Part shown: positions 1 through 64,000 of the stretch, piece by piece
Position numbering within the stretch: position 1 is the stretch's first letter
How the letters are laid out: every line of letters starts with the position of its first letter
DNA from: Bacteroidota bacterium
Lineage (GTDB): Bacteria; Bacteroidota; Ignavibacteria; SZUA-365
Assembly (NCBI GenBank): GCA_003246455.1
Contig: QKAF01000079.1
Coordinates: 399 to 64,398, forward strand
Reading direction: 5' to 3'
DNA length: 64,000 nt
Made by a program: the position numbers and the translations under genes
Notes under the pieces: model-generated
Database searches by the model: none
Seen by the model: only the letters and a program-made list of their open reading frames with translations
Told to the model about the DNA's origin: nothing

Positions 1-287
1 GCGCGCAGAACCCGCACGGCGTACTGGTCCTCGGGATGCATGCTCAGAATGAGCACCGGCAGGTCGGGCTGCTCCTTGCGGATTTCCCCGAGAATATCGA
101 GGCCGCCGCGGCCGGGCATGGAGATGTCGAGAATGACGACGTCGTAGCGTTTGCTGAAGATTTTTTCGAGCGCCTCCGTCCCGCTTCCGGCTTCGTCCAT
201 GACGCGCAGTTCTTTGTGCTTGCCCAGGATCTGCTTGAGTCCTTCGCGGAAGAGAACGTGGTCATCGGCGAGAAGAATGCGGATCAT
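1..287 (-). CDS. NarL/UvrY-family response regulator (partial, runs off window start)
   Basis: Not in ORF track. Manual translation from ATG 287: MIRILLADDHVLFREGLKQIL...VILDISMPGRGG...VLILSMHPEDQYAVR. ATGA overlap with the upstream kinase stop. Confidence 0.9.
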   Translation of the reverse strand, partial: MIRILLADDHVLFREGLKQILGKHKELRVMDEAGSGTEALEKIFSKRYDVVILDISMPGRGGLDILGEIRKEQPDLPVLILSMHPEDQYAVRVLR

Positions 288-2293
288 GAGACTGCTCCTG
301 TCTGGTCGAGAGGGATGGTCACCGTCACGGTCGTACCGCGGCCGGGCTCCCCGTGAAACTCGGTCGCGCCGCCCCAGTAATGGGCGCGCTCGCGAATGCC
401 CATCAGTCCGAACGAACGGGGATTGGAAATATTGTCGGAAGTGATGCCGCGGCCGTTGTCCCGCACCTGGAGCATGATCGCCGCTTCGTCGGTCATCAGC
501 GCGATCGTCACCTGGTCGGCCTGCGCGTGCCGCGCGATATTCGTGAGCGTTTCCTGAAAGATACGGAATACGGCGGTGGAACGATCGGCGTCGAGAGAAA
601 TGTCGGGCGGGTCGATGTGCAGGTCGCAGCGGATCCCGGTGCGGCGCTGGAATTCCTCCGCCTGCCATTCGATGGCGGCGACGAGACCGAGGTCGTCGAG
701 CAGGCCCGGACGCAGATCCGAAATCAGACGCTTCACCGACTGTATGGTCACGTCGATGTCCTCGATGATCGCCTGGAACTTCGCTCGCGGCGCGGCGGTG
801 TCCTCCGGCAGGTCTTCGATCAGCAGGCTCAGGTGCAGCTTCAGCGTCGTGAGGTTCTGTCCGAGTTCGTCGTGAATCTCCCGGGCGATGCCCTTGCGTT
901 CCTCTTCGCGCACGGTCTGCAGGTGACGCGACAGGTTGCGGAACAGCTCCTGCGAATGCACCAGTTCCTCCTCCGTGCGGCGGCGCACCTGCACCTCCTC
1001 CTCGAGCTGCTGCGTATGCGACTTGATCTTGTCGGCCATGGTGTTGAAGGTCTGTGCGAGAAGGCCGATTTCGTCGCGCGCGCGCGGCGCCGCACGGTTG
1101 TCGAGATCGCCGCGGCCGAAACGTTCGGTGACTTTCGTGAGCGCCTGAATGGGACGCGAGATCGTCTGCGATATGCCGAAACCGAGGCCCACGGCGAAGA
1201 GCAGGATGATCAGACCGCTGAGGATCAGCTGCTCGCGCAGTGTGTACACGGAACGGAACGCCTCGATTTCATCGATTTCCGAGAGCATCACCCAGCGAAG
1301 GTCCGGGATATTCAGCGGCGCGAAGGAACTGAGCACGCGCACGCCGCGGTAATCGAGCACGTTGCGGGTGTCGGTCAGCCCGCTGAGCGCGGCTTCCGTC
1401 GCCTCGGTCCGCACCTCCTGCAGCAGCACGGACGTCCGGTGATTGCGGATGGCGCGAATGACGGAGGAGTCCGTCCCGACGCGCGAGAGCGTGCGGTAAT
1501 ACGCCTGCGGCTGTTCGATGAAAAAGCGCGAGTCGTTGCGCATGCGGTGATCGGTGCCGACGATGTAGGTTTCGCCGCTCTGGCCGAATCCTTCGCTCTG
1601 CCAGTTGCTGTTTTCCGTCATCACGGTGTTGATGTCGTCGATGGAAATCTGGAAAATCAGCACCGCCAGCATGCGGTCGCCGTCGTACACCGGGGAGGCG
1701 ACGAATGCGGCGGGCGTGAAGCCGGAAGGACGGTACGGCTTGAAATCGACGAAACGGGCGAACTGCCGGTCGGTGGACGCCGCCGCCGCGCGGTAAACCG
1801 CCGCGATGTTGGACTCGCGATAGGGTCCGCTGCGCAGGTTGGTGCCGAAATCCGCCTCCTGTTTCACGGCATAGGCGACGTCGCCTTCGGGAGTGACCAG
1901 GAAAATGTCGTAATACCCCTGCTGTTCGAGATGCGCGCGGATGTCGCGGTCATACGAGGCCATGGCGCTGTCCCGCCCGGGGGACGAGGCTGCCAGGAGT
2001 CTCGCCGCGCGGATAATGAGCTGATCGTTGGAGTAGGCGATGACGTCGCTGCGAATCCGTTCGAAATAGAACTCGATCTGCCGCCGGCGGGACTCCCGGA
2101 CCGCCGTCAGGCGCTGAAACGTCACTTCCTCGAGCGCGGTTCGTGCGTTTTCATAGGCCTGCCAGCCGGTGATGAAAATGGAAATGAACCCGATCGAAAC
2201 GAAGGAGAGCTGGAGTTTGGTCTTGAGTTTGGTCGCGGGGAATTTCACTACGGAGCAGGGAGAGAGTGATCGCAGGTTGTGGCGTTGAGGCAA
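284..2293 (-). CDS. Sensor histidine kinase (Cache-like periplasmic domain, HAMP, HisKA_3, HATPase)
   Basis: Two TM segments, HAMP (DEIGLLAQTFNTM), H-box IAREIHDELGQ, ETLTNIARHA, DNGRG, GLMGIRERA. True start may be GTG 2248. Confidence 0.9.
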   Translation of the reverse strand: MPQRHNLRSLSPCSVVKFPATKLKTKLQLSFVSIGFISIFITGWQAYENARTALEEVTFQRLTAVRESRRRQIEFYFERIRSDVIAYSNDQLIIRAARLLAASSPGRDSAMASYDRDIRAHLEQQGYYDIFLVTPEGDVAYAVKQEADFGTNLRSGPYRESNIAAVYRAAAASTDRQFARFVDFKPYRPSGFTPAAFVASPVYDGDRMLAVLIFQISIDDINTVMTENSNWQSEGFGQSGETYIVGTDHRMRNDSRFFIEQPQAYYRTLSRVGTDSSVIRAIRNHRTSVLLQEVRTEATEAALSGLTDTRNVLDYRGVRVLSSFAPLNIPDLRWVMLSEIDEIEAFRSVYTLREQLILSGLIILLFAVGLGFGISQTISRPIQALTKVTERFGRGDLDNRAAPRARDEIGLLAQTFNTMADKIKSHTQQLEEEVQVRRRTEEELVHSQELFRNLSRHLQTVREEERKGIAREIHDELGQNLTTLKLHLSLLIEDLPEDTAAPRAKFQAIIEDIDVTIQSVKRLISDLRPGLLDDLGLVAAIEWQAEEFQRRTGIRCDLHIDPPDISLDADRSTAVFRIFQETLTNIARHAQADQVTIALMTDEAAIMLQVRDNGRGITSDNISNPRSFGLMGIRERAHYWGGATEFHGEPGRGTTVTVTIPLDQTGAVS

Positions 2294-2465
2294 ACATACG
2301 GCCTCCGGCCCTCAGAATCCACCGGCGGGAACCCGGTGTCCGGCGCGGGTTCCGAAACGGCTGCGAGCGCGCCGTGTCAGAAGGCCGCGGAATCCTTTTT
2401 TCCCCTTCAAACATCCCATGCATATTGATACTGAATTCGTCATTCAAGAAAGGATAATCGCAGTC

Positions 2466-2876
2466 ATGGAAATGAAAATCGTCTTCCCGGGAAACAAAAA
2501 AGTCGACGCCCTCTACAACGGATTCCGCATCAGCACCGATCAGCCCGCATTCGGCGGCGGCGACGGCACCGCCCCGGCGCCCTTCGACCTGTTTCTCGCC
2601 TCGCTCGGCACATGCGCGGGCATCTACGTCCTGGGCTTCTGCCAGCAGCGCGGCCTGCCCTCCGAGGGGATCGAACTGACACAGAAACTCGAATTCGACC
2701 CGGTACGGCGCATGGTCAGCAAGGTCAATCTCGAAATCAGCGTGCCCCCGACGTTCCCCGAAAAGTACCACGAAGCGCTGGTGAAGTCGGCTTCCCTCTG
2801 CGCGGTGAAAAAACACATGGAAACGCCGCCTGCCTTTGACATCTATACGACGGTGAAGGAAGACGCCACCGCCTGA
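2466..2876 (+). CDS. OsmC-family protein
   Basis: TDQP..GG...AP.PFDLFLASLGTC and second Cys in LCAVK. SD-like AAGGA upstream of ATG 2466. Confidence 0.85.
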   Translation: MEMKIVFPGNKKVDALYNGFRISTDQPAFGGGDGTAPAPFDLFLASLGTCAGIYVLGFCQQRGLPSEGIELTQKLEFDPVRRMVSKVNLEISVPPTFPEKYHEALVKSASLCAVKKHMETPPAFDIYTTVKEDATA

Positions 2877-2906
2877 CACACGCATCGGCATCGCGTGTTG
2901 AAAGCA

Positions 2907-2944
2907 GGGAAGCTGTCCGGTTTCAGGACAGCTTCCCCTTTTTA
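2907..2944 (+). terminator. Intrinsic terminator after osmC-like gene
   Basis: GGGAAGCTGTCC-N7-GGACAGCTTCCC stem followed by T-tract. Confidence 0.8.
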
Positions 2945-2967
2945 TGGGTACGGGATGCCCTTCCACA

Positions 2968-2996
2968 TTGCATCGCCGCTCCCTTCCGCCTATATT
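2968..2996 (+). promoter_or_regulatory. Sigma70-like promoter
   Basis: TTGCAT-N17-TATATT upstream of ATG 3034. Confidence 0.5.
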
Positions 2997-3033
2997 ATTT
3001 CCTGCACCATGCATTGTTATCACGGAGCAAACC

Positions 3034-3291
3034 ATGGGTCTTCTGGGCTGGATCATCCTCGGCGGGATTGCCGGCTGGATCGGGAAAACGGTCACCGGCA
3101 TCGGCGCGGAGAAAGGCTGTCTCTTTTCCGTCGTCATCGGCGTCATCGGCAGTGTCGTGGGAGGACTGCTGTTCTCCTGGCTGGGCGAGGAATCGGTGAC
3201 CGGATTCAATCCCTGGAGTCTTTTCGTCGCCACCGTGGGCGCAATCGCCTTTTTATGGGTCGCCAGTCTCCTCGGCGCCGGGAAGAAATGA
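3034..3291 (+). CDS. GlsB/YeaQ/YmgE (transglycosylase-associated) small membrane protein
   Basis: MGLLGWIILGGIAGWIG...IGVIGSVVGG...SLFVATVGA pattern. GGAG SD before ATG 3034. Confidence 0.9.
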   Translation: MGLLGWIILGGIAGWIGKTVTGIGAEKGCLFSVVIGVIGSVVGGLLFSWLGEESVTGFNPWSLFVATVGAIAFLWVASLLGAGKK

Positions 3292-3401
3292 CCTCTCCCG
3301 GCGGCAAGGATTCGTGATAAATTTCTCCGTATATTTCGAAGTATACCGGAGTATACCTGGGAGACTACAGTACCTGTTCTGCGCAAATTGAGGAGTTGTT
3401 T

Positions 3402-4493
3402 ATGAAGAATCTCAAGATCACAAAAGCCGAACAGTCCCGCATGAGCGGTATCGATTACAGCAATCTCGGCTTCGGAAAATTTTTCTCCGACCACATGTTC
3501 GTCGTCGATTATGCCGACGGCGCCTGGGGCGACCCGCGTATCGAGCCGTACGGCGCAATGGACATCGAACCCGCGAACTGCACCCTGCATTACGGACAGA
3601 CGATTTTCGAGGGCATGAAGGCATACCGTTCGGCAAAGGGCGGCGTGAACCTCTTCCGCCCCTATATGAATGCGAAACGCATGAATAATTCCGCGGTGGC
3701 CGTGTGTATTCCGACCATCGACGAAGAGATTTTTGTCGACGGCATCCGCGAACTGATCGCGATCGATCACGAGTTCATTCCGAAGGAACGCGGCCATTCC
3801 CTCTATCTCCGGCCGTTCGCGTTCGGGACGGGGAATTTCCTCGGCGTTCAGGCATCGTCGAAATACCGGTTCATGGTGATTACCTCCCCGGTCGCCTCGT
3901 ACTATGCCGAAGGACTCAACCCGGTGCGCATCAAGGTCGACGAGGAGCATATCCGCGCCGTGCGCGGCGGACTCGGCCAGGCGAAAACCGCGGCCAACTA
4001 CGCCGCTAGCCTCTACGCCGGCATGCAGGCGAAGAAAGAGGGCTTCGCGCAGGTGCTCTTCCTCGAAGCGGTCACCCGCAACTTCGTCGATGAGATCGGC
4101 GCGATGAATATCATGTTCGTCATCAACAACGAACTGATCACGCCGCCGCTCACCCAGGGCTCGATCCTGCCGGGCATCACACGCGATTCGGTCCTCCAGC
4201 TCGGACGCGACTGGGGCATGAACGTTTCCGAGCGTTCCATCGGCGTCGACGAAATTCTGGAAGCCCATCGCGCGGGAACACTCACCGAGGCGTTCGGAAC
4301 CGGTACCGCCGCCGTCATCTCCCCCGTGGGAGAATTCGTGTACCGTGGCGAATCCCTGGTCATCAACGACCGGAAGATCGGCCCCCTCGCTCAGAAATTC
4401 TACGATACGCTCACCGGCATCCAGTACGGGGAACTCGACGATCCGAACGGCTGGATCGAGAACATCAAAATCGAAGAGGCAGTGAACGCCTGA
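3402..4493 (+). CDS. ilvE: Branched-chain amino acid aminotransferase
   Basis: LHYGQTIFEGMKAY, LYLRP, AKTAANYA (PLP Lys), ILPGITRDS, GTGTAAVISPVG. Confidence 0.95.
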   Translation: MKNLKITKAEQSRMSGIDYSNLGFGKFFSDHMFVVDYADGAWGDPRIEPYGAMDIEPANCTLHYGQTIFEGMKAYRSAKGGVNLFRPYMNAKRMNNSAVAVCIPTIDEEIFVDGIRELIAIDHEFIPKERGHSLYLRPFAFGTGNFLGVQASSKYRFMVITSPVASYYAEGLNPVRIKVDEEHIRAVRGGLGQAKTAANYAASLYAGMQAKKEGFAQVLFLEAVTRNFVDEIGAMNIMFVINNELITPPLTQGSILPGITRDSVLQLGRDWGMNVSERSIGVDEILEAHRAGTLTEAFGTGTAAVISPVGEFVYRGESLVINDRKIGPLAQKFYDTLTGIQYGELDDPNGWIENIKIEEAVNA

Positions 4494-4537
4494 CGAGATC
4501 CGATTCGCGGCGTCTCCATACACCTTGCCTGTTTATT

Positions 4538-4567
4538 CGAAGGGCGGATTCATGAATCCGCCCTTCG
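4538..4567. repeat. REP-like perfect palindrome
   Basis: CGAAGGGCGGATTCATGAATCCGCCCTTCG, 30-bp perfect inverted repeat in an intergenic gap. Confidence 0.65.
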
Positions 4568-4577
4568 TCGTACATGC

Positions 4578-4606
4578 TTGATACCGCGGTGGTGAATGGA
4601 TATATT
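4578..4606 (+). promoter_or_regulatory. Sigma70-like promoter
   Basis: TTGATA-N17-TATATT. Confidence 0.55.
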
Positions 4607-4647
4607 CCGCGCATCCCCACATCCGCTCCACAGTCCCGAGGTGTCCC

Positions 4648-5055
4648 ATGCTGCAACGCATACTGATCGCGACGCTGGCCGTGTTTGTCGCCTGGCAGAT
4701 TCTCGATTTCGTGATCCACTCCATCATCCTGACGAAGATGTACGAAGAGACCGCGCATCTCTGGCGGCCGATGGAGGAGATGAAATGGACGGCGATGTAT
4801 ATCCAGTCGCTCATTTCCGCGTTCTTCTTCACCGCGATTTACGGATGGCTCGTCAGGCCGAAGAATCTGAAGAACGGCCTGCTGTACGGCCTGCTGTTCG
4901 GTCTCGCCACCGGCGTGGCCATGGGGTACGGAACCTACTCCTTCATGCCGATCCCGTATTACATGGCATTCGGCTGGTTCCTCGGAAGCACGGTCGAAAG
5001 CACGATCGCCGGACTGCTTCTCGGCGTCATTATCAAGGATGAGACGGCGGCCTGA
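4648..5055 (+). CDS. Conserved 4-TM membrane protein (DUF1761-like, uncertain)
   Basis: 135 aa, four hydrophobic segments, GAGGT SD. Confidence 0.7.
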   Translation: MLQRILIATLAVFVAWQILDFVIHSIILTKMYEETAHLWRPMEEMKWTAMYIQSLISAFFFTAIYGWLVRPKNLKNGLLYGLLFGLATGVAMGYGTYSFMPIPYYMAFGWFLGSTVESTIAGLLLGVIIKDETAA

Positions 5056-5794
5056 GCCGTTCGCGCAATCCCATCTCCCCGATTATCGCCCGCATCAGTT
5101 CCGTCGCCCTGCCGCGGAGAAAGATATCCGACACGCGTCCCGTATAGTTGGAGGGCTCGGTATTGATTTCGATGACCGTGGCGCCGCGGCGCTTCGCCTC
5201 CTCGGGAATGAGGCAGGCGGGCATGACTTCGCCTGTGGTGCCGATCAGGAGAAACACGTCGGCCAGCTCCGCCTCCGCAAACGATCGCCGGTTGGCCGCC
5301 TCGGGGATCATTTCCCCGAAAAAGACGAAGTCCGGCTTGTACACTCCGCCACAGGGACAGTGCGGCGGGAGGACGGCGAGGTCCACGTCGCGCGCCGCCC
5401 GGCGCTCGCCGCAGGCGAGGCAGAGCAGCTGCCGGGAACTGCCGTGGAACTCGAACACCGTGCGGCTGCCCGCCTCCTGATGAAGGTTGTCGATGTTCTG
5501 TGTGATCAGCGCTTTTACGATTCCCTCCTCTTCCAGGATCGCCAGCGACCGGTGCGCGTCGTTCGGCCGCGCCGTACCGAAGAAATCATAGAAGATCTCC
5601 TTGATCACGCGCCATGCGGCCTCGGTGTTGCGATGGAAGTATCCGATATCCAGGCATTGCGGATCATACCGGCTCCAGAGTCCGTCCGCACCGCGGAACG
5701 GGGGAATGCCGCTCTCGACGGAAATTCCCGCACCGGTGAATGCGGTGACATGGCTGGCGCTGCGGAGGATTCGGGCTGCGGCGGTGATGGACAT
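5033..5794 (-). CDS. cobB: NAD-dependent protein deacylase (sirtuin)
   Basis: TGAGISVESGIPPFRG, ITQNIDNLH, HGS, CxxC..CxC Zn ribbon, KPDFVFFGE. Confidence 0.93.
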   Translation of the reverse strand: MSITAAARILRSASHVTAFTGAGISVESGIPPFRGADGLWSRYDPQCLDIGYFHRNTEAAWRVIKEIFYDFFGTARPNDAHRSLAILEEEGIVKALITQNIDNLHQEAGSRTVFEFHGSSRQLLCLACGERRAARDVDLAVLPPHCPCGGVYKPDFVFFGEMIPEAANRRSFAEAELADVFLLIGTTGEVMPACLIPEEAKRRGATVIEINTEPSNYTGRVSDIFLRGRATELMRAIIGEMGLRERLRPPSHP

Positions 5795-5804
5795 GCGCTG
5801 TTCC

Positions 5805-6524
5805 TCAGTTCGTGCGTGGATCTGCGTTCAGCGCCTGAAGCACGGCATGGCGGTAGTTTCGACCGATCGTCAGCTCATGCCTGCCGATATCCACACTGGT
5901 GGCGGTGAACGCGTCGATGTGGTCGACGGAAACGATGATGGACCGGTGAATGCGAAGGAATCTCGGGGAGGGGAGCAGCGCCTCGAGCGACGCCATCGAA
6001 ACACGCGCAGTGACGCTCCGATTCCCGGTATGGACGGTGACATAATCGCCGGCACTTTCGGCGTAGCGAATCTCCCTGAGGGGGAGCTTGTGCACCTTGC
6101 GATCCGCCCGGAGTGTGATAAAGGCTTCCCCGGCGTCAGCGGCGGGCTCGCCTCCCGCGGCTCCGGCGGGACGCTGATCGTAGTATTTCTGTACGGCGCG
6201 GAGAAAGCGATCGAAGGGGATGGGCTTCAGGAGATAATCGATCACGTCGAGCTCGAAGCCGTCGACCGCATAGTCCCGATGCGCGGTGGTGATGATCGTC
6301 GCGGGCGGCCGCCGCAGCGACCGCAGCAGGCTGAGTCCGGTGAGTCCCGGCATTTCGATATCAAGGAATAACAGGTCTGTATCTCCTTTCTGGAGATGCG
6401 CGAACGCTTCCTCCGCCCGCGCGCATCGTCCGGCGAGCTGCAGTGTTTCGACGCGCGCGATATGCTGTTCGAGCACATCGAGCGCCAGGGGCTCGTCGTC
6501 GACGATCAGGCAGCGTGTCATCAT
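5805..6524 (-). CDS. LytTR-family response regulator
   Basis: MMTRCLIVDDEPLA, FLDIEMP, DYLLKP, LytTR motif FLRIHRSIIV. ATGA overlap with the kinase; the ORF-track N-terminal extension is spurious. Confidence 0.93.
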   Translation of the reverse strand: MMTRCLIVDDEPLALDVLEQHIARVETLQLAGRCARAEEAFAHLQKGDTDLLFLDIEMPGLTGLSLLRSLRRPPATIITTAHRDYAVDGFELDVIDYLLKPIPFDRFLRAVQKYYDQRPAGAAGGEPAADAGEAFITLRADRKVHKLPLREIRYAESAGDYVTVHTGNRSVTARVSMASLEALLPSPRFLRIHRSIIVSVDHIDAFTATSVDIGRHELTIGRNYRHAVLQALNADPRTN

Positions 6525-7609
6525 CGGTCCTCCCGCGTCGGGATGGTGAGGGTTTTTATCGTCATCGTCACTTCGAAGGCCGCGCCCGCGCGGGCGGCGT
6601 GAAAGGACGCCGCACCGGGATACAGCATGGCGAGGCGCTCGCGCACGTTGTTCAGGCCCAGACCCTGCGGATCGTCGCCGTCCATGTCGGACGCACTGTC
6701 CCCGGGCAGGGAATTTCTCACGGAAAACGAAATTTCTCCCGTTCGGCAGATCAGGCTGATATCCACCCACGCCTCGCCGCTGCTGCGGCTCATGCCGTGT
6801 TTGAAGCTGTTCTCCACCAGCGGGAGGAAGAGCAGCGGTGCGATGTTCTGCGCGGCATGAATTTCACGCCGGAACGCAATGCGCGCATCGGCGCCAAAGC
6901 GCATGCGTTCGAGGTCGAGATAACTGTCGATCAGTTCCGCTTCGCGTTCGACCGAAACTTCCTCCGCCCGGCTTTCATACAGCATGTAGTCGAGCAGGGC
7001 CGACAGCTTCAGGACGACCTCGGAGGCCTGATCCGATTTTTTCAGCGTCAGGGCGTACAGGTTGTTGAGCGTATTGAAAAGAAAATGCGGATGGACCTGG
7101 GCGCGCAGGGCGGAGAGTTCTGCCTCGAGGCGCTGGCGCTGCAGCTGCTCGCCGCGGCGCTCGGCTTCGAACCAGTGCCGAAGCAGCGTCAGCACGACGG
7201 CGATGAGCGTCACGCCGAACACGCCGGCGGAAAGAAGGATCAGGTCGACGGCGCTGCGAGGAGGGACGTATCCCTCGATGGGCGGCAGCGCTGCGGTGCC
7301 GGTCACCAGGGGAAGAAAGAACATCGTATGGAGAAAGATGACACCGAGCACCGTGTACAGGACGAGCTGCACGAGCTGCGCATAGCGCCGCGGATACAGC
7401 GCACGGGGAAGGGTCACAAAGAGAGTGAAGTAGACGGAAGCGAGGTAGATCGGAAACGTCCAGGCGAGGATGAACGCCGCCGCGGTCGTGTTGCCGAACA
7501 GCCGTCGCCAGAGAAGCAGCATCAGCCCCATCGAAAAAACCCAGAACAGCAGGTGCTCCAGAATGCGCCTGGGCGAAGGGATGTGGGCGGTGTGTCTGTC
7601 GCCGGTCAT
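6521..7609 (-). CDS. LytS/YehU-family sensor histidine kinase
   Basis: Multi-TM N-terminus, ALRAQVHPHFLFNTLNNLY, PLVENSFKHG, GLGLNNVRERL. Confidence 0.93.
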   Translation of the reverse strand: MTGDRHTAHIPSPRRILEHLLFWVFSMGLMLLLWRRLFGNTTAAAFILAWTFPIYLASVYFTLFVTLPRALYPRRYAQLVQLVLYTVLGVIFLHTMFFLPLVTGTAALPPIEGYVPPRSAVDLILLSAGVFGVTLIAVVLTLLRHWFEAERRGEQLQRQRLEAELSALRAQVHPHFLFNTLNNLYALTLKKSDQASEVVLKLSALLDYMLYESRAEEVSVEREAELIDSYLDLERMRFGADARIAFRREIHAAQNIAPLLFLPLVENSFKHGMSRSSGEAWVDISLICRTGEISFSVRNSLPGDSASDMDGDDPQGLGLNNVRERLAMLYPGAASFHAARAGAAFEVTMTIKTLTIPTREDR

Positions 7610-7650
7610 GCGTCAATGTATCGAAATGCCGCGAATGATGGAGACTTCTG

Positions 7651-7702
7651 CGATGAATGTCCGTTTTTTTGTGACGGATGTCGGCACGGCGTCGACGAAC
7701 GC
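7651..7702. promoter_or_regulatory. Three putative LytTR binding boxes
   Basis: Imperfect 10-bp direct repeats CGATGAATGT / TGACGGATGT / CGACGAACGC starting at 7651, 7672 and 7693 (21-bp period). Confidence 0.65.
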
Positions 7703-7861
7703 CGCCGATGCGCCGCACCCTGCGGCCCGGGGTCGCTTGCCATGCATCCGCCGCAATTTCCCCCATTCCCCTTCGCACGGTCCTAGCTTGTGTTCCGTGC
7801 GCCGCAGCGTGTTCCTCGCGACGGCGCGATCCGATCCATTTACAGGCAGACGGAGGTAGTC

Positions 7862-8236
7862 ATGGTACAGTTTCTTTTCACCGGGGGGCCGTTCATGTGG
7901 GCGATCCTCGCAATCGGCATCGTCATGCTGCTCTCGACCGCGCGCAGTCTTCTGCATCTGCTGCAGGGCGCGGGTGCATCCCGTTCGCGCGTCAATACCA
8001 TCGTCTATCTCGGTATCACCGCGTTGGTGACCGGGGTATTCGCCCAGATGCTGGGACTCTACAGCGCCGCGGGAGAAATTCTGCGTGCGACGGATGTCTC
8101 TCCCCGCATCATGGCCGAGGGTTTATACGTCAGCTTCAACACGACGCTGTTCGGGCTCGCCGTGCTGTTTTTCTCCCTGCTGTTCTGGCTGATCCTGCGC
8201 GGGGTGCGGGAACGTGGAAACACGGCGGCGGGCTGA
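7862..8236 (+). CDS. Small MotA/TolQ/ExbB-like membrane protein
   Basis: GGPFMWAIL N-terminus, ..SPRIMAEGLYVSFNTTLFGL, three TM segments. GGAGG SD. Confidence 0.7.
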   Translation: MVQFLFTGGPFMWAILAIGIVMLLSTARSLLHLLQGAGASRSRVNTIVYLGITALVTGVFAQMLGLYSAAGEILRATDVSPRIMAEGLYVSFNTTLFGLAVLFFSLLFWLILRGVRERGNTAAG

Positions 8237-8280
8237 GATGCGCCCGCACGCCGTGCCACGGGGAAGGAATGGGATCCTCG

Positions 8281-10200
8281 TCAGCGGGTGACGATCACGA
8301 GCCGGCGGAGACGCTGCGCGCCCTGTTCCAGCTGCAGGATGTAACTTCCGGCCGGAAGCGTGCGCAGGGAAATCTGGCGAGTGGACGATGGTCCGTGGTA
8401 GACTTCGCGGCCGAGGACGTTGAAGAGCCGGAGCGTTCCATCCGGCGCGTTGTGCGTGACATTGAGCTGCGCGCGCGCGGGGTTCGGCCAGGCCTCGAGC
8501 GAGAGGGTCGCGCTTTCCGGCAGCGTGCCTCCGGAGAGAAGCGTGCCGTCGATGTCGATGTACTGATTCGCGGGCACGTCGGTCAGGCTGGTATGCGCGA
8601 ACGGCTGACGCGGCCACAGTACGACGATGCTGTCCGCCTTGGTGTTGCCGCCGAGGCCGAAGAGCAGTTCGAGCGGCTGCTGACCCGAGAAATGCCCGCG
8701 GCCCGCATGGACTTCACGCATCTGGCGGACGCCGCCTGCGTACACGATGACCCTCGCGCCGACGGCCGTGCGGTTGACGCCTTCGGGACCGGTGAGCTGT
8801 ATGCCGATCCAGTTGTTCTTGTTGCCGATGGTGTTTTCGAGAAAGACGATATCGGCGCGATCGGCGTTGCCCGTCTGATCGAGATGATTCGAATTCATGA
8901 CGAGATCGTAGTCGCCGTCACGGTCATAATCCAGCGCTTCGAGCGAATGCGGGCTGCGGATCTTCCCGATGAGATTCAGTTCCGGTGTGATGTCGTAGAA
9001 CTGGTGGTCCGCACTCTGCAGGTAGAAATACGGACGGTCGGTGGCGTCGATGTATTCGCATTCGGTGATGACGATGTCGGCGAGCATGTCGTTGTTCATG
9101 TCGAGCCACTGGGCGTCCATGTTGCCGAGGTGCGTCGACTGCGGGTTGGCGCGATGCAGCAGCGAAAGGTCCTGCACGTAACGGTAATCGCCTGCCGGTC
9201 CCTGGTTGACTGCGATGACCGTACGGCCTTCGCCGGAGTCGAGACCGCCGTGGACGAGCACCTGGAGAACATCCATGTCGCCGTCGTTATCGTAATCGTA
9301 CGGGTATGCACCCCACTGGCAGAGATTCTGCCCGTTGTCCCCCTGCAGGGTCCGCGCGTTGTATCCCATCATGGGAGCGATGTCGCGGAAGGTGCCGTTG
9401 CCCTCGTTCCGGAGGAGGCTTCCGTTGCTGCGGCAGTAGGGCGAGGTCATGACGTCGGTCCAGCGGTCGTTGTTCCAGTCGATGCAGGACGCGCCCTGCA
9501 TGGGATACGAGGTGGTGACGCGCGCCTGCGATGAGACGTCCGTGAACGTTCCGTCGCCGTTCCCCTTCATCAGCCGGTCGGCGTGGTATGGCCCGTTCGG
9601 TGTCCGCCAGTATGCGGCCACATAGACGTCGAGCGTGCCGTCAAGATCGTAATCGAACCATGAGAAACCCGACGCGCTGATCGCCCACTGGGGATCGGAG
9701 GGATCGGTGAGCGCTTCGAGCCCGTCGTTGGCGACATGGGAAAACACCCCGTGTCCGTCGTTGAGGAGGACCTCGCAGCGGTCTTCGCGAAACGGGATGT
9801 TGTCGTTGTACATCCATACGCCGTTGATCAGGTCGAGATCGCCGTCGTTATCGGCGTCGCCGAATGAAATGGACTCGACCTTCTTCGTCGTATCGAGGGA
9901 AGGATGCTTGTTGACGCCGCTCGCTTCCGTGACGTCGGTGAAAATCCGGGGCGGCACCGCAGGCACGGCGGGATTCGCAATGTTCATGTATACCCGCATG
10001 TCGCCACGCCGGTATGTTCCACGCACGACGGCGATGTCGGGAAAATGATCGCCGTTGAGGTCCATGGCGTTGAAACGGAGGGCCTTCGTGTCATTGCCGA
10101 AGCCGACGTCATGCGTGGTGATGCGAAACCATGTGCTGTCCTGGCTGTGGAGGTTCGCGGTGAAAAGAATGAGAAGCAGGGAGACGGTCGCAATACGCAT
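8281..10200 (-). CDS. Secreted FG-GAP/VCBS repeat + ASPIC/UnbV (CRTAC1-like) protein with T9SS C-terminal domain
   Basis: Repeated DxDxDGDxD motifs, NRTAVGARV..LLFGLG..V.WP (ASPIC), C-terminal AWPNPA..FNVLGREV..LPAGSYIL. Confidence 0.88.
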   Translation of the reverse strand: MRIATVSLLLILFTANLHSQDSTWFRITTHDVGFGNDTKALRFNAMDLNGDHFPDIAVVRGTYRRGDMRVYMNIANPAVPAVPPRIFTDVTEASGVNKHPSLDTTKKVESISFGDADNDGDLDLINGVWMYNDNIPFREDRCEVLLNDGHGVFSHVANDGLEALTDPSDPQWAISASGFSWFDYDLDGTLDVYVAAYWRTPNGPYHADRLMKGNGDGTFTDVSSQARVTTSYPMQGASCIDWNNDRWTDVMTSPYCRSNGSLLRNEGNGTFRDIAPMMGYNARTLQGDNGQNLCQWGAYPYDYDNDGDMDVLQVLVHGGLDSGEGRTVIAVNQGPAGDYRYVQDLSLLHRANPQSTHLGNMDAQWLDMNNDMLADIVITECEYIDATDRPYFYLQSADHQFYDITPELNLIGKIRSPHSLEALDYDRDGDYDLVMNSNHLDQTGNADRADIVFLENTIGNKNNWIGIQLTGPEGVNRTAVGARVIVYAGGVRQMREVHAGRGHFSGQQPLELLFGLGGNTKADSIVVLWPRQPFAHTSLTDVPANQYIDIDGTLLSGGTLPESATLSLEAWPNPARAQLNVTHNAPDGTLRLFNVLGREVYHGPSSTRQISLRTLPAGSYILQLEQGAQRLRRLVIVTR

Positions 10201-10217
10201 GCGTGTTCTCCTCCAAG

Positions 10218-12044
10218 TTATGTGTGATGATCAGTTTTCGGACCCGGCAGGTGCAGCGTGAATCGCGAACCCCGACCGGGAGCGCTCTTCAGGGTGATGC
10301 GTCCGCCGAGGACGCGCGCAAATTTCTGGCTGACGCTCAGCCCCAGTCCCGATCCGTCGTACGCCCGGCTGTATCCTTCGCTGGCCTGGCGGAATTCGTC
10401 GAAGATCACTTCCTGGTCATGCGGGGAAATCCCGATACCGGTATCCTCTACGTGAATGATGATGCCGTCGTGATGCGGTGTGCCGGTACGATCCACCGAG
10501 AGTGCGATATGTCCCTCACGCGTGTATTTCACCGCGTTGTTGAGAAGATTACTGAGAATCTGCCGCAGCAGCCGCTCGTCCGTGTGAATCGTCAGCGGGC
10601 GCGCGGGAAGATCGCTGCGCAGTTCGAGTCCCTTCTTCTGCGCATTCGCCTTGTAGAGGCCTTCCACTTCGTGGATGACGCGCGAGAGCTCGATGTCTTC
10701 CCAGTTCACGTTGAGCTTGTCCGCCTCGATGATGGAAAGATCCAGGATGCTGTTGAGCGTTTCGAGCAGACGGTGTCCGCTGGAGTTGATGATCGCGGCC
10801 ATGTCACGCAGCTCGTCGTCTTCAAGCGCCTCTTCGAGCAGGCTGGCGAAGCCGAGGATGCCGTTGAGCGGGGTACGGAGTTCGTGACTCATGGTGGCGA
10901 GGAAATTCGATTTGATGCGGCTGACTTCCTCGGCTTTCTCCTTGGCGAGCCGCATGGTCTCCTGAATGCGCTTCCGTTCGGTGATGTCGCTGATAATGCC
11001 GTCCTGATGCCGCAGCGTTCCGTGTTCGTCAAACGCCGCCCGGACGTTCAGCGCGCAGTCGATGATGCTGCCGTCCCTCCGATACAGGGTGACTTCCCAA
11101 TCCTTGACGAGCCCATGCTTTTCGAGGACGGAGAGCGTGCGCTCCCGCTGCGCCGGTTCCACGTAAAAATCCCCGGTCCTGATCTGGTACAGTTCGTCCA
11201 CGGAATCGAATCCGAACATGCGGGCCATCGCACCGTTCGCATAGACAATGCGGCCGTCGGGGGTGCTGCGGTAAAGGGCGAGGGGCAGATTCTCCTGCAG
11301 CGAGTGCATGCGTACTTCGCTGTCGCGCAGCGCCTCCTGCGCGGCCTTGATATCGCTGATGTCACGGGTGATCGAGAGGATGTGCGGTGTTTCACCGATC
11401 TGGATCAGCTGCGCGGACATCCATGCCGTCGTGGTGCTGCCGTCTTTTCTGCGGAAACGTGCTTCGAGATTCCGCACCTGGCCGTTCTTTTTCAGTCCGG
11501 TCAGGAGCTTCATGCGGTCGTCGATGTCAGACCAGATGTCGATCTCGATCGATGTGCGTCCGATGACATCGTCCCTGGTATACCCCGTCAGCGCGGTGAA
11601 CCCCTGGTTGATGTCGACGTACAGACCGTCGGCGAGCCGATTGATGTTGATCGCGTCGGGACTCGTATGGAACGCGCGACGGAACAGCTCCTCGCTTTCC
11701 TCGAGACGTTTCCGCGCAAGCGCCTTCTCCGTGTCGTCGAAGCCGTAGATGTGCACACAGTCGCATGAGGGAACGGGGACGACGGAAAGATACAGCAGCG
11801 TCTTTCCGGCGTTGACTTCGGTGTCGAATCGCTGCCCGCTTGCGAGCACCGTCGTGACGAGTTCGCGCCAGTCCACCGGAATCTGATCGCCGATGCCGCA
11901 CTGCCAGAAATCGAGCAGCGGCTGACTGGCCGCGTTCGCATACGACAGCACCCCGCTCCGAAGGATGCGGATCACCGGAAAGGGATTACCGTTCGGGAAA
12001 AGATCGGAATGGTCGACCGAAGCTGCGCCGGGGGCGTTTTCCAC
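10218..12044 (-). CDS. Cytoplasmic multi-PAS sensor histidine kinase
   Basis: Three PAS-like domains, [32 protein letters not shown]. Confidence 0.9.
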
Positions 12045-12244
12045 AGCAGATTCCTTCTGTCGCGCGGGACATCACAGCGACGAACAGTCTCTTCCGTCGC
12101 GTCAGTTCGACGGAAGGGAAGGAGTTATCGAGACGAAATAGGACAAAAGGCTCGTATGGAGCGTCTTAATCGTAGCAATAATAGGGAAATCGTTCGGAAG
12201 TTCCAACGCGGGGGAGGCAGGATGCAGGCAGCAGGAGACGTCTG

Positions 12245-12270
12245 CAGGGGCGCAGCATGCTGCGCCCCTG
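12245..12270. repeat. REP-like perfect palindrome
   Basis: CAGGGGCGCAGCATGCTGCGCCCCTG, 26-bp perfect inverted repeat. Confidence 0.65.
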
Positions 12271-12285
12271 GACGTGCGTATCGGA

Positions 12286-14406
12286 TCAGGGATGCGAGGC
12301 CAGGACCGGCAGCAGCCGCTGCGCCGTGCCCCCCGGACCGTGGACGCGGAGCAGAAGCATCGACGCCGGCAGGGTCGTGAGCGGCAGGGTCAGATCGTGC
12401 CGCCCTGCATCGAAACCGCCCATATCCTTCCGGATGAGCACCCGTCCGAGCAGGTCGCAGATCTCAACGGTCGCAGTGCCGCTGCGCTGCATGTCCAGCC
12501 GGAGCCGCAGCGCCCCGTCATCCGACGAGAGCGGCAGCGGATACAGGGCCGTAATGGAAAAGCCGGCAGGTACCTCCGCTGTTACGGGCGTGGCGAGCAG
12601 TGACTGCGTACTGCGGAAGAGCCCCTGCGTCGCCGTACCGGCGAGGAGACGTCCGGGAGCGATGCCCGTACTGGAACGTTCGAATGCAATCGCATTCAAT
12701 CCCGTGAAGGGAAGAGGCGGGAGGACTTCCCAGTCGTTCGAAAGTCGCCCGGCAAAGAGTATCCTCTCCCTGTCGACGAAGGCGAAGTCATCGGGATTGT
12801 AGAAGGTCAATTGCCGCGGCGCGGATACCGTTACCTTCGGGACCTCTTCCCAGATGCGGCCATCATCCAACGCCACGTAAAGGGATGTCGGGGTTGCCGC
12901 GTACATGGGACCCCACCAGGACACGGGATTGGCGGCGATTTCCGTAAGCCACTGCGGGAGTCCGTCGACGAGCACGAGCTCCCAGCTCTGACCGTTGTCG
13001 GTGCTGCGGAACAGTCCGCGGTCGGTGCCCGCGAGTACGATCGGACCATCCTGCTGTGCGGACAGCGCTGCGGCCGCGATACCGCCGGAGGGAACGATAT
13101 CCCCAAGCTTGATCCAACTGCCCGTCGATTCGATATACGCCTGAAGGCTGCCATCCGGTATCGTCGAAAGCAGGGTGTCGTTATCCGCACAGATGGCCAG
13201 AGAAACATCGCTTGCGCCGGCGCGCGGAAGCTCGGTCCATGTCGCTCCATCATCGCTGCTGCGGAGGATGTCCCCATCGCAGAGCGCATAGATCGAACCG
13301 CTGGCGGTTTTAAGCATTTGCAGCACGGAAACGCCCCATCGTTCGATCGCGGCATACTCCCAACTCATGCCCGCGTCGGTGGAACGGTAGATTCCGCCGG
13401 CCTCGGTGCCGACCAGTATCAGGCCGTCATTTCCGGAAAGGATCCGGTTGATGTTCTGTACGAACAGGCCGGCATCGCCTACGGCAAAGGTATTCCCCTG
13501 GTCGGTGCTGCGGAGCAGGCGTCCTGCGGAGTTGAGCAGTACGGTGCCGTCGGCCATTGCGAAAATCCGGCTGGACATCGGATACGCGGCGAAGGGGCCT
13601 TTCTCCCAGCTCCCGCCGAAATCCGTCGAACGCATCATGCCGCCCGTGCTTTCGGCGACCATGATGTTTCCGCCCGCGTGTTGAATGGTGTAGGTGTTGA
13701 GCCCCGTCAGCCCGTCGACGAGCTCCCAGGTCACGCCGAAATCGGAGGATCGATACGTCGCATTGTTCAGTCCCACGTACAGTGCGTCGCCGGTGGGAAC
13801 GCTGACCATGTACACGGCCTTGCTCGGGAGCGCGGCGTCGATCGCCGTCCAGTTCGCCCCCTGATCGGTGGAACGGAACACCCCGACCTCGTACGCTCCG
13901 GCATACCAGTTCCCTGCCGGATCCGCGGCCACCTTGTAGTCGCGCGCCGCGCCGGGCAGAGGGACGCTCTGCGTCCAGTTCGCCCCCTGATCGGTCGAAA
14001 CAGCGATAGACCCGCGCATGCCGAAGAGCACGGTGCCGTCGCTCGCGGAAGCGGCATACAGCGCCATATCGCCGGGACTGCATTTCGTCCAGCTTTGGCC
14101 GTTGTCGGCGCTTCGATAGGAGCCGCCATAACCGAGCGCGTAGAGCATGCCGTCGGCTGCGGCGTGAAGGGTTCTGGTACTCACCGTCCAGGCTGCCCCG
14201 TAGAGGAATTCCCAGCTGGCACCGCCGTCTGCTGACCGGTAGAAGGCTCCGCCATGCGCAGTGGCGATGATATCACCGTTTGTCGATGCGAAGGAATTGA
14301 TTATCCCGCCCGTCGGTCCCGGCAGCCGGTCCCAGTCCGCCCATTGGGAGTAAAGGGTCGATGAAACGAGAAGCAGCAGGGTGAGGATGGACGCGAGACG
14401 GAACAT
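12286..14406 (-). CDS. Secreted BNR/Asp-box (YCF48-like) beta-propeller protein with T9SS-like C-terminal domain
   Basis: Many RSxDxGxxW repeats, signal peptide, C-terminal LYPLP..DLLGR. Confidence 0.85.
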   Translation of the reverse strand: MFRLASILTLLLLVSSTLYSQWADWDRLPGPTGGIINSFASTNGDIIATAHGGAFYRSADGGASWEFLYGAAWTVSTRTLHAAADGMLYALGYGGSYRSADNGQSWTKCSPGDMALYAASASDGTVLFGMRGSIAVSTDQGANWTQSVPLPGAARDYKVAADPAGNWYAGAYEVGVFRSTDQGANWTAIDAALPSKAVYMVSVPTGDALYVGLNNATYRSSDFGVTWELVDGLTGLNTYTIQHAGGNIMVAESTGGMMRSTDFGGSWEKGPFAAYPMSSRIFAMADGTVLLNSAGRLLRSTDQGNTFAVGDAGLFVQNINRILSGNDGLILVGTEAGGIYRSTDAGMSWEYAAIERWGVSVLQMLKTASGSIYALCDGDILRSSDDGATWTELPRAGASDVSLAICADNDTLLSTIPDGSLQAYIESTGSWIKLGDIVPSGGIAAAALSAQQDGPIVLAGTDRGLFRSTDNGQSWELVLVDGLPQWLTEIAANPVSWWGPMYAATPTSLYVALDDGRIWEEVPKVTVSAPRQLTFYNPDDFAFVDRERILFAGRLSNDWEVLPPLPFTGLNAIAFERSSTGIAPGRLLAGTATQGLFRSTQSLLATPVTAEVPAGFSITALYPLPLSSDDGALRLRLDMQRSGTATVEICDLLGRVLIRKDMGGFDAGRHDLTLPLTTLPASMLLLRVHGPGGTAQRLLPVLASHP

Positions 14407-14537
14407 GTTTCCTCCGGGAGATAGCTGATGGCGAATCGCTGATCTGAATATAACAGATGAAGCGCCCCGATGTTACAGAGAATCGTGACGCCATCCGCAT
14501 CCATGACACCGGAGACGGGGAGGAGTTCCCGAACCAT

Positions 14538-14575
14538 AAAAAACGGCGGGTCTGAAAAAGACCCGCCGCAAAAAA
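14538..14575 (-). terminator. Intrinsic terminator after pruA
   Basis: CGGCGGGTCT-N5-AGACCCGCCG stem with A-tract on its left (U-tract on - strand). Confidence 0.75.
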
Positions 14576-14661
14576 TCAATCCGTGAAATCCGCTCGCCGC
14601 GGCGCGGTGCCGTGAAACGGCACGAAACCGGGTGGTTACCCTTCCACAATGACCCCGCGGA

Positions 14662-16293
14662 TTATTCCTCGCCCATGAACGGGTATTCCCACGCTTTCGG
14701 CGGCGCGAAGGTTTCTTTCAGGGTACGGACGGACATCCACCGCAGCAGGTTCATCGCCGAACCGGCCTTGTCGTTGGTGCCGGAGGCGCGGCCGCCGCCG
14801 AAGGGCTGCTGACCGACCACGGCGCCCGTGGGTTTGTCGTTGAGGTAGAAATTGCCGGCGGCGTTGCGCAGGCGGTTCGACATCATCGTGAGTGCGTAGC
14901 GGTCCTGGCCGAAGATGGCGCCGGTGAGGGCGTACATCGACGTGGTGTCGCAGAGGTCCAGCGCTTCGTCGAGTTTGTCATCTTCGTAGACGAAAATCGT
15001 CAGTACCGGACCGAAGATCTCTTCTTCCATGCTCTTGAAGCGCGGGTTGGTCGTGACGATGGTCGTCGGTTCGACGAACCAGCCTTTCGACGCGTCGTAA
15101 TTCCCGCCGGTGATGATTTCCGCGTCATCCGCGGCTTTCGCATGGTCGATGTAGGACGTGATGGAGGTGAACGCGCCCTTGTCGATGACTGCGCTCATGA
15201 AATTCGTGAAGTCCGCGGGGTCGCCCATCTTGATCTTCGCGACCTCGGCGGTGTATTTCGCCTTGAACGCGGGCCAGATCGACTGCGGAATGTACATGCG
15301 CGAGGCGGCGGAACATTTCTGTCCCTGGTACTCGAAGGCGCCGCGCAAGGCCGCGACCACGAGCGCGTCGACATCCGAACTGCTGTGCGCGAAGATGAAA
15401 TCCTTTCCGCCGGTTTCGCCCACGATGCGGGGATACGCACGGTATTTCGCGATGTTCTCTCCGACCGTTTTCCACATGTCCTGGAATACCGCGGTCGAAC
15501 CGGTGAAGTGAATGCCCGCGAGGTGCTCGCTGGCCATCACGGGATTACCGACCTTGGCGCCGGAACCGGGAATGAAGTTGACCACGCCCTTCGGCAGTCC
15601 GGCCTCGATCAGCAGCTGCATCAGGAAATAGGCGGAGTAGACGGCGCTGGATGCCGGTTTCCACAGCGCAACGCCGCCAACCATGGCGGGGGCCGTCGGC
15701 AGATTGCCGGCGATGGACGTGAAGTTGAACGGCGTGACGGCGAAGACAAAACCTTCGAGCGGACGATATTCCACGCGGTTCCACATTCCCGCGGGCGAAT
15801 ACGGCTGATCCTTCATCAGTTCCGTCATGTAGTACACGTTGAAGCGCCAGAAATCGATCAGCTCGCAGGCCGAGTCGATTTCCGCCTGGAACGCGGTTTT
15901 CGACTGCCCGAGCATGGTGGCGGCGTTGATCGTCGCGCGCCAGGGACCGGCCAGCAGATCGGCGGCCTTCAGGAAGATCGCCGCGCGCTGCTCCCACGGC
16001 ATCGCCGCCCATTCAGTCTGCGCTTCGATTGAGGCCGCGATGGCCATGTTCACTTCTTTTTCCGATGCGCGATGGTACACGCCCAGTTTGTGCCCGTGGT
16101 CGTGCGGAATCCGCATTTCCGCGGTGTCGCCGGTGCGGATTTCCTCGCCGCCGATAATGAGCGGCACATCGATTTCCATCGCCTTCAGTTCGGCGATTTT
16201 CGCTTTCAGTTCGGCCTTTTCCGGACTTCCCGGCGCATATGCTTTGATCGGCTCGTTGATCGGCGCCGGTACCTTGAAATATGCGTTGGACAT
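14662..16293 (-). CDS. pruA: L-glutamate gamma-semialdehyde (P5C) dehydrogenase
   Basis: PFNFTSIAGNL, HFTGS, GETGGKDF, FEYQGQKCSA, EEIFGP, NDKPTGAVVGQQPFGG. Start MSNAYF with CAGGAG SD. Confidence 0.95.
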   Translation of the reverse strand: MSNAYFKVPAPINEPIKAYAPGSPEKAELKAKIAELKAMEIDVPLIIGGEEIRTGDTAEMRIPHDHGHKLGVYHRASEKEVNMAIAASIEAQTEWAAMPWEQRAAIFLKAADLLAGPWRATINAATMLGQSKTAFQAEIDSACELIDFWRFNVYYMTELMKDQPYSPAGMWNRVEYRPLEGFVFAVTPFNFTSIAGNLPTAPAMVGGVALWKPASSAVYSAYFLMQLLIEAGLPKGVVNFIPGSGAKVGNPVMASEHLAGIHFTGSTAVFQDMWKTVGENIAKYRAYPRIVGETGGKDFIFAHSSSDVDALVVAALRGAFEYQGQKCSAASRMYIPQSIWPAFKAKYTAEVAKIKMGDPADFTNFMSAVIDKGAFTSITSYIDHAKAADDAEIITGGNYDASKGWFVEPTTIVTTNPRFKSMEEEIFGPVLTIFVYEDDKLDEALDLCDTTSMYALTGAIFGQDRYALTMMSNRLRNAAGNFYLNDKPTGAVVGQQPFGGGRASGTNDKAGSAMNLLRWMSVRTLKETFAPPKAWEYPFMGEE

Positions 16294-16475
16294 GAAAATT
16301 CTCCTGCGATTCGTGTATCGGGATGTATGTTCTCTGACTGTTTCGAGCCCCTGCGATATGTCGATTCCCCGCGGCGGTGCGATCAGCGTACCGCCAACTC
16401 CAAAATTACGCATCCCGCGCCGAACATAAAAATGCGGGAACCCGGAAGATATTCCGCTTCCGTCCGCCTTCCATC

Positions 16476-16504
16476 TTGACGTTGTGCTGTCACGATGTTA
16501 TTCT
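16476..16504 (+). promoter_or_regulatory. Sigma70-like promoter with extended -10
   Basis: TTGACG-N17-TATTCT, with TG one base before the -10. Confidence 0.55.
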
Positions 16505-16589
16505 GCGCCAGGGCCGGTACCGCTTACTTTATGAGATCGTCAATGAACGGCTGCTCGTGACCGTGGTCCAAGCAGCACATCGCCGGGAG
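16500..16589 (+). pseudogene. 3' remnant of a RelE/ParE-family toxin gene
   Basis: Translates [30 protein letters not shown], typical of the RelE C-terminal half. No N-terminal half or antitoxin. Confidence 0.6.
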
Positions 16590-16596
16590 CCAATCG

Positions 16597-17031
16597 ATGA
16601 ACATCATCCCGAAATCCATCACTCTGGGACCGTTCGCACGGGGATTTCATCTCGTGACCGACGAGATCGCCCGGCAATTGCCGGAGCTTCGGAATGTGCG
16701 CGCCGGACTGGCGCACATCCACATCCTCCACACCTCCGCCTCGCTGACGCTCAACGAAAACGCTGACCCCACGGTGCGCGGAGACTTCGAACGCTGGTTC
16801 AACCGCGCCGTACCGGAAAACGCGCCGTATTACCGCCACACCAGCGAAGGGCCTGACGACATGCCCGCCCATCTGAAAGCTTCCCTGCTCGGCAGCGGTG
16901 TCCTTGTTCCCGTCCGTGACGGCCGCTTCCTCCTCGGAACATGGCAGGGGATATACCTTGGCGAACACCGGGAACATGGCGGGGCGCGGAGGATCGTCGT
17001 GACGATTTTTGGGGAGAAGACTGATTGCTGA
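16597..17031 (+). CDS. yjbQ: YjbQ/UPF0047 secondary thiamine-phosphate synthase family
   Basis: [36 protein letters not shown]. Confidence 0.92.
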
Positions 17032-17102
17032 TGACTGATTTCTCCCCCATTCCCCGTAATATTGTCCTTTAACCATCATCCATCAGCAATCATCCATCAG
17101 CC
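17022..17102. repeat. Short heptamer repeats in inverted arrangement
   Basis: Four tandem ATCA(T/G)C(C/A) at 17075-17102; reverse-complement copies at 17022-17039. Confidence 0.55.
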
Positions 17103-17870
17103 ATGCGACTCATTCTCACCCAACCCCAGCTGAAAGCTTTCGACAATTCGCATTCACGCGAAACGATCGCACGGATTCTCGAAACGATACCGCAGGGATT
17201 CCGTCGCGACGATATCATCGTGCTTCCCGAACACGCGTTCTTCGTGCAGACGCAGGAAGAATACCTGTCCATCCTGCAGCCGATGGCCCGCGAGATGGGC
17301 TGCCACGTGGTGGGAGGGTCGTTTCATGAAATCGGGGAAGGAGTGAAGCGCAACACCGGGGCGGTGTTCACCCCCGAAGGAGAGGTGCTGGGATGGTACG
17401 ACAAGCTGCGCCCTTACTCCGACGAGCGCAGCCGGGTGGATCCAGGAACGCGCCTTGGGGAATTCCGCGTCGGGGAGGTGAACGTGATGGTGACGATCTG
17501 TGCCGATTTCTGGTTCAGTGATCTGTTCTTCCAGGCGAAGGCCCTGCCCGATCTCGTCCTGGTGCCGGCCCTGTCCGTGACCAGGAAATCGACACCCGAC
17601 TACTCGCGCGCTCTCTGGCGGCACCTGGCGATCAGCCGGGCCTATGAATTCGGCGTACTCGCCGGCATCAGCGACTGGGGATATCCGTCCGCGCTTCCGA
17701 AGCATATCACCAGCGGCGTCGGCGGCTTTGCCGACACCACGGGCGTGGATCCCGGCGCGTTCTACCGCGCCACCGGGGACGCCGAACTCCAGCTCATCGA
17801 ACCGGATTTCGCTGCCCTGGCGCACTTCCGCCACGACAGAAACGAACGCGGATTCTACTGGAAAAAGTGA
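17103..17870 (+). CDS. Carbon-nitrogen hydrolase (nitrilase superfamily)
   Basis: Catalytic triad motifs VLPE, YDK, TICADFW. Confidence 0.85.
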   Translation: MRLILTQPQLKAFDNSHSRETIARILETIPQGFRRDDIIVLPEHAFFVQTQEEYLSILQPMAREMGCHVVGGSFHEIGEGVKRNTGAVFTPEGEVLGWYDKLRPYSDERSRVDPGTRLGEFRVGEVNVMVTICADFWFSDLFFQAKALPDLVLVPALSVTRKSTPDYSRALWRHLAISRAYEFGVLAGISDWGYPSALPKHITSGVGGFADTTGVDPGAFYRATGDAELQLIEPDFAALAHFRHDRNERGFYWKK

Positions 17871-17910
17871 ATCATCCCCGGCGGCATCTTCTTCCGGGGA
17901 CTTCCGGTGG

Positions 17911-20577
17911 TCATTGGGAGATCACAAACGGGCGCGTGACCTGCCGCGCGCCGCTTTCGGCACGCAGAAGATACAGGCCCGGAGCGAGACCGAGCGCCGC
18001 GGTGGGGAAACGCAGTGTGGAGAAAACGGAAGGCAGCCGGCCATCGAACAATTCGCCGCGCATTCTTCCCAGCAGATCATACACGCGGATCCGCACCGTC
18101 GACGGCGGCGATGAGAGCCGCAGCTCCAGCGGTTGTCCGGTGGCCAGCGGCTGCGGATACAGCGCGTCGACGGAGAAATCCGCGGCGACCGCAGCAGCCC
18201 CGCCAATGCCCAGAAGGATCGCCGTACCGTCCACACGAATGGAATTCGGCGATGTCGGCGCATCGGAGGTGATGACAATGTCGGCGCGCTTGATACCCAC
18301 CGAACTCGGGGTGAAACGGACCAGGAAGGGTTCGCTGCCGTCGCCGGGGATGCGCATGGGCAGGACCGCCTCGATCTCGAACTGGTCGGCATCCGCGCCG
18401 GCAAGCTGAATATCGGTCACGACGAGTTCGACACCCGAGGTGTTGCGGACACGGAGCTCCATTTCCTGTTTTCGCGTCGTCATGGTCGTGTCGAAATGCG
18501 CCGCCACGGGAATGGTGATCAGCGACGGCTCGGCGCCGATGCCCGAGAGCCGGCCTTCCTTCGGCAGATCCTCGGCATTGCTGAAAACGCGGATGGTCGC
18601 TTCCTTCGGCCCCGGCGCGAGAGGGGCAAACCGCAGCTTGAGCGCGGCAGACGTTCCTTCCGGCACCATCAGCGGCAGCGGCGGATTGTCTCCGAGAGAA
18701 AAGCGCTCGCGGTCGGTCCCGTCGATTTCTATGCTGGTCACGACCAGCATGCCGGTCCCGGTATTCTGAATCATCCCGTCGATGGCTTCCTCGTTCACCG
18801 CGCCCACTTTGGTGACGCGGAACTGATGGACGCTCTTGAGGCGCAGTCCGGGATTCGTGCCGAGACCGTGGAGGGGAATGATCACCGGGTCCTGCGGCGC
18901 ATCGCTGCTGATGCGCAGTTCCGATATTCGGTCGCCGGTGCCGGACGGGGTGAATGACAGCGCGATATCGATGCCTTCGCCCGGCTCAAGGATGGCAGGC
19001 AGCGCGAATGTCGGGGTGAAAATGAAATCTTGTGGATGGGTCGTGCCGGGATTGCTCGCGCGGCGCACGTTGGTGATCGTCAGCGGACGCGCCCCGTCAT
19101 TGGAGACGTGAACGGTGTCGGACACGGTCTCGCCCACCTTGAGGATGCCGAAATCGACGGAGTCGGGGTAGACGAGACGGGGCATCCAGGCGACGCGCTG
19201 CGCGTAGATGTCGGCCTGCCCGTCGAGGGTGCGTCCATCATACCAGCAGATCAGCGCATGGCCGACACCGCTTTCGATGATCTGGGGTGCGAGCTGGTTG
19301 TTGTCATGCGAAACGAGCAGCACGCCGCTGTGTCCGTTCCATTCCGGGTAGTTCGTCTGCCCCTGAGAGGAGATACGATTCATGTACAGATCGTAGTCGA
19401 AGCTGTTGCGCTTGTCCTGCCAGACGGCGAAGCCGCCCCCGAAGCCGTCGGAGATCATCGCCGGACGTTCCTGGGTGTTCGCGTAGTCGCACAGCGCGTT
19501 TCCGAAGTCGCCGACGATGACGCCGTCGGCCCGGATGCGCCGCATGTACACATCGCCTTCGCCCGCGCCGCTGCGGTAGTCGGTCCACACCGCGAGCGCG
19601 CCCTGCTGTCCGTCGTCGGTCAGCGCCATGCCGCTCTGCGCGTTCTCGGACTGCGAAACCTGGTAATCCTCGCCGTAGAGCCGATCGCCGTTCTCATCGA
19701 TGACCTGCAGGTACAGCGCCGAGGTCGAGGGGCCGAGACGGTAATCCTGCCAGAAGAACGCGACGGATTTGTCGCCGTACGGGATTACTTTCGGTGCGAC
19801 CTGCCGGTTGGCTTCCACGCAGACCGGAAGATCCTCGTTCCAGCCGGGCGTTCCGTCCGCAAGGATGTGCTGCGCGTAGATGTCGTCTTCGGTCCGCCGG
19901 TCCATCCACGCGATGTAGGCGCCGCCCGCCTGATCGGTCGCCAGCTGGGGGTAATTCTGGTCGCCCGTCGCAGTGGAAACCGCGACGCCGTCGGCGGACC
20001 ATAACGCCGTCCCCCCTGCAGTGATGCGCTGGGCGTAGATATCATTGTCGTTTCCCGACCGCTTGTCGTGCCAGGTCATGATCAGCCCGCCGTTTCCGTC
20101 GGCGATCATCTCGGCCCATTCCTGGCGTCCCGCTGCCCCGCAAACCGTCATCGGCACCGGGGACCAGACAGGAAGGCAGCTGCCGTCGATGCGCTGCAGG
20201 TAAAGATCGCCTCCGTTGCCCTCGCGATCCCACCATCCGACGAACGCACCGCCCGCACCGTCGCTGATAATGCCCGCGAGCCGCTGGCCGCTGCGCGCCG
20301 GAGCGATTTCTACGCCGTCATGCTGCAGCGGGACGCTTCCGTCAGGGAGAATGCGCGCGCCGTAAATCGCGGCGTCGGAACCGCCCCGCATGTCCTCCCA
20401 GACGATGATCGCGCCTTCGGCACCATCGGTGACCATGCGGGGATTCCTCTGCCAGCCGTCCGCCGTGCAGACCGGGACCCCGGTACTGTCCCAGAGCAGC
20501 ACCTGCCCGTGCACGGGAACCAGGCCTGCGAACAGAATTCCGAGAGAAAACACGATATGACGAAGGGAGGAGCGCAT
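17911..20577 (-). CDS. Secreted repeat (propeller-like) protein with three choice-of-anchor D/ASH Ig domains and T9SS C-terminal domain
   Basis: About 8 WxDxR..D(I/L)YxQRI repeats, 3x N.G...L.IT...F.P...G...I.S(D/N)A, C-terminal YPQP..YDLLGR..APGLYLLR. Start MRSSLRH gives a signal peptide. Confidence 0.82.
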   Translation of the reverse strand: MRSSLRHIVFSLGILFAGLVPVHGQVLLWDSTGVPVCTADGWQRNPRMVTDGAEGAIIVWEDMRGGSDAAIYGARILPDGSVPLQHDGVEIAPARSGQRLAGIISDGAGGAFVGWWDREGNGGDLYLQRIDGSCLPVWSPVPMTVCGAAGRQEWAEMIADGNGGLIMTWHDKRSGNDNDIYAQRITAGGTALWSADGVAVSTATGDQNYPQLATDQAGGAYIAWMDRRTEDDIYAQHILADGTPGWNEDLPVCVEANRQVAPKVIPYGDKSVAFFWQDYRLGPSTSALYLQVIDENGDRLYGEDYQVSQSENAQSGMALTDDGQQGALAVWTDYRSGAGEGDVYMRRIRADGVIVGDFGNALCDYANTQERPAMISDGFGGGFAVWQDKRNSFDYDLYMNRISSQGQTNYPEWNGHSGVLLVSHDNNQLAPQIIESGVGHALICWYDGRTLDGQADIYAQRVAWMPRLVYPDSVDFGILKVGETVSDTVHVSNDGARPLTITNVRRASNPGTTHPQDFIFTPTFALPAILEPGEGIDIALSFTPSGTGDRISELRISSDAPQDPVIIPLHGLGTNPGLRLKSVHQFRVTKVGAVNEEAIDGMIQNTGTGMLVVTSIEIDGTDRERFSLGDNPPLPLMVPEGTSAALKLRFAPLAPGPKEATIRVFSNAEDLPKEGRLSGIGAEPSLITIPVAAHFDTTMTTRKQEMELRVRNTSGVELVVTDIQLAGADADQFEIEAVLPMRIPGDGSEPFLVRFTPSSVGIKRADIVITSDAPTSPNSIRVDGTAILLGIGGAAAVAADFSVDALYPQPLATGQPLELRLSSPPSTVRIRVYDLLGRMRGELFDGRLPSVFSTLRFPTAALGLAPGLYLLRAESGARQVTRPFVISQ

Positions 20578-20718
20578 GACGATGCCCGTGAATTGCAATG
20601 GTTCAGATGCCGGAACAGGCTCCGGAGCGATGAGATGGAAAACGGTGATCGAAGATAGAAAGTATCTGATTTGCGCCGCTTTTTCAAGCACAGGAGGCGA
20701 AAACGGTATGGAAAGGCC

Positions 20719-20758
20719 AAAAAAAGATCCCGGCCAGAGGAGGGGAACCGGGATCTTT
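20719..20758 (-). terminator. Intrinsic terminator with CU-rich loop
   Basis: On - strand AAAGATCCCGG-ttcccctcctctgg-CCGGGATCTTTTTTT. Confidence 0.75.
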
Positions 20759-20885
20759 AAACAGGAAGGGAAACGAGGGACTTTTCGAGAGGTGCCGTTA
20801 CTTGAGCCTTTTTCTCAGGAAGGGTATTGAGTCTATCCATCATTGTGAAGAAGGGGTCCGCTCGCTTCGCACTTCCTAGTTTCTT
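20719..20885 (-). ncRNA. Candidate sRNA or small-ORF transcript
   Basis: Terminator with no large gene feeding it, repeated CCCUUC/CCCUC motifs, 28-aa ORF at 20843-20757. Confidence 0.35.
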
Positions 20886-21042
20886 AACGCTTTATGTTAC
20901 GAAATAGTTACCCGTCATGCAGGTATTTCAAGGTCAAAATTTCATGCATGCACGGCGATGAGGATGAATTGCGTATGTTAGGGAAAAGCGCCGTTCCCGA
21001 CCAGAATCCGTCACGAACGCACGATTCCAGGAGAATATCACC

Positions 21043-21861
21043 ATGTCGGTTCTTATTACCCCCAACACGCTGTTACGGGAGCACGCGCAGGTGCTTCTGC
21101 TGGATTGCCGCTTCGACCTCGCGCAGCCGATGGACGGACGGCGGCGTTTCGCCGAAGGACACCTCCCCGGCGCGCAGTACGTGTCGCTGGACGATGATCT
21201 GACGGCGGCGCTCGGGGAGCACGGCGGCAGACACCCGCTGCCCGCGGTGGAAGCAATGCAGGCGCTGTTCGGACGGCTCGGCATTGAAAGAGGATCTACC
21301 GCCGTGGTGGCGTACGACGACGAAGGCGGCTGCTACGCGGCACGCGTGTGGTGGATGCTCATGTACTGCGGTCACGAGAATGTGCGCGTGCTGGACGGCG
21401 GCTTCTCCGCATGGAAGGAAGCGGGCGGCGCTGTGACGACGGAAATATCGGTGGCGGATCCCACGGTTTTTCATGCGGAGCTTCAGCCGGGAATGCGGGC
21501 ATCGATGCAGGATGTGCGCGAACGCACGTCGTCCGAAATCCTTTTCGACTGCCGGGCGCCGGAGCGCTATTCCGGCAGCGAGGAAACCATCGACATCAAG
21601 GCCGGACACATCCCGGGAGCGATCAACGTGCCATGGCGTGACCTTGTCGCCGGGACAGGCCGTTTCGTGGATATGGGGCGCATGGCCGACGCGCTGGCCG
21701 TGGCGGACGGCCGAAGCATTTTCTACTGCGGTTCGGGCGTGACCGCCTGCGTCAACGTGCTTGCCGCGGTGCATGCGGGATTCGATCTTCCCCGGCTCTA
21801 CGCCGGCAGCTGGAGCGACTGGATCAGCTACGAAGAAAATCCGATCGCCACGGGAAGCTGA
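21043..21861 (+). CDS. Two-domain rhodanese/3-mercaptopyruvate sulfurtransferase (SseA-like)
   Basis: GHLPGA, GRHPLP, AARVWW, GHIPGAIN, YCGSGVTAC, LYAGSWSDW. Confidence 0.92.
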   Translation: MSVLITPNTLLREHAQVLLLDCRFDLAQPMDGRRRFAEGHLPGAQYVSLDDDLTAALGEHGGRHPLPAVEAMQALFGRLGIERGSTAVVAYDDEGGCYAARVWWMLMYCGHENVRVLDGGFSAWKEAGGAVTTEISVADPTVFHAELQPGMRASMQDVRERTSSEILFDCRAPERYSGSEETIDIKAGHIPGAINVPWRDLVAGTGRFVDMGRMADALAVADGRSIFYCGSGVTACVNVLAAVHAGFDLPRLYAGSWSDWISYEENPIATGS

Positions 21862-21882
21862 TCCCCGGGCGCGCGCGAAACG

Positions 21883-21928
21883 AAAACCCCGTCCCGCGCG
21901 GTATCCGCAGGGGACGGGGTTCGTGTTT
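21883..21928. terminator. Hairpin between convergent genes
   Basis: AACCCCGTCCC...GGGACGGGGTT stem. Confidence 0.6.
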
Positions 21929-21946
21929 CCGTTCAGCCGCGCGTGC

Positions 21947-24664
21947 TTATTTCTCGGCGGCTTTCACGAGCGCTTCGAGTTCCTTCTTCAGCCGGTCGAT
22001 CTCCTGCCCGTACCGGGCCCAGTCGCCGCCGCGCTGCGCGCTGATGGCATTGTTGAAGATCTTCATCGCGGAACGGGAGAGTTCGCGGATACCTTCCGCG
22101 GGCGGTTCGGGTGTCCCGAAGGCGGCACCCGCGGCGTCGGCGGTCTCCGCTTCCTCGCCGCTGCGCGCACGGAATACCTGACGCAGGCTTTCCTCGAGCG
22201 TCGTTTCCATGGCGAGGCGGTTGTGATACGCGACGATGACCCGCTTGAGTTCGGGCAGCTTGCCCGACGTCGCCTGCAGGTACACCGGCTGCACGTACAT
22301 GACTTCCTCCCGGATGGGGATGACCAGGAGGTTGCCGCGGTACACGCTTGATCCCTGCTGATTCCACAGCGTGAGCTGCTGGGAAATGACGGGGTCCTGG
22401 TCGATGCGCGCCGCGACCTGCATCGGACCGTACACCTGTTCCTTCTTCGGGAACTTGTACACCAGCATTTTCCCGTAGTTGTCTCCGTCGCTGCGCGCGC
22501 AGAGCCAGGCGATCATGTTGTCGCGCTTGTTCGGGGTATAGGGAATCATCTGGATGAATTCCTCGTGCGGCTCGCCCGGGAGACGCATGATGGCGTAATA
22601 GCTTTCCATCTGGACGACGTTGTCCTGGAGTTTCTCGTTCGCGATGTTCCACAGATCTTCCTTGTTATAGAAGACCTGCGGGTCCTCCATGTGGTAGGTC
22701 GAGTAGATCTCGGACTGCACGTCGAAGAGGTCCTGCGGATAGCGGATATGCGCGCGAAGATTTTCCGGCAGCTCGGACTGGTCGCGGAACAGGTCGGGGA
22801 AAATACGCCGGTACACGCGCACCATGGGATCCTTGTCCGCATTGAACAGATAGAAATTGGTTTCGCCGTTGTAGGCGTCGATGACGATTTTGACGGAATT
22901 ACGGATATAGTTGAAATCCGCCGCCGGTTTGGAGTACGGGAAATTGCTGCTGGTGGTGTATGCATCGTAGATCCAGTAGAGCCGCCCGTCGGCCACGACG
23001 AGATACGGATCCTGGTCGAAAGTCAGGAACGGCGCGATCTTCCGTACCCGTTCGTGAATATTGCGGTAATACAGCACCTTGCTTTCCGGAGCGATGTATC
23101 CGGAAATAAGCATGTTCATGTCGCTGAAATGCATCGCGAAGATGAGGCGGCGCAGAAACGAACCCACGCTGACCCCCGAATTCTCCTGGTATTTCGTCAT
23201 CTGGTTGATGTCGCCGAGCGGGTAGTCGAACTCCTCGATGTTGCCGTTGACGATGACCCGGTTGTCGGTTTCTTCCCCGTAGTAGATTTCCGGACGCGTG
23301 ACGGTCATCCCGTGTTCGGAAACAGGCGGGATGTCCTTGATGAAGAATTCCGGGAGCCCTTCCTCGGTCACGACGTTCACCGGACTCATACCCAGGCCGT
23401 AGCCGTGCGTATAGACGAGGTTCGTATTGACCCAGGTCTGCGCGTTCGCCGGCAGTTTGTTTCGGTCGAGCTCGCGTGCGCTGAGCATCACCTGCCGGAA
23501 GCTGCCGTCAGGCAGACGATAGCGGTCGATGTCCACGTCCGGGAAGGTGTAATAGAGACGGATGACCTGCAGCTGATCGAGGGTGCTGGCCAGCGGACGG
23601 TAGTCCCAGAGCATGATGTTGCGAATCGTCGCGCTGTCGGCCACGATATGTTCGAAATCGAGCCCGTACTGCGGATCGATCGGTTTTTCCTCGATGCGGT
23701 TGAGGTCGTAGGCGTGCCGGGTGAACGTCACGTTGTTCTCGATAAAGGGAAGTTCCTTGCTCTGTTCGTTCGGATTGACCACGAATTTCTGGATCAGGGC
23801 CGGGTACACCGTGCCCGCCACGATGGCGATGACCACGAAACCGACGGCGACTTTTGCGAGCAGCTTGAAGCTGCGCGAGAAGAGCGCGTACACGACGGTG
23901 ATTCCCGTGAGCAGGGAGACGATCGTCATGATCCATGCGGCGGGGAGCTGCGCGTTGACGTCGGTGTACCCCGCGCCGAAGAAGCTGGCGGAACGCGCGG
24001 TGGACAGGATGTCGTAGCGTCCGAGCCAGTAGCTCGCGGCGATCAGCAGCATGAGGACCCCGAGGAGGATGGCGATGTGCTTGCGCGCTACCGCCGATAT
24101 CGAGATGCGTCCGACCGCGAAGCTCACGCCCTGCCGCACCACGTACACGACGATCGTCGCGATGAGGATCAAAACGACGCAGCCGATGAGCCAGGCTTTT
24201 ATGGTGTTGATGAAGGGAAGCTCGAAGAGGTAGAATGAAACGTCGTTCCCGAAAATCGGGTCCGCGAGGCGGAACGCTTCGCTGTTTCTGAATTCGAGCA
24301 TCTGCATCCAGTTGGCAGAGAGCATCCCCGCCATGATGAAGCCGAGAAAGATCGAACCGCCGTAGGCGAGCCAGCGGATGGCTTTCTGGAAACCCTCGAC
24401 GAATTTCTGCAGCCGCGGATCAACGGTCAGGTTGGATTCCGACCGAAGCGCGATACTCAGGTTGAGGTTCATGGCGATCAGGAAAAACACGAAGCCCACG
24501 ATCCAGAGCGTGTACTGCGCGCTGTAGCTTTTCCAGAATACCTCCGTGTAGCCGACGCTGTCGAACCACCACATGTCGGTGACGAAGGAGGAGATCAGGC
24601 CGAGCAGAATCATGAGGCCGATGAAGACGGCGACGACGATGCCGAGCGTACGTCTGATTTTCAT
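21947..24664 (-). CDS. UPF0182 family membrane protein
   Basis: WWFDSVGY, DPIFGNDVSFYLFELP, GAGYTDVNA, YTHGYG, DAYTTS, NYIRNSVK, RGNLLVIP. Confidence 0.93.
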   Translation of the reverse strand: MKIRRTLGIVVAVFIGLMILLGLISSFVTDMWWFDSVGYTEVFWKSYSAQYTLWIVGFVFFLIAMNLNLSIALRSESNLTVDPRLQKFVEGFQKAIRWLAYGGSIFLGFIMAGMLSANWMQMLEFRNSEAFRLADPIFGNDVSFYLFELPFINTIKAWLIGCVVLILIATIVVYVVRQGVSFAVGRISISAVARKHIAILLGVLMLLIAASYWLGRYDILSTARSASFFGAGYTDVNAQLPAAWIMTIVSLLTGITVVYALFSRSFKLLAKVAVGFVVIAIVAGTVYPALIQKFVVNPNEQSKELPFIENNVTFTRHAYDLNRIEEKPIDPQYGLDFEHIVADSATIRNIMLWDYRPLASTLDQLQVIRLYYTFPDVDIDRYRLPDGSFRQVMLSARELDRNKLPANAQTWVNTNLVYTHGYGLGMSPVNVVTEEGLPEFFIKDIPPVSEHGMTVTRPEIYYGEETDNRVIVNGNIEEFDYPLGDINQMTKYQENSGVSVGSFLRRLIFAMHFSDMNMLISGYIAPESKVLYYRNIHERVRKIAPFLTFDQDPYLVVADGRLYWIYDAYTTSSNFPYSKPAADFNYIRNSVKIVIDAYNGETNFYLFNADKDPMVRVYRRIFPDLFRDQSELPENLRAHIRYPQDLFDVQSEIYSTYHMEDPQVFYNKEDLWNIANEKLQDNVVQMESYYAIMRLPGEPHEEFIQMIPYTPNKRDNMIAWLCARSDGDNYGKMLVYKFPKKEQVYGPMQVAARIDQDPVISQQLTLWNQQGSSVYRGNLLVIPIREEVMYVQPVYLQATSGKLPELKRVIVAYHNRLAMETTLEESLRQVFRARSGEEAETADAAGAAFGTPEPPAEGIRELSRSAMKIFNNAISAQRGGDWARYGQEIDRLKKELEALVKAAEK

Positions 24665-24774
24665 AGCTGTTTCCGATGTTGGAGATACTTGTCCTGAAAT
24701 CTAGCAGTTCGCGGACGCAAAGGCAAAGAAATCCGCCCGCGGCCGGCGAACAGGCCGATGCGGGCCGAAATCCA

Positions 24775-24803
24775 TTGTTTCTCATCATCCCGGTGCATAG
24801 AAT
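24775..24803 (+). promoter_or_regulatory. Sigma70-like promoter, probably leaderless
   Basis: TTGTTT-N17-TAGAAT, ATG 6 nt downstream. Confidence 0.5.
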
Positions 24804-24809
24804 GCGATA

Positions 24810-26435
24810 ATGATTCTGAATCGATTCGCATACGGGCTCGTTTTCGCTGCCGCGCTGCTTTGTTCCGCAATGGTACACGCACAGGGCTATCCAAATTCAC
24901 CGGTGTTCCGCGGATACCGCTCCGAGGAAGGGGGATCGGGCAGCCGCAATGACGGTCTGCGCCGGCAGATCAACGTTTTTCTGCTCGAACGGGACGCGGC
25001 GAACGGCGATCCCCTCGCGCAGCATGAGCTCGCCGTGCGTCTGCTCACCGGCAGGGGAATCGCCGCAGATACCCCGAAAAGCGCATACTGGATGCAGAAA
25101 GCGGCGGCACAGGAGCTGCCTCCGGCGATGTACAATTACGCACTGCTCCTCAACAACGGGAGAGGAGTCGAGTGGAACCCGTTCAAGGCCTATCGCCTCT
25201 TTCGCGCTGCGGCCGAAAAAGGCATGACCGAGGCGCGCCACGTCACGGGAATCTTCTTCACCGACGGCCTGGTCGTGCCGCAGAACTGGGACAGTGCATG
25301 GGTATGGATCTCGGGAGCCGCGAAAGCAGGATATGAACCGGCGATCCGGGCGAAAAAGGAAATCCTCGCGAGAGGACTGGTCCGCCTGCGGGCTGATTCG
25401 ACGCTCGACGATTCTGGGCACGCATCCGCGGTCAGCGGGGGGACGGATGCCGACGAATCGGCAGGGAGCGAAGCAGGCGAAGCCGCGGGAACCTCGAACG
25501 GCACCCTCGGCAGCCGCGCCGGACACGTTCTGGGTGCATGGTCGCTGCTCTTTCTGGACTTCGACAGGGAGAAAACGCCGACGGCGGTGTCGACGGAAAA
25601 CCTGTTCGAGGAATTCCTCGCTTCCTGCAGTTTCACGGCGGCGGACTCGACGCTGTTCGCCACTCTTCTCGAGGACGCTGCGGACACCGCCGCCTGGCAC
25701 CGGCTGACAGAAATGGCTGCGTGGGGCAATCCCGAAGCGCTCGCGCTGCTCGGACGCTTCTATGACGAAGGACGGCATGTCGATCGCGATCGCATGACGG
25801 CGGCGGTGCTGTTTGTCAGCGGGATCTATCTCGAATCGCCGCGCGCGCCCGCACTGCTCATGCAGCTGCTGCGGGAATCCGATCTCCCGTCGCGTCTCCC
25901 GGACCGCGCCTGGGGCGGCGACCCGCGCGCGCAGTACGTGTGGGCATCCCTGAAGGCGATGGACCTCGACACGCGGCTTTCCGATGCAGAGGCCTTCAAT
26001 CTGCTCGGCCGCGCAGCCGCGAGCGGATTCCCGGCCGCCATCGTTCAGGCGGGGATATGCCACGCCACGGGACGCTGGGTCAAAGAGGACATGGGAAAGG
26101 CCGAAGCGCTCTGGGCGCGGGCCGCGGCGATGGGAATGGAAGAAGCGCGCCTTCGGCTCGCCGCCGCGTCGATCCTCGGCCAGGGGAAGGCGATGACACT
26201 GCCCGATGCGCTTCTGACGCTGGAAGACGGCGCACGGCAGGGATCGCTGATCGCGCAGGTTGCGCTCGCCTCCAGTTATGAGCGTGGGGTCGGCCGCTCC
26301 GTCGACACCGGCGAAGCCGCCCGCCGGTACCATGAGTGCGCGGTGCGCGGAAGCCGGACGGGATGGCGATCCCTCAAACGCATGTACGACGAGCGGCGGC
26401 CGTACGAAGCGATGTTTCGCGTGAACGGGGACTGA
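24810..26435 (+). CDS. Secreted Sel1-like repeat protein
   Basis: Signal peptide; multiple A..G...A...L....G.G...D...A..W...AA repeats in two clusters. Confidence 0.88.
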   Translation: MILNRFAYGLVFAAALLCSAMVHAQGYPNSPVFRGYRSEEGGSGSRNDGLRRQINVFLLERDAANGDPLAQHELAVRLLTGRGIAADTPKSAYWMQKAAAQELPPAMYNYALLLNNGRGVEWNPFKAYRLFRAAAEKGMTEARHVTGIFFTDGLVVPQNWDSAWVWISGAAKAGYEPAIRAKKEILARGLVRLRADSTLDDSGHASAVSGGTDADESAGSEAGEAAGTSNGTLGSRAGHVLGAWSLLFLDFDREKTPTAVSTENLFEEFLASCSFTAADSTLFATLLEDAADTAAWHRLTEMAAWGNPEALALLGRFYDEGRHVDRDRMTAAVLFVSGIYLESPRAPALLMQLLRESDLPSRLPDRAWGGDPRAQYVWASLKAMDLDTRLSDAEAFNLLGRAAASGFPAAIVQAGICHATGRWVKEDMGKAEALWARAAAMGMEEARLRLAAASILGQGKAMTLPDALLTLEDGARQGSLIAQVALASSYERGVGRSVDTGEAARRYHECAVRGSRTGWRSLKRMYDERRPYEAMFRVNGD

Positions 26436-26586
26436 TCCGCACCCAGCCGGAATTCACAGCGACCGCCCGGCGCCGGTGACGAGCATAGCGTCCGAACGTC
26501 TCGATATTCATGACAGCTTCGTTTTATTTATCATGGCTTTCCAGTATAATGCCTGCTGACGAAACCACCTCCCCCACCTGATTCAG

Positions 26587-29500
26587 ATGGATGGCATGTC
26601 GTATCAGGTTCTTCTTGTCGAGGATCGCATCGCGGATGCGGAACTGATTCAGGAGGCGTTGCGGCAAAGTGCCGTTTCCTGTTCGGTTACCCATGTCAGG
26701 CGTCTCGCCGACGCGCTGGAGCGGACTCTTCATACCCGGTTCGATGCCGTTTTGCTCAATCTCGCCCTTTCCGACAGCAGGGGGCTCGATACGTATGTCG
26801 CGATGCGGAGCCACGCGTCCGCCCTGCCCCTGATTCTGATCACGAATGCCGACAGCCACACGGTCACGCTCGAGGCGATGAAAAAAGGGGCGGAGGATTA
26901 TCTCCGCATCGAGGAGATCAGCCCGTCGATGCTGGGAAAGGCCCTTCTGTACGCCATTGAGCGAAAAAGGCATGAGCACGACCTCCGTACGCAGAAGGAA
27001 TTCTACGAGAACCTGCTTCGGGAGGCGAACGTGTGGGTGGAAGCCCTCGATCGTCAGGGGAATGTGATTCTCTGGAATAAAGGAGCGGAAAAAATATCCG
27101 GGTACGCCTCGGAGACGATGCTTTCCGGAGGTAGCCGATGGGAATTGCTGTATCCGGACGAGAACAGGCGCCGCGAGATGGTCGAAAAGTACGCAGCCCT
27201 ACTCGAGAACGAGCGCGGCGTTCGCGATGTGGAATCCGAAATCCGCACCGCCTCGGGCGAAACCCGGCTGATCTCCTGGAATTCCAATATCATCCGGGGG
27301 AACGCCAGCGAGGTCATGGGCTGCATGCTCGTCGGAAGCGACATCACCGATCAGCGCAGCGCCAGCGAGGGCATTCTCAGGAGCGAACAGCGATTTCGCG
27401 TCCTTTCGGAACTGACGTCGGATTACGTGTATTCCGCCACAATCGACGAAAACGGGGGGTACGTCACCCAGTGGGTCGAAGGCGCGTTCGAACGTATCAC
27501 CGGGGTGCATCCGGACGAAATCCTCGGGCGGGCGAATGCGTGGTTCGAGTATATCCATCCGGGGGATCTCCCGTCCGATGCGGAGTTCGCGGCAGCGCTG
27601 CAGCGGACACCCGCCGTTTTCGAATACCGGGTGCGGCGCAGAGACGGATCCTACTGCTGGCTGCGTGACAGCATTCATCCCACATTCGATGGGGAATCGG
27701 GGGGGCTCGTCGGAATTCTCGGTGCCGTGACAGACATTTCCGAGGAAAAGCAGGCGCGTGAGTCGGAACGGCTGGCGAAACGAACGCTGGATGCGCTGAT
27801 CAATTCCTCGCAGGACTACGCCTTCCTTCTTTCCTCTGACGGGACGCTGCTCTCGGTGGGATCGGCCATCGCGGAATTTTTCGGTATGCGATCGGAGGAG
27901 ATGACCGGAAAGAAGCTCTTCGACTTCATCCCGGACGACTATCCCGAAGAGCGGCGTCATCGGCTGCATCAGCTCTGCCAGGCCCGCGAAGTCTACGAGT
28001 ACACGACTACGTTCCGTGATCACTACATACGGGTGCGCGGAACCCCGGTGTTCGATGAGCACGGCGGTCTGCTGATGGTCATCGTTTTCAGCCGCGACGT
28101 GACGGATGAGGTCCGCGCCCAGGAAACCCTCCGCCGTGAGGAAGAAAAGCTCCGCGGAATCATCGAAAATTCCACGGACGGCATTCTGCTGATGGACGCC
28201 GCCGGCAGCATCATAGAATGGAATCCCTCGATGGAGCGCATTACGGGCATTCCGAAGGCCGAAGCGCTTCGTCTCGCCCGCTGGGAGGTCGACTCCCGCC
28301 TGCTGTCGAGCGATGAAGCAGGGTACGCGGCACTTGTCGCCCGCATGAAGGAAGAGACGCTCGCGTATCTCGCGTCGGGGAACACGGACTGGCTCGATAA
28401 AATCGTGCATCGCTGGATTCAGCGACCGGACGCCGAACGGCGATTCATCGAAATGGTGAGCTTCCCGGTTCGCTCTTCTTTCGGCATGCTGACCGGTTCC
28501 ATCATGCGCGACATCACGGAAATCAAAATCGCCGAACAGGATGTCGAGGAGCAGAACCGTCGTCTGCACGCGCTCATCCATGCCATCCCGGACATGGTGT
28601 ATTTCAAGGACCTGGAACTCCGGAATATTCTCGCGAACCAGGCCTACGCCGATTTCGCAGGACGGTCCATCGACGAACTCGCCGGCCTGACGGAAGAGGA
28701 GTACCTGCCCCCGGATCTGGCCCGGCAGAGCAGCGAAAGCGACCGCGAGGTCGTGACCCGCGGCGTGACCCTGCGGCGGGAGGAATTGATCAGCGATCCG
28801 GACAGCGCCGGAGGGCGGTGGTACGAGACGGTGAAGACGCCCCTGCTCGGCGCCGAAGGGAAAATCATCGGGCTGATCGGCGTGAGCCGCGACATCACCG
28901 AGCGGAAGACGGCGGAACTCAAGCTTTCCGCACAGAACGCAGAATTACGGGAGCGCAATGAAGAACTCGACACCTTCACGCACAGCGTCGCGCATGATCT
29001 GAAAAATCCGCTGAGCCTCATTCTCGGGTACGCCGACATGGTGCAGTTCGAACGGGGCGCGTTTACCGCGAAGGAACTCCACGATTATATGGGCAGCATA
29101 CTCTTCAACGGCCGGAAGATGATCGCCATCATCAATTCCCTGCTGCTTCTCGCCAGCGTTCGTGAAGAGGAAGTCGTATTCGAGCCGATCGAAATGCGCC
29201 AGATCGTGGGCGACGCCCTGCGCCGGCTTCAGAAGCAGATCACGGACAATGACGTCGCGATTACGCTTCCGAACCGCTGGTTCGCCGCACTGGGATACGC
29301 GCCGTGGATCGAGGAAGTGTGGGTCAACTACATCGGCAATGCCATCAAGCACGGCGGAAAAGGCCGGAAGATCGCTATCGGCGCTGAGAGAATTCCTGGC
29401 GGGCTGCTGCGCTATTCGGTGACCGACGACGGACCGGGCATTCCGGCGAACAGGATGGACGAACTCTTTCTGCCGTTTACCCGGCTCGCACAGGCGAAGA

Positions 29501-29637
29501 TCGAAGGGCATGGGCTCGGCCTGTCCATCGTCAAGCGCATCATCGAGAAAACCGGGGGAGAAGTGGATGTTATCTCGGAAGAAGGCAGGGGGAGCACCTT
29601 CCGCTTTACAATTCCCGAAGCTTCAGCAGGCAGGTGA
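26587..29637 (+). CDS. Hybrid (pseudo-receiver)-multi-PAS histidine kinase
   Basis: N-terminal REC-like domain, about 5 PAS domains, VAHDLKNPL, NAIKHG, DDGPGI, GHGLGL. Confidence 0.9.
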   Translation: MDGMSYQVLLVEDRIADAELIQEALRQSAVSCSVTHVRRLADALERTLHTRFDAVLLNLALSDSRGLDTYVAMRSHASALPLILITNADSHTVTLEAMKKGAEDYLRIEEISPSMLGKALLYAIERKRHEHDLRTQKEFYENLLREANVWVEALDRQGNVILWNKGAEKISGYASETMLSGGSRWELLYPDENRRREMVEKYAALLENERGVRDVESEIRTASGETRLISWNSNIIRGNASEVMGCMLVGSDITDQRSASEGILRSEQRFRVLSELTSDYVYSATIDENGGYVTQWVEGAFERITGVHPDEILGRANAWFEYIHPGDLPSDAEFAAALQRTPAVFEYRVRRRDGSYCWLRDSIHPTFDGESGGLVGILGAVTDISEEKQARESERLAKRTLDALINSSQDYAFLLSSDGTLLSVGSAIAEFFGMRSEEMTGKKLFDFIPDDYPEERRHRLHQLCQAREVYEYTTTFRDHYIRVRGTPVFDEHGGLLMVIVFSRDVTDEVRAQETLRREEEKLRGIIENSTDGILLMDAAGSIIEWNPSMERITGIPKAEALRLARWEVDSRLLSSDEAGYAALVARMKEETLAYLASGNTDWLDKIVHRWIQRPDAERRFIEMVSFPVRSSFGMLTGSIMRDITEIKIAEQDVEEQNRRLHALIHAIPDMVYFKDLELRNILANQAYADFAGRSIDELAGLTEEEYLPPDLARQSSESDREVVTRGVTLRREELISDPDSAGGRWYETVKTPLLGAEGKIIGLIGVSRDITERKTAELKLSAQNAELRERNEELDTFTHSVAHDLKNPLSLILGYADMVQFERGAFTAKELHDYMGSILFNGRKMIAIINSLLLLASVREEEVVFEPIEMRQIVGDALRRLQKQITDNDVAITLPNRWFAALGYAPWIEEVWVNYIGNAIKHGGKGRKIAIGAERIPGGLLRYSVTDDGPGIPANRMDELFLPFTRLAQAKIEGHGLGLSIVKRIIEKTGGEVDVISEEGRGSTFRFTIPEASAGR

Positions 29638-30016
29638 AATTCTTGTCGAAGTGCGCGAGCTGATGCTCCGCGAATATGCGCAGTCCCACCGTATCCATCC
29701 CGAGAAACAGTCCCGGCATCACCGCGAATTTTCCGCTCGCCTTGGCGAACTGGCTTCGCGCGCCCTTGTACCTGCCGCTGCGTTTCAGGTGCAGGCCGGA
29801 GGCGAGCTGTATCAGCGCGCGGAAGAAGATTTCCGCATCGTCCGCCGGATCGTCTCCCATCGGAAGCCAGGCGGCCTCCCAGGCTTCATGCGCATGCCAG
29901 TACTTTCCATGATTGAACAGCGCGACCCCCGTGAGGAAGTGATCGCGCTGTCCGGCATCCAGGGGAGGCTCCTGCAGCGAAGCGATTTCATCTATGGAGC
30001 GCTTGCGCGGAGGCAT
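29606..30016 (-). CDS. DUF309 domain protein
   Basis: GVALFNHGKYWHAHEAWEAAW, ALIQLA. Confidence 0.85.
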   Translation of the reverse strand: MPPRKRSIDEIASLQEPPLDAGQRDHFLTGVALFNHGKYWHAHEAWEAAWLPMGDDPADDAEIFFRALIQLASGLHLKRSGRYKGARSQFAKASGKFAVMPGLFLGMDTVGLRIFAEHQLAHFDKNFTCLLKLREL

Positions 30017-30021
30017 GGCGC

Positions 30022-30411
30022 TTACCTGCCCGGTTCCGCGGGAATGCTGCGCTGACGTCGCGCGTCGATAAAGGACTTGACCGCGAGAATCACGAAGCCG
30101 AGTGTGAGAACGGCCATGATGCTCTGCATGACCGCGGCAAGCGGGCGGGTGACGTCGTGGCCTCCCAGCAGGTCGACAAGAGTGGAGAGGCCGCGAACCG
30201 ATCCGGCGAAGCCGATCAAAGCGAGGGCGGCGATGCCGTGCATCATGTGCTTGCGAAGTTTTTCCTTTCGAGCGAGAAAGCCGAGAATGAGGATCGGGAT
30301 GCCGAAAAAGGTCGGGATCAGCGCGGTGATGCTTTCCCCGGCGGAGGCTGCATAGCCGAGCACGCCAAGGAGACTGAGGAGAACACCAAGACCGAGGGAA
30401 AGTGATACCAT
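30022..30411 (-). CDS. Small 4-TM membrane protein (TMEM14-like)
   Basis: SITALIP.FFG, RKHMMH, SFIDARR. Confidence 0.75.
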   Translation of the reverse strand: MVSLSLGLGVLLSLLGVLGYAASAGESITALIPTFFGIPILILGFLARKEKLRKHMMHGIAALALIGFAGSVRGLSTLVDLLGGHDVTRPLAAVMQSIMAVLTLGFVILAVKSFIDARRQRSIPAEPGR

Positions 30412-30537
30412 TCTATACTCCGGGAGAATGCGTTTGCAAAATGATCTGTCAGCAGAACAGGCAAAACGCCGTCAAGGGTTCCGCACGCATCCGGATGATG
30501 CCTTCGGCGGAGCCCGGAGTGACATGAATGGAGGGGG

Positions 30538-31320
30538 TTACATCAGGCCCTGGTCACGCAGAAGAACACGGAGAAGGGTATGCCGCTTTTTCACGAAACC
30601 GTACAGATCGTCGGTTTCCGGCATCTGCACGTTCATGACGTATATGTACACATGCCCGCCGCGCTCGAGATATCCGACGAGCCATCCGATGATGTCGTCG
30701 CTGCGCAGCGCCGTTCCGGTTTTTCCCCGCAGCGTGTATTCATCGGTACGTTCGAGCACCATCAGCTCCTTCACCGTCCGCTGAGCCTCTCTCGGGAAGG
30801 GGAGTTCCTCCCTCCAGAGGCGCCGGAGGAAGGTCAATTGCTCTTCCGAAGAAATACGCAGCGCACCGTCGAGCCAGAAGCGGTCGATGCCGCCGTGGAT
30901 ATCCATATTGCCGTAGCCCGCTGCCGCGACGGCCTCCTTCATGCGTGTTTCCCCGATACGCCGGGCGAGTTCCTGGTAAAACCACACGCAGGAGCGCTGG
31001 AACGCGTCACGCATGCACTGATCCTGGTTCCATGATTCGATGGCGTGCTTCGTCCCGTCCCATTTCAAGGTGTCATCGAGTCCGCTGACCGCACCGGTTT
31101 CGAGCGCAATCATCGAATTGAGGATCTTGAAGGTGGAAGCGGGAATGTAGCGCTGGGCGCAGCGGTCGGGATTGATGCGATAGCAGCTGTCGCTTTCGAG
31201 TTCACACAGCAGAAACGACCCGGTAAGTCCGGCTTCCCGGAAGTGGCGTTCGGGATCGCCGCCTCCATGCAGGGGAAGGAGAAGTGCGGTGAGGAAGATG
31301 ACAGGAAGAGTGAAAAGCAT
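30538..31320 (-). CDS. Class D beta-lactamase (OXA-like) / serine penicillin-binding protein
   Basis: Signal peptide, PASTFK, SCV, YGN, FWLDG, KTG motifs. Confidence 0.9.
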   Translation of the reverse strand: MLFTLPVIFLTALLLPLHGGGDPERHFREAGLTGSFLLCELESDSCYRINPDRCAQRYIPASTFKILNSMIALETGAVSGLDDTLKWDGTKHAIESWNQDQCMRDAFQRSCVWFYQELARRIGETRMKEAVAAAGYGNMDIHGGIDRFWLDGALRISSEEQLTFLRRLWREELPFPREAQRTVKELMVLERTDEYTLRGKTGTALRSDDIIGWLVGYLERGGHVYIYVMNVQMPETDDLYGFVKKRHTLLRVLLRDQGLM

Positions 31321-31326
31321 GACGGC

Positions 31327-32373
31327 TCAGGCGCTGGTGGAGAGGACGGTGGAATAGAGGCGGAGGATATTCCCTCCGATGATGCCGATGAGTTCCTCGT
31401 CGGTAAAACCCCGGTCGGCAAGCGCCTGAATGAAAACCGGCAGCGTCCGCACGGTTTCGGCACCCGGGATGAAGGCCATCAGGTCCGCGGGAAGCCGGTC
31501 GCGCTCGAGCCACCGCTCCATGGCGTCCATGTAATAGTCGGCGTAGTCGGGTCCCAGCGCGAGCGCCTGCGGGCCTGCCAGCGAGGCGATGTGCACGGCG
31601 TGGTCGGCGAGGCGATCGGCCGTGGCTTTTCCCCGGTCGGCATCGATGAACATGGCGAGGAAATTCAGACCGATCACGCCATCGCGCCGGCCGACTTCAC
31701 GAATCTGCTCGTCGGTCAGGTTCCGCCTGTGGTCGCAGAGAGCGCGCGCATTACTGTGCGAGACGACCGGGGGGAGCGTGTAATGGTCCACCGCATCCCA
31801 GAACGACGGATCCGAGAGATGGACGAGGTCGAGCACCATGTGAAGGGACTCCATTTCGCGAACCACGGCGCGGCCGAACTTGCTGAGTCCGCCCGGAAGC
31901 GGTTCGCCGCAGCCGTCCGCAGCCAGGTTGCGCTCGTTGTGCGTCAGTATCACGGATCGCACGTCCGCGGCATACAGCAGGCGCAGGGCCGCGAGATCCT
32001 CGACACCGCGGATTCCCTCGAGCGCCAGCATGAAATGCGTACCGCTGCGCCGGGCAGCTTCCGCGATGTCCGCCGCGCTCCGCACGAGATGGAACTCTTC
32101 ATGCGCGTCGATCTGGCGTCGCGTCGCGTCGATGATGCCGCGCATGAGACGGTGGTCCCAGAGCTTGAGGGTGTCGATATCGAAATCGCCGGCGACGGTC
32201 AGCACTTCCATGCTCACCATGCCCTCGCGCAGCGCCGGGAGGTGCTCTCGCGCCAGCGCATCGGCGGCACCGTCCTGCTCGCGCCGGTACAGCTCGACGG
32301 CGTAGTCGGAATGCGCGTCGACGACCGGGTGTGCCGACATCAGGGTGCGGATGCGTTCGGAGACCGTATTCAT
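31327..32373 (-). CDS. Membrane (renal-type) dipeptidase, peptidase M19
   Basis: DAHSD, LALEG, LTHN, DLVH, VSHSN, RNLTDEQ, GPD. Start MNTVS overlaps the upstream stop (ATGA). Confidence 0.88.
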   Translation of the reverse strand: MNTVSERIRTLMSAHPVVDAHSDYAVELYRREQDGAADALAREHLPALREGMVSMEVLTVAGDFDIDTLKLWDHRLMRGIIDATRRQIDAHEEFHLVRSAADIAEAARRSGTHFMLALEGIRGVEDLAALRLLYAADVRSVILTHNERNLAADGCGEPLPGGLSKFGRAVVREMESLHMVLDLVHLSDPSFWDAVDHYTLPPVVSHSNARALCDHRRNLTDEQIREVGRRDGVIGLNFLAMFIDADRGKATADRLADHAVHIASLAGPQALALGPDYADYYMDAMERWLERDRLPADLMAFIPGAETVRTLPVFIQALADRGFTDEELIGIIGGNILRLYSTVLSTSA

Positions 32374-33557
32374 GAAGGGGATTCCTCCTGCCTGGGTGTA
32401 TGGTCCGCGGGTGCGGACGGAGTGGACCGGGATGGTGCCGGTGATGCCGCCGGCGCGCCTGCGTAATGATCGGCGACGGTTCCGTCGAGCAGACGGTATC
32501 CCTTCATGCATTCCGCCGTCAGGCAGGAATGCACGGGCAAAATGCCGAGAAGGTCGCCTTCGCTCAGGGCCGAGCGGTCTTCCGCCGCAAGCTGTACGAT
32601 GCCGTGTTCCTGCGAAAGCCGGACGACGGATGCACCGGTGAGCGGCCGGGCCCATCCCCCGGCGCTGAGCGGGACGGGCAGCCCGAAGTTCTGCGCGCCG
32701 CGGGCATCGACGAGCTGCTCTCGCGAGAGGTGCACGGCGCCCCCGTACAGCACGAGTTCGCTGCGCTCATCGTGGAACGCGACGACCGGGCAGGCGAGCG
32801 CGACGGCGATGTCTTCCACGCGGCAGACCCCGCGGCGCAGCTGCATGACATCGAAGAAAACAAAGTTTCCGGGGCGAATCTCATCGATCCCGGAGAAGTC
32901 GTCAGCCAGCGTACAGCCGGGTGTGTCGCCGACCGAAATCTGGATACGCGGGTGATCGTCACGGAGGGAGTCCGCGGCCGCGAGCATCCGTCTGCGCGTA
33001 CGCGTGAAGCGCTGGACCACGTCCGCCGCATCCGCCGCCTGGTACGTGTCGCCGCCGTGCGTGAGCAAGCCGCGGAGGCGAAGCCCCGGCGCATCCGCGA
33101 TCACGCGCGCGAGCGCACCCAGCCGGTCTGCGTCGTCGAAAGAGATGCCGCTGCGTCCGTACCCGGTATCGATTTTTATCCACACATCGACCGGCGCGTG
33201 GAGCAGGACGCTGAGCCGTTCGGCTGCCGCCGCGGATTCCACGAGGACTCCGAGGCGTATGCGTGCCGCAAGCGCGTCGATCTCCTCCGCTTCGCGCAGG
33301 TTCACCGGGAAAGCCACGGTGATATCGTCCCAGCCGTCGTCGGCGAAGTACCGCGCCATGCCCACGGAGGAGACGGTGATCGCGGTGACGCCGGCGTCCC
33401 GGAACCACGATCCGATGCGCCGCGACTGATGCGTTTTGAAGTGCGGCCGGAATACGAGCCCGTGCGACGCGGCCTTTTCCTGCATGCGCGTGATATTTCT
33501 CCTGCAGATCGCAGCGTCGAGCAGAAGCGTCGGGGTGCGGACATCCGGCAGCAGCAT
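32370..33557 (-). CDS. Fold-type III PLP enzyme, D-threonine aldolase / D-serine dehydratase (DSD1-like) family
   Basis: TPTLLLD, RPHFKTH (PLP Lys), KIDTGYGRSG, EIRPGNFVF, LSQEHG, PVHSC. The N-terminal ~630 aa of the listed ORF are antisense shadow. Confidence 0.85.
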   Translation of the reverse strand: MLLPDVRTPTLLLDAAICRRNITRMQEKAASHGLVFRPHFKTHQSRRIGSWFRDAGVTAITVSSVGMARYFADDGWDDITVAFPVNLREAEEIDALAARIRLGVLVESAAAAERLSVLLHAPVDVWIKIDTGYGRSGISFDDADRLGALARVIADAPGLRLRGLLTHGGDTYQAADAADVVQRFTRTRRRMLAAADSLRDDHPRIQISVGDTPGCTLADDFSGIDEIRPGNFVFFDVMQLRRGVCRVEDIAVALACPVVAFHDERSELVLYGGAVHLSREQLVDARGAQNFGLPVPLSAGGWARPLTGASVVRLSQEHGIVQLAAEDRSALSEGDLLGILPVHSCLTAECMKGYRLLDGTVADHYAGAPAASPAPSRSTPSAPADHTPRQEESPS

Positions 33558-33614
33558 GTCAGGTGCTCCGTTTTTTTCTATATTGAGTGAAACGCAAACA
33601 GGCAGTGATCGCTC

Positions 33615-34742
33615 ATGAATATTCTCGAGTTCATCCTCGGTGAGACGCGGCTTTCGATACTCCTTTCCACGGTTCTGATCGTCGTGCTGGGATACGCGGG
33701 GGGACGTATTCTCAAACTGGTTCTGCGGCTGTTCAGCGACAAGATAACAAAAAAAACACGTTCGGCTCTCGACGACCTGATCGTGAGCACGCTCGCGCAG
33801 TACGCCACCGCAATGGTCACGATATTCGTGGCCTACTGGTCTATGAAATGGTCCGCCGGAGCGCTCGACGATACCATTCCGCTTCTCACGAAAGGTCTTC
33901 ATATCGTCACGGAAGCGCTGTACGTGGTCACGGTGCTCTACGCCAGCTACTTCGTCACCCGACTTATCGATGCCACGGTCCGCTGGTACCTGCACGAGGT
34001 CGCGACGCGAACGCAGACGCATCTCGACGACGAACTGGCGCCGCTGGCGAATCGCGTGCTCAAGATCCTGATCTACCTCGTGGGAGTGGTGATCATCCTT
34101 GATCATTTTCACCAGAATATCAGCACGCTCGTCGTTTCCCTCGGTGTCGGCTCGCTCGCGATCGCGCTTGCGGCGCAGGAGACGCTGGCCAACATGATCG
34201 CGGGATTCGTGCTGATGATCGACAGGCCGTTTCGCATCGGCGATCGCATACGTCTGCCCGACGGCACCATCGGACTGGTGCGCGAAATCGGGATCCGGTC
34301 GACGAAGGTCATCGACGACTACCAGGTCATGGTCATCACCCCCAATGCCGAGATCGTCAAAAGCCAGATCAAGAATTTCTCCTACCCGAACGACATCGTG
34401 CGCTTCGAGGTCGCGTTCGGGGTGGCATACGGGACGGATCTGAAGGCGATGCGGCGGATTGTGCTCGAACGCATCAACCGTGACGCGGATATCGTCGAGC
34501 CTGAGACCTCGGAGGTCCGTATCACGGAAATGGCGGATTCCTCCATGAACGCCGTCCTGCTCTGCAAAATCCGTAATCCGAACAACATTCCCCGGAGAAA
34601 GAGCGATCTTCTGCTGACCATATACGACACCCTCTACGAAAACAACATCGAAATCCCGTTTCCCCAGCGTGTCCTCCATCTCGCCCCGGAAACCCGGGAG
34701 GCGTTCGCGGCATCGTCCGACACGAAGGGGAGCGGAGACTAG
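33615..34742 (+). CDS. MscS-family mechanosensitive channel
   Basis: LGVGSLAIALAAQETLAN, DRPFRIGD, IGIRST, IEIPFPQR. Confidence 0.93.
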   Translation: MNILEFILGETRLSILLSTVLIVVLGYAGGRILKLVLRLFSDKITKKTRSALDDLIVSTLAQYATAMVTIFVAYWSMKWSAGALDDTIPLLTKGLHIVTEALYVVTVLYASYFVTRLIDATVRWYLHEVATRTQTHLDDELAPLANRVLKILIYLVGVVIILDHFHQNISTLVVSLGVGSLAIALAAQETLANMIAGFVLMIDRPFRIGDRIRLPDGTIGLVREIGIRSTKVIDDYQVMVITPNAEIVKSQIKNFSYPNDIVRFEVAFGVAYGTDLKAMRRIVLERINRDADIVEPETSEVRITEMADSSMNAVLLCKIRNPNNIPRRKSDLLLTIYDTLYENNIEIPFPQRVLHLAPETREAFAASSDTKGSGD

Positions 34743-34748
34743 CGCGGC

Positions 34749-35342
34749 ATGAAAAATCCCTACGAAATCACGCGGCATGAAATCATCTTCGAAGGACGTG
34801 TGTTTACCATTATTCGAGACGAGGTGCGGCACGAAAGCGGCTACGCCTCGGTGCGCGAAGTGGTCGAACATCACGGCGGCGCGGTCATCGCCGCACTGCA
34901 CGATAACGGCGACGTCCTGCTCATCCGCCAGTTCCGCTATCCCGTGGCGGATGCCATCCTCGAGCTGCCCGCCGGCAAGCTCGGTCCGGGCGAGGATCCC
35001 CTCGACTGCGCACGCCGCGAGCTGCGCGAGGAAACCGGCTGCAGCGCCGATCGCTGGGAAAAACTGACCGCGATGCTCACCACGCCGGGATTCTGCAGCG
35101 AGGTGCTGCACATCTACCTTGCCCGGGGACTGCACAACGGCGTGCAGGCGCTGGAAGAGGGCGAGGAAAGCATCGAGGTGCTTCGCGTGCCCCTGTCCGA
35201 AGCGCTCGCGATGTGCTCCGACGGACGCATTCGCGACGGCAAGACCATCACCGGTCTCGCGCTCACGGCCCTGCGTCTCGAGTCCCTCTCCGCCCGCGGC
35301 GGACACGAATCCGGCGGCGGACACGAACAGAACGATCATTAA
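34749..35342 (+). CDS. NUDIX hydrolase (ADP-ribose pyrophosphatase/NudF-like)
   Basis: RQFRYP, ELPAGK..GE....ARRELREETG, DGKT. Confidence 0.9.
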   Translation: MKNPYEITRHEIIFEGRVFTIIRDEVRHESGYASVREVVEHHGGAVIAALHDNGDVLLIRQFRYPVADAILELPAGKLGPGEDPLDCARRELREETGCSADRWEKLTAMLTTPGFCSEVLHIYLARGLHNGVQALEEGEESIEVLRVPLSEALAMCSDGRIRDGKTITGLALTALRLESLSARGGHESGGGHEQNDH

Positions 35343-35359
35343 CAGAGGTATCGACATAC

Positions 35360-35923
35360 ATGCGTATCCAATCTGTCTTCCTGCTCCTTTTCCTGGTCGG
35401 CGCGTGCAGCGCAGTCGCGCAGCAGCAGCCCGACTCGCCACCCGCGGGCGTGTATTCCTTCACGCTCAACAGCATCGACGGGAAAGCAACGCCGCTGGCC
35501 GACTATCGCGGCGACGTGCTCCTTATCGTGAACACCGCCTCCGAATGCGGGTACACGCCGCAATACGCACCGCTGGAGCAGCTGTATCAGCGTTTCCGGG
35601 ACCGCGGACTGCGGATTCTCGCCTTTCCCGCCAATAACTTCGGCGGGCAGGAGCCGGGCAGCAACGCCGAAATCAAGGAATTCTGCACGAGCCACTACGC
35701 CGTCACCTTCGATCTGTTTGAGAAAATCAGCGTCAAAGGGGAGGACATCCATCCTCTCTACCATTACCTGACGGCGGAAACCGATTTCCCGGGCGACATC
35801 CGGTGGAATTTCACGAAGTTCCTCGTCAGCCGCGACGGCACAGTCGTCGCCCGCTTTGACACAAAGGTCGATCCCCTCGATGGACACGTCGTTTCGCAGA
35901 TCGAGGGGTTGCTCAATGAGTGA
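35360..35923 (+). CDS. Cys-type glutathione peroxidase, secreted
   Basis: VNTASECGYTPQY, FPANNFGGQEPG, WNFTKFL, signal peptide. Confidence 0.92.
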   Translation: MRIQSVFLLLFLVGACSAVAQQQPDSPPAGVYSFTLNSIDGKATPLADYRGDVLLIVNTASECGYTPQYAPLEQLYQRFRDRGLRILAFPANNFGGQEPGSNAEIKEFCTSHYAVTFDLFEKISVKGEDIHPLYHYLTAETDFPGDIRWNFTKFLVSRDGTVVARFDTKVDPLDGHVVSQIEGLLNE

Positions 35924-37436
35924 GAAAAAATCCCTCTTCCGCCGGTCGCTCGATTCCGTCGAAGCGATCGGAAACGCGCTGCCCCATCCCGCCACCATTT
36001 TCGCTCTCCTCGCCGTCGTGGTCGTCATCGTTTCGGGCATCACCGCCACGATGGACCTCTCGGCCATTCATCCCGGGACAAAAGAACTCATCACCGTCCG
36101 CAGTCTCCTCTCCGCTGAAGGCATCCGCTGGATGTTCGAGAGCGTCGAGGAGAACTTCGTGGCCTTCCCGCCGCTCGGGCTCGTGCTGGTCGCGATGATC
36201 GGCATCGGCGTCGCCGAGGGTTCGGGACTGATCACCGTCGTCATCCGCGCGCTCGTGCTGAAAGCCCCGCCGCGGCTGATAACGATGGCGGTCGTGGCCG
36301 CGGGCGTGCTCAGCCACCTGGCTTCCGAGGCCGGCTACGTCGTGCTCATCCCGCTCGGCGCCGTGATGTTCTATGCGCTGGGCCGGCATCCGATTGCCGG
36401 ACTCGCGGCGGCGTTCGCGGGAGTCAGCGGCGGCTTCGGCGCGAATTTCCTGATCGGAAGCGTTGATCCGGTGCTCGCCGGACTGACCCAGAGCGCGGCG
36501 CAGATCATCGATCCGACGGTGATGATTTCCCCGGCCACCAACATCTATTTCATGTTCGTCTCCGCGATCATGATCGTGGTCGTCGGATCGCTCGTGACGG
36601 AAAAAATCGTCGAGCCGCGGCTCGGCAGATACGAGGGGACGGAAAAACCGATTGAGATGGAACGGCTCACGCAGATCGAACGCCGGGGCATATTCTGGTC
36701 CGGCATCAGCGTCGCCGTCGTTCTCGGGCTCTTCGCCCTGGCGGTGATCCCGGAAAACGGCCTCCTGCGCATTCCCGGCGAGACGGTGCTGCATTCCGCA
36801 TTCTTCAACGGCATGATCACCGCCATCATGATATTCTTCCTGATTCCCGGCGTCGTCTACGGCCTGGTGACCGGATCGATTCGCTCGGACAAGGACGGCG
36901 TCAGGCAGATGATCTCTTCGATGAGCCACATGGCCACGTATATCGTCCTCGTGTTTTTCGCCGCGCAGTTCGTTTTCTATTTCAATTATTCCCGTCTCGG
37001 ACTGATACTCGCCATCGAGGGTGCGGACCTCCTCAGCCATATCGGCTTCACGGGCATACCGCTGATGATCGCTTTCATCCTCGTTTCGGCGTTCATCAAC
37101 ATGTTCATGGGATCCGCATCCGCGAAGTGGGCGATCATGGCGCCGGTCTTCGTGCCCATGTTCATGCTCATCGGGTATCACCCGTCGCTGACCCAGATGG
37201 TGTTCCGCGTCGGCGATTCGCTGACGAACGTCATCACGCCGATGATGTCATATTTCGCGCTGATCGTCGCCTTCGCGGAGAAATACGACGAGGACTACGG
37301 CATCGGGACCATCATCTCGACCATGCTTCCGTACAGTATCGTCTTCGGAATCGTATGGACCCTGCTGCTCGTCGCATGGATGCTGACCGGGCTGCCGGTC
37401 GGTCCGGACGGGCCGCTGCACTACCTGCCGGGCTGA
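35916..37436 (+). CDS. AbgT-family transporter
   Basis: GNALPHP, GRHPIAG, GVSGGF, SASAKWA, RVGDS..N.ITP. Confidence 0.92.
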   Translation: MSEKKSLFRRSLDSVEAIGNALPHPATIFALLAVVVVIVSGITATMDLSAIHPGTKELITVRSLLSAEGIRWMFESVEENFVAFPPLGLVLVAMIGIGVAEGSGLITVVIRALVLKAPPRLITMAVVAAGVLSHLASEAGYVVLIPLGAVMFYALGRHPIAGLAAAFAGVSGGFGANFLIGSVDPVLAGLTQSAAQIIDPTVMISPATNIYFMFVSAIMIVVVGSLVTEKIVEPRLGRYEGTEKPIEMERLTQIERRGIFWSGISVAVVLGLFALAVIPENGLLRIPGETVLHSAFFNGMITAIMIFFLIPGVVYGLVTGSIRSDKDGVRQMISSMSHMATYIVLVFFAAQFVFYFNYSRLGLILAIEGADLLSHIGFTGIPLMIAFILVSAFINMFMGSASAKWAIMAPVFVPMFMLIGYHPSLTQMVFRVGDSLTNVITPMMSYFALIVAFAEKYDEDYGIGTIISTMLPYSIVFGIVWTLLLVAWMLTGLPVGPDGPLHYLPG

Positions 37437-37585
37437 GCCGGCGGTTTTCCCGCGAAAACACCCCGCCCGGACTCCCGGGCGGGACCGCCGCGCCCGCCTT
37501 TGATCAGAGGGTCGATTTTCTTAGCTTTCGCAGTTGAGATCCATCTGCATCTCCTCTGTCGTTTAGAGCCACAACACCGGCCTGC

Positions 37586-38305
37586 ATGGAATATCTCGCT
37601 ACAGTACTTATCGGGACTCTCGTCGGAATCCTGATCACGGTTCCGCTTGGTCCCACATCCATCTACGTCGCGCAACGGACGCTGCGCGGCGATACACGGA
37701 AGGGACTGCTGGTAGCCGTCGGCGCTGTGATCGTGGATGTCTTCTACTGTCTTATCATCACGATGGGGCTGATCGCGCTGGTGCACCCCTACCTGCAGAA
37801 TGCGGTGGTGCAGATCGTGTTCTCCGTGTTTCTCATCGGCTACGGCATGAAAATGCTGCTGTTCGAGAAGAAACACATCCGGGAAGAGGAGGAAAGCAGC
37901 GGTGATGCGAACAGCGTACCTGCAGGCGAGGAGGCGGAGGACGACAGCCTCCCCGAGCCGCGCACGCGCTTCTTCAAGAAATCCCATTATAGCGGGGTGC
38001 TGATCGGCATCTCCATGACGCTTGCAAACCCGACGCTCTTTTTCTCATGGATCGCGGTGCTGAGCTTCGTCAGCGCGCACGGACTCCTGATCGACAGCAC
38101 GGTGCACAAGCTCCTTTTCTCCCTGGCCGTCGGAGCGGGAAGCATGGGCTGGTTCCTTGCGCTCGCGCTGTTCGTGCGGAACCGCCGGCACATTATTTCC
38201 GACGGTTTCGTGAAGATGGCATCATCCATTACTGCCCTTGTGATCATTGGATTTGGTGTGTATTTTACCATCACGATCTTTCAACATCTCAACGGGGCGA
38301 CCTGA
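37586..38305 (+). CDS. LysE-family translocator
   Basis: PLGP motif, NP motif, six TM segments. Confidence 0.82.
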   Translation: MEYLATVLIGTLVGILITVPLGPTSIYVAQRTLRGDTRKGLLVAVGAVIVDVFYCLIITMGLIALVHPYLQNAVVQIVFSVFLIGYGMKMLLFEKKHIREEEESSGDANSVPAGEEAEDDSLPEPRTRFFKKSHYSGVLIGISMTLANPTLFFSWIAVLSFVSAHGLLIDSTVHKLLFSLAVGAGSMGWFLALALFVRNRRHIISDGFVKMASSITALVIIGFGVYFTITIFQHLNGAT

Positions 38306-38429
38306 CAGGGCAGAAGCGTCCGTTTATTTCTCCGATCCGATCGCAGGCATACCGGCACTCGACTCACCGGCCGGGTTGTTACTAACATACATTTCGGACC
38401 ATCCACTCCGGAATACATCTCCTACATCG

Positions 38430-40040
38430 ATGAAAAAGCTGTACACCCATCTGCTGATGGCAATCCTGGCCGTTCTGGGGACGGAGGCTGCCGCACAACC
38501 GCAAAACGTGCGCATCGACCTGCCCGGCAGTTCCGCCGAGGAAGTCTCGATCGCAATCAACCCGCTCGATCCCGATAACATTGTTGCGGGTGCGAATCTC
38601 AATTACCATTTCGCATCGTTCGATGGCGGGAAAACCTGGACGCAGGGGGAGCTCCCCGGCGGAACCTGGGGAGACCCGGCCGTCCTATTCGACAAGACCG
38701 GACGCGCATATATCGCGAACCTGGTCTACGGCTGGGATGCGATTATCGTGCGGCGCAGCGATGACGGCGGACTCACCTGGTCGACCCCGGTGAAGCTTTT
38801 CGGACCGAGTTCCGACAGCGCCAAGGTGGGAAGCCTGTACCGGTCGAGTCTGCAGGACAAGGAATTCCTCGTTGCGGATCTGACCGACGGTCCGTTCGGC
38901 GGTTCCATTTACGCGGCGTGGACGGATTTCACGAAATACGGCAGCAGGAACGAGCAGGACAGCAGCGTGATCGTCTTCGCCCGCTCGACGGACCGCGGCG
39001 AAAGCTTCGAGCCCTTTGTCCGCGTCAGCGACAAGGCGGGCGACGCCGTCGACAGCGATGAAACCATGGAAGGCGCCGTGCCGGCGGTCGGTCCCGACGG
39101 GCAGGTCTACCTTGCCTGGGCGGGTCCGGACGGACTGTATTTCGACCGTTCGATGGACGGCGGGAAGACCTTCGGTACCGACAAAATCATTTCCGACATG
39201 CCCGGGGGATGGGATATCGACATTTCCGGCATATCCCGATCCAACGGGCTGCCGATCACCCTGGCCGACATTTCGAACTCTCCGTACCGCGGCAACATCT
39301 ACGTCAACTGGGTGGATCAGCGCAACGGGGATCCCGATGTGTTCATCGCCGTTTCGTCGGACGAGGGTGAAAGCTGGTCCGCACCGATCCGCGTCAATGA
39401 CGACGAGCTGGGGAACGGCCGCGATCAGTTTTTCACCTGGGCGACAGTGGATCCGGTCACCGGGGATCTCTGGGTGGTTTTCCACGACCGCCGCCGGTAT
39501 GCGACCGATTCCACGGACGTCTATCTCGCGCGCTCGACGGACGGCGGTCAGACGTTCGTCAACGAACTGCTGAGCGACATGCCGTTTTTCCCGAGTCCGA
39601 TGGTGTTTTTCGGCGATTACAACGGCATCAGCGCGTACAACGGACGCGTGCGGCCGATATGGGTTGAGCTCGATCAGGGCGAACTGGGCGTCTACACGGC
39701 ACTGATCGATGTTTCCGAACCCAACAGCATTTCCGCGCCGCCCGGCAGCACGCAGGGTTTCCGGATGGAGACGTATCCGAATCCCGTTCCGTTTACGTCG
39801 GGTACACAGCTGAAACTGCATCTTCATTCGCAGGCGGCAGGAGTCGCCGAGATCGCCTTTTTCGATATGATCGGCCGGCAGGTGGGGCCCATCACGGAGA
39901 AGCACGTGTACGAGGGAGAACAGGCCTTTTCCGTCGATGTCCGCGGCTGCAGGCCGGGACTGTATATCTGCCGCGCCGTGATGCAGGGTCCGGGCGCGGA
40001 GACCGAATCTGTTTCCCGTATCGTGACCATACTGCCCTGA
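38430..40040 (+). CDS. Secreted sialidase-like Asp-box propeller protein with T9SS C-terminal domain
   Basis: SxDGGxTW/F repeats, GDP, FFGDY, C-terminal YPNP..DMIGRQV..PGLYI. Start MKKLYT. Confidence 0.85.
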   Translation: MKKLYTHLLMAILAVLGTEAAAQPQNVRIDLPGSSAEEVSIAINPLDPDNIVAGANLNYHFASFDGGKTWTQGELPGGTWGDPAVLFDKTGRAYIANLVYGWDAIIVRRSDDGGLTWSTPVKLFGPSSDSAKVGSLYRSSLQDKEFLVADLTDGPFGGSIYAAWTDFTKYGSRNEQDSSVIVFARSTDRGESFEPFVRVSDKAGDAVDSDETMEGAVPAVGPDGQVYLAWAGPDGLYFDRSMDGGKTFGTDKIISDMPGGWDIDISGISRSNGLPITLADISNSPYRGNIYVNWVDQRNGDPDVFIAVSSDEGESWSAPIRVNDDELGNGRDQFFTWATVDPVTGDLWVVFHDRRRYATDSTDVYLARSTDGGQTFVNELLSDMPFFPSPMVFFGDYNGISAYNGRVRPIWVELDQGELGVYTALIDVSEPNSISAPPGSTQGFRMETYPNPVPFTSGTQLKLHLHSQAAGVAEIAFFDMIGRQVGPITEKHVYEGEQAFSVDVRGCRPGLYICRAVMQGPGAETESVSRIVTILP

Positions 40041-40163
40041 TTTTTTTTCCGCAACCCGAACCGGCCGCCGCGAAAGCGTAGGTTTGCGCGGCTGCCGGGT
40101 TCCCGCGACGCGATACCGCGCGTCGCCCCACAAGTTTATCCGTTCCTGATACTCGAGGTTCTC

Positions 40164-42353
40164 ATGTCCGAACTCACCCGTATGACCAAAGCCGAGCTCA
40201 TCGAAGAGATCACCCGACTCCGCTCGCAGAACGAGGGGAATGCCGATCAGCCCGATGCCAACGGGAAATTCGATGAGGATGCGCTTTTCGAGCTCGCCGG
40301 AGACGCGGAGGGCGATGAGCTCTTTCTCGTCACCGATACCGGCCGATTTGTTTTCGTCAACGATACGGCGCTCCAGCGCCTCGGATACGAAGAGCAGGAA
40401 ATACTCGGCATGTCGCTGCCGCGCATCGATCCCAACAACACCCGCGCCGCCTGGCTCGGGCGCGTGTCGCGGCTGAAGCAGTCGGATGAACCGGATGTAT
40501 TCGAGACCGAGCATATCGCCAGCGACGGCGGGGTGCAGGCCAAGGAAATCACGGCATCCTACGTCACATACAAGTCGCGCACCTACGTTCTCTGCGTCGG
40601 CAAGGGCATTGACCGCGTCGAGGGGAAACGCAGCCCCGCCTCCACGGTCCGCACACGCGAACAGGTGCTGATGCAGTCGACGTCCGACGGCGTGCTCGTC
40701 GTCGATACGCGGGGCACCATCACCGAGAGCAACGCCGTCGCCGACCGCCTGCTCAGTGTCTCCAAGAACGAGGTGATCGGCCGGTCCTGCATCGATTCCC
40801 GCTGGCGCCTCGTCGACAGCGACGGCTCTCCCCTCAGCATCAGCAGCCACCCGATGATGATCGCCCTCGTCGAGGAACAGCCGATCGCCAACCGCCGCAT
40901 CCACATGCTGGCGCTGGACGGTTCGCGTCGGATGATGATGGTCAACGCAGCGCCGATCTACGACGAAGCGGGCGCGCTCGCGGGAGCCATCGGCTGCCTC
41001 CGTCCGTACGAAGACAGCACCGAGCGCAAGGAGCAGGTGCGGCGCGACACGAGCCTCAACGCGATGTACCGGGCCGTGGTCCAGGCGATGGTGACGGCAG
41101 GTTCGGAAGACGATCTCGAACGCAGCGTCTGTGAGGCGCTGGTGAAGCACGGCAATTATCACCTGGTGTGGCGCGGCATCACGAAGCCCAGTGACGAGCG
41201 CATCCATCCGACCGTGAGCGCCGGAGAGGGTACCGACTACCTGATGAAAATCAAGATCCGCTACGACGAAAGCGAGTACGGAAACGGTCCCATCGGCCGG
41301 GCAATGAAGACGCAGCAGGTCGTCGTCGTCCCGGATCTTTCCGTCGATCCCACGTACGAGCCCTGGCGCCGCCAGGCGGAGCGCATGGGACTGCATTCCC
41401 TCGCGGCGTTTCCCATGCAGTTCACCGGCGAGAAAGTCGGCGTCCTCATCTGTTACTCGCAGGACAAGAATCATTTCGTCGGATCCGAGCTCGAGCGTCT
41501 CAAGGAGATCGCCCTGCTCTTCTCCTACGGGATCGGCGTGCGGAGGCGCGCGGATGCGGACCGCATCATGCGCAGCGAGTTCGCGACGCAGAAAATGATG
41601 CTCGACATCTACAACAGCACCCTTCCCGTGGCCGTGGCGCGGTTCGATGTCCGCGAACCGTTCCGCTGTGAATCCGCGAACCGGGAATTCCTCGCGCTGG
41701 TCGACGAACCGTACCGCAGCACCGGTGTCGAGGGCTGCTTCGTCACCGATATCATGTACGCGGTGTATCATCGCGATATCTATCAGCGCATGGCGGAGGC
41801 CGCCTCGGGCGGAGAGACGGTCGGCAGCGACGACGAGATATTCACCGACTGGCAGGGGCATGAGATGCACTGGAGCTGGCGCATCGTTCCGGTACCGGGC
41901 GACGCCGGGCATCAGCAGCTGCTCTATATCGGTTACCGCCTCGACGCCGGGACCCTCGTCGCGGAAGACGAAGCGTCCGCCGCGACCGGAAACGCCGTAC
42001 CGGCTTCCGGCGACGCCGCCGACACCCCGGCCGTCGTGCGGATGTCCGGGCCGCGCTTCGGCGCCCGCGCAAAAGCCGAGACACGCCTGGCGCGCTTCCT
42101 GGAAGAGGGAAGGATCCTCGACGCCAACCGCGCAGCGACCGCGCTCTTCGGCGCGGCGGAAGGCAGCACCGGCATTTCCGCTGACGCGTTTTTCGGCGAA
42201 GGGCGGACGGCTTTCCTCTCGGAAGTACTCATGGCGAAGGGCGTCGGGGAAACCGTGGAGACCGCCTCCGCGGCAGACGGAAAGGCAGTGTCGTGCCAGG
42301 TGTTTTCGATGCCGGAGGACGACGGACAGCAGCTGCTGCTGATCTGCGGGTGA
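40164..42353 (+). CDS. PAS/GAF sensor protein with no recognisable output domain
   Basis: N-terminal coiled coil, PAS, PAS, GAF (GPIGRAMKT..YEPWR..AAFP), PAS-like domains. No H-box, GGDEF, EAL or HTH seen. Confidence 0.75.
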   Translation: MSELTRMTKAELIEEITRLRSQNEGNADQPDANGKFDEDALFELAGDAEGDELFLVTDTGRFVFVNDTALQRLGYEEQEILGMSLPRIDPNNTRAAWLGRVSRLKQSDEPDVFETEHIASDGGVQAKEITASYVTYKSRTYVLCVGKGIDRVEGKRSPASTVRTREQVLMQSTSDGVLVVDTRGTITESNAVADRLLSVSKNEVIGRSCIDSRWRLVDSDGSPLSISSHPMMIALVEEQPIANRRIHMLALDGSRRMMMVNAAPIYDEAGALAGAIGCLRPYEDSTERKEQVRRDTSLNAMYRAVVQAMVTAGSEDDLERSVCEALVKHGNYHLVWRGITKPSDERIHPTVSAGEGTDYLMKIKIRYDESEYGNGPIGRAMKTQQVVVVPDLSVDPTYEPWRRQAERMGLHSLAAFPMQFTGEKVGVLICYSQDKNHFVGSELERLKEIALLFSYGIGVRRRADADRIMRSEFATQKMMLDIYNSTLPVAVARFDVREPFRCESANREFLALVDEPYRSTGVEGCFVTDIMYAVYHRDIYQRMAEAASGGETVGSDDEIFTDWQGHEMHWSWRIVPVPGDAGHQQLLYIGYRLDAGTLVAEDEASAATGNAVPASGDAADTPAVVRMSGPRFGARAKAETRLARFLEEGRILDANRAATALFGAAEGSTGISADAFFGEGRTAFLSEVLMAKGVGETVETASAADGKAVSCQVFSMPEDDGQQLLLICG

Positions 42354-42371
42354 ATCAACAGGACACACGCA

Positions 42372-43523
42372 ATGTTTGAAAGCGTATTCGACGACGGATC
42401 CATCGCCATGCGGCCGACGGTGATCGAGGTGGACCTCGACGCACTGCGTGACAATGTATCGCGCCTCCGCGACCACGTCGGGAACACGCGTATCATGGCA
42501 ACGGTCAAAGCCAACGCATACGGGCACGGACTGGTTCGCACGGCGAAGGAACTGCTGCGTTTCGGGGTCGACGAACTCGGTGTGGCCTTCCTCGAAGAGG
42601 GGATCGCCCTCCGGCGCGCAGGCATCACCGCACCGATCCTCGTGCTCGGGGGAATCATCGGCAACCAGATCGCCCACTTCCTCGAATATGACCTTCAGAT
42701 CACCGCGTCGAGTGTTTTCAAACTCCGGCAGATCGACGAGACCGCCGCCGCGATGGGCAAACGCGCCCAGGTCCAGCTGAAAATCGATACCGGGATGGGG
42801 CGCATCGGCATTCGCCACGAAAACGCGGCCCAGCTCTTCGATGCCTTCCAGGATGCGCGACACTGCGACCTCCGGGGCGTCTTTTCGCATTTTGCGTCGT
42901 CACACGATCCCGACAAACGTTTCACCCGGCTGCAGCTCGACCGCTTTCTCGCGGCACTCGAGTATTTTCCGCGGCACGGGCTCCCGACGCCGACGCGGCA
43001 CATCGCCAATTCCGCCGCGGTGCTGCAGCACCCTGACGCCATGCTCGATATGGTTCGTCCGGGCATCATGCTGTACGGAGTGTATCCCGGCCCCGAGGTC
43101 GAGCGCTCGATCCGCATCCGGCCGGTATTGAGCATGAAAACCCGGGTGGTCTATTTCAAAGTCGTGCTCGCCGGTGCCTCGATCGGGTACGATCACACGT
43201 GGACCGCCGGGCACGATACGCGCGTGGTAACGCTGCCGGTCGGGTACGGGGACGGATACGCGCGCAGTCTCTCGAACCGCGGCGCGGTGCTGATCAACGG
43301 GCGGCGCTATCCGATCGTCGGACGGATTTCCATGGATCAGTGCATGGTCGACATCGGGCAGGATTCGGCCTACACCGGCGACGAAGCCGTCCTTATCGGC
43401 GGGCAGGGCGAGGAACGCATTTCCGTCGAAGAACTCGCCGAGCACTGCGACACCATCCCTTACGAAATTCTGACCATGCTGAATACGCGCGTCCCCCGCA
43501 AGTACGTCGGCGGAGCGCCGTGA
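42372..43523 (+). CDS. alr: Alanine racemase
   Basis: TVKANAYGHG, KIDTGMGRIG, SHFA, ANSA, RPGIMLYG, GYGDG, GRISMDQ, TIPYE. Confidence 0.95.
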   Translation: MFESVFDDGSIAMRPTVIEVDLDALRDNVSRLRDHVGNTRIMATVKANAYGHGLVRTAKELLRFGVDELGVAFLEEGIALRRAGITAPILVLGGIIGNQIAHFLEYDLQITASSVFKLRQIDETAAAMGKRAQVQLKIDTGMGRIGIRHENAAQLFDAFQDARHCDLRGVFSHFASSHDPDKRFTRLQLDRFLAALEYFPRHGLPTPTRHIANSAAVLQHPDAMLDMVRPGIMLYGVYPGPEVERSIRIRPVLSMKTRVVYFKVVLAGASIGYDHTWTAGHDTRVVTLPVGYGDGYARSLSNRGAVLINGRRYPIVGRISMDQCMVDIGQDSAYTGDEAVLIGGQGEERISVEELAEHCDTIPYEILTMLNTRVPRKYVGGAP

Positions 43524-43652
43524 CGGCGCATCTTGTGATCAGATGGGAATAGCCGTATAATAGCCTTGTCATGCCGTCCGCGCATCTCGCCTCTGAACGC
43601 CTTTCGCCGGGCATGATCGCAGTATAAGAGATCCAGACATTCAGGAGTGTCA

Positions 43653-46600
43653 ATGGAAATCGTCCATGTGCTGCTGCTGGAAGACCATGAAGGGGAAGCC
43701 CGTCTCAACCAGCGGCTGCTCGAACGCTCGTACACCACGGAATTTCATTTCGAGAGTTTCCGGACACTGCAGGAAGCCCTTTCCGTTCTCGGATCGGGGA
43801 ACTACGACGTCGCCCTGCTGGATCTCAACCTGCCGGATTCCAAGGGCATCGATACCTTCCTCGCACTGCAGACCGCGGCACCCGGACTTCCGGTGGTCAT
43901 CGTATCCGCCGTTGCCGACGACCGGCTCGCACAGGACGCCATCCGGCACGGAGCACAGGATTATCTCATCAAGGGGAACATCACCAGCGAGACGCTTACG
44001 CGCTGTGTCGGTTACGCGATCGCGCGGAAGCAGGCGCTCACGATGGGCGGGAGCATCTCCCACCAGATCGACAGCGCGGATCTTCCGCTCAGCGCATCCT
44101 TCGTTCTGGATGCCGGCGAGCGTATCGCGCGCGCACAGGCCCAGCTCGCGCAGCTTTTCGACGTTCCGGATTCAATGACGCTTCTGCGTCATCCGTTCTC
44201 CTCGTTCTTCGATGTGCAGGACAGAACCCGCCTGACCGAGGCGCTGCGGCGCGTGAAGCGGGGAACCGCCGAAACGCTCCTCCTCCATTCCGCCGCGGGG
44301 AAATCCGGCAGCCGGCGGCTGCTGGTCGTCCTGTCGGGCGCGGATACCGCGGGCGACGCGCATGTGCAGGGGACGGTGGTCCTCGCACCGGCAGGCATCG
44401 ATGAAAACGGCGAAGGAAAGGACATCGAAGCGCGGTACCGGGCGCTGGTGGAGCGAAGCCAGGACGGCGTTTTCGTGCTCTTCGACGGGAAGATCAACTT
44501 CGCCAACAGCGCCTTCGCGGAGATGCTGGGATACGAAGTCAGGGACCTGGAGGAAAAGGAGATCGGGTACCTCGTCGCACCGGAGGATCGGGACCTGATC
44601 ATGAACAATTACCGCCGTCGTGTCGCGGGGGAAGACGTTCCCGATCGTTACGAATTCATGGCGCTGCACCGCAGCGGTTCGCGAATACGCGTCCAGCTCA
44701 GCGTCGGACGCATCCCGCTCAGGAACGGTATCGGGGTGATGGGGACGCTCAAGAACATCAACGAACAGTATCGCGTCTCGTACCTGATGCGGCTGCAGCA
44801 CCGGCTGGCCATCGATCTCGCGCACAGTCAGAAGCGCGGAGAGATTTACGACCATCTGCTCCAGGGTGTGCTGCGCATCGAGAATATCGACCTCGCCGCG
44901 ATCTATGTCCATGATCCGGAGAAAGGCGGATTCCATCTCGCCGCATGGCGCGGCATCCGCGGTCCTTTCCCCAGCGCGGGCAGGACGGACGCGTTCAGCC
45001 AGGTCCACGACCGCGTCATTCGGGAGACCACACCGCTCTATCTCACCGCGCACGCGCTGCCGCAGGATCAGCTCGGAAGCATGCTCTCGCCGAGCGGCAT
45101 CCGCGCGTTCGGTCTTGTGCCTGTCCTTCATGGCGGGCTGAGTATCGCCGCGCTGGACGTCGCGTCGCTGACGGCGGAACGCATCGACGAACCCGTGCAG
45201 AGCACGCTCGAATCCATCTCGTCCTTCCTCGGCGGGGTTCTCGCGCGCGTGCTTGCGGAAGAAGCGCGGCAGGAAAGCGAACTGCTGTATCGTGCGGTCG
45301 TGGAGAAAAGTCATGACGCCATTTTCATCTACCGCAACGAGCGCCTCGTGTTCGTGAACGAGAAAACGCTCGCGCTCACCGGGTATGCGAAAGACGAGCT
45401 GGCCGAAATGAATCCCTGGACGATCGTGCATCCCGATGACCGGAAACGCATTCAGTCCATCGCCACGCAGCGCATTTCGGGAAACAACGTTCCCATGGTG
45501 TACGAAGGCAGAATCCTCACGCGGGACGGAACCATCCGGACGGGTGAATTCGCCGCCACGATGATACGCTACGAGGGCGAACTCGCCTCACTCGTGACCG
45601 TGCGTGACGTGACCTCGCGCAAATCGCAGGAAGACGAACTGCGCCGCAGCGACGCGCTGATTCGCGCGGCAGGATTCGCAGCGACACGTTTCCTTCGCGC
45701 GGCGAACTGGAGCGATTCCATCATGGAGGTGCTGGAGCGATTCGGAAACGCGGCGAATGTCTGCCGCGTGGTGATCTTCGAAAACGTTTCCGACGAACAG
45801 GGCGCCCGCATCATGAAGCAGCGGGCGGTCTGGGTACGCCCGGAAATGCGCGACAGCATGATCGACCGTGTGCCGGACGGGTATTCCTTCGACGATGAAC
45901 CGTTCCGCCGCTGGGCGGCGGAACTGTCCGCCGGCCATCCGATATCGGGCATCATCGACAATCTGCCCAACGAAGAGCAGGTGTTTCTCGCCCGGCAAAA
46001 CGTCCGTTCCCTCGCCGTGCTCCCCGTTTTCAGCGGCAATCACTGGTGGGGCATCATCCGTTTCGATGAGTGCCGCATTCGCCGCACCTGGCTGCGTTCG
46101 GAACTCGAAGCCATGGGCGTGAGCGCGGAAACGCTGGGCGCGGCCATCCGGCGAAAGCAGGACGAGGAAGAACTGATCGCCTCACGGGAACATGCGGTGC
46201 AGGCGGAAGCCATCAAGAACGCATTCATCGCGAATATCTCCCACGAAGTCCGCACGCCCCTGAATATCATTCTCGGGTACCTGGCCCTGGTCGCCGAACT
46301 CTCGCATCAGTCGGAGGACGATGAGCTGCGCGAGTTCATCGAGGCGATCAACGAGGCCAGCATCCGGCTGATACGGACGGTCGATTCCATTCTCAATATC
46401 TCGCGCTTCCAGTCGAACGACATCGCGATCAACAATGTCCCGATCCGTCTCGACAAGCTGCTCGGAGAGTGTGGCGAACGCTTCCGCCGACCGGCCGAGA
46501 CCAAGGGCCTCGCGATGTCCTTCGCGAACACGGCCGGTGCGATCGAGCTGCTCGGGGATCGTCATTTCCTGACCGAAGCCATCGAGCATCTGCTGGACAA

Positions 46601-46931
46601 CGCGGTGAAGTTCACGACGAGCGGCAGCGTGACGATCCAGCTCGACAGGGGCGCGGACACGGAGCCGGTCTTGTCTATCGAGGATACAGGGATCGGAATA
46701 TCCGAAGCCTTCCTCGAAAAGATCTTCGATCCCTACCTGCAGGAGGATATGGGATTCAATCGCATGTACGAGGGGATCGGCCTCGGCATGACGCTGGTCA
46801 AGCTCTATCTCGAGGCTCATGGCGCGCTCATCGGCATTCAGAGCACCAAGGGCGAGGGAACCCGCGTGGAAGTCCGCTTCTCCGCATGGGCGAACCGTGA
46901 CGGACGTCCCGGGTCCGCTGTCGAATCTTAG
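43653..46931 (+). CDS. Hybrid REC-PAS-GAF-PAS-GAF histidine kinase
   Basis: LLLED, LLDLNLPD, YLIKG; ISHEVRTPL; NAVKFT; DTGIG; GIGLG. Alternative GTG start 43647. Confidence 0.9.
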   Translation: MEIVHVLLLEDHEGEARLNQRLLERSYTTEFHFESFRTLQEALSVLGSGNYDVALLDLNLPDSKGIDTFLALQTAAPGLPVVIVSAVADDRLAQDAIRHGAQDYLIKGNITSETLTRCVGYAIARKQALTMGGSISHQIDSADLPLSASFVLDAGERIARAQAQLAQLFDVPDSMTLLRHPFSSFFDVQDRTRLTEALRRVKRGTAETLLLHSAAGKSGSRRLLVVLSGADTAGDAHVQGTVVLAPAGIDENGEGKDIEARYRALVERSQDGVFVLFDGKINFANSAFAEMLGYEVRDLEEKEIGYLVAPEDRDLIMNNYRRRVAGEDVPDRYEFMALHRSGSRIRVQLSVGRIPLRNGIGVMGTLKNINEQYRVSYLMRLQHRLAIDLAHSQKRGEIYDHLLQGVLRIENIDLAAIYVHDPEKGGFHLAAWRGIRGPFPSAGRTDAFSQVHDRVIRETTPLYLTAHALPQDQLGSMLSPSGIRAFGLVPVLHGGLSIAALDVASLTAERIDEPVQSTLESISSFLGGVLARVLAEEARQESELLYRAVVEKSHDAIFIYRNERLVFVNEKTLALTGYAKDELAEMNPWTIVHPDDRKRIQSIATQRISGNNVPMVYEGRILTRDGTIRTGEFAATMIRYEGELASLVTVRDVTSRKSQEDELRRSDALIRAAGFAATRFLRAANWSDSIMEVLERFGNAANVCRVVIFENVSDEQGARIMKQRAVWVRPEMRDSMIDRVPDGYSFDDEPFRRWAAELSAGHPISGIIDNLPNEEQVFLARQNVRSLAVLPVFSGNHWWGIIRFDECRIRRTWLRSELEAMGVSAETLGAAIRRKQDEEELIASREHAVQAEAIKNAFIANISHEVRTPLNIILGYLALVAELSHQSEDDELREFIEAINEASIRLIRTVDSILNISRFQSNDIAINNVPIRLDKLLGECGERFRRPAETKGLAMSFANTAGAIELLGDRHFLTEAIEHLLDNAVKFTTSGSVTIQLDRGADTEPVLSIEDTGIGISEAFLEKIFDPYLQEDMGFNRMYEGIGLGMTLVKLYLEAHGALIGIQSTKGEGTRVEVRFSAWANRDGRPGSAVES

Positions 46932-46996
46932 CATTCAAAATCGTATGTTGTCTTAATCCGGACTGCGCCGAAACAACCAGGTAATGGAGATCCGTA

Positions 46997-47368
46997 ATGT
47001 CTGACGTGAGGAAAAGCATTCTCGTAGTCGAGGACGACGAACAAAGTCAGAAGTATATGCGCATCCTGCTCTCGCGGGAGTTCGCAGTGTTCATCGCCGC
47101 AGGCAGCACGCAGGCCTGGGAAATCCTCGAGGCGGAAAATGTGGCGCTTATCCTCATGGATCTGTCCCTGCGCGACGGAGAGGATGGACTGAAGATCACC
47201 CGGAAGATCCGCGAGAACGGTCCGAATCCCGACGTTCCCATCATCGCCCTCACGGCGCACGCCTTCCCGGAAGACCGCAAGCGAAGCCTCGAAGCCGGAT
47301 GCAACGACTATGTCTCGAAGCCGTTTCAGTGGGTACACCTCAAGAGTGTCATCGACAAGTACCTCTGA
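46997..47368 (+). CDS. Single-domain response regulator (CheY/DivK-like)
   Basis: VVEDD, LMD, IALTAHA, AGCNDYVSKP. Confidence 0.92.
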   Translation: MSDVRKSILVVEDDEQSQKYMRILLSREFAVFIAAGSTQAWEILEAENVALILMDLSLRDGEDGLKITRKIRENGPNPDVPIIALTAHAFPEDRKRSLEAGCNDYVSKPFQWVHLKSVIDKYL

Positions 47369-47392
47369 AATATCCCTCTCCATCACACCTCA

Positions 47393-48187
47393 ATGCGACG
47401 CGTGCACCCACTCACCCGATTCCTGCTTCTTCTTCTACTTCTCAGCGCGGGCACGGCAGCCAGCCTCCGTGCGGATGTGCTGATCGAACCGTCCGTGCTT
47501 TTCCTCAGCGACGGAACCAGAGCGCGAACGTTCTCCGTCGTTTCACGCGAGAAGGGGCCGGTGGTCGTGACGCTCCGTATCCGTACGGGATACGCCGGCA
47601 CTTCGGCTGCGGCGGAAGTGAAGACGGAGCGCTCGGTCGTCGCGTACCTCTCGCTCAGCGACAGCAGCTTTGTGCTCGCGCCGGGAGAAAAACGGACGAT
47701 CACCTGCCAGGCCGCCGTTCCGGCCGCGCTGTCGCAGGGTGAATACTGGGCGCGTATCCTCGTGCACTGGGCACACGGGACTTCCGCCGCGGAAAGCGGG
47801 ACACCCGCGGATGCACCGGCCGGCGTCGTCGGCGTGGTGTATCGGAAGGGTGAAGCGTTCGCCGACGTCAAACTCGTGAGCGCGGGGGGAACGCGGGACG
47901 CCGATGCCGTGCGTTTCTACGTTGATCTCGTACCGCTGGGCAATGCGGCATACCGGGGCAACATGATCGTCGATATCACGGGGAAGAAGAACAAGGTGGT
48001 GTATTCGGCGCGGCAGACTGTCGATGTGTACGACCGTCAGCGGCAGGTATTTGAAATCGACGGCTCCGCCATGCCTCCCGGGATGTACCACGCCGTACTG
48101 CGTTTCAACACCGAGCGCGAGGATCTGGGCAAGGAAGCACTCCCCGTACTTCCGAAGGAGTATAAAATCGATTTCAACATGCCCTGA
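47393..48187 (+). CDS. Exported protein, PapD/FimC chaperone-like Ig fold (tentative)
   Basis: Signal peptide, LAPGEKRTI, GEYW, GNAAYRG. Confidence 0.6.
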   Translation: MRRVHPLTRFLLLLLLLSAGTAASLRADVLIEPSVLFLSDGTRARTFSVVSREKGPVVVTLRIRTGYAGTSAAAEVKTERSVVAYLSLSDSSFVLAPGEKRTITCQAAVPAALSQGEYWARILVHWAHGTSAAESGTPADAPAGVVGVVYRKGEAFADVKLVSAGGTRDADAVRFYVDLVPLGNAAYRGNMIVDITGKKNKVVYSARQTVDVYDRQRQVFEIDGSAMPPGMYHAVLRFNTEREDLGKEALPVLPKEYKIDFNMP

Positions 48188-48236
48188 GCGGGTGTTATAT
48201 TCCCAAGGCGCTATTTTTTTCAATCACGGACGCGAC

Positions 48237-48620
48237 ATGAGTGTGAACAAGCTTCCCAATACCATTGTGGTCATAGAAGATATCGGTTCCATCACCAAGC
48301 TGTTGACGATCATCCTGCGGAAAGCGGGATTCGAGGTGGCCACATTCGATACCGGCGAAGCAGCCTGCGAATGGATGCGGGAAAATGAACCCGCGCTCAT
48401 TCTCTGCGACATCATGCTTCCGGGCATGCATGGGGAGGAAGTGCTTTCGTTCATCCGGACCCTCCCGCACGGAAAGGAACTGCACATCCTCGCGGTGACG
48501 GCGCTCGCGAATCCCGGCGACCGTGAACGTCTTCTCAAGCACGGTTTCACCGATCACATCGCCAAACCCATCAATCCGGGGACCTTCATCTCCCAGATTC
48601 AGGAACACCTCCAGGGCTGA
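48237..48620 (+). CDS. Single-domain response regulator
   Basis: VIED, LCDIMLPG, AVTA, IAKP. Start MSVNK. Confidence 0.9.
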   Translation: MSVNKLPNTIVVIEDIGSITKLLTIILRKAGFEVATFDTGEAACEWMRENEPALILCDIMLPGMHGEEVLSFIRTLPHGKELHILAVTALANPGDRERLLKHGFTDHIAKPINPGTFISQIQEHLQG

Positions 48621-48643
48621 GTTTCGACTCCCTACCGCCCAGG

Positions 48644-50212
48644 TTATTGCGAAAACAGGTTTGTCCAAAGCACGGTATTCGCCGGATACTCCGGCGTCGC
48701 GATGACCGTGCTGATGCAGAAACGGCGCAGCGCCTCTTCGATCGACACGGTGCCGAGCGCGGAATCGCGTTTCCCCGTGAAGGGAAAGTGATCGGGCCCG
48801 CGCTGACATTTCCCGTTGATGTTGACCCGTCCGACATAGCGTGATGCCGTCGTGACGACCCGGGTGAGCTGCTGCGCCGAACTGCCGAAGACGCTGCACT
48901 GCTGTCCGTAGCGCGAATACTTCAGGTACGACAGCGCTTCCGCTTCGTCGGCGAAAGTGAGCACGGGGATGATGGGACCGAACTGCTCTTCTTCGAAAAT
49001 GCGCATGTCCCCGGTGACGCCGGTCAGCAGGGCGGGACGCATCAGCGTGTGCAGGCGCTCGCCGCCGCCGGGATTGCGGATCAGCGCCCCGGCTTCCACC
49101 GCGTTTTCCAGCAGCTCCGACAGCCACGCGGCGTGCTCGAGACTGCTGAGCGGGGTGCAGCGCACCTCCTGCCAGGGCATTCCGGGTTCCGCTCCTTCGA
49201 GCTCGGCAGCAATGCGACCGACCAGCGTTTCGGCGATGTCTTCGTGCGCGAGGATCATTTTGATCGCGGCGCAGCGCTGACCGTTGAATGCGAGCGCTCC
49301 CTTCACGCATTCCTCAACGGTGATGTCCATCGGGGCGTCAGGGAAAACGATCGCGGCGTTTTTTGCCTCGAGCCCGAGCAGCGCGTAGAGACGGTGCGGC
49401 TGCGGATGCAGTGCGATGAGGGAATCGGCGACCTCGCTGCTTCCGATGAAAGCGAAGATATCGATCTGCCCCGAGGCCATGAGCGGCGCAAGCAGCCGTT
49501 CCCCTTCGCCGAAGAGCAGACCGACGGTTCCCGCCGGGAAGTGCGCGGCGAAGAGCGGCAGCAGGTGTGCGTAGAGCAGACCGCCCCGCGGCGGTGCCTT
49601 GATGATGACGCTGTTGCCCATCAGGAGGGCGGGAATGGCGTTCGTGAGCGTTTCGTAAAACGGATAATTGTACGGGCCGACGCAGAGCGCGACTCCGATC
49701 GGCAGCAGGTCCACGCGTCCGATGACCTGCTGCAGCGAGGTGTCGCGCCGTTCGCGCTTGTCGAGAGCGAGTGCGGCGTCCACGGTCTCCAGGGCGTACT
49801 CGAGCGTCCGATCGAACTCGTTGAGCGCTTCGGACCGCACTTTGCCGACTTCCCACATGATATGCAGGGCGATGGTGTCGCGGAGCGGCCGCAGGGCATC
49901 GACGAAGCCGCGCACGCGTTCGGCGCGCTCCTCGAGTGCGAACGACGGCCACTCGCCGTCACCGGCATCGAAAGCCACGAGCGCTGCGTCAAGCGCCTCC
50001 AGCGCCTGCTCTTCGCCGAGGTCGGGCCAGGAACCGAGCTGCGGGAATCGTACGGCGTCGCCGTCGCGTACCGGTATCGGTGAAAAGACCGGCTGCAGCG
50101 CGCCGTCAGTCTCGGTCACGGCGGAACAGAGATACTGGCGGAGTTCGACGGATGGCGGCCTGCTGTCTGCGGGAATGTCGTCGATCGGTATGATATGGGC
50201 GTGAAGTTCCAT
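48644..50212 (-). CDS. gapN: NADP-dependent non-phosphorylating GAPDH-like aldehyde dehydrogenase
   Basis: GPYNYP, FIGSS, LGLEAKN, FNGQRC, EEQFGP, QRGPD.FPFTG.RDSA. Confidence 0.75.
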   Translation of the reverse strand: MELHAHIIPIDDIPADSRPPSVELRQYLCSAVTETDGALQPVFSPIPVRDGDAVRFPQLGSWPDLGEEQALEALDAALVAFDAGDGEWPSFALEERAERVRGFVDALRPLRDTIALHIMWEVGKVRSEALNEFDRTLEYALETVDAALALDKRERRDTSLQQVIGRVDLLPIGVALCVGPYNYPFYETLTNAIPALLMGNSVIIKAPPRGGLLYAHLLPLFAAHFPAGTVGLLFGEGERLLAPLMASGQIDIFAFIGSSEVADSLIALHPQPHRLYALLGLEAKNAAIVFPDAPMDITVEECVKGALAFNGQRCAAIKMILAHEDIAETLVGRIAAELEGAEPGMPWQEVRCTPLSSLEHAAWLSELLENAVEAGALIRNPGGGERLHTLMRPALLTGVTGDMRIFEEEQFGPIIPVLTFADEAEALSYLKYSRYGQQCSVFGSSAQQLTRVVTTASRYVGRVNINGKCQRGPDHFPFTGKRDSALGTVSIEEALRRFCISTVIATPEYPANTVLWTNLFSQ

Positions 50213-50358
50213 GCGCGGTGCTCTCTGCTGCGGACGTGGATGTGCGGTGCAATTCACCACAACCCCCAAAATACGGATTTCATCGCAGATGCCCGTCTCC
50301 GGGATGGAGCTTCCGGCAATACCCTCGCGCCCGTCATTCCCCTTTCCTATATTACGGG

Positions 50359-51159
50359 ATGGACTCCTGGACCTTTACGCCCATCGGAACGGTCGCCTCG
50401 CCGCGTCTGCATCGCTACGACGTCCCTCGCCAGGGGACGCTTGACGACACGCCTTCGGTGCGCGTGGTGCTGGAACCCGGGCACAACTTCGAGCAGGCGC
50501 TGGACGATCTGGAAGGATTCGAGCGCATCTGGCTCGTGTATGTGTTCCACCTGAACGACGGGTGGAAACCGCGCGTGCACGTGCCGCGCCATCGCGACGA
50601 CAAGGTCGGCGTCTTTGCGACCCGCGCGCCGTACCGGCCGAACCCGATCGGCATCAGCTGCGTGCGGCTGCTGGGAATCCATGGGCGAACGCTGCATGTC
50701 GCCGAGTGCGATCTGCTGGACGGAACGCCAATACTGGACATCAAACCGTACCTGCCGTATGCCGACAGCTTCCCCGACGCGGCAACGGGATGGGTCCCCT
50801 CCGGCGAAGCGCTTTTCGACGTGGGCTGTACGCCCTCGGCCGACGCGCAGCTGACGTGGCTGCGTGGGCATGGCGTCGACCTGTTTCCATTCGTGCGCAC
50901 GCAGCTCGAAGCCGCGCCGCGCCAGGGGGATCGGAAGCGCATCCGCCCCGCGCACGATGCCGAGGGCGCGTACGTGCTCGCCTATCGTACCTGGCGTGTG
51001 CAGTACCGCATCGACGATGCGGCGGGAACCATTTCCATCGAGAAAATATTCAGCGGGTATACCGCCGACGATCTTGCCGCGGCGGAAGATCGCTACGAGG
51101 ACAAGGAATTACATCGCCAGTTCCATAACACGGAGAACTTCCCATGGCCAGAAAAATAA
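50359..51159 (+). CDS. tsaA: tRNA t6A37 N6-methyltransferase TrmO
   Basis: GVFATRAPYRPNPIG, DLLDGTPILDIKPY. Confidence 0.9.
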   Translation: MDSWTFTPIGTVASPRLHRYDVPRQGTLDDTPSVRVVLEPGHNFEQALDDLEGFERIWLVYVFHLNDGWKPRVHVPRHRDDKVGVFATRAPYRPNPIGISCVRLLGIHGRTLHVAECDLLDGTPILDIKPYLPYADSFPDAATGWVPSGEALFDVGCTPSADAQLTWLRGHGVDLFPFVRTQLEAAPRQGDRKRIRPAHDAEGAYVLAYRTWRVQYRIDDAAGTISIEKIFSGYTADDLAAAEDRYEDKELHRQFHNTENFPWPEK

Positions 51160-51851
51160 ATCCGTTCAACGAAGATACCCTGCCGCCGTTCGCCGGTTTT
51201 CCGAAGGATACGCTGAAGTTTCTCCGGGAGCTGAAGCGCAACAACAATCGTGAATGGTTCGCGGAAAACAAGGCACGATACGAACAGAACGTGAAGGAGC
51301 CGATGCAGATGCTTCTCGGAAGCCTTGCGGCCCGGCTGCAGGCCGTCGACCCCGAGATCGTGCTCGAACCGAAGAAGGCGATGTACCGGATCTACCGCGA
51401 CGTGCGTTTCAGCGCGGATAAATCCCCGTACAAGGTGTGGATCGCCGCGGCGTTCACCTACCGCGGCTTCGACCGCAAAAACGACGCCGCGTTTTACTTC
51501 CATATCACTCCCGAGGAACTCGGCATCGGCGGAGGATTGTACTCGCCGCAGGGAGATCAGCTGAAGAATCTGCGCAAGGCGATCGACGCGGACGCCGCTT
51601 CGCTGCGCGCCATTCTGAAGGAAAGGAAATTCAAAACCCATTTCGGCGAGCTGACCGGAGAAGAGCTGTCCCGCGTCCCCCAGGGCTACGACAGGGAGCA
51701 CCCCGACGCCGACCTGATGAAGAAGAAGCAGTTCCTCTGCTGGCAGACGCAGCCGGCGACGGTGATCACCGATGCCGCACTTGTCGATCTGCTGGTGAAA
51801 AGCTTCACCGCCATGGCGCCGTTCGTGCGCTGGCTGGCCGATCACTCCTGA
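51144..51851 (+). CDS. DUF2461 family protein
   Basis: NNNREWF, RIYRDVRFSADKSPYK, P.GY...HP. Confidence 0.9.
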   Translation: MARKINPFNEDTLPPFAGFPKDTLKFLRELKRNNNREWFAENKARYEQNVKEPMQMLLGSLAARLQAVDPEIVLEPKKAMYRIYRDVRFSADKSPYKVWIAAAFTYRGFDRKNDAAFYFHITPEELGIGGGLYSPQGDQLKNLRKAIDADAASLRAILKERKFKTHFGELTGEELSRVPQGYDREHPDADLMKKKQFLCWQTQPATVITDAALVDLLVKSFTAMAPFVRWLADHS

Positions 51852-53062
51852 ACGGAGGGTGCGATCGAGGTGAGCACGTAGAGCGGGATTTCCGTCGGAC
51901 ATCCCAGCCGGTAGGGGAACCAGTGTCCCGCGCCGGCGGATACGTAGAGTTTCGAACCGTTCTTCTCGTATTCTCCCCACATGTACCGCTCGGGGTTGGC
52001 GGCATACAGCAGGCTGCGTCCATTGAAGCCTATCTGCCCTCCGTGCGTGTGTCCCGACAGCGTGAGCGGAATGCCGGCCTCCGCCGCGGCGTCGAAGCCG
52101 TTGGGGCGGTGGCACATGAGTATGGAAAACGCATCCATCGGCGCATCCCGCATGGTGCGGTCGATGGCACGTTCGTAGAACCCCTCGGGCAGTCCGAAAT
52201 TCGATCGCGGATCGTCGACGCCGCCGATGTACAGCGGCGTCCCGTCGATGTCGACGGTTTCCCCCCCGTTGATGAACAGGGGAATGGGACCCTTTTCGTA
52301 TGCGCGGACGATCGCCTTGATGCCGCGGAAATACTCGTGATTGCCGATCGATGCGAAACTGCCGTAGCGGGCCGGGATATTTCCCGCGAGGCGCAGGGCG
52401 TCGAGATACGTGTCCGCGTCATCCGAGAAATCGCCGGTCAGGAGCACGATGTCGGGCCGCTGCGCCGCCGACAGTTCGACCATGCGCTCGACATCGTCGA
52501 AGCCGATGATGAGTCCGAGGTGCAGGTCGGTGATCTGGAGGATGCGCAGTCCTTCGAGCCCCGCGGGCAGATCGGGGAAATGCAGGGGGACGATCGGCAT
52601 GCGGGGTTCGCTGTAGGCGGTGGCCAGTCCGGTGCCCCCGGCCGTTACCGCCAGCACGGGAAAGACCGCGGCGGATGTGGTCAGCAGCTTGCGGCGGCCG
52701 GGATCGGGCAGCGCGTCCTCTCCCCGACGCGCATTGCGCCTGCGGAGCAGCAGTCCGATCAGACGGTCGACAATGTGGAACACCCCCGACAGCGGGAGGG
52801 AAATCATCAGCGCCAGTCCCAGCACGAGTATGCCGGCCGTCAGCGACGCGCCGACCGTCACCAGGACATCGACTTCGAGCGCGATGCCGGAGGCCCAGAG
52901 CGTCAGTCCGGCGATGCCGGCCAGGGGTATGCCGTAGGACAGCTGCCGGACCCTCCGGTATTGCCACCAGTCGCGGTGGAGTTTTTTCAGCAGAAAGATC
53001 TCGAATCCGCTGAGAATGGCGATGGTCACCATGCTGAAAATGACAGGGAAATACACTCTCAT
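51842..53062 (-). CDS. Membrane-anchored metallophosphoesterase (YkuE-like)
   Basis: TDLH, TGD, GNHE, CHRP, SGHTHGGQ. Confidence 0.9.
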   Translation of the reverse strand: MRVYFPVIFSMVTIAILSGFEIFLLKKLHRDWWQYRRVRQLSYGIPLAGIAGLTLWASGIALEVDVLVTVGASLTAGILVLGLALMISLPLSGVFHIVDRLIGLLLRRRNARRGEDALPDPGRRKLLTTSAAVFPVLAVTAGGTGLATAYSEPRMPIVPLHFPDLPAGLEGLRILQITDLHLGLIIGFDDVERMVELSAAQRPDIVLLTGDFSDDADTYLDALRLAGNIPARYGSFASIGNHEYFRGIKAIVRAYEKGPIPLFINGGETVDIDGTPLYIGGVDDPRSNFGLPEGFYERAIDRTMRDAPMDAFSILMCHRPNGFDAAAEAGIPLTLSGHTHGGQIGFNGRSLLYAANPERYMWGEYEKNGSKLYVSAGAGHWFPYRLGCPTEIPLYVLTSIAPSVQE

Positions 53063-53265
53063 GGGAACAGCCCTTTCGTTGCCATGGTATATTCGGAATC
53101 TGCGGCCTGTGAAACAATGGAACAATGCATGCACCAGCCGCGGCAATGCGGCGCTGGATCACCGCAAAGAGGGTTTTTCGTCCTCTGTTCTTGATTGGGA
53201 CATCCCTGTTTGCTACCATTGTATTCAGCCGAGTAGTCCTTACCCATAGCCAAACGAGTTTACTT

Positions 53266-54282
53266 ATGAAACCATTCCTCACCGCTTTTGCCCTCTTTGT
53301 CCTGGCTGTGATTCTCTCCTCTGAAATCGCATCGGCACAGAAACCCTTCGTGTACGCCGCCCTGACGGACGAAGGAAATATCGCCGTGGTCGATCCCGGG
53401 AGCAGCCGCCTGGTGCAGCGCATCCAGGTCGGGCGTGATCCGATGGATGTCGTGCTGAATGCCGATCTGTCGAGGCTCTACGTCAGCAACACCGGCGACA
53501 TCACGGTTTCTATCGTCGATCTGGCGGAGGCGAAGGAAGTGCAGGTCCTGCGTCTGCCCGTCAATCGCCGCGGCATCAACGCCGGCGTCATGATCCGGAA
53601 CTGGGAAGGGACGCGCATCTATGTCGCGGAACGCGCGGACGATCCTTCGCGTGAGCTTCGGGTTTACGTGATCGATACGCAGAAGGAGAATGTCGTTGCA
53701 CAGTTCGATGCGGGAAAGAACATCAGCGCCATGGCGGTATCGAACGACGGCACAAAGCTCTTCGTCGTCAACAAGGGTGAGGGAATTCGTGTCTTCACGA
53801 CCGAAGACAACAAGCAGGCGGGCAGCGTCAAGCTGATCCCGGGAAATGAAAACACGGTGTGGGGAATGGCGTGCAGCCCGACCGCGTCGGTCGCCTACAT
53901 CAGCTACGGATCCGCCAACAAGATCCAGGTCATCAACACGGACAACAATCAGCAGACGGCGGTGATCGAAGTGCCGAAGTATCATACCGGCATCCAGAAG
54001 CGCATCGTCTTCAGTCCTGACGGAAAGTACGCCTTCGTGATCAACCACAAGGATACCTTCAAGGAGATCGACGGCATCAACGTGATCGACGCATCGAAGA
54101 ATGAAATCACGAAAATCTTCAACTCCGGTGTGGTGCTCAACGGGATCGCCGTCAACCACAACAACAAGGTCGTCTACATCGCTTCCAACGATCTGAAATG
54201 GTACAACATGCTGACGCTCGAGCATATCCGTTCCATTTCTCTCCGTACCAAGATCGGCGGCATCGTCGTCGTCGAGCGCTGA
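53266..54282 (+). CDS. Secreted YVTN/YncE-family beta-propeller
   Basis: Signal peptide, LYVSN..VSIVD repeats, FSPDGKYAFV. Confidence 0.85.
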   Translation: MKPFLTAFALFVLAVILSSEIASAQKPFVYAALTDEGNIAVVDPGSSRLVQRIQVGRDPMDVVLNADLSRLYVSNTGDITVSIVDLAEAKEVQVLRLPVNRRGINAGVMIRNWEGTRIYVAERADDPSRELRVYVIDTQKENVVAQFDAGKNISAMAVSNDGTKLFVVNKGEGIRVFTTEDNKQAGSVKLIPGNENTVWGMACSPTASVAYISYGSANKIQVINTDNNQQTAVIEVPKYHTGIQKRIVFSPDGKYAFVINHKDTFKEIDGINVIDASKNEITKIFNSGVVLNGIAVNHNNKVVYIASNDLKWYNMLTLEHIRSISLRTKIGGIVVVER

Positions 54283-54354
54283 CGGCCGTTCCGGCCGCCC
54301 GTCCGTGAGATTCGGACGCGCCGCCGCTGCCTGTACGCTGCCCTGCGCGGCATC

Positions 54355-54390
54355 GAAAGCGTCCCCGGAAAGGGACGCTTTCTTTTTTTT
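54355..54390 (+). terminator. Intrinsic terminator
   Basis: GAAAGCGTCCC-N6-GGGACGCTTTC then T-tract. Confidence 0.8.
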
Positions 54391-54479
54391 GCGGAAACAG
54401 GGCGCAGGGGCAAATTATGGAACTGAAATCGGATGCGGCGCTGTTAGTGTATCATTCAACGATATCCGGGAGTGCAGTC

Positions 54480-55127
54480 ATGAAAATGTATGTTTCCAAC
54501 AGGCGCGAAACGCCGCGCATGTTCGAGAACGGCTTCTTGGAATTTTTCTCGCGGGTGCACTGGAGCGTGCCGCTCCTGTTTTTCGTTCCCATCGTCACAG
54601 CGTTTCTCATTCTCGCGTTCCAGCGCTACGGCATGCAGGCGAGGACCGCGGTCGTACTGTACTTCAGCGGACTCGTGTTCTGGAGTCTCGCGGAGTACGT
54701 GCTGCATCGATTCGTGTTCCATTACCGTCCGAGGAGCGAATGGGGCCAGCGCTTCCACTGGATGTTTCACGGGGTGCATCACGACTATCCGAGCGATCCG
54801 CTGCGCCTGGTGATGGTGCCGTCCGTCAGCCTTCCGCTGGCCGGGCTGTTCTACCTGCTGTTCGCCGCCGTCATGGGCGTTGCCTATGCCGCGCCTTTCA
54901 CCGCGGGCTTCCTGACGGGCTATCTCTTCTATGACATGACCCATTACGCGGTGCACCATTTCCCGATCAAGGGACGCGTCTTCGGGAGACTGCGTGAACT
55001 GCACATGCGCCACCATTTCCAGGACCCCGAACACGGGTTCGGCGTCAGTTCCCCGTTCTGGGACGTGATTTTCCGAACGGAGCTGCAGCAGGCGAAATCG
55101 AAGGTCGCCGATACTTCCGAGCTGTGA
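54480..55127 (+). CDS. Fatty acid hydroxylase / sterol desaturase family (FA2H/Scs7-like)
   Basis: His boxes HRFVFH, HGVHH, HYAVHH, HMRHH; RLVMVP, FGVSSPFWD. Confidence 0.9.
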   Translation: MKMYVSNRRETPRMFENGFLEFFSRVHWSVPLLFFVPIVTAFLILAFQRYGMQARTAVVLYFSGLVFWSLAEYVLHRFVFHYRPRSEWGQRFHWMFHGVHHDYPSDPLRLVMVPSVSLPLAGLFYLLFAAVMGVAYAAPFTAGFLTGYLFYDMTHYAVHHFPIKGRVFGRLRELHMRHHFQDPEHGFGVSSPFWDVIFRTELQQAKSKVADTSEL

Positions 55128-55178
55128 TGACCGGCTGCAGCCGGGGTTCCCGTCTCTGCCGCCCGGCATATCGCTCAT

Positions 55179-55209
55179 AAAAAAGTCCGCGCGAGGCGGA
55201 CTTTTTTTA
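55179..55209. terminator. Bidirectional intrinsic terminator
   Basis: AAAAAAGTCCGC-N5-GCGGACTTTTTTT between convergent genes. Confidence 0.85.
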
Positions 55210-55229
55210 TCATCGATGTCAATGAGAAA

Positions 55230-55967
55230 TCAGGGATGGGCGTACACACCCGCGCGTTCGATATCGGAGGCGGGGCTGTTGGTGAAGCGTCCCCCGAAGC
55301 GGTAGCGCCGCGAATAGTACCCGTCGCTCAGGTGATTGATGGTCACGCCGCGTGAGGTGGAGGAATGGGCGAAGACGCCGCTTCCGAGATAGATGCCGAC
55401 ATGGCCGATACGGTTCGAACGGCGGCTCGTCCCGGTAAAGAAAATGATATCGCCGAATTGAAGGCTGTCAACGCTGAGAATGGGGCTGAACTGTTCGGCC
55501 TGCGCACGGGAGGTGCCGACAAAGTCGCGCCCGAGTGCCTCGGTCATGACCCTGGAGGTGAACGCCGAGCAGTCGATACCGGATTTCGATCGACCCCCGA
55601 AGCGGTAGCGCGTCCCGAGCCAGTCGCTGATGATTTGCATCAGCTGCAGACGCATGAATGGATTGGTGAAGGGGGAGCGGGCGTCGTAGTTCGTCTTGAT
55701 GGGGAGGAGAGAGCTTCCACCGTAAAATGCATCTTCAAAACGGACTGTCTCTGCTTCGAGAACATCGGCGTACCTTGGCAGGTATTCGCGAAGCACAGAA
55801 AGCGCATGTTCTTTTCTTGCAAGTTTCTTCTTCTCTGCCCTGGTCATCTTCGCTTCCTTGCTGCTCCCGGTCGAGAGCGTCGCTCCGGACATCATGGCGG
55901 GCATGGAGGCGAGACCAACGGCGAGCGAAAGCAGGAGGAGTGCTTTCACAAGTTTCTTCTTACTCAT
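55230..55967 (-). CDS. NlpC/P60 (C40) cell-wall peptidase
   Basis: WLGTRYRFGG, GIDCS, GDIIFF, HVGIY, HSS. Confidence 0.92.
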   Translation of the reverse strand: MSKKKLVKALLLLSLAVGLASMPAMMSGATLSTGSSKEAKMTRAEKKKLARKEHALSVLREYLPRYADVLEAETVRFEDAFYGGSSLLPIKTNYDARSPFTNPFMRLQLMQIISDWLGTRYRFGGRSKSGIDCSAFTSRVMTEALGRDFVGTSRAQAEQFSPILSVDSLQFGDIIFFTGTSRRSNRIGHVGIYLGSGVFAHSSTSRGVTINHLSDGYYSRRYRFGGRFTNSPASDIERAGVYAHP

Positions 55968-56163
55968 AGGTCTCCGTTATGGAAATATTCAGTGCGGTCC
56001 CGCCGAGACGAGACGAATAAAAATTTACCACCTTTTTACAATACCGGTCAAGGCCTCGTCGGGGCATGAATCATGGGATGTCTCTTCCGCCGGTCGGGAT
56101 TCACGGGGCTTTCGATTCACCCCGGATCGATGTACTTTGGATCATTCCACCAGAGGAGTGCCC

Positions 56164-57225
56164 ATGGAAAGCAAGGAATTGCGGCTGACGAACGTATTTC
56201 TCGGGATAATTGTCGTTTTTGCGGCGGGAATGCTGCTTTACGAACTTCAGGCAGTGATTCTGCCGTTCATCCTCGCGATTTTTCTCTCCTATATATTCAA
56301 GCCGTTCGTCCTGCTGCTCAAGCGAAAAAAAATTCCGTCCCCGCTGGCCCTGCTGCTCGTGTTCATCGTGATTTCCGGATTGTTTTTCGGACTTTCCTCG
56401 ATTATCTATTCCAGTTTCGAGGCGTTTGTACGCGAAGCACCGAAGTACCAGGACAAATTATCTCTGATTCTTCGGGAGTTCACGCTGCAGGTCGATCAGA
56501 TCGCCGCGCGTTTCGACATCAAACCCGAAAGCGTCGGACTGACGGATCTGATCGATATTTCCGCGCTGACATCCGCCGTGACCTCCGGCGCCGGTTCGGT
56601 CTTTTCCGGCCTGGGCAACGTCTTCCTCATTCTCCTGCTGATGTTCTTCATCCTTGCAGGGAGCGGCGATCTGGTTGCGAAGGTCCGCGTCGCCATGGTG
56701 GAACGCCATTCGCAGACGCTCTCGACCATGCTCGAAAGCATCGATCAGCGCGTGCGGCAGTACCTGATCGCAAAGACCCTGATCAGCCTTGCGACGGGAG
56801 CACTGACAACGGTGATCCTGCTGATCTTCGGGGTGGACTTCGCCCTGCTCTGGGGCTTCCTGACTTTTCTGCTGAATTTCATTCCGAATATCGGCTCCAT
56901 CGTCGCCATCGTCTTTCCGATCACGATTTCTTTCCTGCAGTTCGATTCCGTCACGACGCCCCTCGTCGTGCTCGCCCTGCTCATCGTGACGCAGATGCTG
57001 ATGGGCAACGTGATCGAACCGAAGATCATGGAATTCAGCCTCAATCTCAGTCCTCTCCTGGTCCTGGTCGCGTTGATATTCTGGGGGTGGCTCTGGGGTA
57101 TCTGGGGAATGATTCTCGCGGTCCCGATGATGTCCATCCTGAAGATCGTTTTCGAGAACGTCGAAGCGCTGAAGCCCATCAGCGTGCTCATGAGTGGTAC
57201 CGTTCCCGTTCGATCCGGGGAGTGA
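56164..57225 (+). CDS. AI-2E family transporter
   Basis: FIPNIGS, GNVIEPK, LSPL, WGWLWGIWGMILAVP. Start MESKE. Confidence 0.92.
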   Translation: MESKELRLTNVFLGIIVVFAAGMLLYELQAVILPFILAIFLSYIFKPFVLLLKRKKIPSPLALLLVFIVISGLFFGLSSIIYSSFEAFVREAPKYQDKLSLILREFTLQVDQIAARFDIKPESVGLTDLIDISALTSAVTSGAGSVFSGLGNVFLILLLMFFILAGSGDLVAKVRVAMVERHSQTLSTMLESIDQRVRQYLIAKTLISLATGALTTVILLIFGVDFALLWGFLTFLLNFIPNIGSIVAIVFPITISFLQFDSVTTPLVVLALLIVTQMLMGNVIEPKIMEFSLNLSPLLVLVALIFWGWLWGIWGMILAVPMMSILKIVFENVEALKPISVLMSGTVPVRSGE

Positions 57226-57327
57226 TCCGTGGTTACTCTTCCCGGCGCTTCCCTGTAATGAATAATCCCCCGACGGGGCAGGCCCGCCGGGGGAGGCTGT
57301 TCACTCTTCCAGGGATGATTCAGGAGC

Positions 57328-57768
57328 TTAGTTGATGGAGATCTGACGCGGTTTGACTTCCTCGGATTTCGGAACGGTGACGACGAGCACGCCGTCTTTG
57401 TATGACGCGGAGATCTTTTCCGCATCGACCTGCGTCGGGAAGGTGAAGCTGCGGTAGAACTTGCCGCTGACCCGTTCGACACGGTGGCAGGTCGCATCCT
57501 TCTTCTCTTCCATCGACTGGCGCTCGCCGCTGATCTTCAGCGTGTTGTCCGTGAAGTTCATTTTGATCTCTTCCCGCTTCATTCCCGGGATGTCGAAACT
57601 CAGTTCATACTTGTCCGTGTCCTCGGTGATGTCTGCCATCGGGCTCCAGACGGCGGATTCGTAATCCTCATCGCGCTCGCGGCGCGCCGGCATACCGTTG
57701 AAAAAACGGTTCATTTCGCGCTGCAGATTCATCATCTCGTTGACGGGGTTCCAGCGTACGACTGTCAT
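57328..57768 (-). CDS. Hsp20/alpha-crystallin small heat-shock protein
   Basis: DIPG, LKISGER, ER..G.FYRSF, ASYKDGVL.V.VPK. AGGAGG SD. Confidence 0.95.
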   Translation of the reverse strand: MTVVRWNPVNEMMNLQREMNRFFNGMPARRERDEDYESAVWSPMADITEDTDKYELSFDIPGMKREEIKMNFTDNTLKISGERQSMEEKKDATCHRVERVSGKFYRSFTFPTQVDAEKISASYKDGVLVVTVPKSEEVKPRQISIN

Positions 57769-57834
57769 GGTATCATACCTCCTAAGTGGGTTGGATCGTT
57801 GAAACGTTTTTTTGCTCGTTCACCCGTTGTATAT

Positions 57835-57849
57835 TCAACTGCTGTGCCA
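57835..57849 (-). promoter_or_regulatory. Sigma54-like -24/-12 promoter for hsp20
   Basis: On - strand TGGCACA-GCAG-TTGA. Confidence 0.55.
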
Positions 57850-57882
57850 AACGTGTAAACCGGCAGCATCGTCAGTAAAAGC

Positions 57883-57989
57883 CGCCAAAATGTCAGCATA
57901 AATGTCGCATCATGCTGTAAAGGTGTCAGCGACCTGTCAAAACGGCACCTTGTGCGGACAATATGGCATCTACGTCTGTCACGTTGGCA
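57883..57989. promoter_or_regulatory. Array of five TGNCA-N3-TGNCA-like palindromes (candidate activator sites)
   Basis: Copies start at 57883, 57916, 57935, 57956, 57977. Confidence 0.65.
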
Positions 57990-58012
57990 CATAATAACGT
58001 TCCAGAACGGTC

Positions 58013-58028
58013 TGGTACGATGATTGCA
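58013..58028 (+). promoter_or_regulatory. Sigma54-like -24/-12 promoter for dnaJ-clpB
   Basis: TGGTACG-ATGA-TTGCA versus consensus TGGCACG-N4-TTGC. Confidence 0.65.
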
Positions 58029-58041
58029 CTCATTCAGGATT

Positions 58042-58812
58042 ATGATGAACCAGAAGAACTACTACGAAATACTGCATGTCGCGGAAACCGCCAGCGAGGA
58101 GGAAATCAAAAAGGCGTATCGGAAGCTGGCGAAGGAGTCGCATCCTGATCGGCATCCCGACGATGCGGCAGCCGAAGAGAAATTCAAGGAAATCGGCGAA
58201 GCGTACGATGTGCTGAAGGATCCCGACAAGCGGCGAAAGTATGACGAGCTTCGCCGGTACGGCGCCGGACAGGCGCACGGCAATATGTCGTACGAGGATT
58301 TCATCAATCGCTTCGGCGGGTATCAGGAGAGGGGCAGCGGCCAGGAAGAGTTCACCTGGGGCTTCGGCGGCGGTCTCGACGACATCTTTTCACAGCTGTT
58401 CGGCGGGTCGGGCAGCCGGTCGCGCGGCGGCTCGCAGCGTTCCCGGGGTTTTCATTTCGACTTCGGCGGCGGGGGATCACACTCCGAACCCCTCCGGCCT
58501 GAGACGACGCACGATCCGTTTTTCAAGCGCAAGGGCAGCGATGCCTATGTCGATATCCCCATCAACCTCGCGCAGGCGCTTCTCGGTTCGACGATACGCG
58601 TACGCACGCCGCAGGGAAAGAAAGTCAATGTGAAAATCGCCGCGGGAACGCAGCCCGAGGCGGTTCTGCGCGTGCGCGGGATGGGATTCGTCCATCAGGG
58701 GCATGCGGGCGATCTCTATATCCGCACGCACCTGACCATTCCCTCCGATCTGACGGAGGACCAGAAAAAGAAAGCCGCGGAACTGCTCGGGGAACTGGGC
58801 ATGCGGTACTAG
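58042..58812 (+). CDS. DnaJ-class co-chaperone (CbpA-like, no zinc finger)
   Basis: J-domain with HPD, G/F-rich linker with DIF, one C-terminal DnaJ_C subdomain. Confidence 0.9.
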
Positions 58813-58825
58813 GAGAAAGAAAAAC

Positions 58826-61427
<2,602 letters not shown>

Positions 61428-61444
<17 letters not shown>

Positions 61445-61814
61445 CCCGGAAACCCTTCGCTTTGAAGTACTCGACCGCGGTTTTGCGGTGGTCGCCCTGG
61501 ATCTCGATGGTGTCGTCCTTGACCGTGCCGCCGGAACCGCAGCGCGTCTTCAGTTCACGGGCATAGTTCTCGAGATCCTGCTTCGTGTGAAAGAAGCCCT
61601 TGATGACGGTGACGCCTTTTCCCTTGCGTCCCTTTTTCTCCAGCTGCACGTGCAGCTTGCTCAGCGCGATCGCCCTGTCGGTCGCGCTGCTTTTTTTCGT
61701 GCTGCCCGGGGCATCCGCATTCCCCGCGGCCTGTTCCGATTCCTCGGCCGCGCCGCCGCTTCCGGGAAAAAGCTTCCGCAGATCGGAGAGATCGTTGAGT
61801 GTCTGTTTGGCCAT
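61428..61814 (-). CDS. yciH: SUI1/YciH translation initiation factor family
   Basis: KGRKGKGVTVI, LKTRCGSGGTVK, IEIQGD. Confidence 0.9.
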
Positions 61815-62106
61815 GTGGTACCCTGCGTCGCCGGTGACGGAATCATTCGTTCATGTGCAAGGTAGCATCCGTGACGTCGTCTCTCAAATCCTCACACATT
61901 GGCAACACGAGTCCAACGGCCGCCTAACACGACGAAGCGATATTGGAACTCCCTCCGTATAAGAGCGAAAGGCGAGGGGCAGGTGTATCAGTCAGTATCC
62001 CACCACCACGCGGAACCCACCGCACACCTCCCCTCACTTATTCGTTTCCATCGCCAGGTGCCGTTTTTCCATTTTCAAATCTGAACCGCACGTGTAGATT
62101 GCAGGT

Positions 62107-64000
62107 ATGTGCAAACGCATCCTGTACGTCCTGCTCGTTATCGCCGCAACGGCGGCGGAGGCGCAGCAGTACCCGTTCACCCGGTACGGCACGGAGGACG
62201 GCCTTCCGCAGAACCATGTCACGAGCGTGACCATGGACCATCGCGGCTTCCTCTGGGCGGCTACCGCCGACCGGGGCATCGTCCGATACGACGGGAAGGA
62301 GTTCGTGCATTTCGGAGGTCAGGATGCCTTTATCCATGGCGGGGTGTTCTCCCTCGCGACGGACGGGCATCGCTGGCTCTTCGCCGGATGCAATGACGGC
62401 GTGCGCGTGCTGGAACTGGGCCGCGACGGCACGGACCGTCCCGACACCGCGCTCAACCGGATACTGTCCCGTACAGGCGGTCCCGTACGCCATCTTTCCC
62501 GGCGCAGGGATCGGCGTCTGTACATCGAGACGCTCGAAGGAGCATGGCTGTATTCACCGACAGACAGCAGCCTCACGCGCTGTCCGGCGGAGACGCCGCC
62601 GTATGCGTATCTTCAGCCGCGCGTGCCGGGCATGCAGATCCGGGAAATGGCGAAGGACTGCAGCGGTCGCGCGTGGATGGCGACCGACAGCGGTCTGGTC
62701 ATTCTCACCGACGCGTCGCGGCACGTGTTCGGTCCCGAAGACGGACTCCCCGAACGGAACGTCACCAGCGTCTGCATCGACCAGGAGTCGGGAATCTGGT
62801 GCGGGAGCAGCGAAGGGCTGTATCACCTCGTGCCGCAGCGACTGTTCACCTTCTCGTTCGGCGACAGCGGGGCGGTCTCGTGCATGATCGAGACCGAGGA
62901 CCGCGGAATGTACTTCGGAACGCGCGGGAGCGGGGTGATTCGTGTTTTCGACGGCCCCCGGCGGCAGATCACGACGGACGACGGACTCCCGTCGAATGAC
63001 ATCACGTCGCTGTACGAAATGCCGAACGGCGAGCTGCTCATCGCCACGACGAACGGTATCGTGCTATGGGGAGAAAACGGGGTGCAGCGAATGCCGGCAA
63101 CGCTTCTGCTGCCCGATCCCCGCGTCAACCAGATCCATCTCGCGAACGACCGCAGCTTCTGGTTCGCGACGATGAACGGCCTGGTGCACTGGGACGGCGA
63201 GCGGAGCACGGTTTTTACCGTGCGTGACGGACTCCCCTCCAACCGCATATCCTGCATGACGGAAGACGCCTACGGATTCATCCTGGTGGGAACGCATGAC
63301 GGACTCGCGCGTGTGCGCGCCACCGGCGGAGGGAACGTGACCAGCGTGCATGAACTCGGAGGGCTTCACATCTCGTCGGTGTTCATCGACGCCAAGGAAC
63401 GTCTCTGGGTGGGCACCGTCGGCTCCGGCGTGATCGTGAGCATCAAGGGGCGCCTCTTTCATCTCGGGAAGGCCCAGGGACTGGCCGGCGGAAATATCGC
63501 CTTCATCGGCCAGGACAACTTCGGCGCGCTGTATTTCGGCAGCAACCGCGGCGTCAGCGTGCTCCCGCAGGAGAACCTGCAGTATCTTCTCCCCGTCGAT
63601 TCCGTGACGACAGGATGGAACAGCGTGCCGCCCGCGCAGCTTCCTTTTCTCCGGGCGACGTCCATGTATCCGCTGACGCGTGCGATGGGGCTTGTCGGAG
63701 AAGGGATGGAAGACGGGGCGGTGCTTCGGGACCGCGCAGGCAGAATGTGGTTCGGCTGCAGCGCGGGAGCGACCAGCTACAATCCGGCGAAACCCACCGG
63801 CGTCGGCCGCTGGGTGCCGCCCCCCTGCCGTCCGTTCGACAACAGCGCCGAGGCGGCGCTGCCGATGCATATCATCCTCGCGGAGGTATGCGTGAACGAC
63901 ACGTGCACGGAAACGCGCGGATTGCTTACCTTGGGTGAGGACGACCACGTGCTGCGCGCGCGGGTCCTGCTGCCGAGCTTCCGCAATCCCGGGCAGGTGC
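62107..64000 (+). CDS. Two-component regulator propeller (Reg_prop, likely Y_Y_Y) sensor protein, partial
   Basis: Not in ORF track because it has no stop in the window. MCKRILYVLLVIAATAAEA-QQY, repeated DGLP.N...D..G.(L/I)W motifs, ends ..PSFRNPGQV. Confidence 0.88.
   Translation, partial: MCKRILYVLLVIAATAAEAQQYPFTRYGTEDGLPQNHVTSVTMDHRGFLWAATADRGIVRYDGKEFVHFGGQDAFIHGGVFSLATDGHRWLFAGCNDGVRVLELGRDGTDRPDTALNRILSRTGGPVRHLSRRRDRRLYIETLEGAWLYSPTDSSLTRCPAETPPYAYLQPRVPGMQIREMAKDCSGRAWMATDSGLVILTDASRHVFGPEDGLPERNVTSVCIDQESGIWCGSSEGLYHLVPQRLFTFSFGDSGAVSCMIETEDRGMYFGTRGSGVIRVFDGPRRQITTDDGLPSNDITSLYEMPNGELLIATTNGIVLWGENGVQRMPATLLLPDPRVNQIHLANDRSFWFATMNGLVHWDGERSTVFTVRDGLPSNRISCMTEDAYGFILVGTHDGLARVRATGGGNVTSVHELGGLHISSVFIDAKERLWVGTVGSGVIVSIKGRLFHLGKAQGLAGGNIAFIGQDNFGALYFGSNRGVSVLPQENLQYLLPVDSVTTGWNSVPPAQLPFLRATSMYPLTRAMGLVGEGMEDGAVLRDRAGRMWFGCSAGATSYNPAKPTGVGRWVPPPCRPFDNSAEAALPMHIILAEVCVNDTCTETRGLLTLGEDDHVLRARVLLPSFRNPGQV

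Follow-up and report, generated by a model that had tools for sequence, protein, structure and literature searches.

To our knowledge, Bacteroidota and their relatives have no RpoH, many of them also lack HrcA, and the switching of their heat-shock genes is poorly understood. Two arrangements known from Escherichia coli offer points of comparison for the locus reported here. The zraP/zraSR and hyc/hyp loci are divergent sigma-54 promoter pairs with common activator sites, and PspF is an enhancer-binding AAA+ activator (bEBP) that has no sensor domain and is held inactive by PspA. The present locus resembles the zraP/zraSR and hyc/hyp pairs in having one central block of sites between two outward sigma-54-type promoters, and differs from them in the predicted activator family, in the target genes and in the site motif.

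Sigma-54-type promoters of chaperone genes have been described within Bacteroidota. In Flavobacterium psychrophilum they were mapped before groESL, lon, dnaK, grpE-dnaJ, htpG and clpB, genes that form a co-expressed cluster for protein quality control (PMC9723704); the portions of that paper considered here leave the activator open among three bEBPs and name no enhancer motif. A promoter-matrix survey by COG found, for Bacteroidota and Planctomycetota, that predicted sigma-54 promoters are over-represented in chaperone and protease families, among them IbpA/Hsp20, DnaK, DnaJ, ClpB and Lon (PMC12316311). As far as its consulted sections go, the survey assigns neither an enhancer motif nor an activator, and it cites its reference 80 for the sigma-54 dependence of grpE and groES. 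PMC3162934, as far as consulted, gives nothing specific. Across the literature searched, that is, outside subscription journals and supplements, no enhancer motif or activator was named.

The locus described here shares with the F. psychrophilum SM4 promoters, from what is presumably the same phylum, the presence of -24/-12 elements before dnaK, lon and clpB. It differs in that groESL, grpE-dnaJ and htpG belong to the sigma-54 set there according to the parts of PMC9723704 considered, whereas in the present genome CIRCE is found at groESL and at hrcA-grpE-dnaJ, and htpG has neither element. The chaperone and protease families under predicted sigma-54 control are the same as those reported in the consulted sections of PMC12316311. 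An earlier note on this DNA had called the locus a candidate undescribed regulon, which in view of these two papers, as far as they were consulted, is too strong. The type of regulon has already been reported in the phylum, and what is added here is an enhancer motif, a split with HrcA/CIRCE and a candidate for the activator.

Layout of the hsp20/dnaJ-like spacer

The window, that is, the whole 64-kb stretch of DNA analysed, corresponds to positions 399-64398 of contig QKAF01000079.1 in the forward direction (G000:C132:399-64398). The locus comprises a gene for a 146-residue small heat-shock protein, hsp20 (57328..57768, minus strand; Pfam HSP20, 1.8e-28), and, divergent from it, a gene for a DnaJ-like co-chaperone with a J domain and a C-terminal domain (58045..58812, plus strand; Pfam DnaJ 4.4e-27, DnaJ_C 1.9e-19), for which an alternative ATG is possible at 58042. 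A zinc-finger domain was sought in the DnaJ-like protein and none was matched, and the protein falls under the NCBIfam cut-offs for both DnaJ and CbpA. The gene for the ClpB disaggregase (58826..61444, plus strand; Pfam AAA_2 1.2e-71, Clp_N and ClpB_D2-small) follows after a gap of 13 nt, so that the two genes probably belong to the same operon. On the other side, a terminator-like hairpin (57266..57294, minus strand) with a 12-pair stem, including 10 G-C pairs, is located 34 nt beyond the hsp20 stop codon, which suggests that hsp20 is a single-gene unit. The genome contains two HSP20 genes, of which this hsp20 is one. The spacer between hsp20 and the dnaJ-like gene is 276 bp long and has a G+C content of 46%, versus 60% for the genome.

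Two sigma-54-type boxes lie inside this spacer and point outwards. The box of the dnaJ-like-clpB unit is at 58013..58027 on the plus strand (TGGTACGATGATTGC; 58013..58028 when written as TGGTACGATGATTGCA), and the box of hsp20 is at 57849-57835 on the minus strand (TGGCACAGCAGTTGA). These positions, like those of the 13-mers discussed below, are as previously given, and all of them proved right when the sequence was read again. When both strands of the 64-kb window were searched for TGGYAYNNNNNTTGM (TGGYAY-N5-TTGM), just these two boxes were found; shuffled sequences gave a mean of 0.40 matches, with two or more matches in 7 of 100 shuffles. A sigma-54 promoter is characterized by a GG and a GC dinucleotide at a distance of 10 nt (TGGCAC-N5-TTGC). 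Both dinucleotides are present at that distance in the plus-strand box TGGTACGATGATTGC. The minus-strand hsp20 box has a GG and a TG with the correct spacing and an A in place of the expected C (TTGA, the textbook -12 element being TGC). The dnaJ-side box was among the best 15 of 60 matches when 434,523 nt of upstream regions, delimited by crude gene calls, were scanned with a weighted consensus. A looser -24/-12 regular expression applied genome-wide was uninformative and was set aside, as it gave 451 matches versus 625 in shuffled sequence.

Transcription is predicted to start at about 57823 (minus strand) for hsp20 and at about 58039 (plus strand) for dnaJ-like-clpB. On the dnaJ side, the -12 element comes to an end 14 nt ahead of the ATG (58027-58047). 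The mRNA would consequently have almost no leader, and the AGGA located just 5' of the start codon would be missing from it. A sigma-70-type promoter was sought across 57200-58300 and none was found. An RNA thermometer was also considered for the hsp20 leader and rejected: Rfam gave no match at E <0.3 in 57650-58150, and the predicted leader folds no better than shuffled sequences (z = 0.73). Metatranscriptome contigs from one run (X1) match the locus at 99% identity or more over 57337-57783, reaching from hsp20 into the first 15 nt of the leader. This level of identity indicates that the library contains RNA of the organism itself or of a strain very close to it. The contigs end 40 nt before the position at which hsp20 transcription is predicted to start, and cover hsp20 only, so they are uninformative on the spacer and on dnaJ-like-clpB.

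Conservation of the boxes and of the repeated motif

Orthologs of the DnaJ-like protein were found in relatives of the same order by genome search. A first search for related loci with this protein had returned mostly distant J-proteins of 30-45% identity and no usable orthologs; the closest named contigs in the DnaJ-like protein search carry Cytophagia and Chitinophagales labels. The set of orthologous intergenic regions comprises 27 of 30 loci, in which hsp20 is divergent and the start codons are separated by 260-567 bp. The three loci left out are L123 and L124, where hsp20 is about 1 kb off, and L129, which is a partial match. With the boxes scored as GG[CT]A[CT]-N5-nTG[ACT], the hsp20-side box is present in 27/27 regions, 70-116 nt 5' of the start codon, and the dnaJ-side box in 26/27. 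The -12 element on the hsp20 side reads TGA in 18 of the 27 regions, TGC in seven and TGT in two. The sequence flanking the boxes diverges freely among these relatives. Boxes that are kept while their flanks drift represent a phylogenetic footprint and not merely common ancestry.

The distance between the dnaJ-side box and its gene is variable. The box starts 29-44 nt from the ATG in the genus of the window and in one other genome, and 54-124 nt upstream in other genera, or else 318-323 nt upstream with a small ORF in between. This last arrangement was observed in L110, L111 and L117 (genus g11), at spacer positions of about 300-560. By eye, this intervening ORF has about 80 codons and looks hydrophobic.

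Between the two boxes, the earlier note had recognized five copies of a 13-bp dyad. Forty-eight sites from 26 relatives, without the present genome, were used to build a symmetrised weight matrix, and the extended motif is a 15-bp consensus, CTGnCA-WWW-TGnCAG. The letters reported for the five dyads are right in every case, and four of the copies fit the matrix, whereas the copy at 57916 scores under 6 bits. The strongest sites are site 1 (57882..57896, CCGCCAAAATGTCAG, 17.9 bits) and site 3 (57955..57969, CGGACAATATGGCAT, 16.4 bits). Site 3 is framed by two weaker sites, each 21 bp away: site 2 before it (57934..57948, CTGTCAAAACGGCAC, 9.8 bits) and site 4 after it (57976..57990, CTGTCACGTTGGCAC, 10.0 bits). 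The word dyad is acceptable, as the conserved positions of TGnCA-N3-TGnCA are self-complementary. A weak half-site that had been placed at 57862 likewise scores under 6 bits against the matrix.

The 21-bp spacing noticed in the window recurs among relatives, being exactly 21 bp in 19 of the 47 neighbour distances measured across the 27 orthologous regions. Among these 47 distances, 26 are of 19-22 bp and eight of 51-52 bp. Members of a pair are separated by two turns of the helix. In the 27 regions, 51 occurrences of the core G.CA...TG.C were counted versus 1.76 expected from shuffles, a ratio that overstates independence because the genomes are kin, and 9 of the 27 regions have no match to the core. 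A strict 13-mer, TG.CA...TG.CA, was too narrow, with 10 matches in the same regions. At 9 bits or more, two or more sites are present in 17/27 spacers and none in 8/27, although the boxes are kept; in these eight spacers TGTCAG/CTGACA half-sites are visible by eye. Measured from the predicted transcription starts, the sites are at distances of roughly 56-160 bp.

Predicted regulon members and the HrcA/CIRCE genes

The whole genome was scanned for a box accompanied by a motif of at least 8 bits located 15-260 nt upstream of it (5-250 nt on the minus strand), both being intergenic and ahead of a gene. The scan returned 10 rows, and the best four, with gene identities assigned by Pfam, are hsp20, dnaJ-like-clpB, hsp20b-dnaK (C63) and lon (C13). 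The motif sums of these four range from 24.7 to 54.1, and that of the fifth row is 11.8. The two additional boxes are at C63:5970 (hsp20b-dnaK) and C13:2839 (lon), and both HSP20 genes of the genome are therefore among the genes retrieved. The 15-bp motif picks out the regulon genome-wide. The expectation that the dyad would recur upstream of other chaperone genes was borne out, since at hsp20b-dnaK and at lon it accompanies a -24/-12 box, in this genome and also in relatives. For hsp20b-dnaK, the box lies 47-108 nt upstream in 24 of 30 related loci, and 28 of the 30 have a motif match. For lon, a motif match was found in 22 of 28 loci and a box in at least 10 of 28, two of these ten boxes being poor; the box count is a lower bound because the start codons are only estimated. 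Neither box nor motif was found within 350 nt upstream of htpG.

A sample of the phylum was examined through the upstream regions of dnaK. The box expression together with the matrix matched 4 of 26 regions of at most 330 nt, and five further regions (L270-L274) show by eye a TGGCAC-N5-TTTGT box with CTGACA/TGTCAG half-sites. Many of the dnaK genes in this sample have an hsp20 gene directly upstream, which places the promoter outside the stretch examined.

The absence of CIRCE noted previously holds for this locus and for the window, where none was found, and not for the genome, which encodes hrcA and contains exactly two CIRCE elements, one at groES and one at hrcA-grpE-dnaJ (search with up to three mismatches to a consensus taken from recall). 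Sigma-54 would therefore share the heat-shock genes of this organism with HrcA. The groES-groEL promoter region (C83:16310-16409) has a sigma-70-like promoter and a perfect CIRCE, not a sigma-54 box. In 30 relatives, the groESL CIRCE follows the strict pattern in 24 cases, and the other six are, by eye, near-copies with one or two changes. The two best motif matches of the genome (20.3 and 21.0 bits) are located just 5' of the groES promoter, about 20 bp upstream of its -35 element. They form an inverted pair 20 bp apart that is restricted to the genus of the window (7/7 genomes versus 0/23 others).

As for RpoH, the best match to TIGR02392 in the genome scores 162.8 bits, under the cut-off of 323.1. 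This match (C111:45891-46679) is a sigma-70-family protein of 263 aa (263-287 aa) with regions 1.2 to 4, and may be what we take to be the compact primary sigma factor of Bacteroidota, not a heat-shock sigma factor.

Candidate activators and alternative readings

The genome contains rpoN (192.9 bits) and 13 bEBPs (E of 8e-56 or better). A model in which two divergent sigma-54 promoters are served by one common enhancer thus survives the rpoN, bEBP and dyad-recurrence tests, as far as sequence analysis can carry it. The spacer is in all likelihood a bidirectional sigma-54 control region with a common phased enhancer, forming with hsp20b-dnaK and lon a proteostasis regulon that operates beside HrcA/CIRCE. 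RNA polymerase with sigma-54 would bind the -24/-12 box on each strand, and a single enhancer-binding AAA+ activator would occupy the four 15-bp sites as dimers. The activator would then assemble into a ring and open both promoters by ATP hydrolysis. In this organization the sigma-54 regulon would comprise hsp20, dnaJ-like-clpB, hsp20b-dnaK and lon, and HrcA/CIRCE would hold groESL and hrcA-grpE-dnaJ. We infer that the boxes fire and, from the gene set, that the signal is heat or unfolded protein.

Most of the 13 bEBPs have a receiver domain, nine being of the NtrC type, and two have no sensor domain at all. One of these two, of 339 aa (C125:17325-18871), adjoins a strong -24/-12 box, CGGCACGATAGTTGCG. 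Downstream of this box are a 97-aa gene that matched no family and a gene for a multihaem cytochrome carrying a T9SS sorting domain. The other is a 386-aa protein encoded in a miaB-(MBL)-bEBP-lptE cluster (C15:14043-15203), and the balance of the comparisons tips slightly towards this protein as the activator of the enhancer. It comprises a Sigma54_activat domain (residues 25-191), in which a GSFTGA loop is visible, and an HTH_8 domain (residues 344-384), with no N-terminal sensor domain. In this AAA+ then HTH_8 organization it resembles PspF, as it does in that putative binding sites overlap the promoter region of the cluster encoding it. It is not an ortholog of PspF, as it scores 276 bits against TIGR02974 for a cut-off of 443.55 and is named by no curated family, and its putative regulon consists of cytoplasmic chaperones and not of pspA. 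Conservation of the protein is concentrated in the AAA+ core, in the HTH and in a short LP...QAERE stretch that follows the lid, and its nearest Atlas clusters are mostly from Bacteroidota.

A full-length ortholog of the 386-aa protein is present in 39 of the 41 genomes of the class. In one of the remaining two, the ortholog is cut at a contig end, and in the other, a genome that is 74% complete, it was not found. The gene neighborhood is also conserved: lptE and a GT2 gene are located 3' in 30/30 loci, the MBL gene 5' in 19/30, and miaB upstream wherever the 1.5-kb flank reaches (11/30). In front of miaB (C15:18142-18210), two enhancer-type sites 54 bp apart flank a sigma-70-like promoter, one overlapping the -35 element and the other located 28 nt before the start codon. 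The leader site, which scores at least 15 bits and is located 22-28 nt before the miaB start, recurs in 14 of 19 usable relatives. Such an arrangement looks like that of an autoregulated operon, and the bEBP may damp its own expression through these sites; the leader site could also belong to another factor.

A further line of comparison comes from G045, a 1.8-Mb genome from another class of the phylum, in whose 180-contig assembly rpoN and one bEBP were found. That bEBP is 46% identical to the candidate over its full length, linker and HTH included. The hsp20-dnaK unit of G045 has a TGGCAC-N5-TTGA box with TGTCAG half-sites upstream, and as the sole bEBP found in this genome, the protein should by elimination drive that promoter. 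A point against this argument is that, of the 18 ORFs that follow box matches in G045, only one encodes a chaperone.

The same design could operate with the enhancer bound by a different bEBP, for example one of the nine receiver-domain activators of the NtrC type together with a heat- or envelope-sensing histidine kinase. HsfA/HsfB and lonD of Myxococcus xanthus provide a kinase-driven precedent. The number of bEBPs, most of them with a receiver domain and none adjoining a regulon gene, is consistent with this reading, and so is the indirect nature of the tie between the enhancer and the miaB-linked protein. We nevertheless consider it rather unlikely. The sensor-less protein, the only one checked for conservation, is retained throughout the class; no bEBP other than its counterpart was found in G045, where the sigma-54 box of hsp20-dnaK is preserved; and copies of the motif flank the promoter of the cluster that encodes it. 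The other sensor-less bEBP, in turn, adjoins a box and a multihaem cytochrome gene of its own.

Because the 386-aa candidate has no sensor domain, gating by titration can be proposed for it. Free DnaK with the DnaJ-like protein, or ClpB, would hold the bEBP inactive until unfolded proteins draw the chaperones away. If true, such a circuit would be a sigma-54 counterpart of DnaK-sigma-32 and PspA-PspF. In its broadest form, the proposal would make the miaB/lptE-linked bEBP the master activator of the unfolded-protein (heat-shock) response in Bacteroidota and related groups, acting through 21-bp phased dyad pairs, damping itself and gated by chaperone titration; this generalization is speculative, and we hold it to be doubtful. 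Should the candidate be confirmed as the activator, the sensing step of the stress response of a major phylum would be open to experiment, a step that is of interest because the candidate has no sensor domain.

It is also conceivable, and in our estimation unlikely, that the regulon is real and its trigger is not heat. Surface growth, osmotic stress or envelope stress might be the signal, and the chaperones would then be part of a broader 'cell exterior' programme, as the linkage of the candidate activator to lptE would suggest. The members argue against this, being without exception cytoplasmic quality-control proteins (two Hsp20, the DnaJ-like protein, ClpB, DnaK and Lon), and in every system known to us such sets answer to unfolded protein.

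Finally, it is very improbable that the -24/-12 elements are unused look-alikes and the dyads repressor operators on ordinary promoters, like HrcA at CIRCE: the non-canonical -12 element of the hsp20 box, the almost leaderless mRNA implied on the dnaJ side and the location of the motif over or just after a sigma-70-like promoter at miaB and beside one at groES could be read in this way, but no sigma-70-type promoter was found in the spacer, the GG and TG are kept at fixed spacing in 27/27 and 26/27 regions while their flanks drift, the dyads lie at 56-160 bp, which is an enhancer and not an operator distance, and the orthologous F. psychrophilum genes have mapped sigma-54 starts in the portions of PMC9723704 considered.

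Matches to the motif were also observed elsewhere in the genome. Strong single matches occur beside genes unrelated to the regulon, namely an NTP-transferase/PGM gene, a subtilase gene and a DUF5916 gene. At C113:3898-3974, a run of weak matches, clustered at 3898-3960, corresponds to a palindrome (GTCAAAAAGTCAA / TTGACTTTTTGAC) that follows a tRNA-like stretch and is probably a terminator unrelated to the enhancer.
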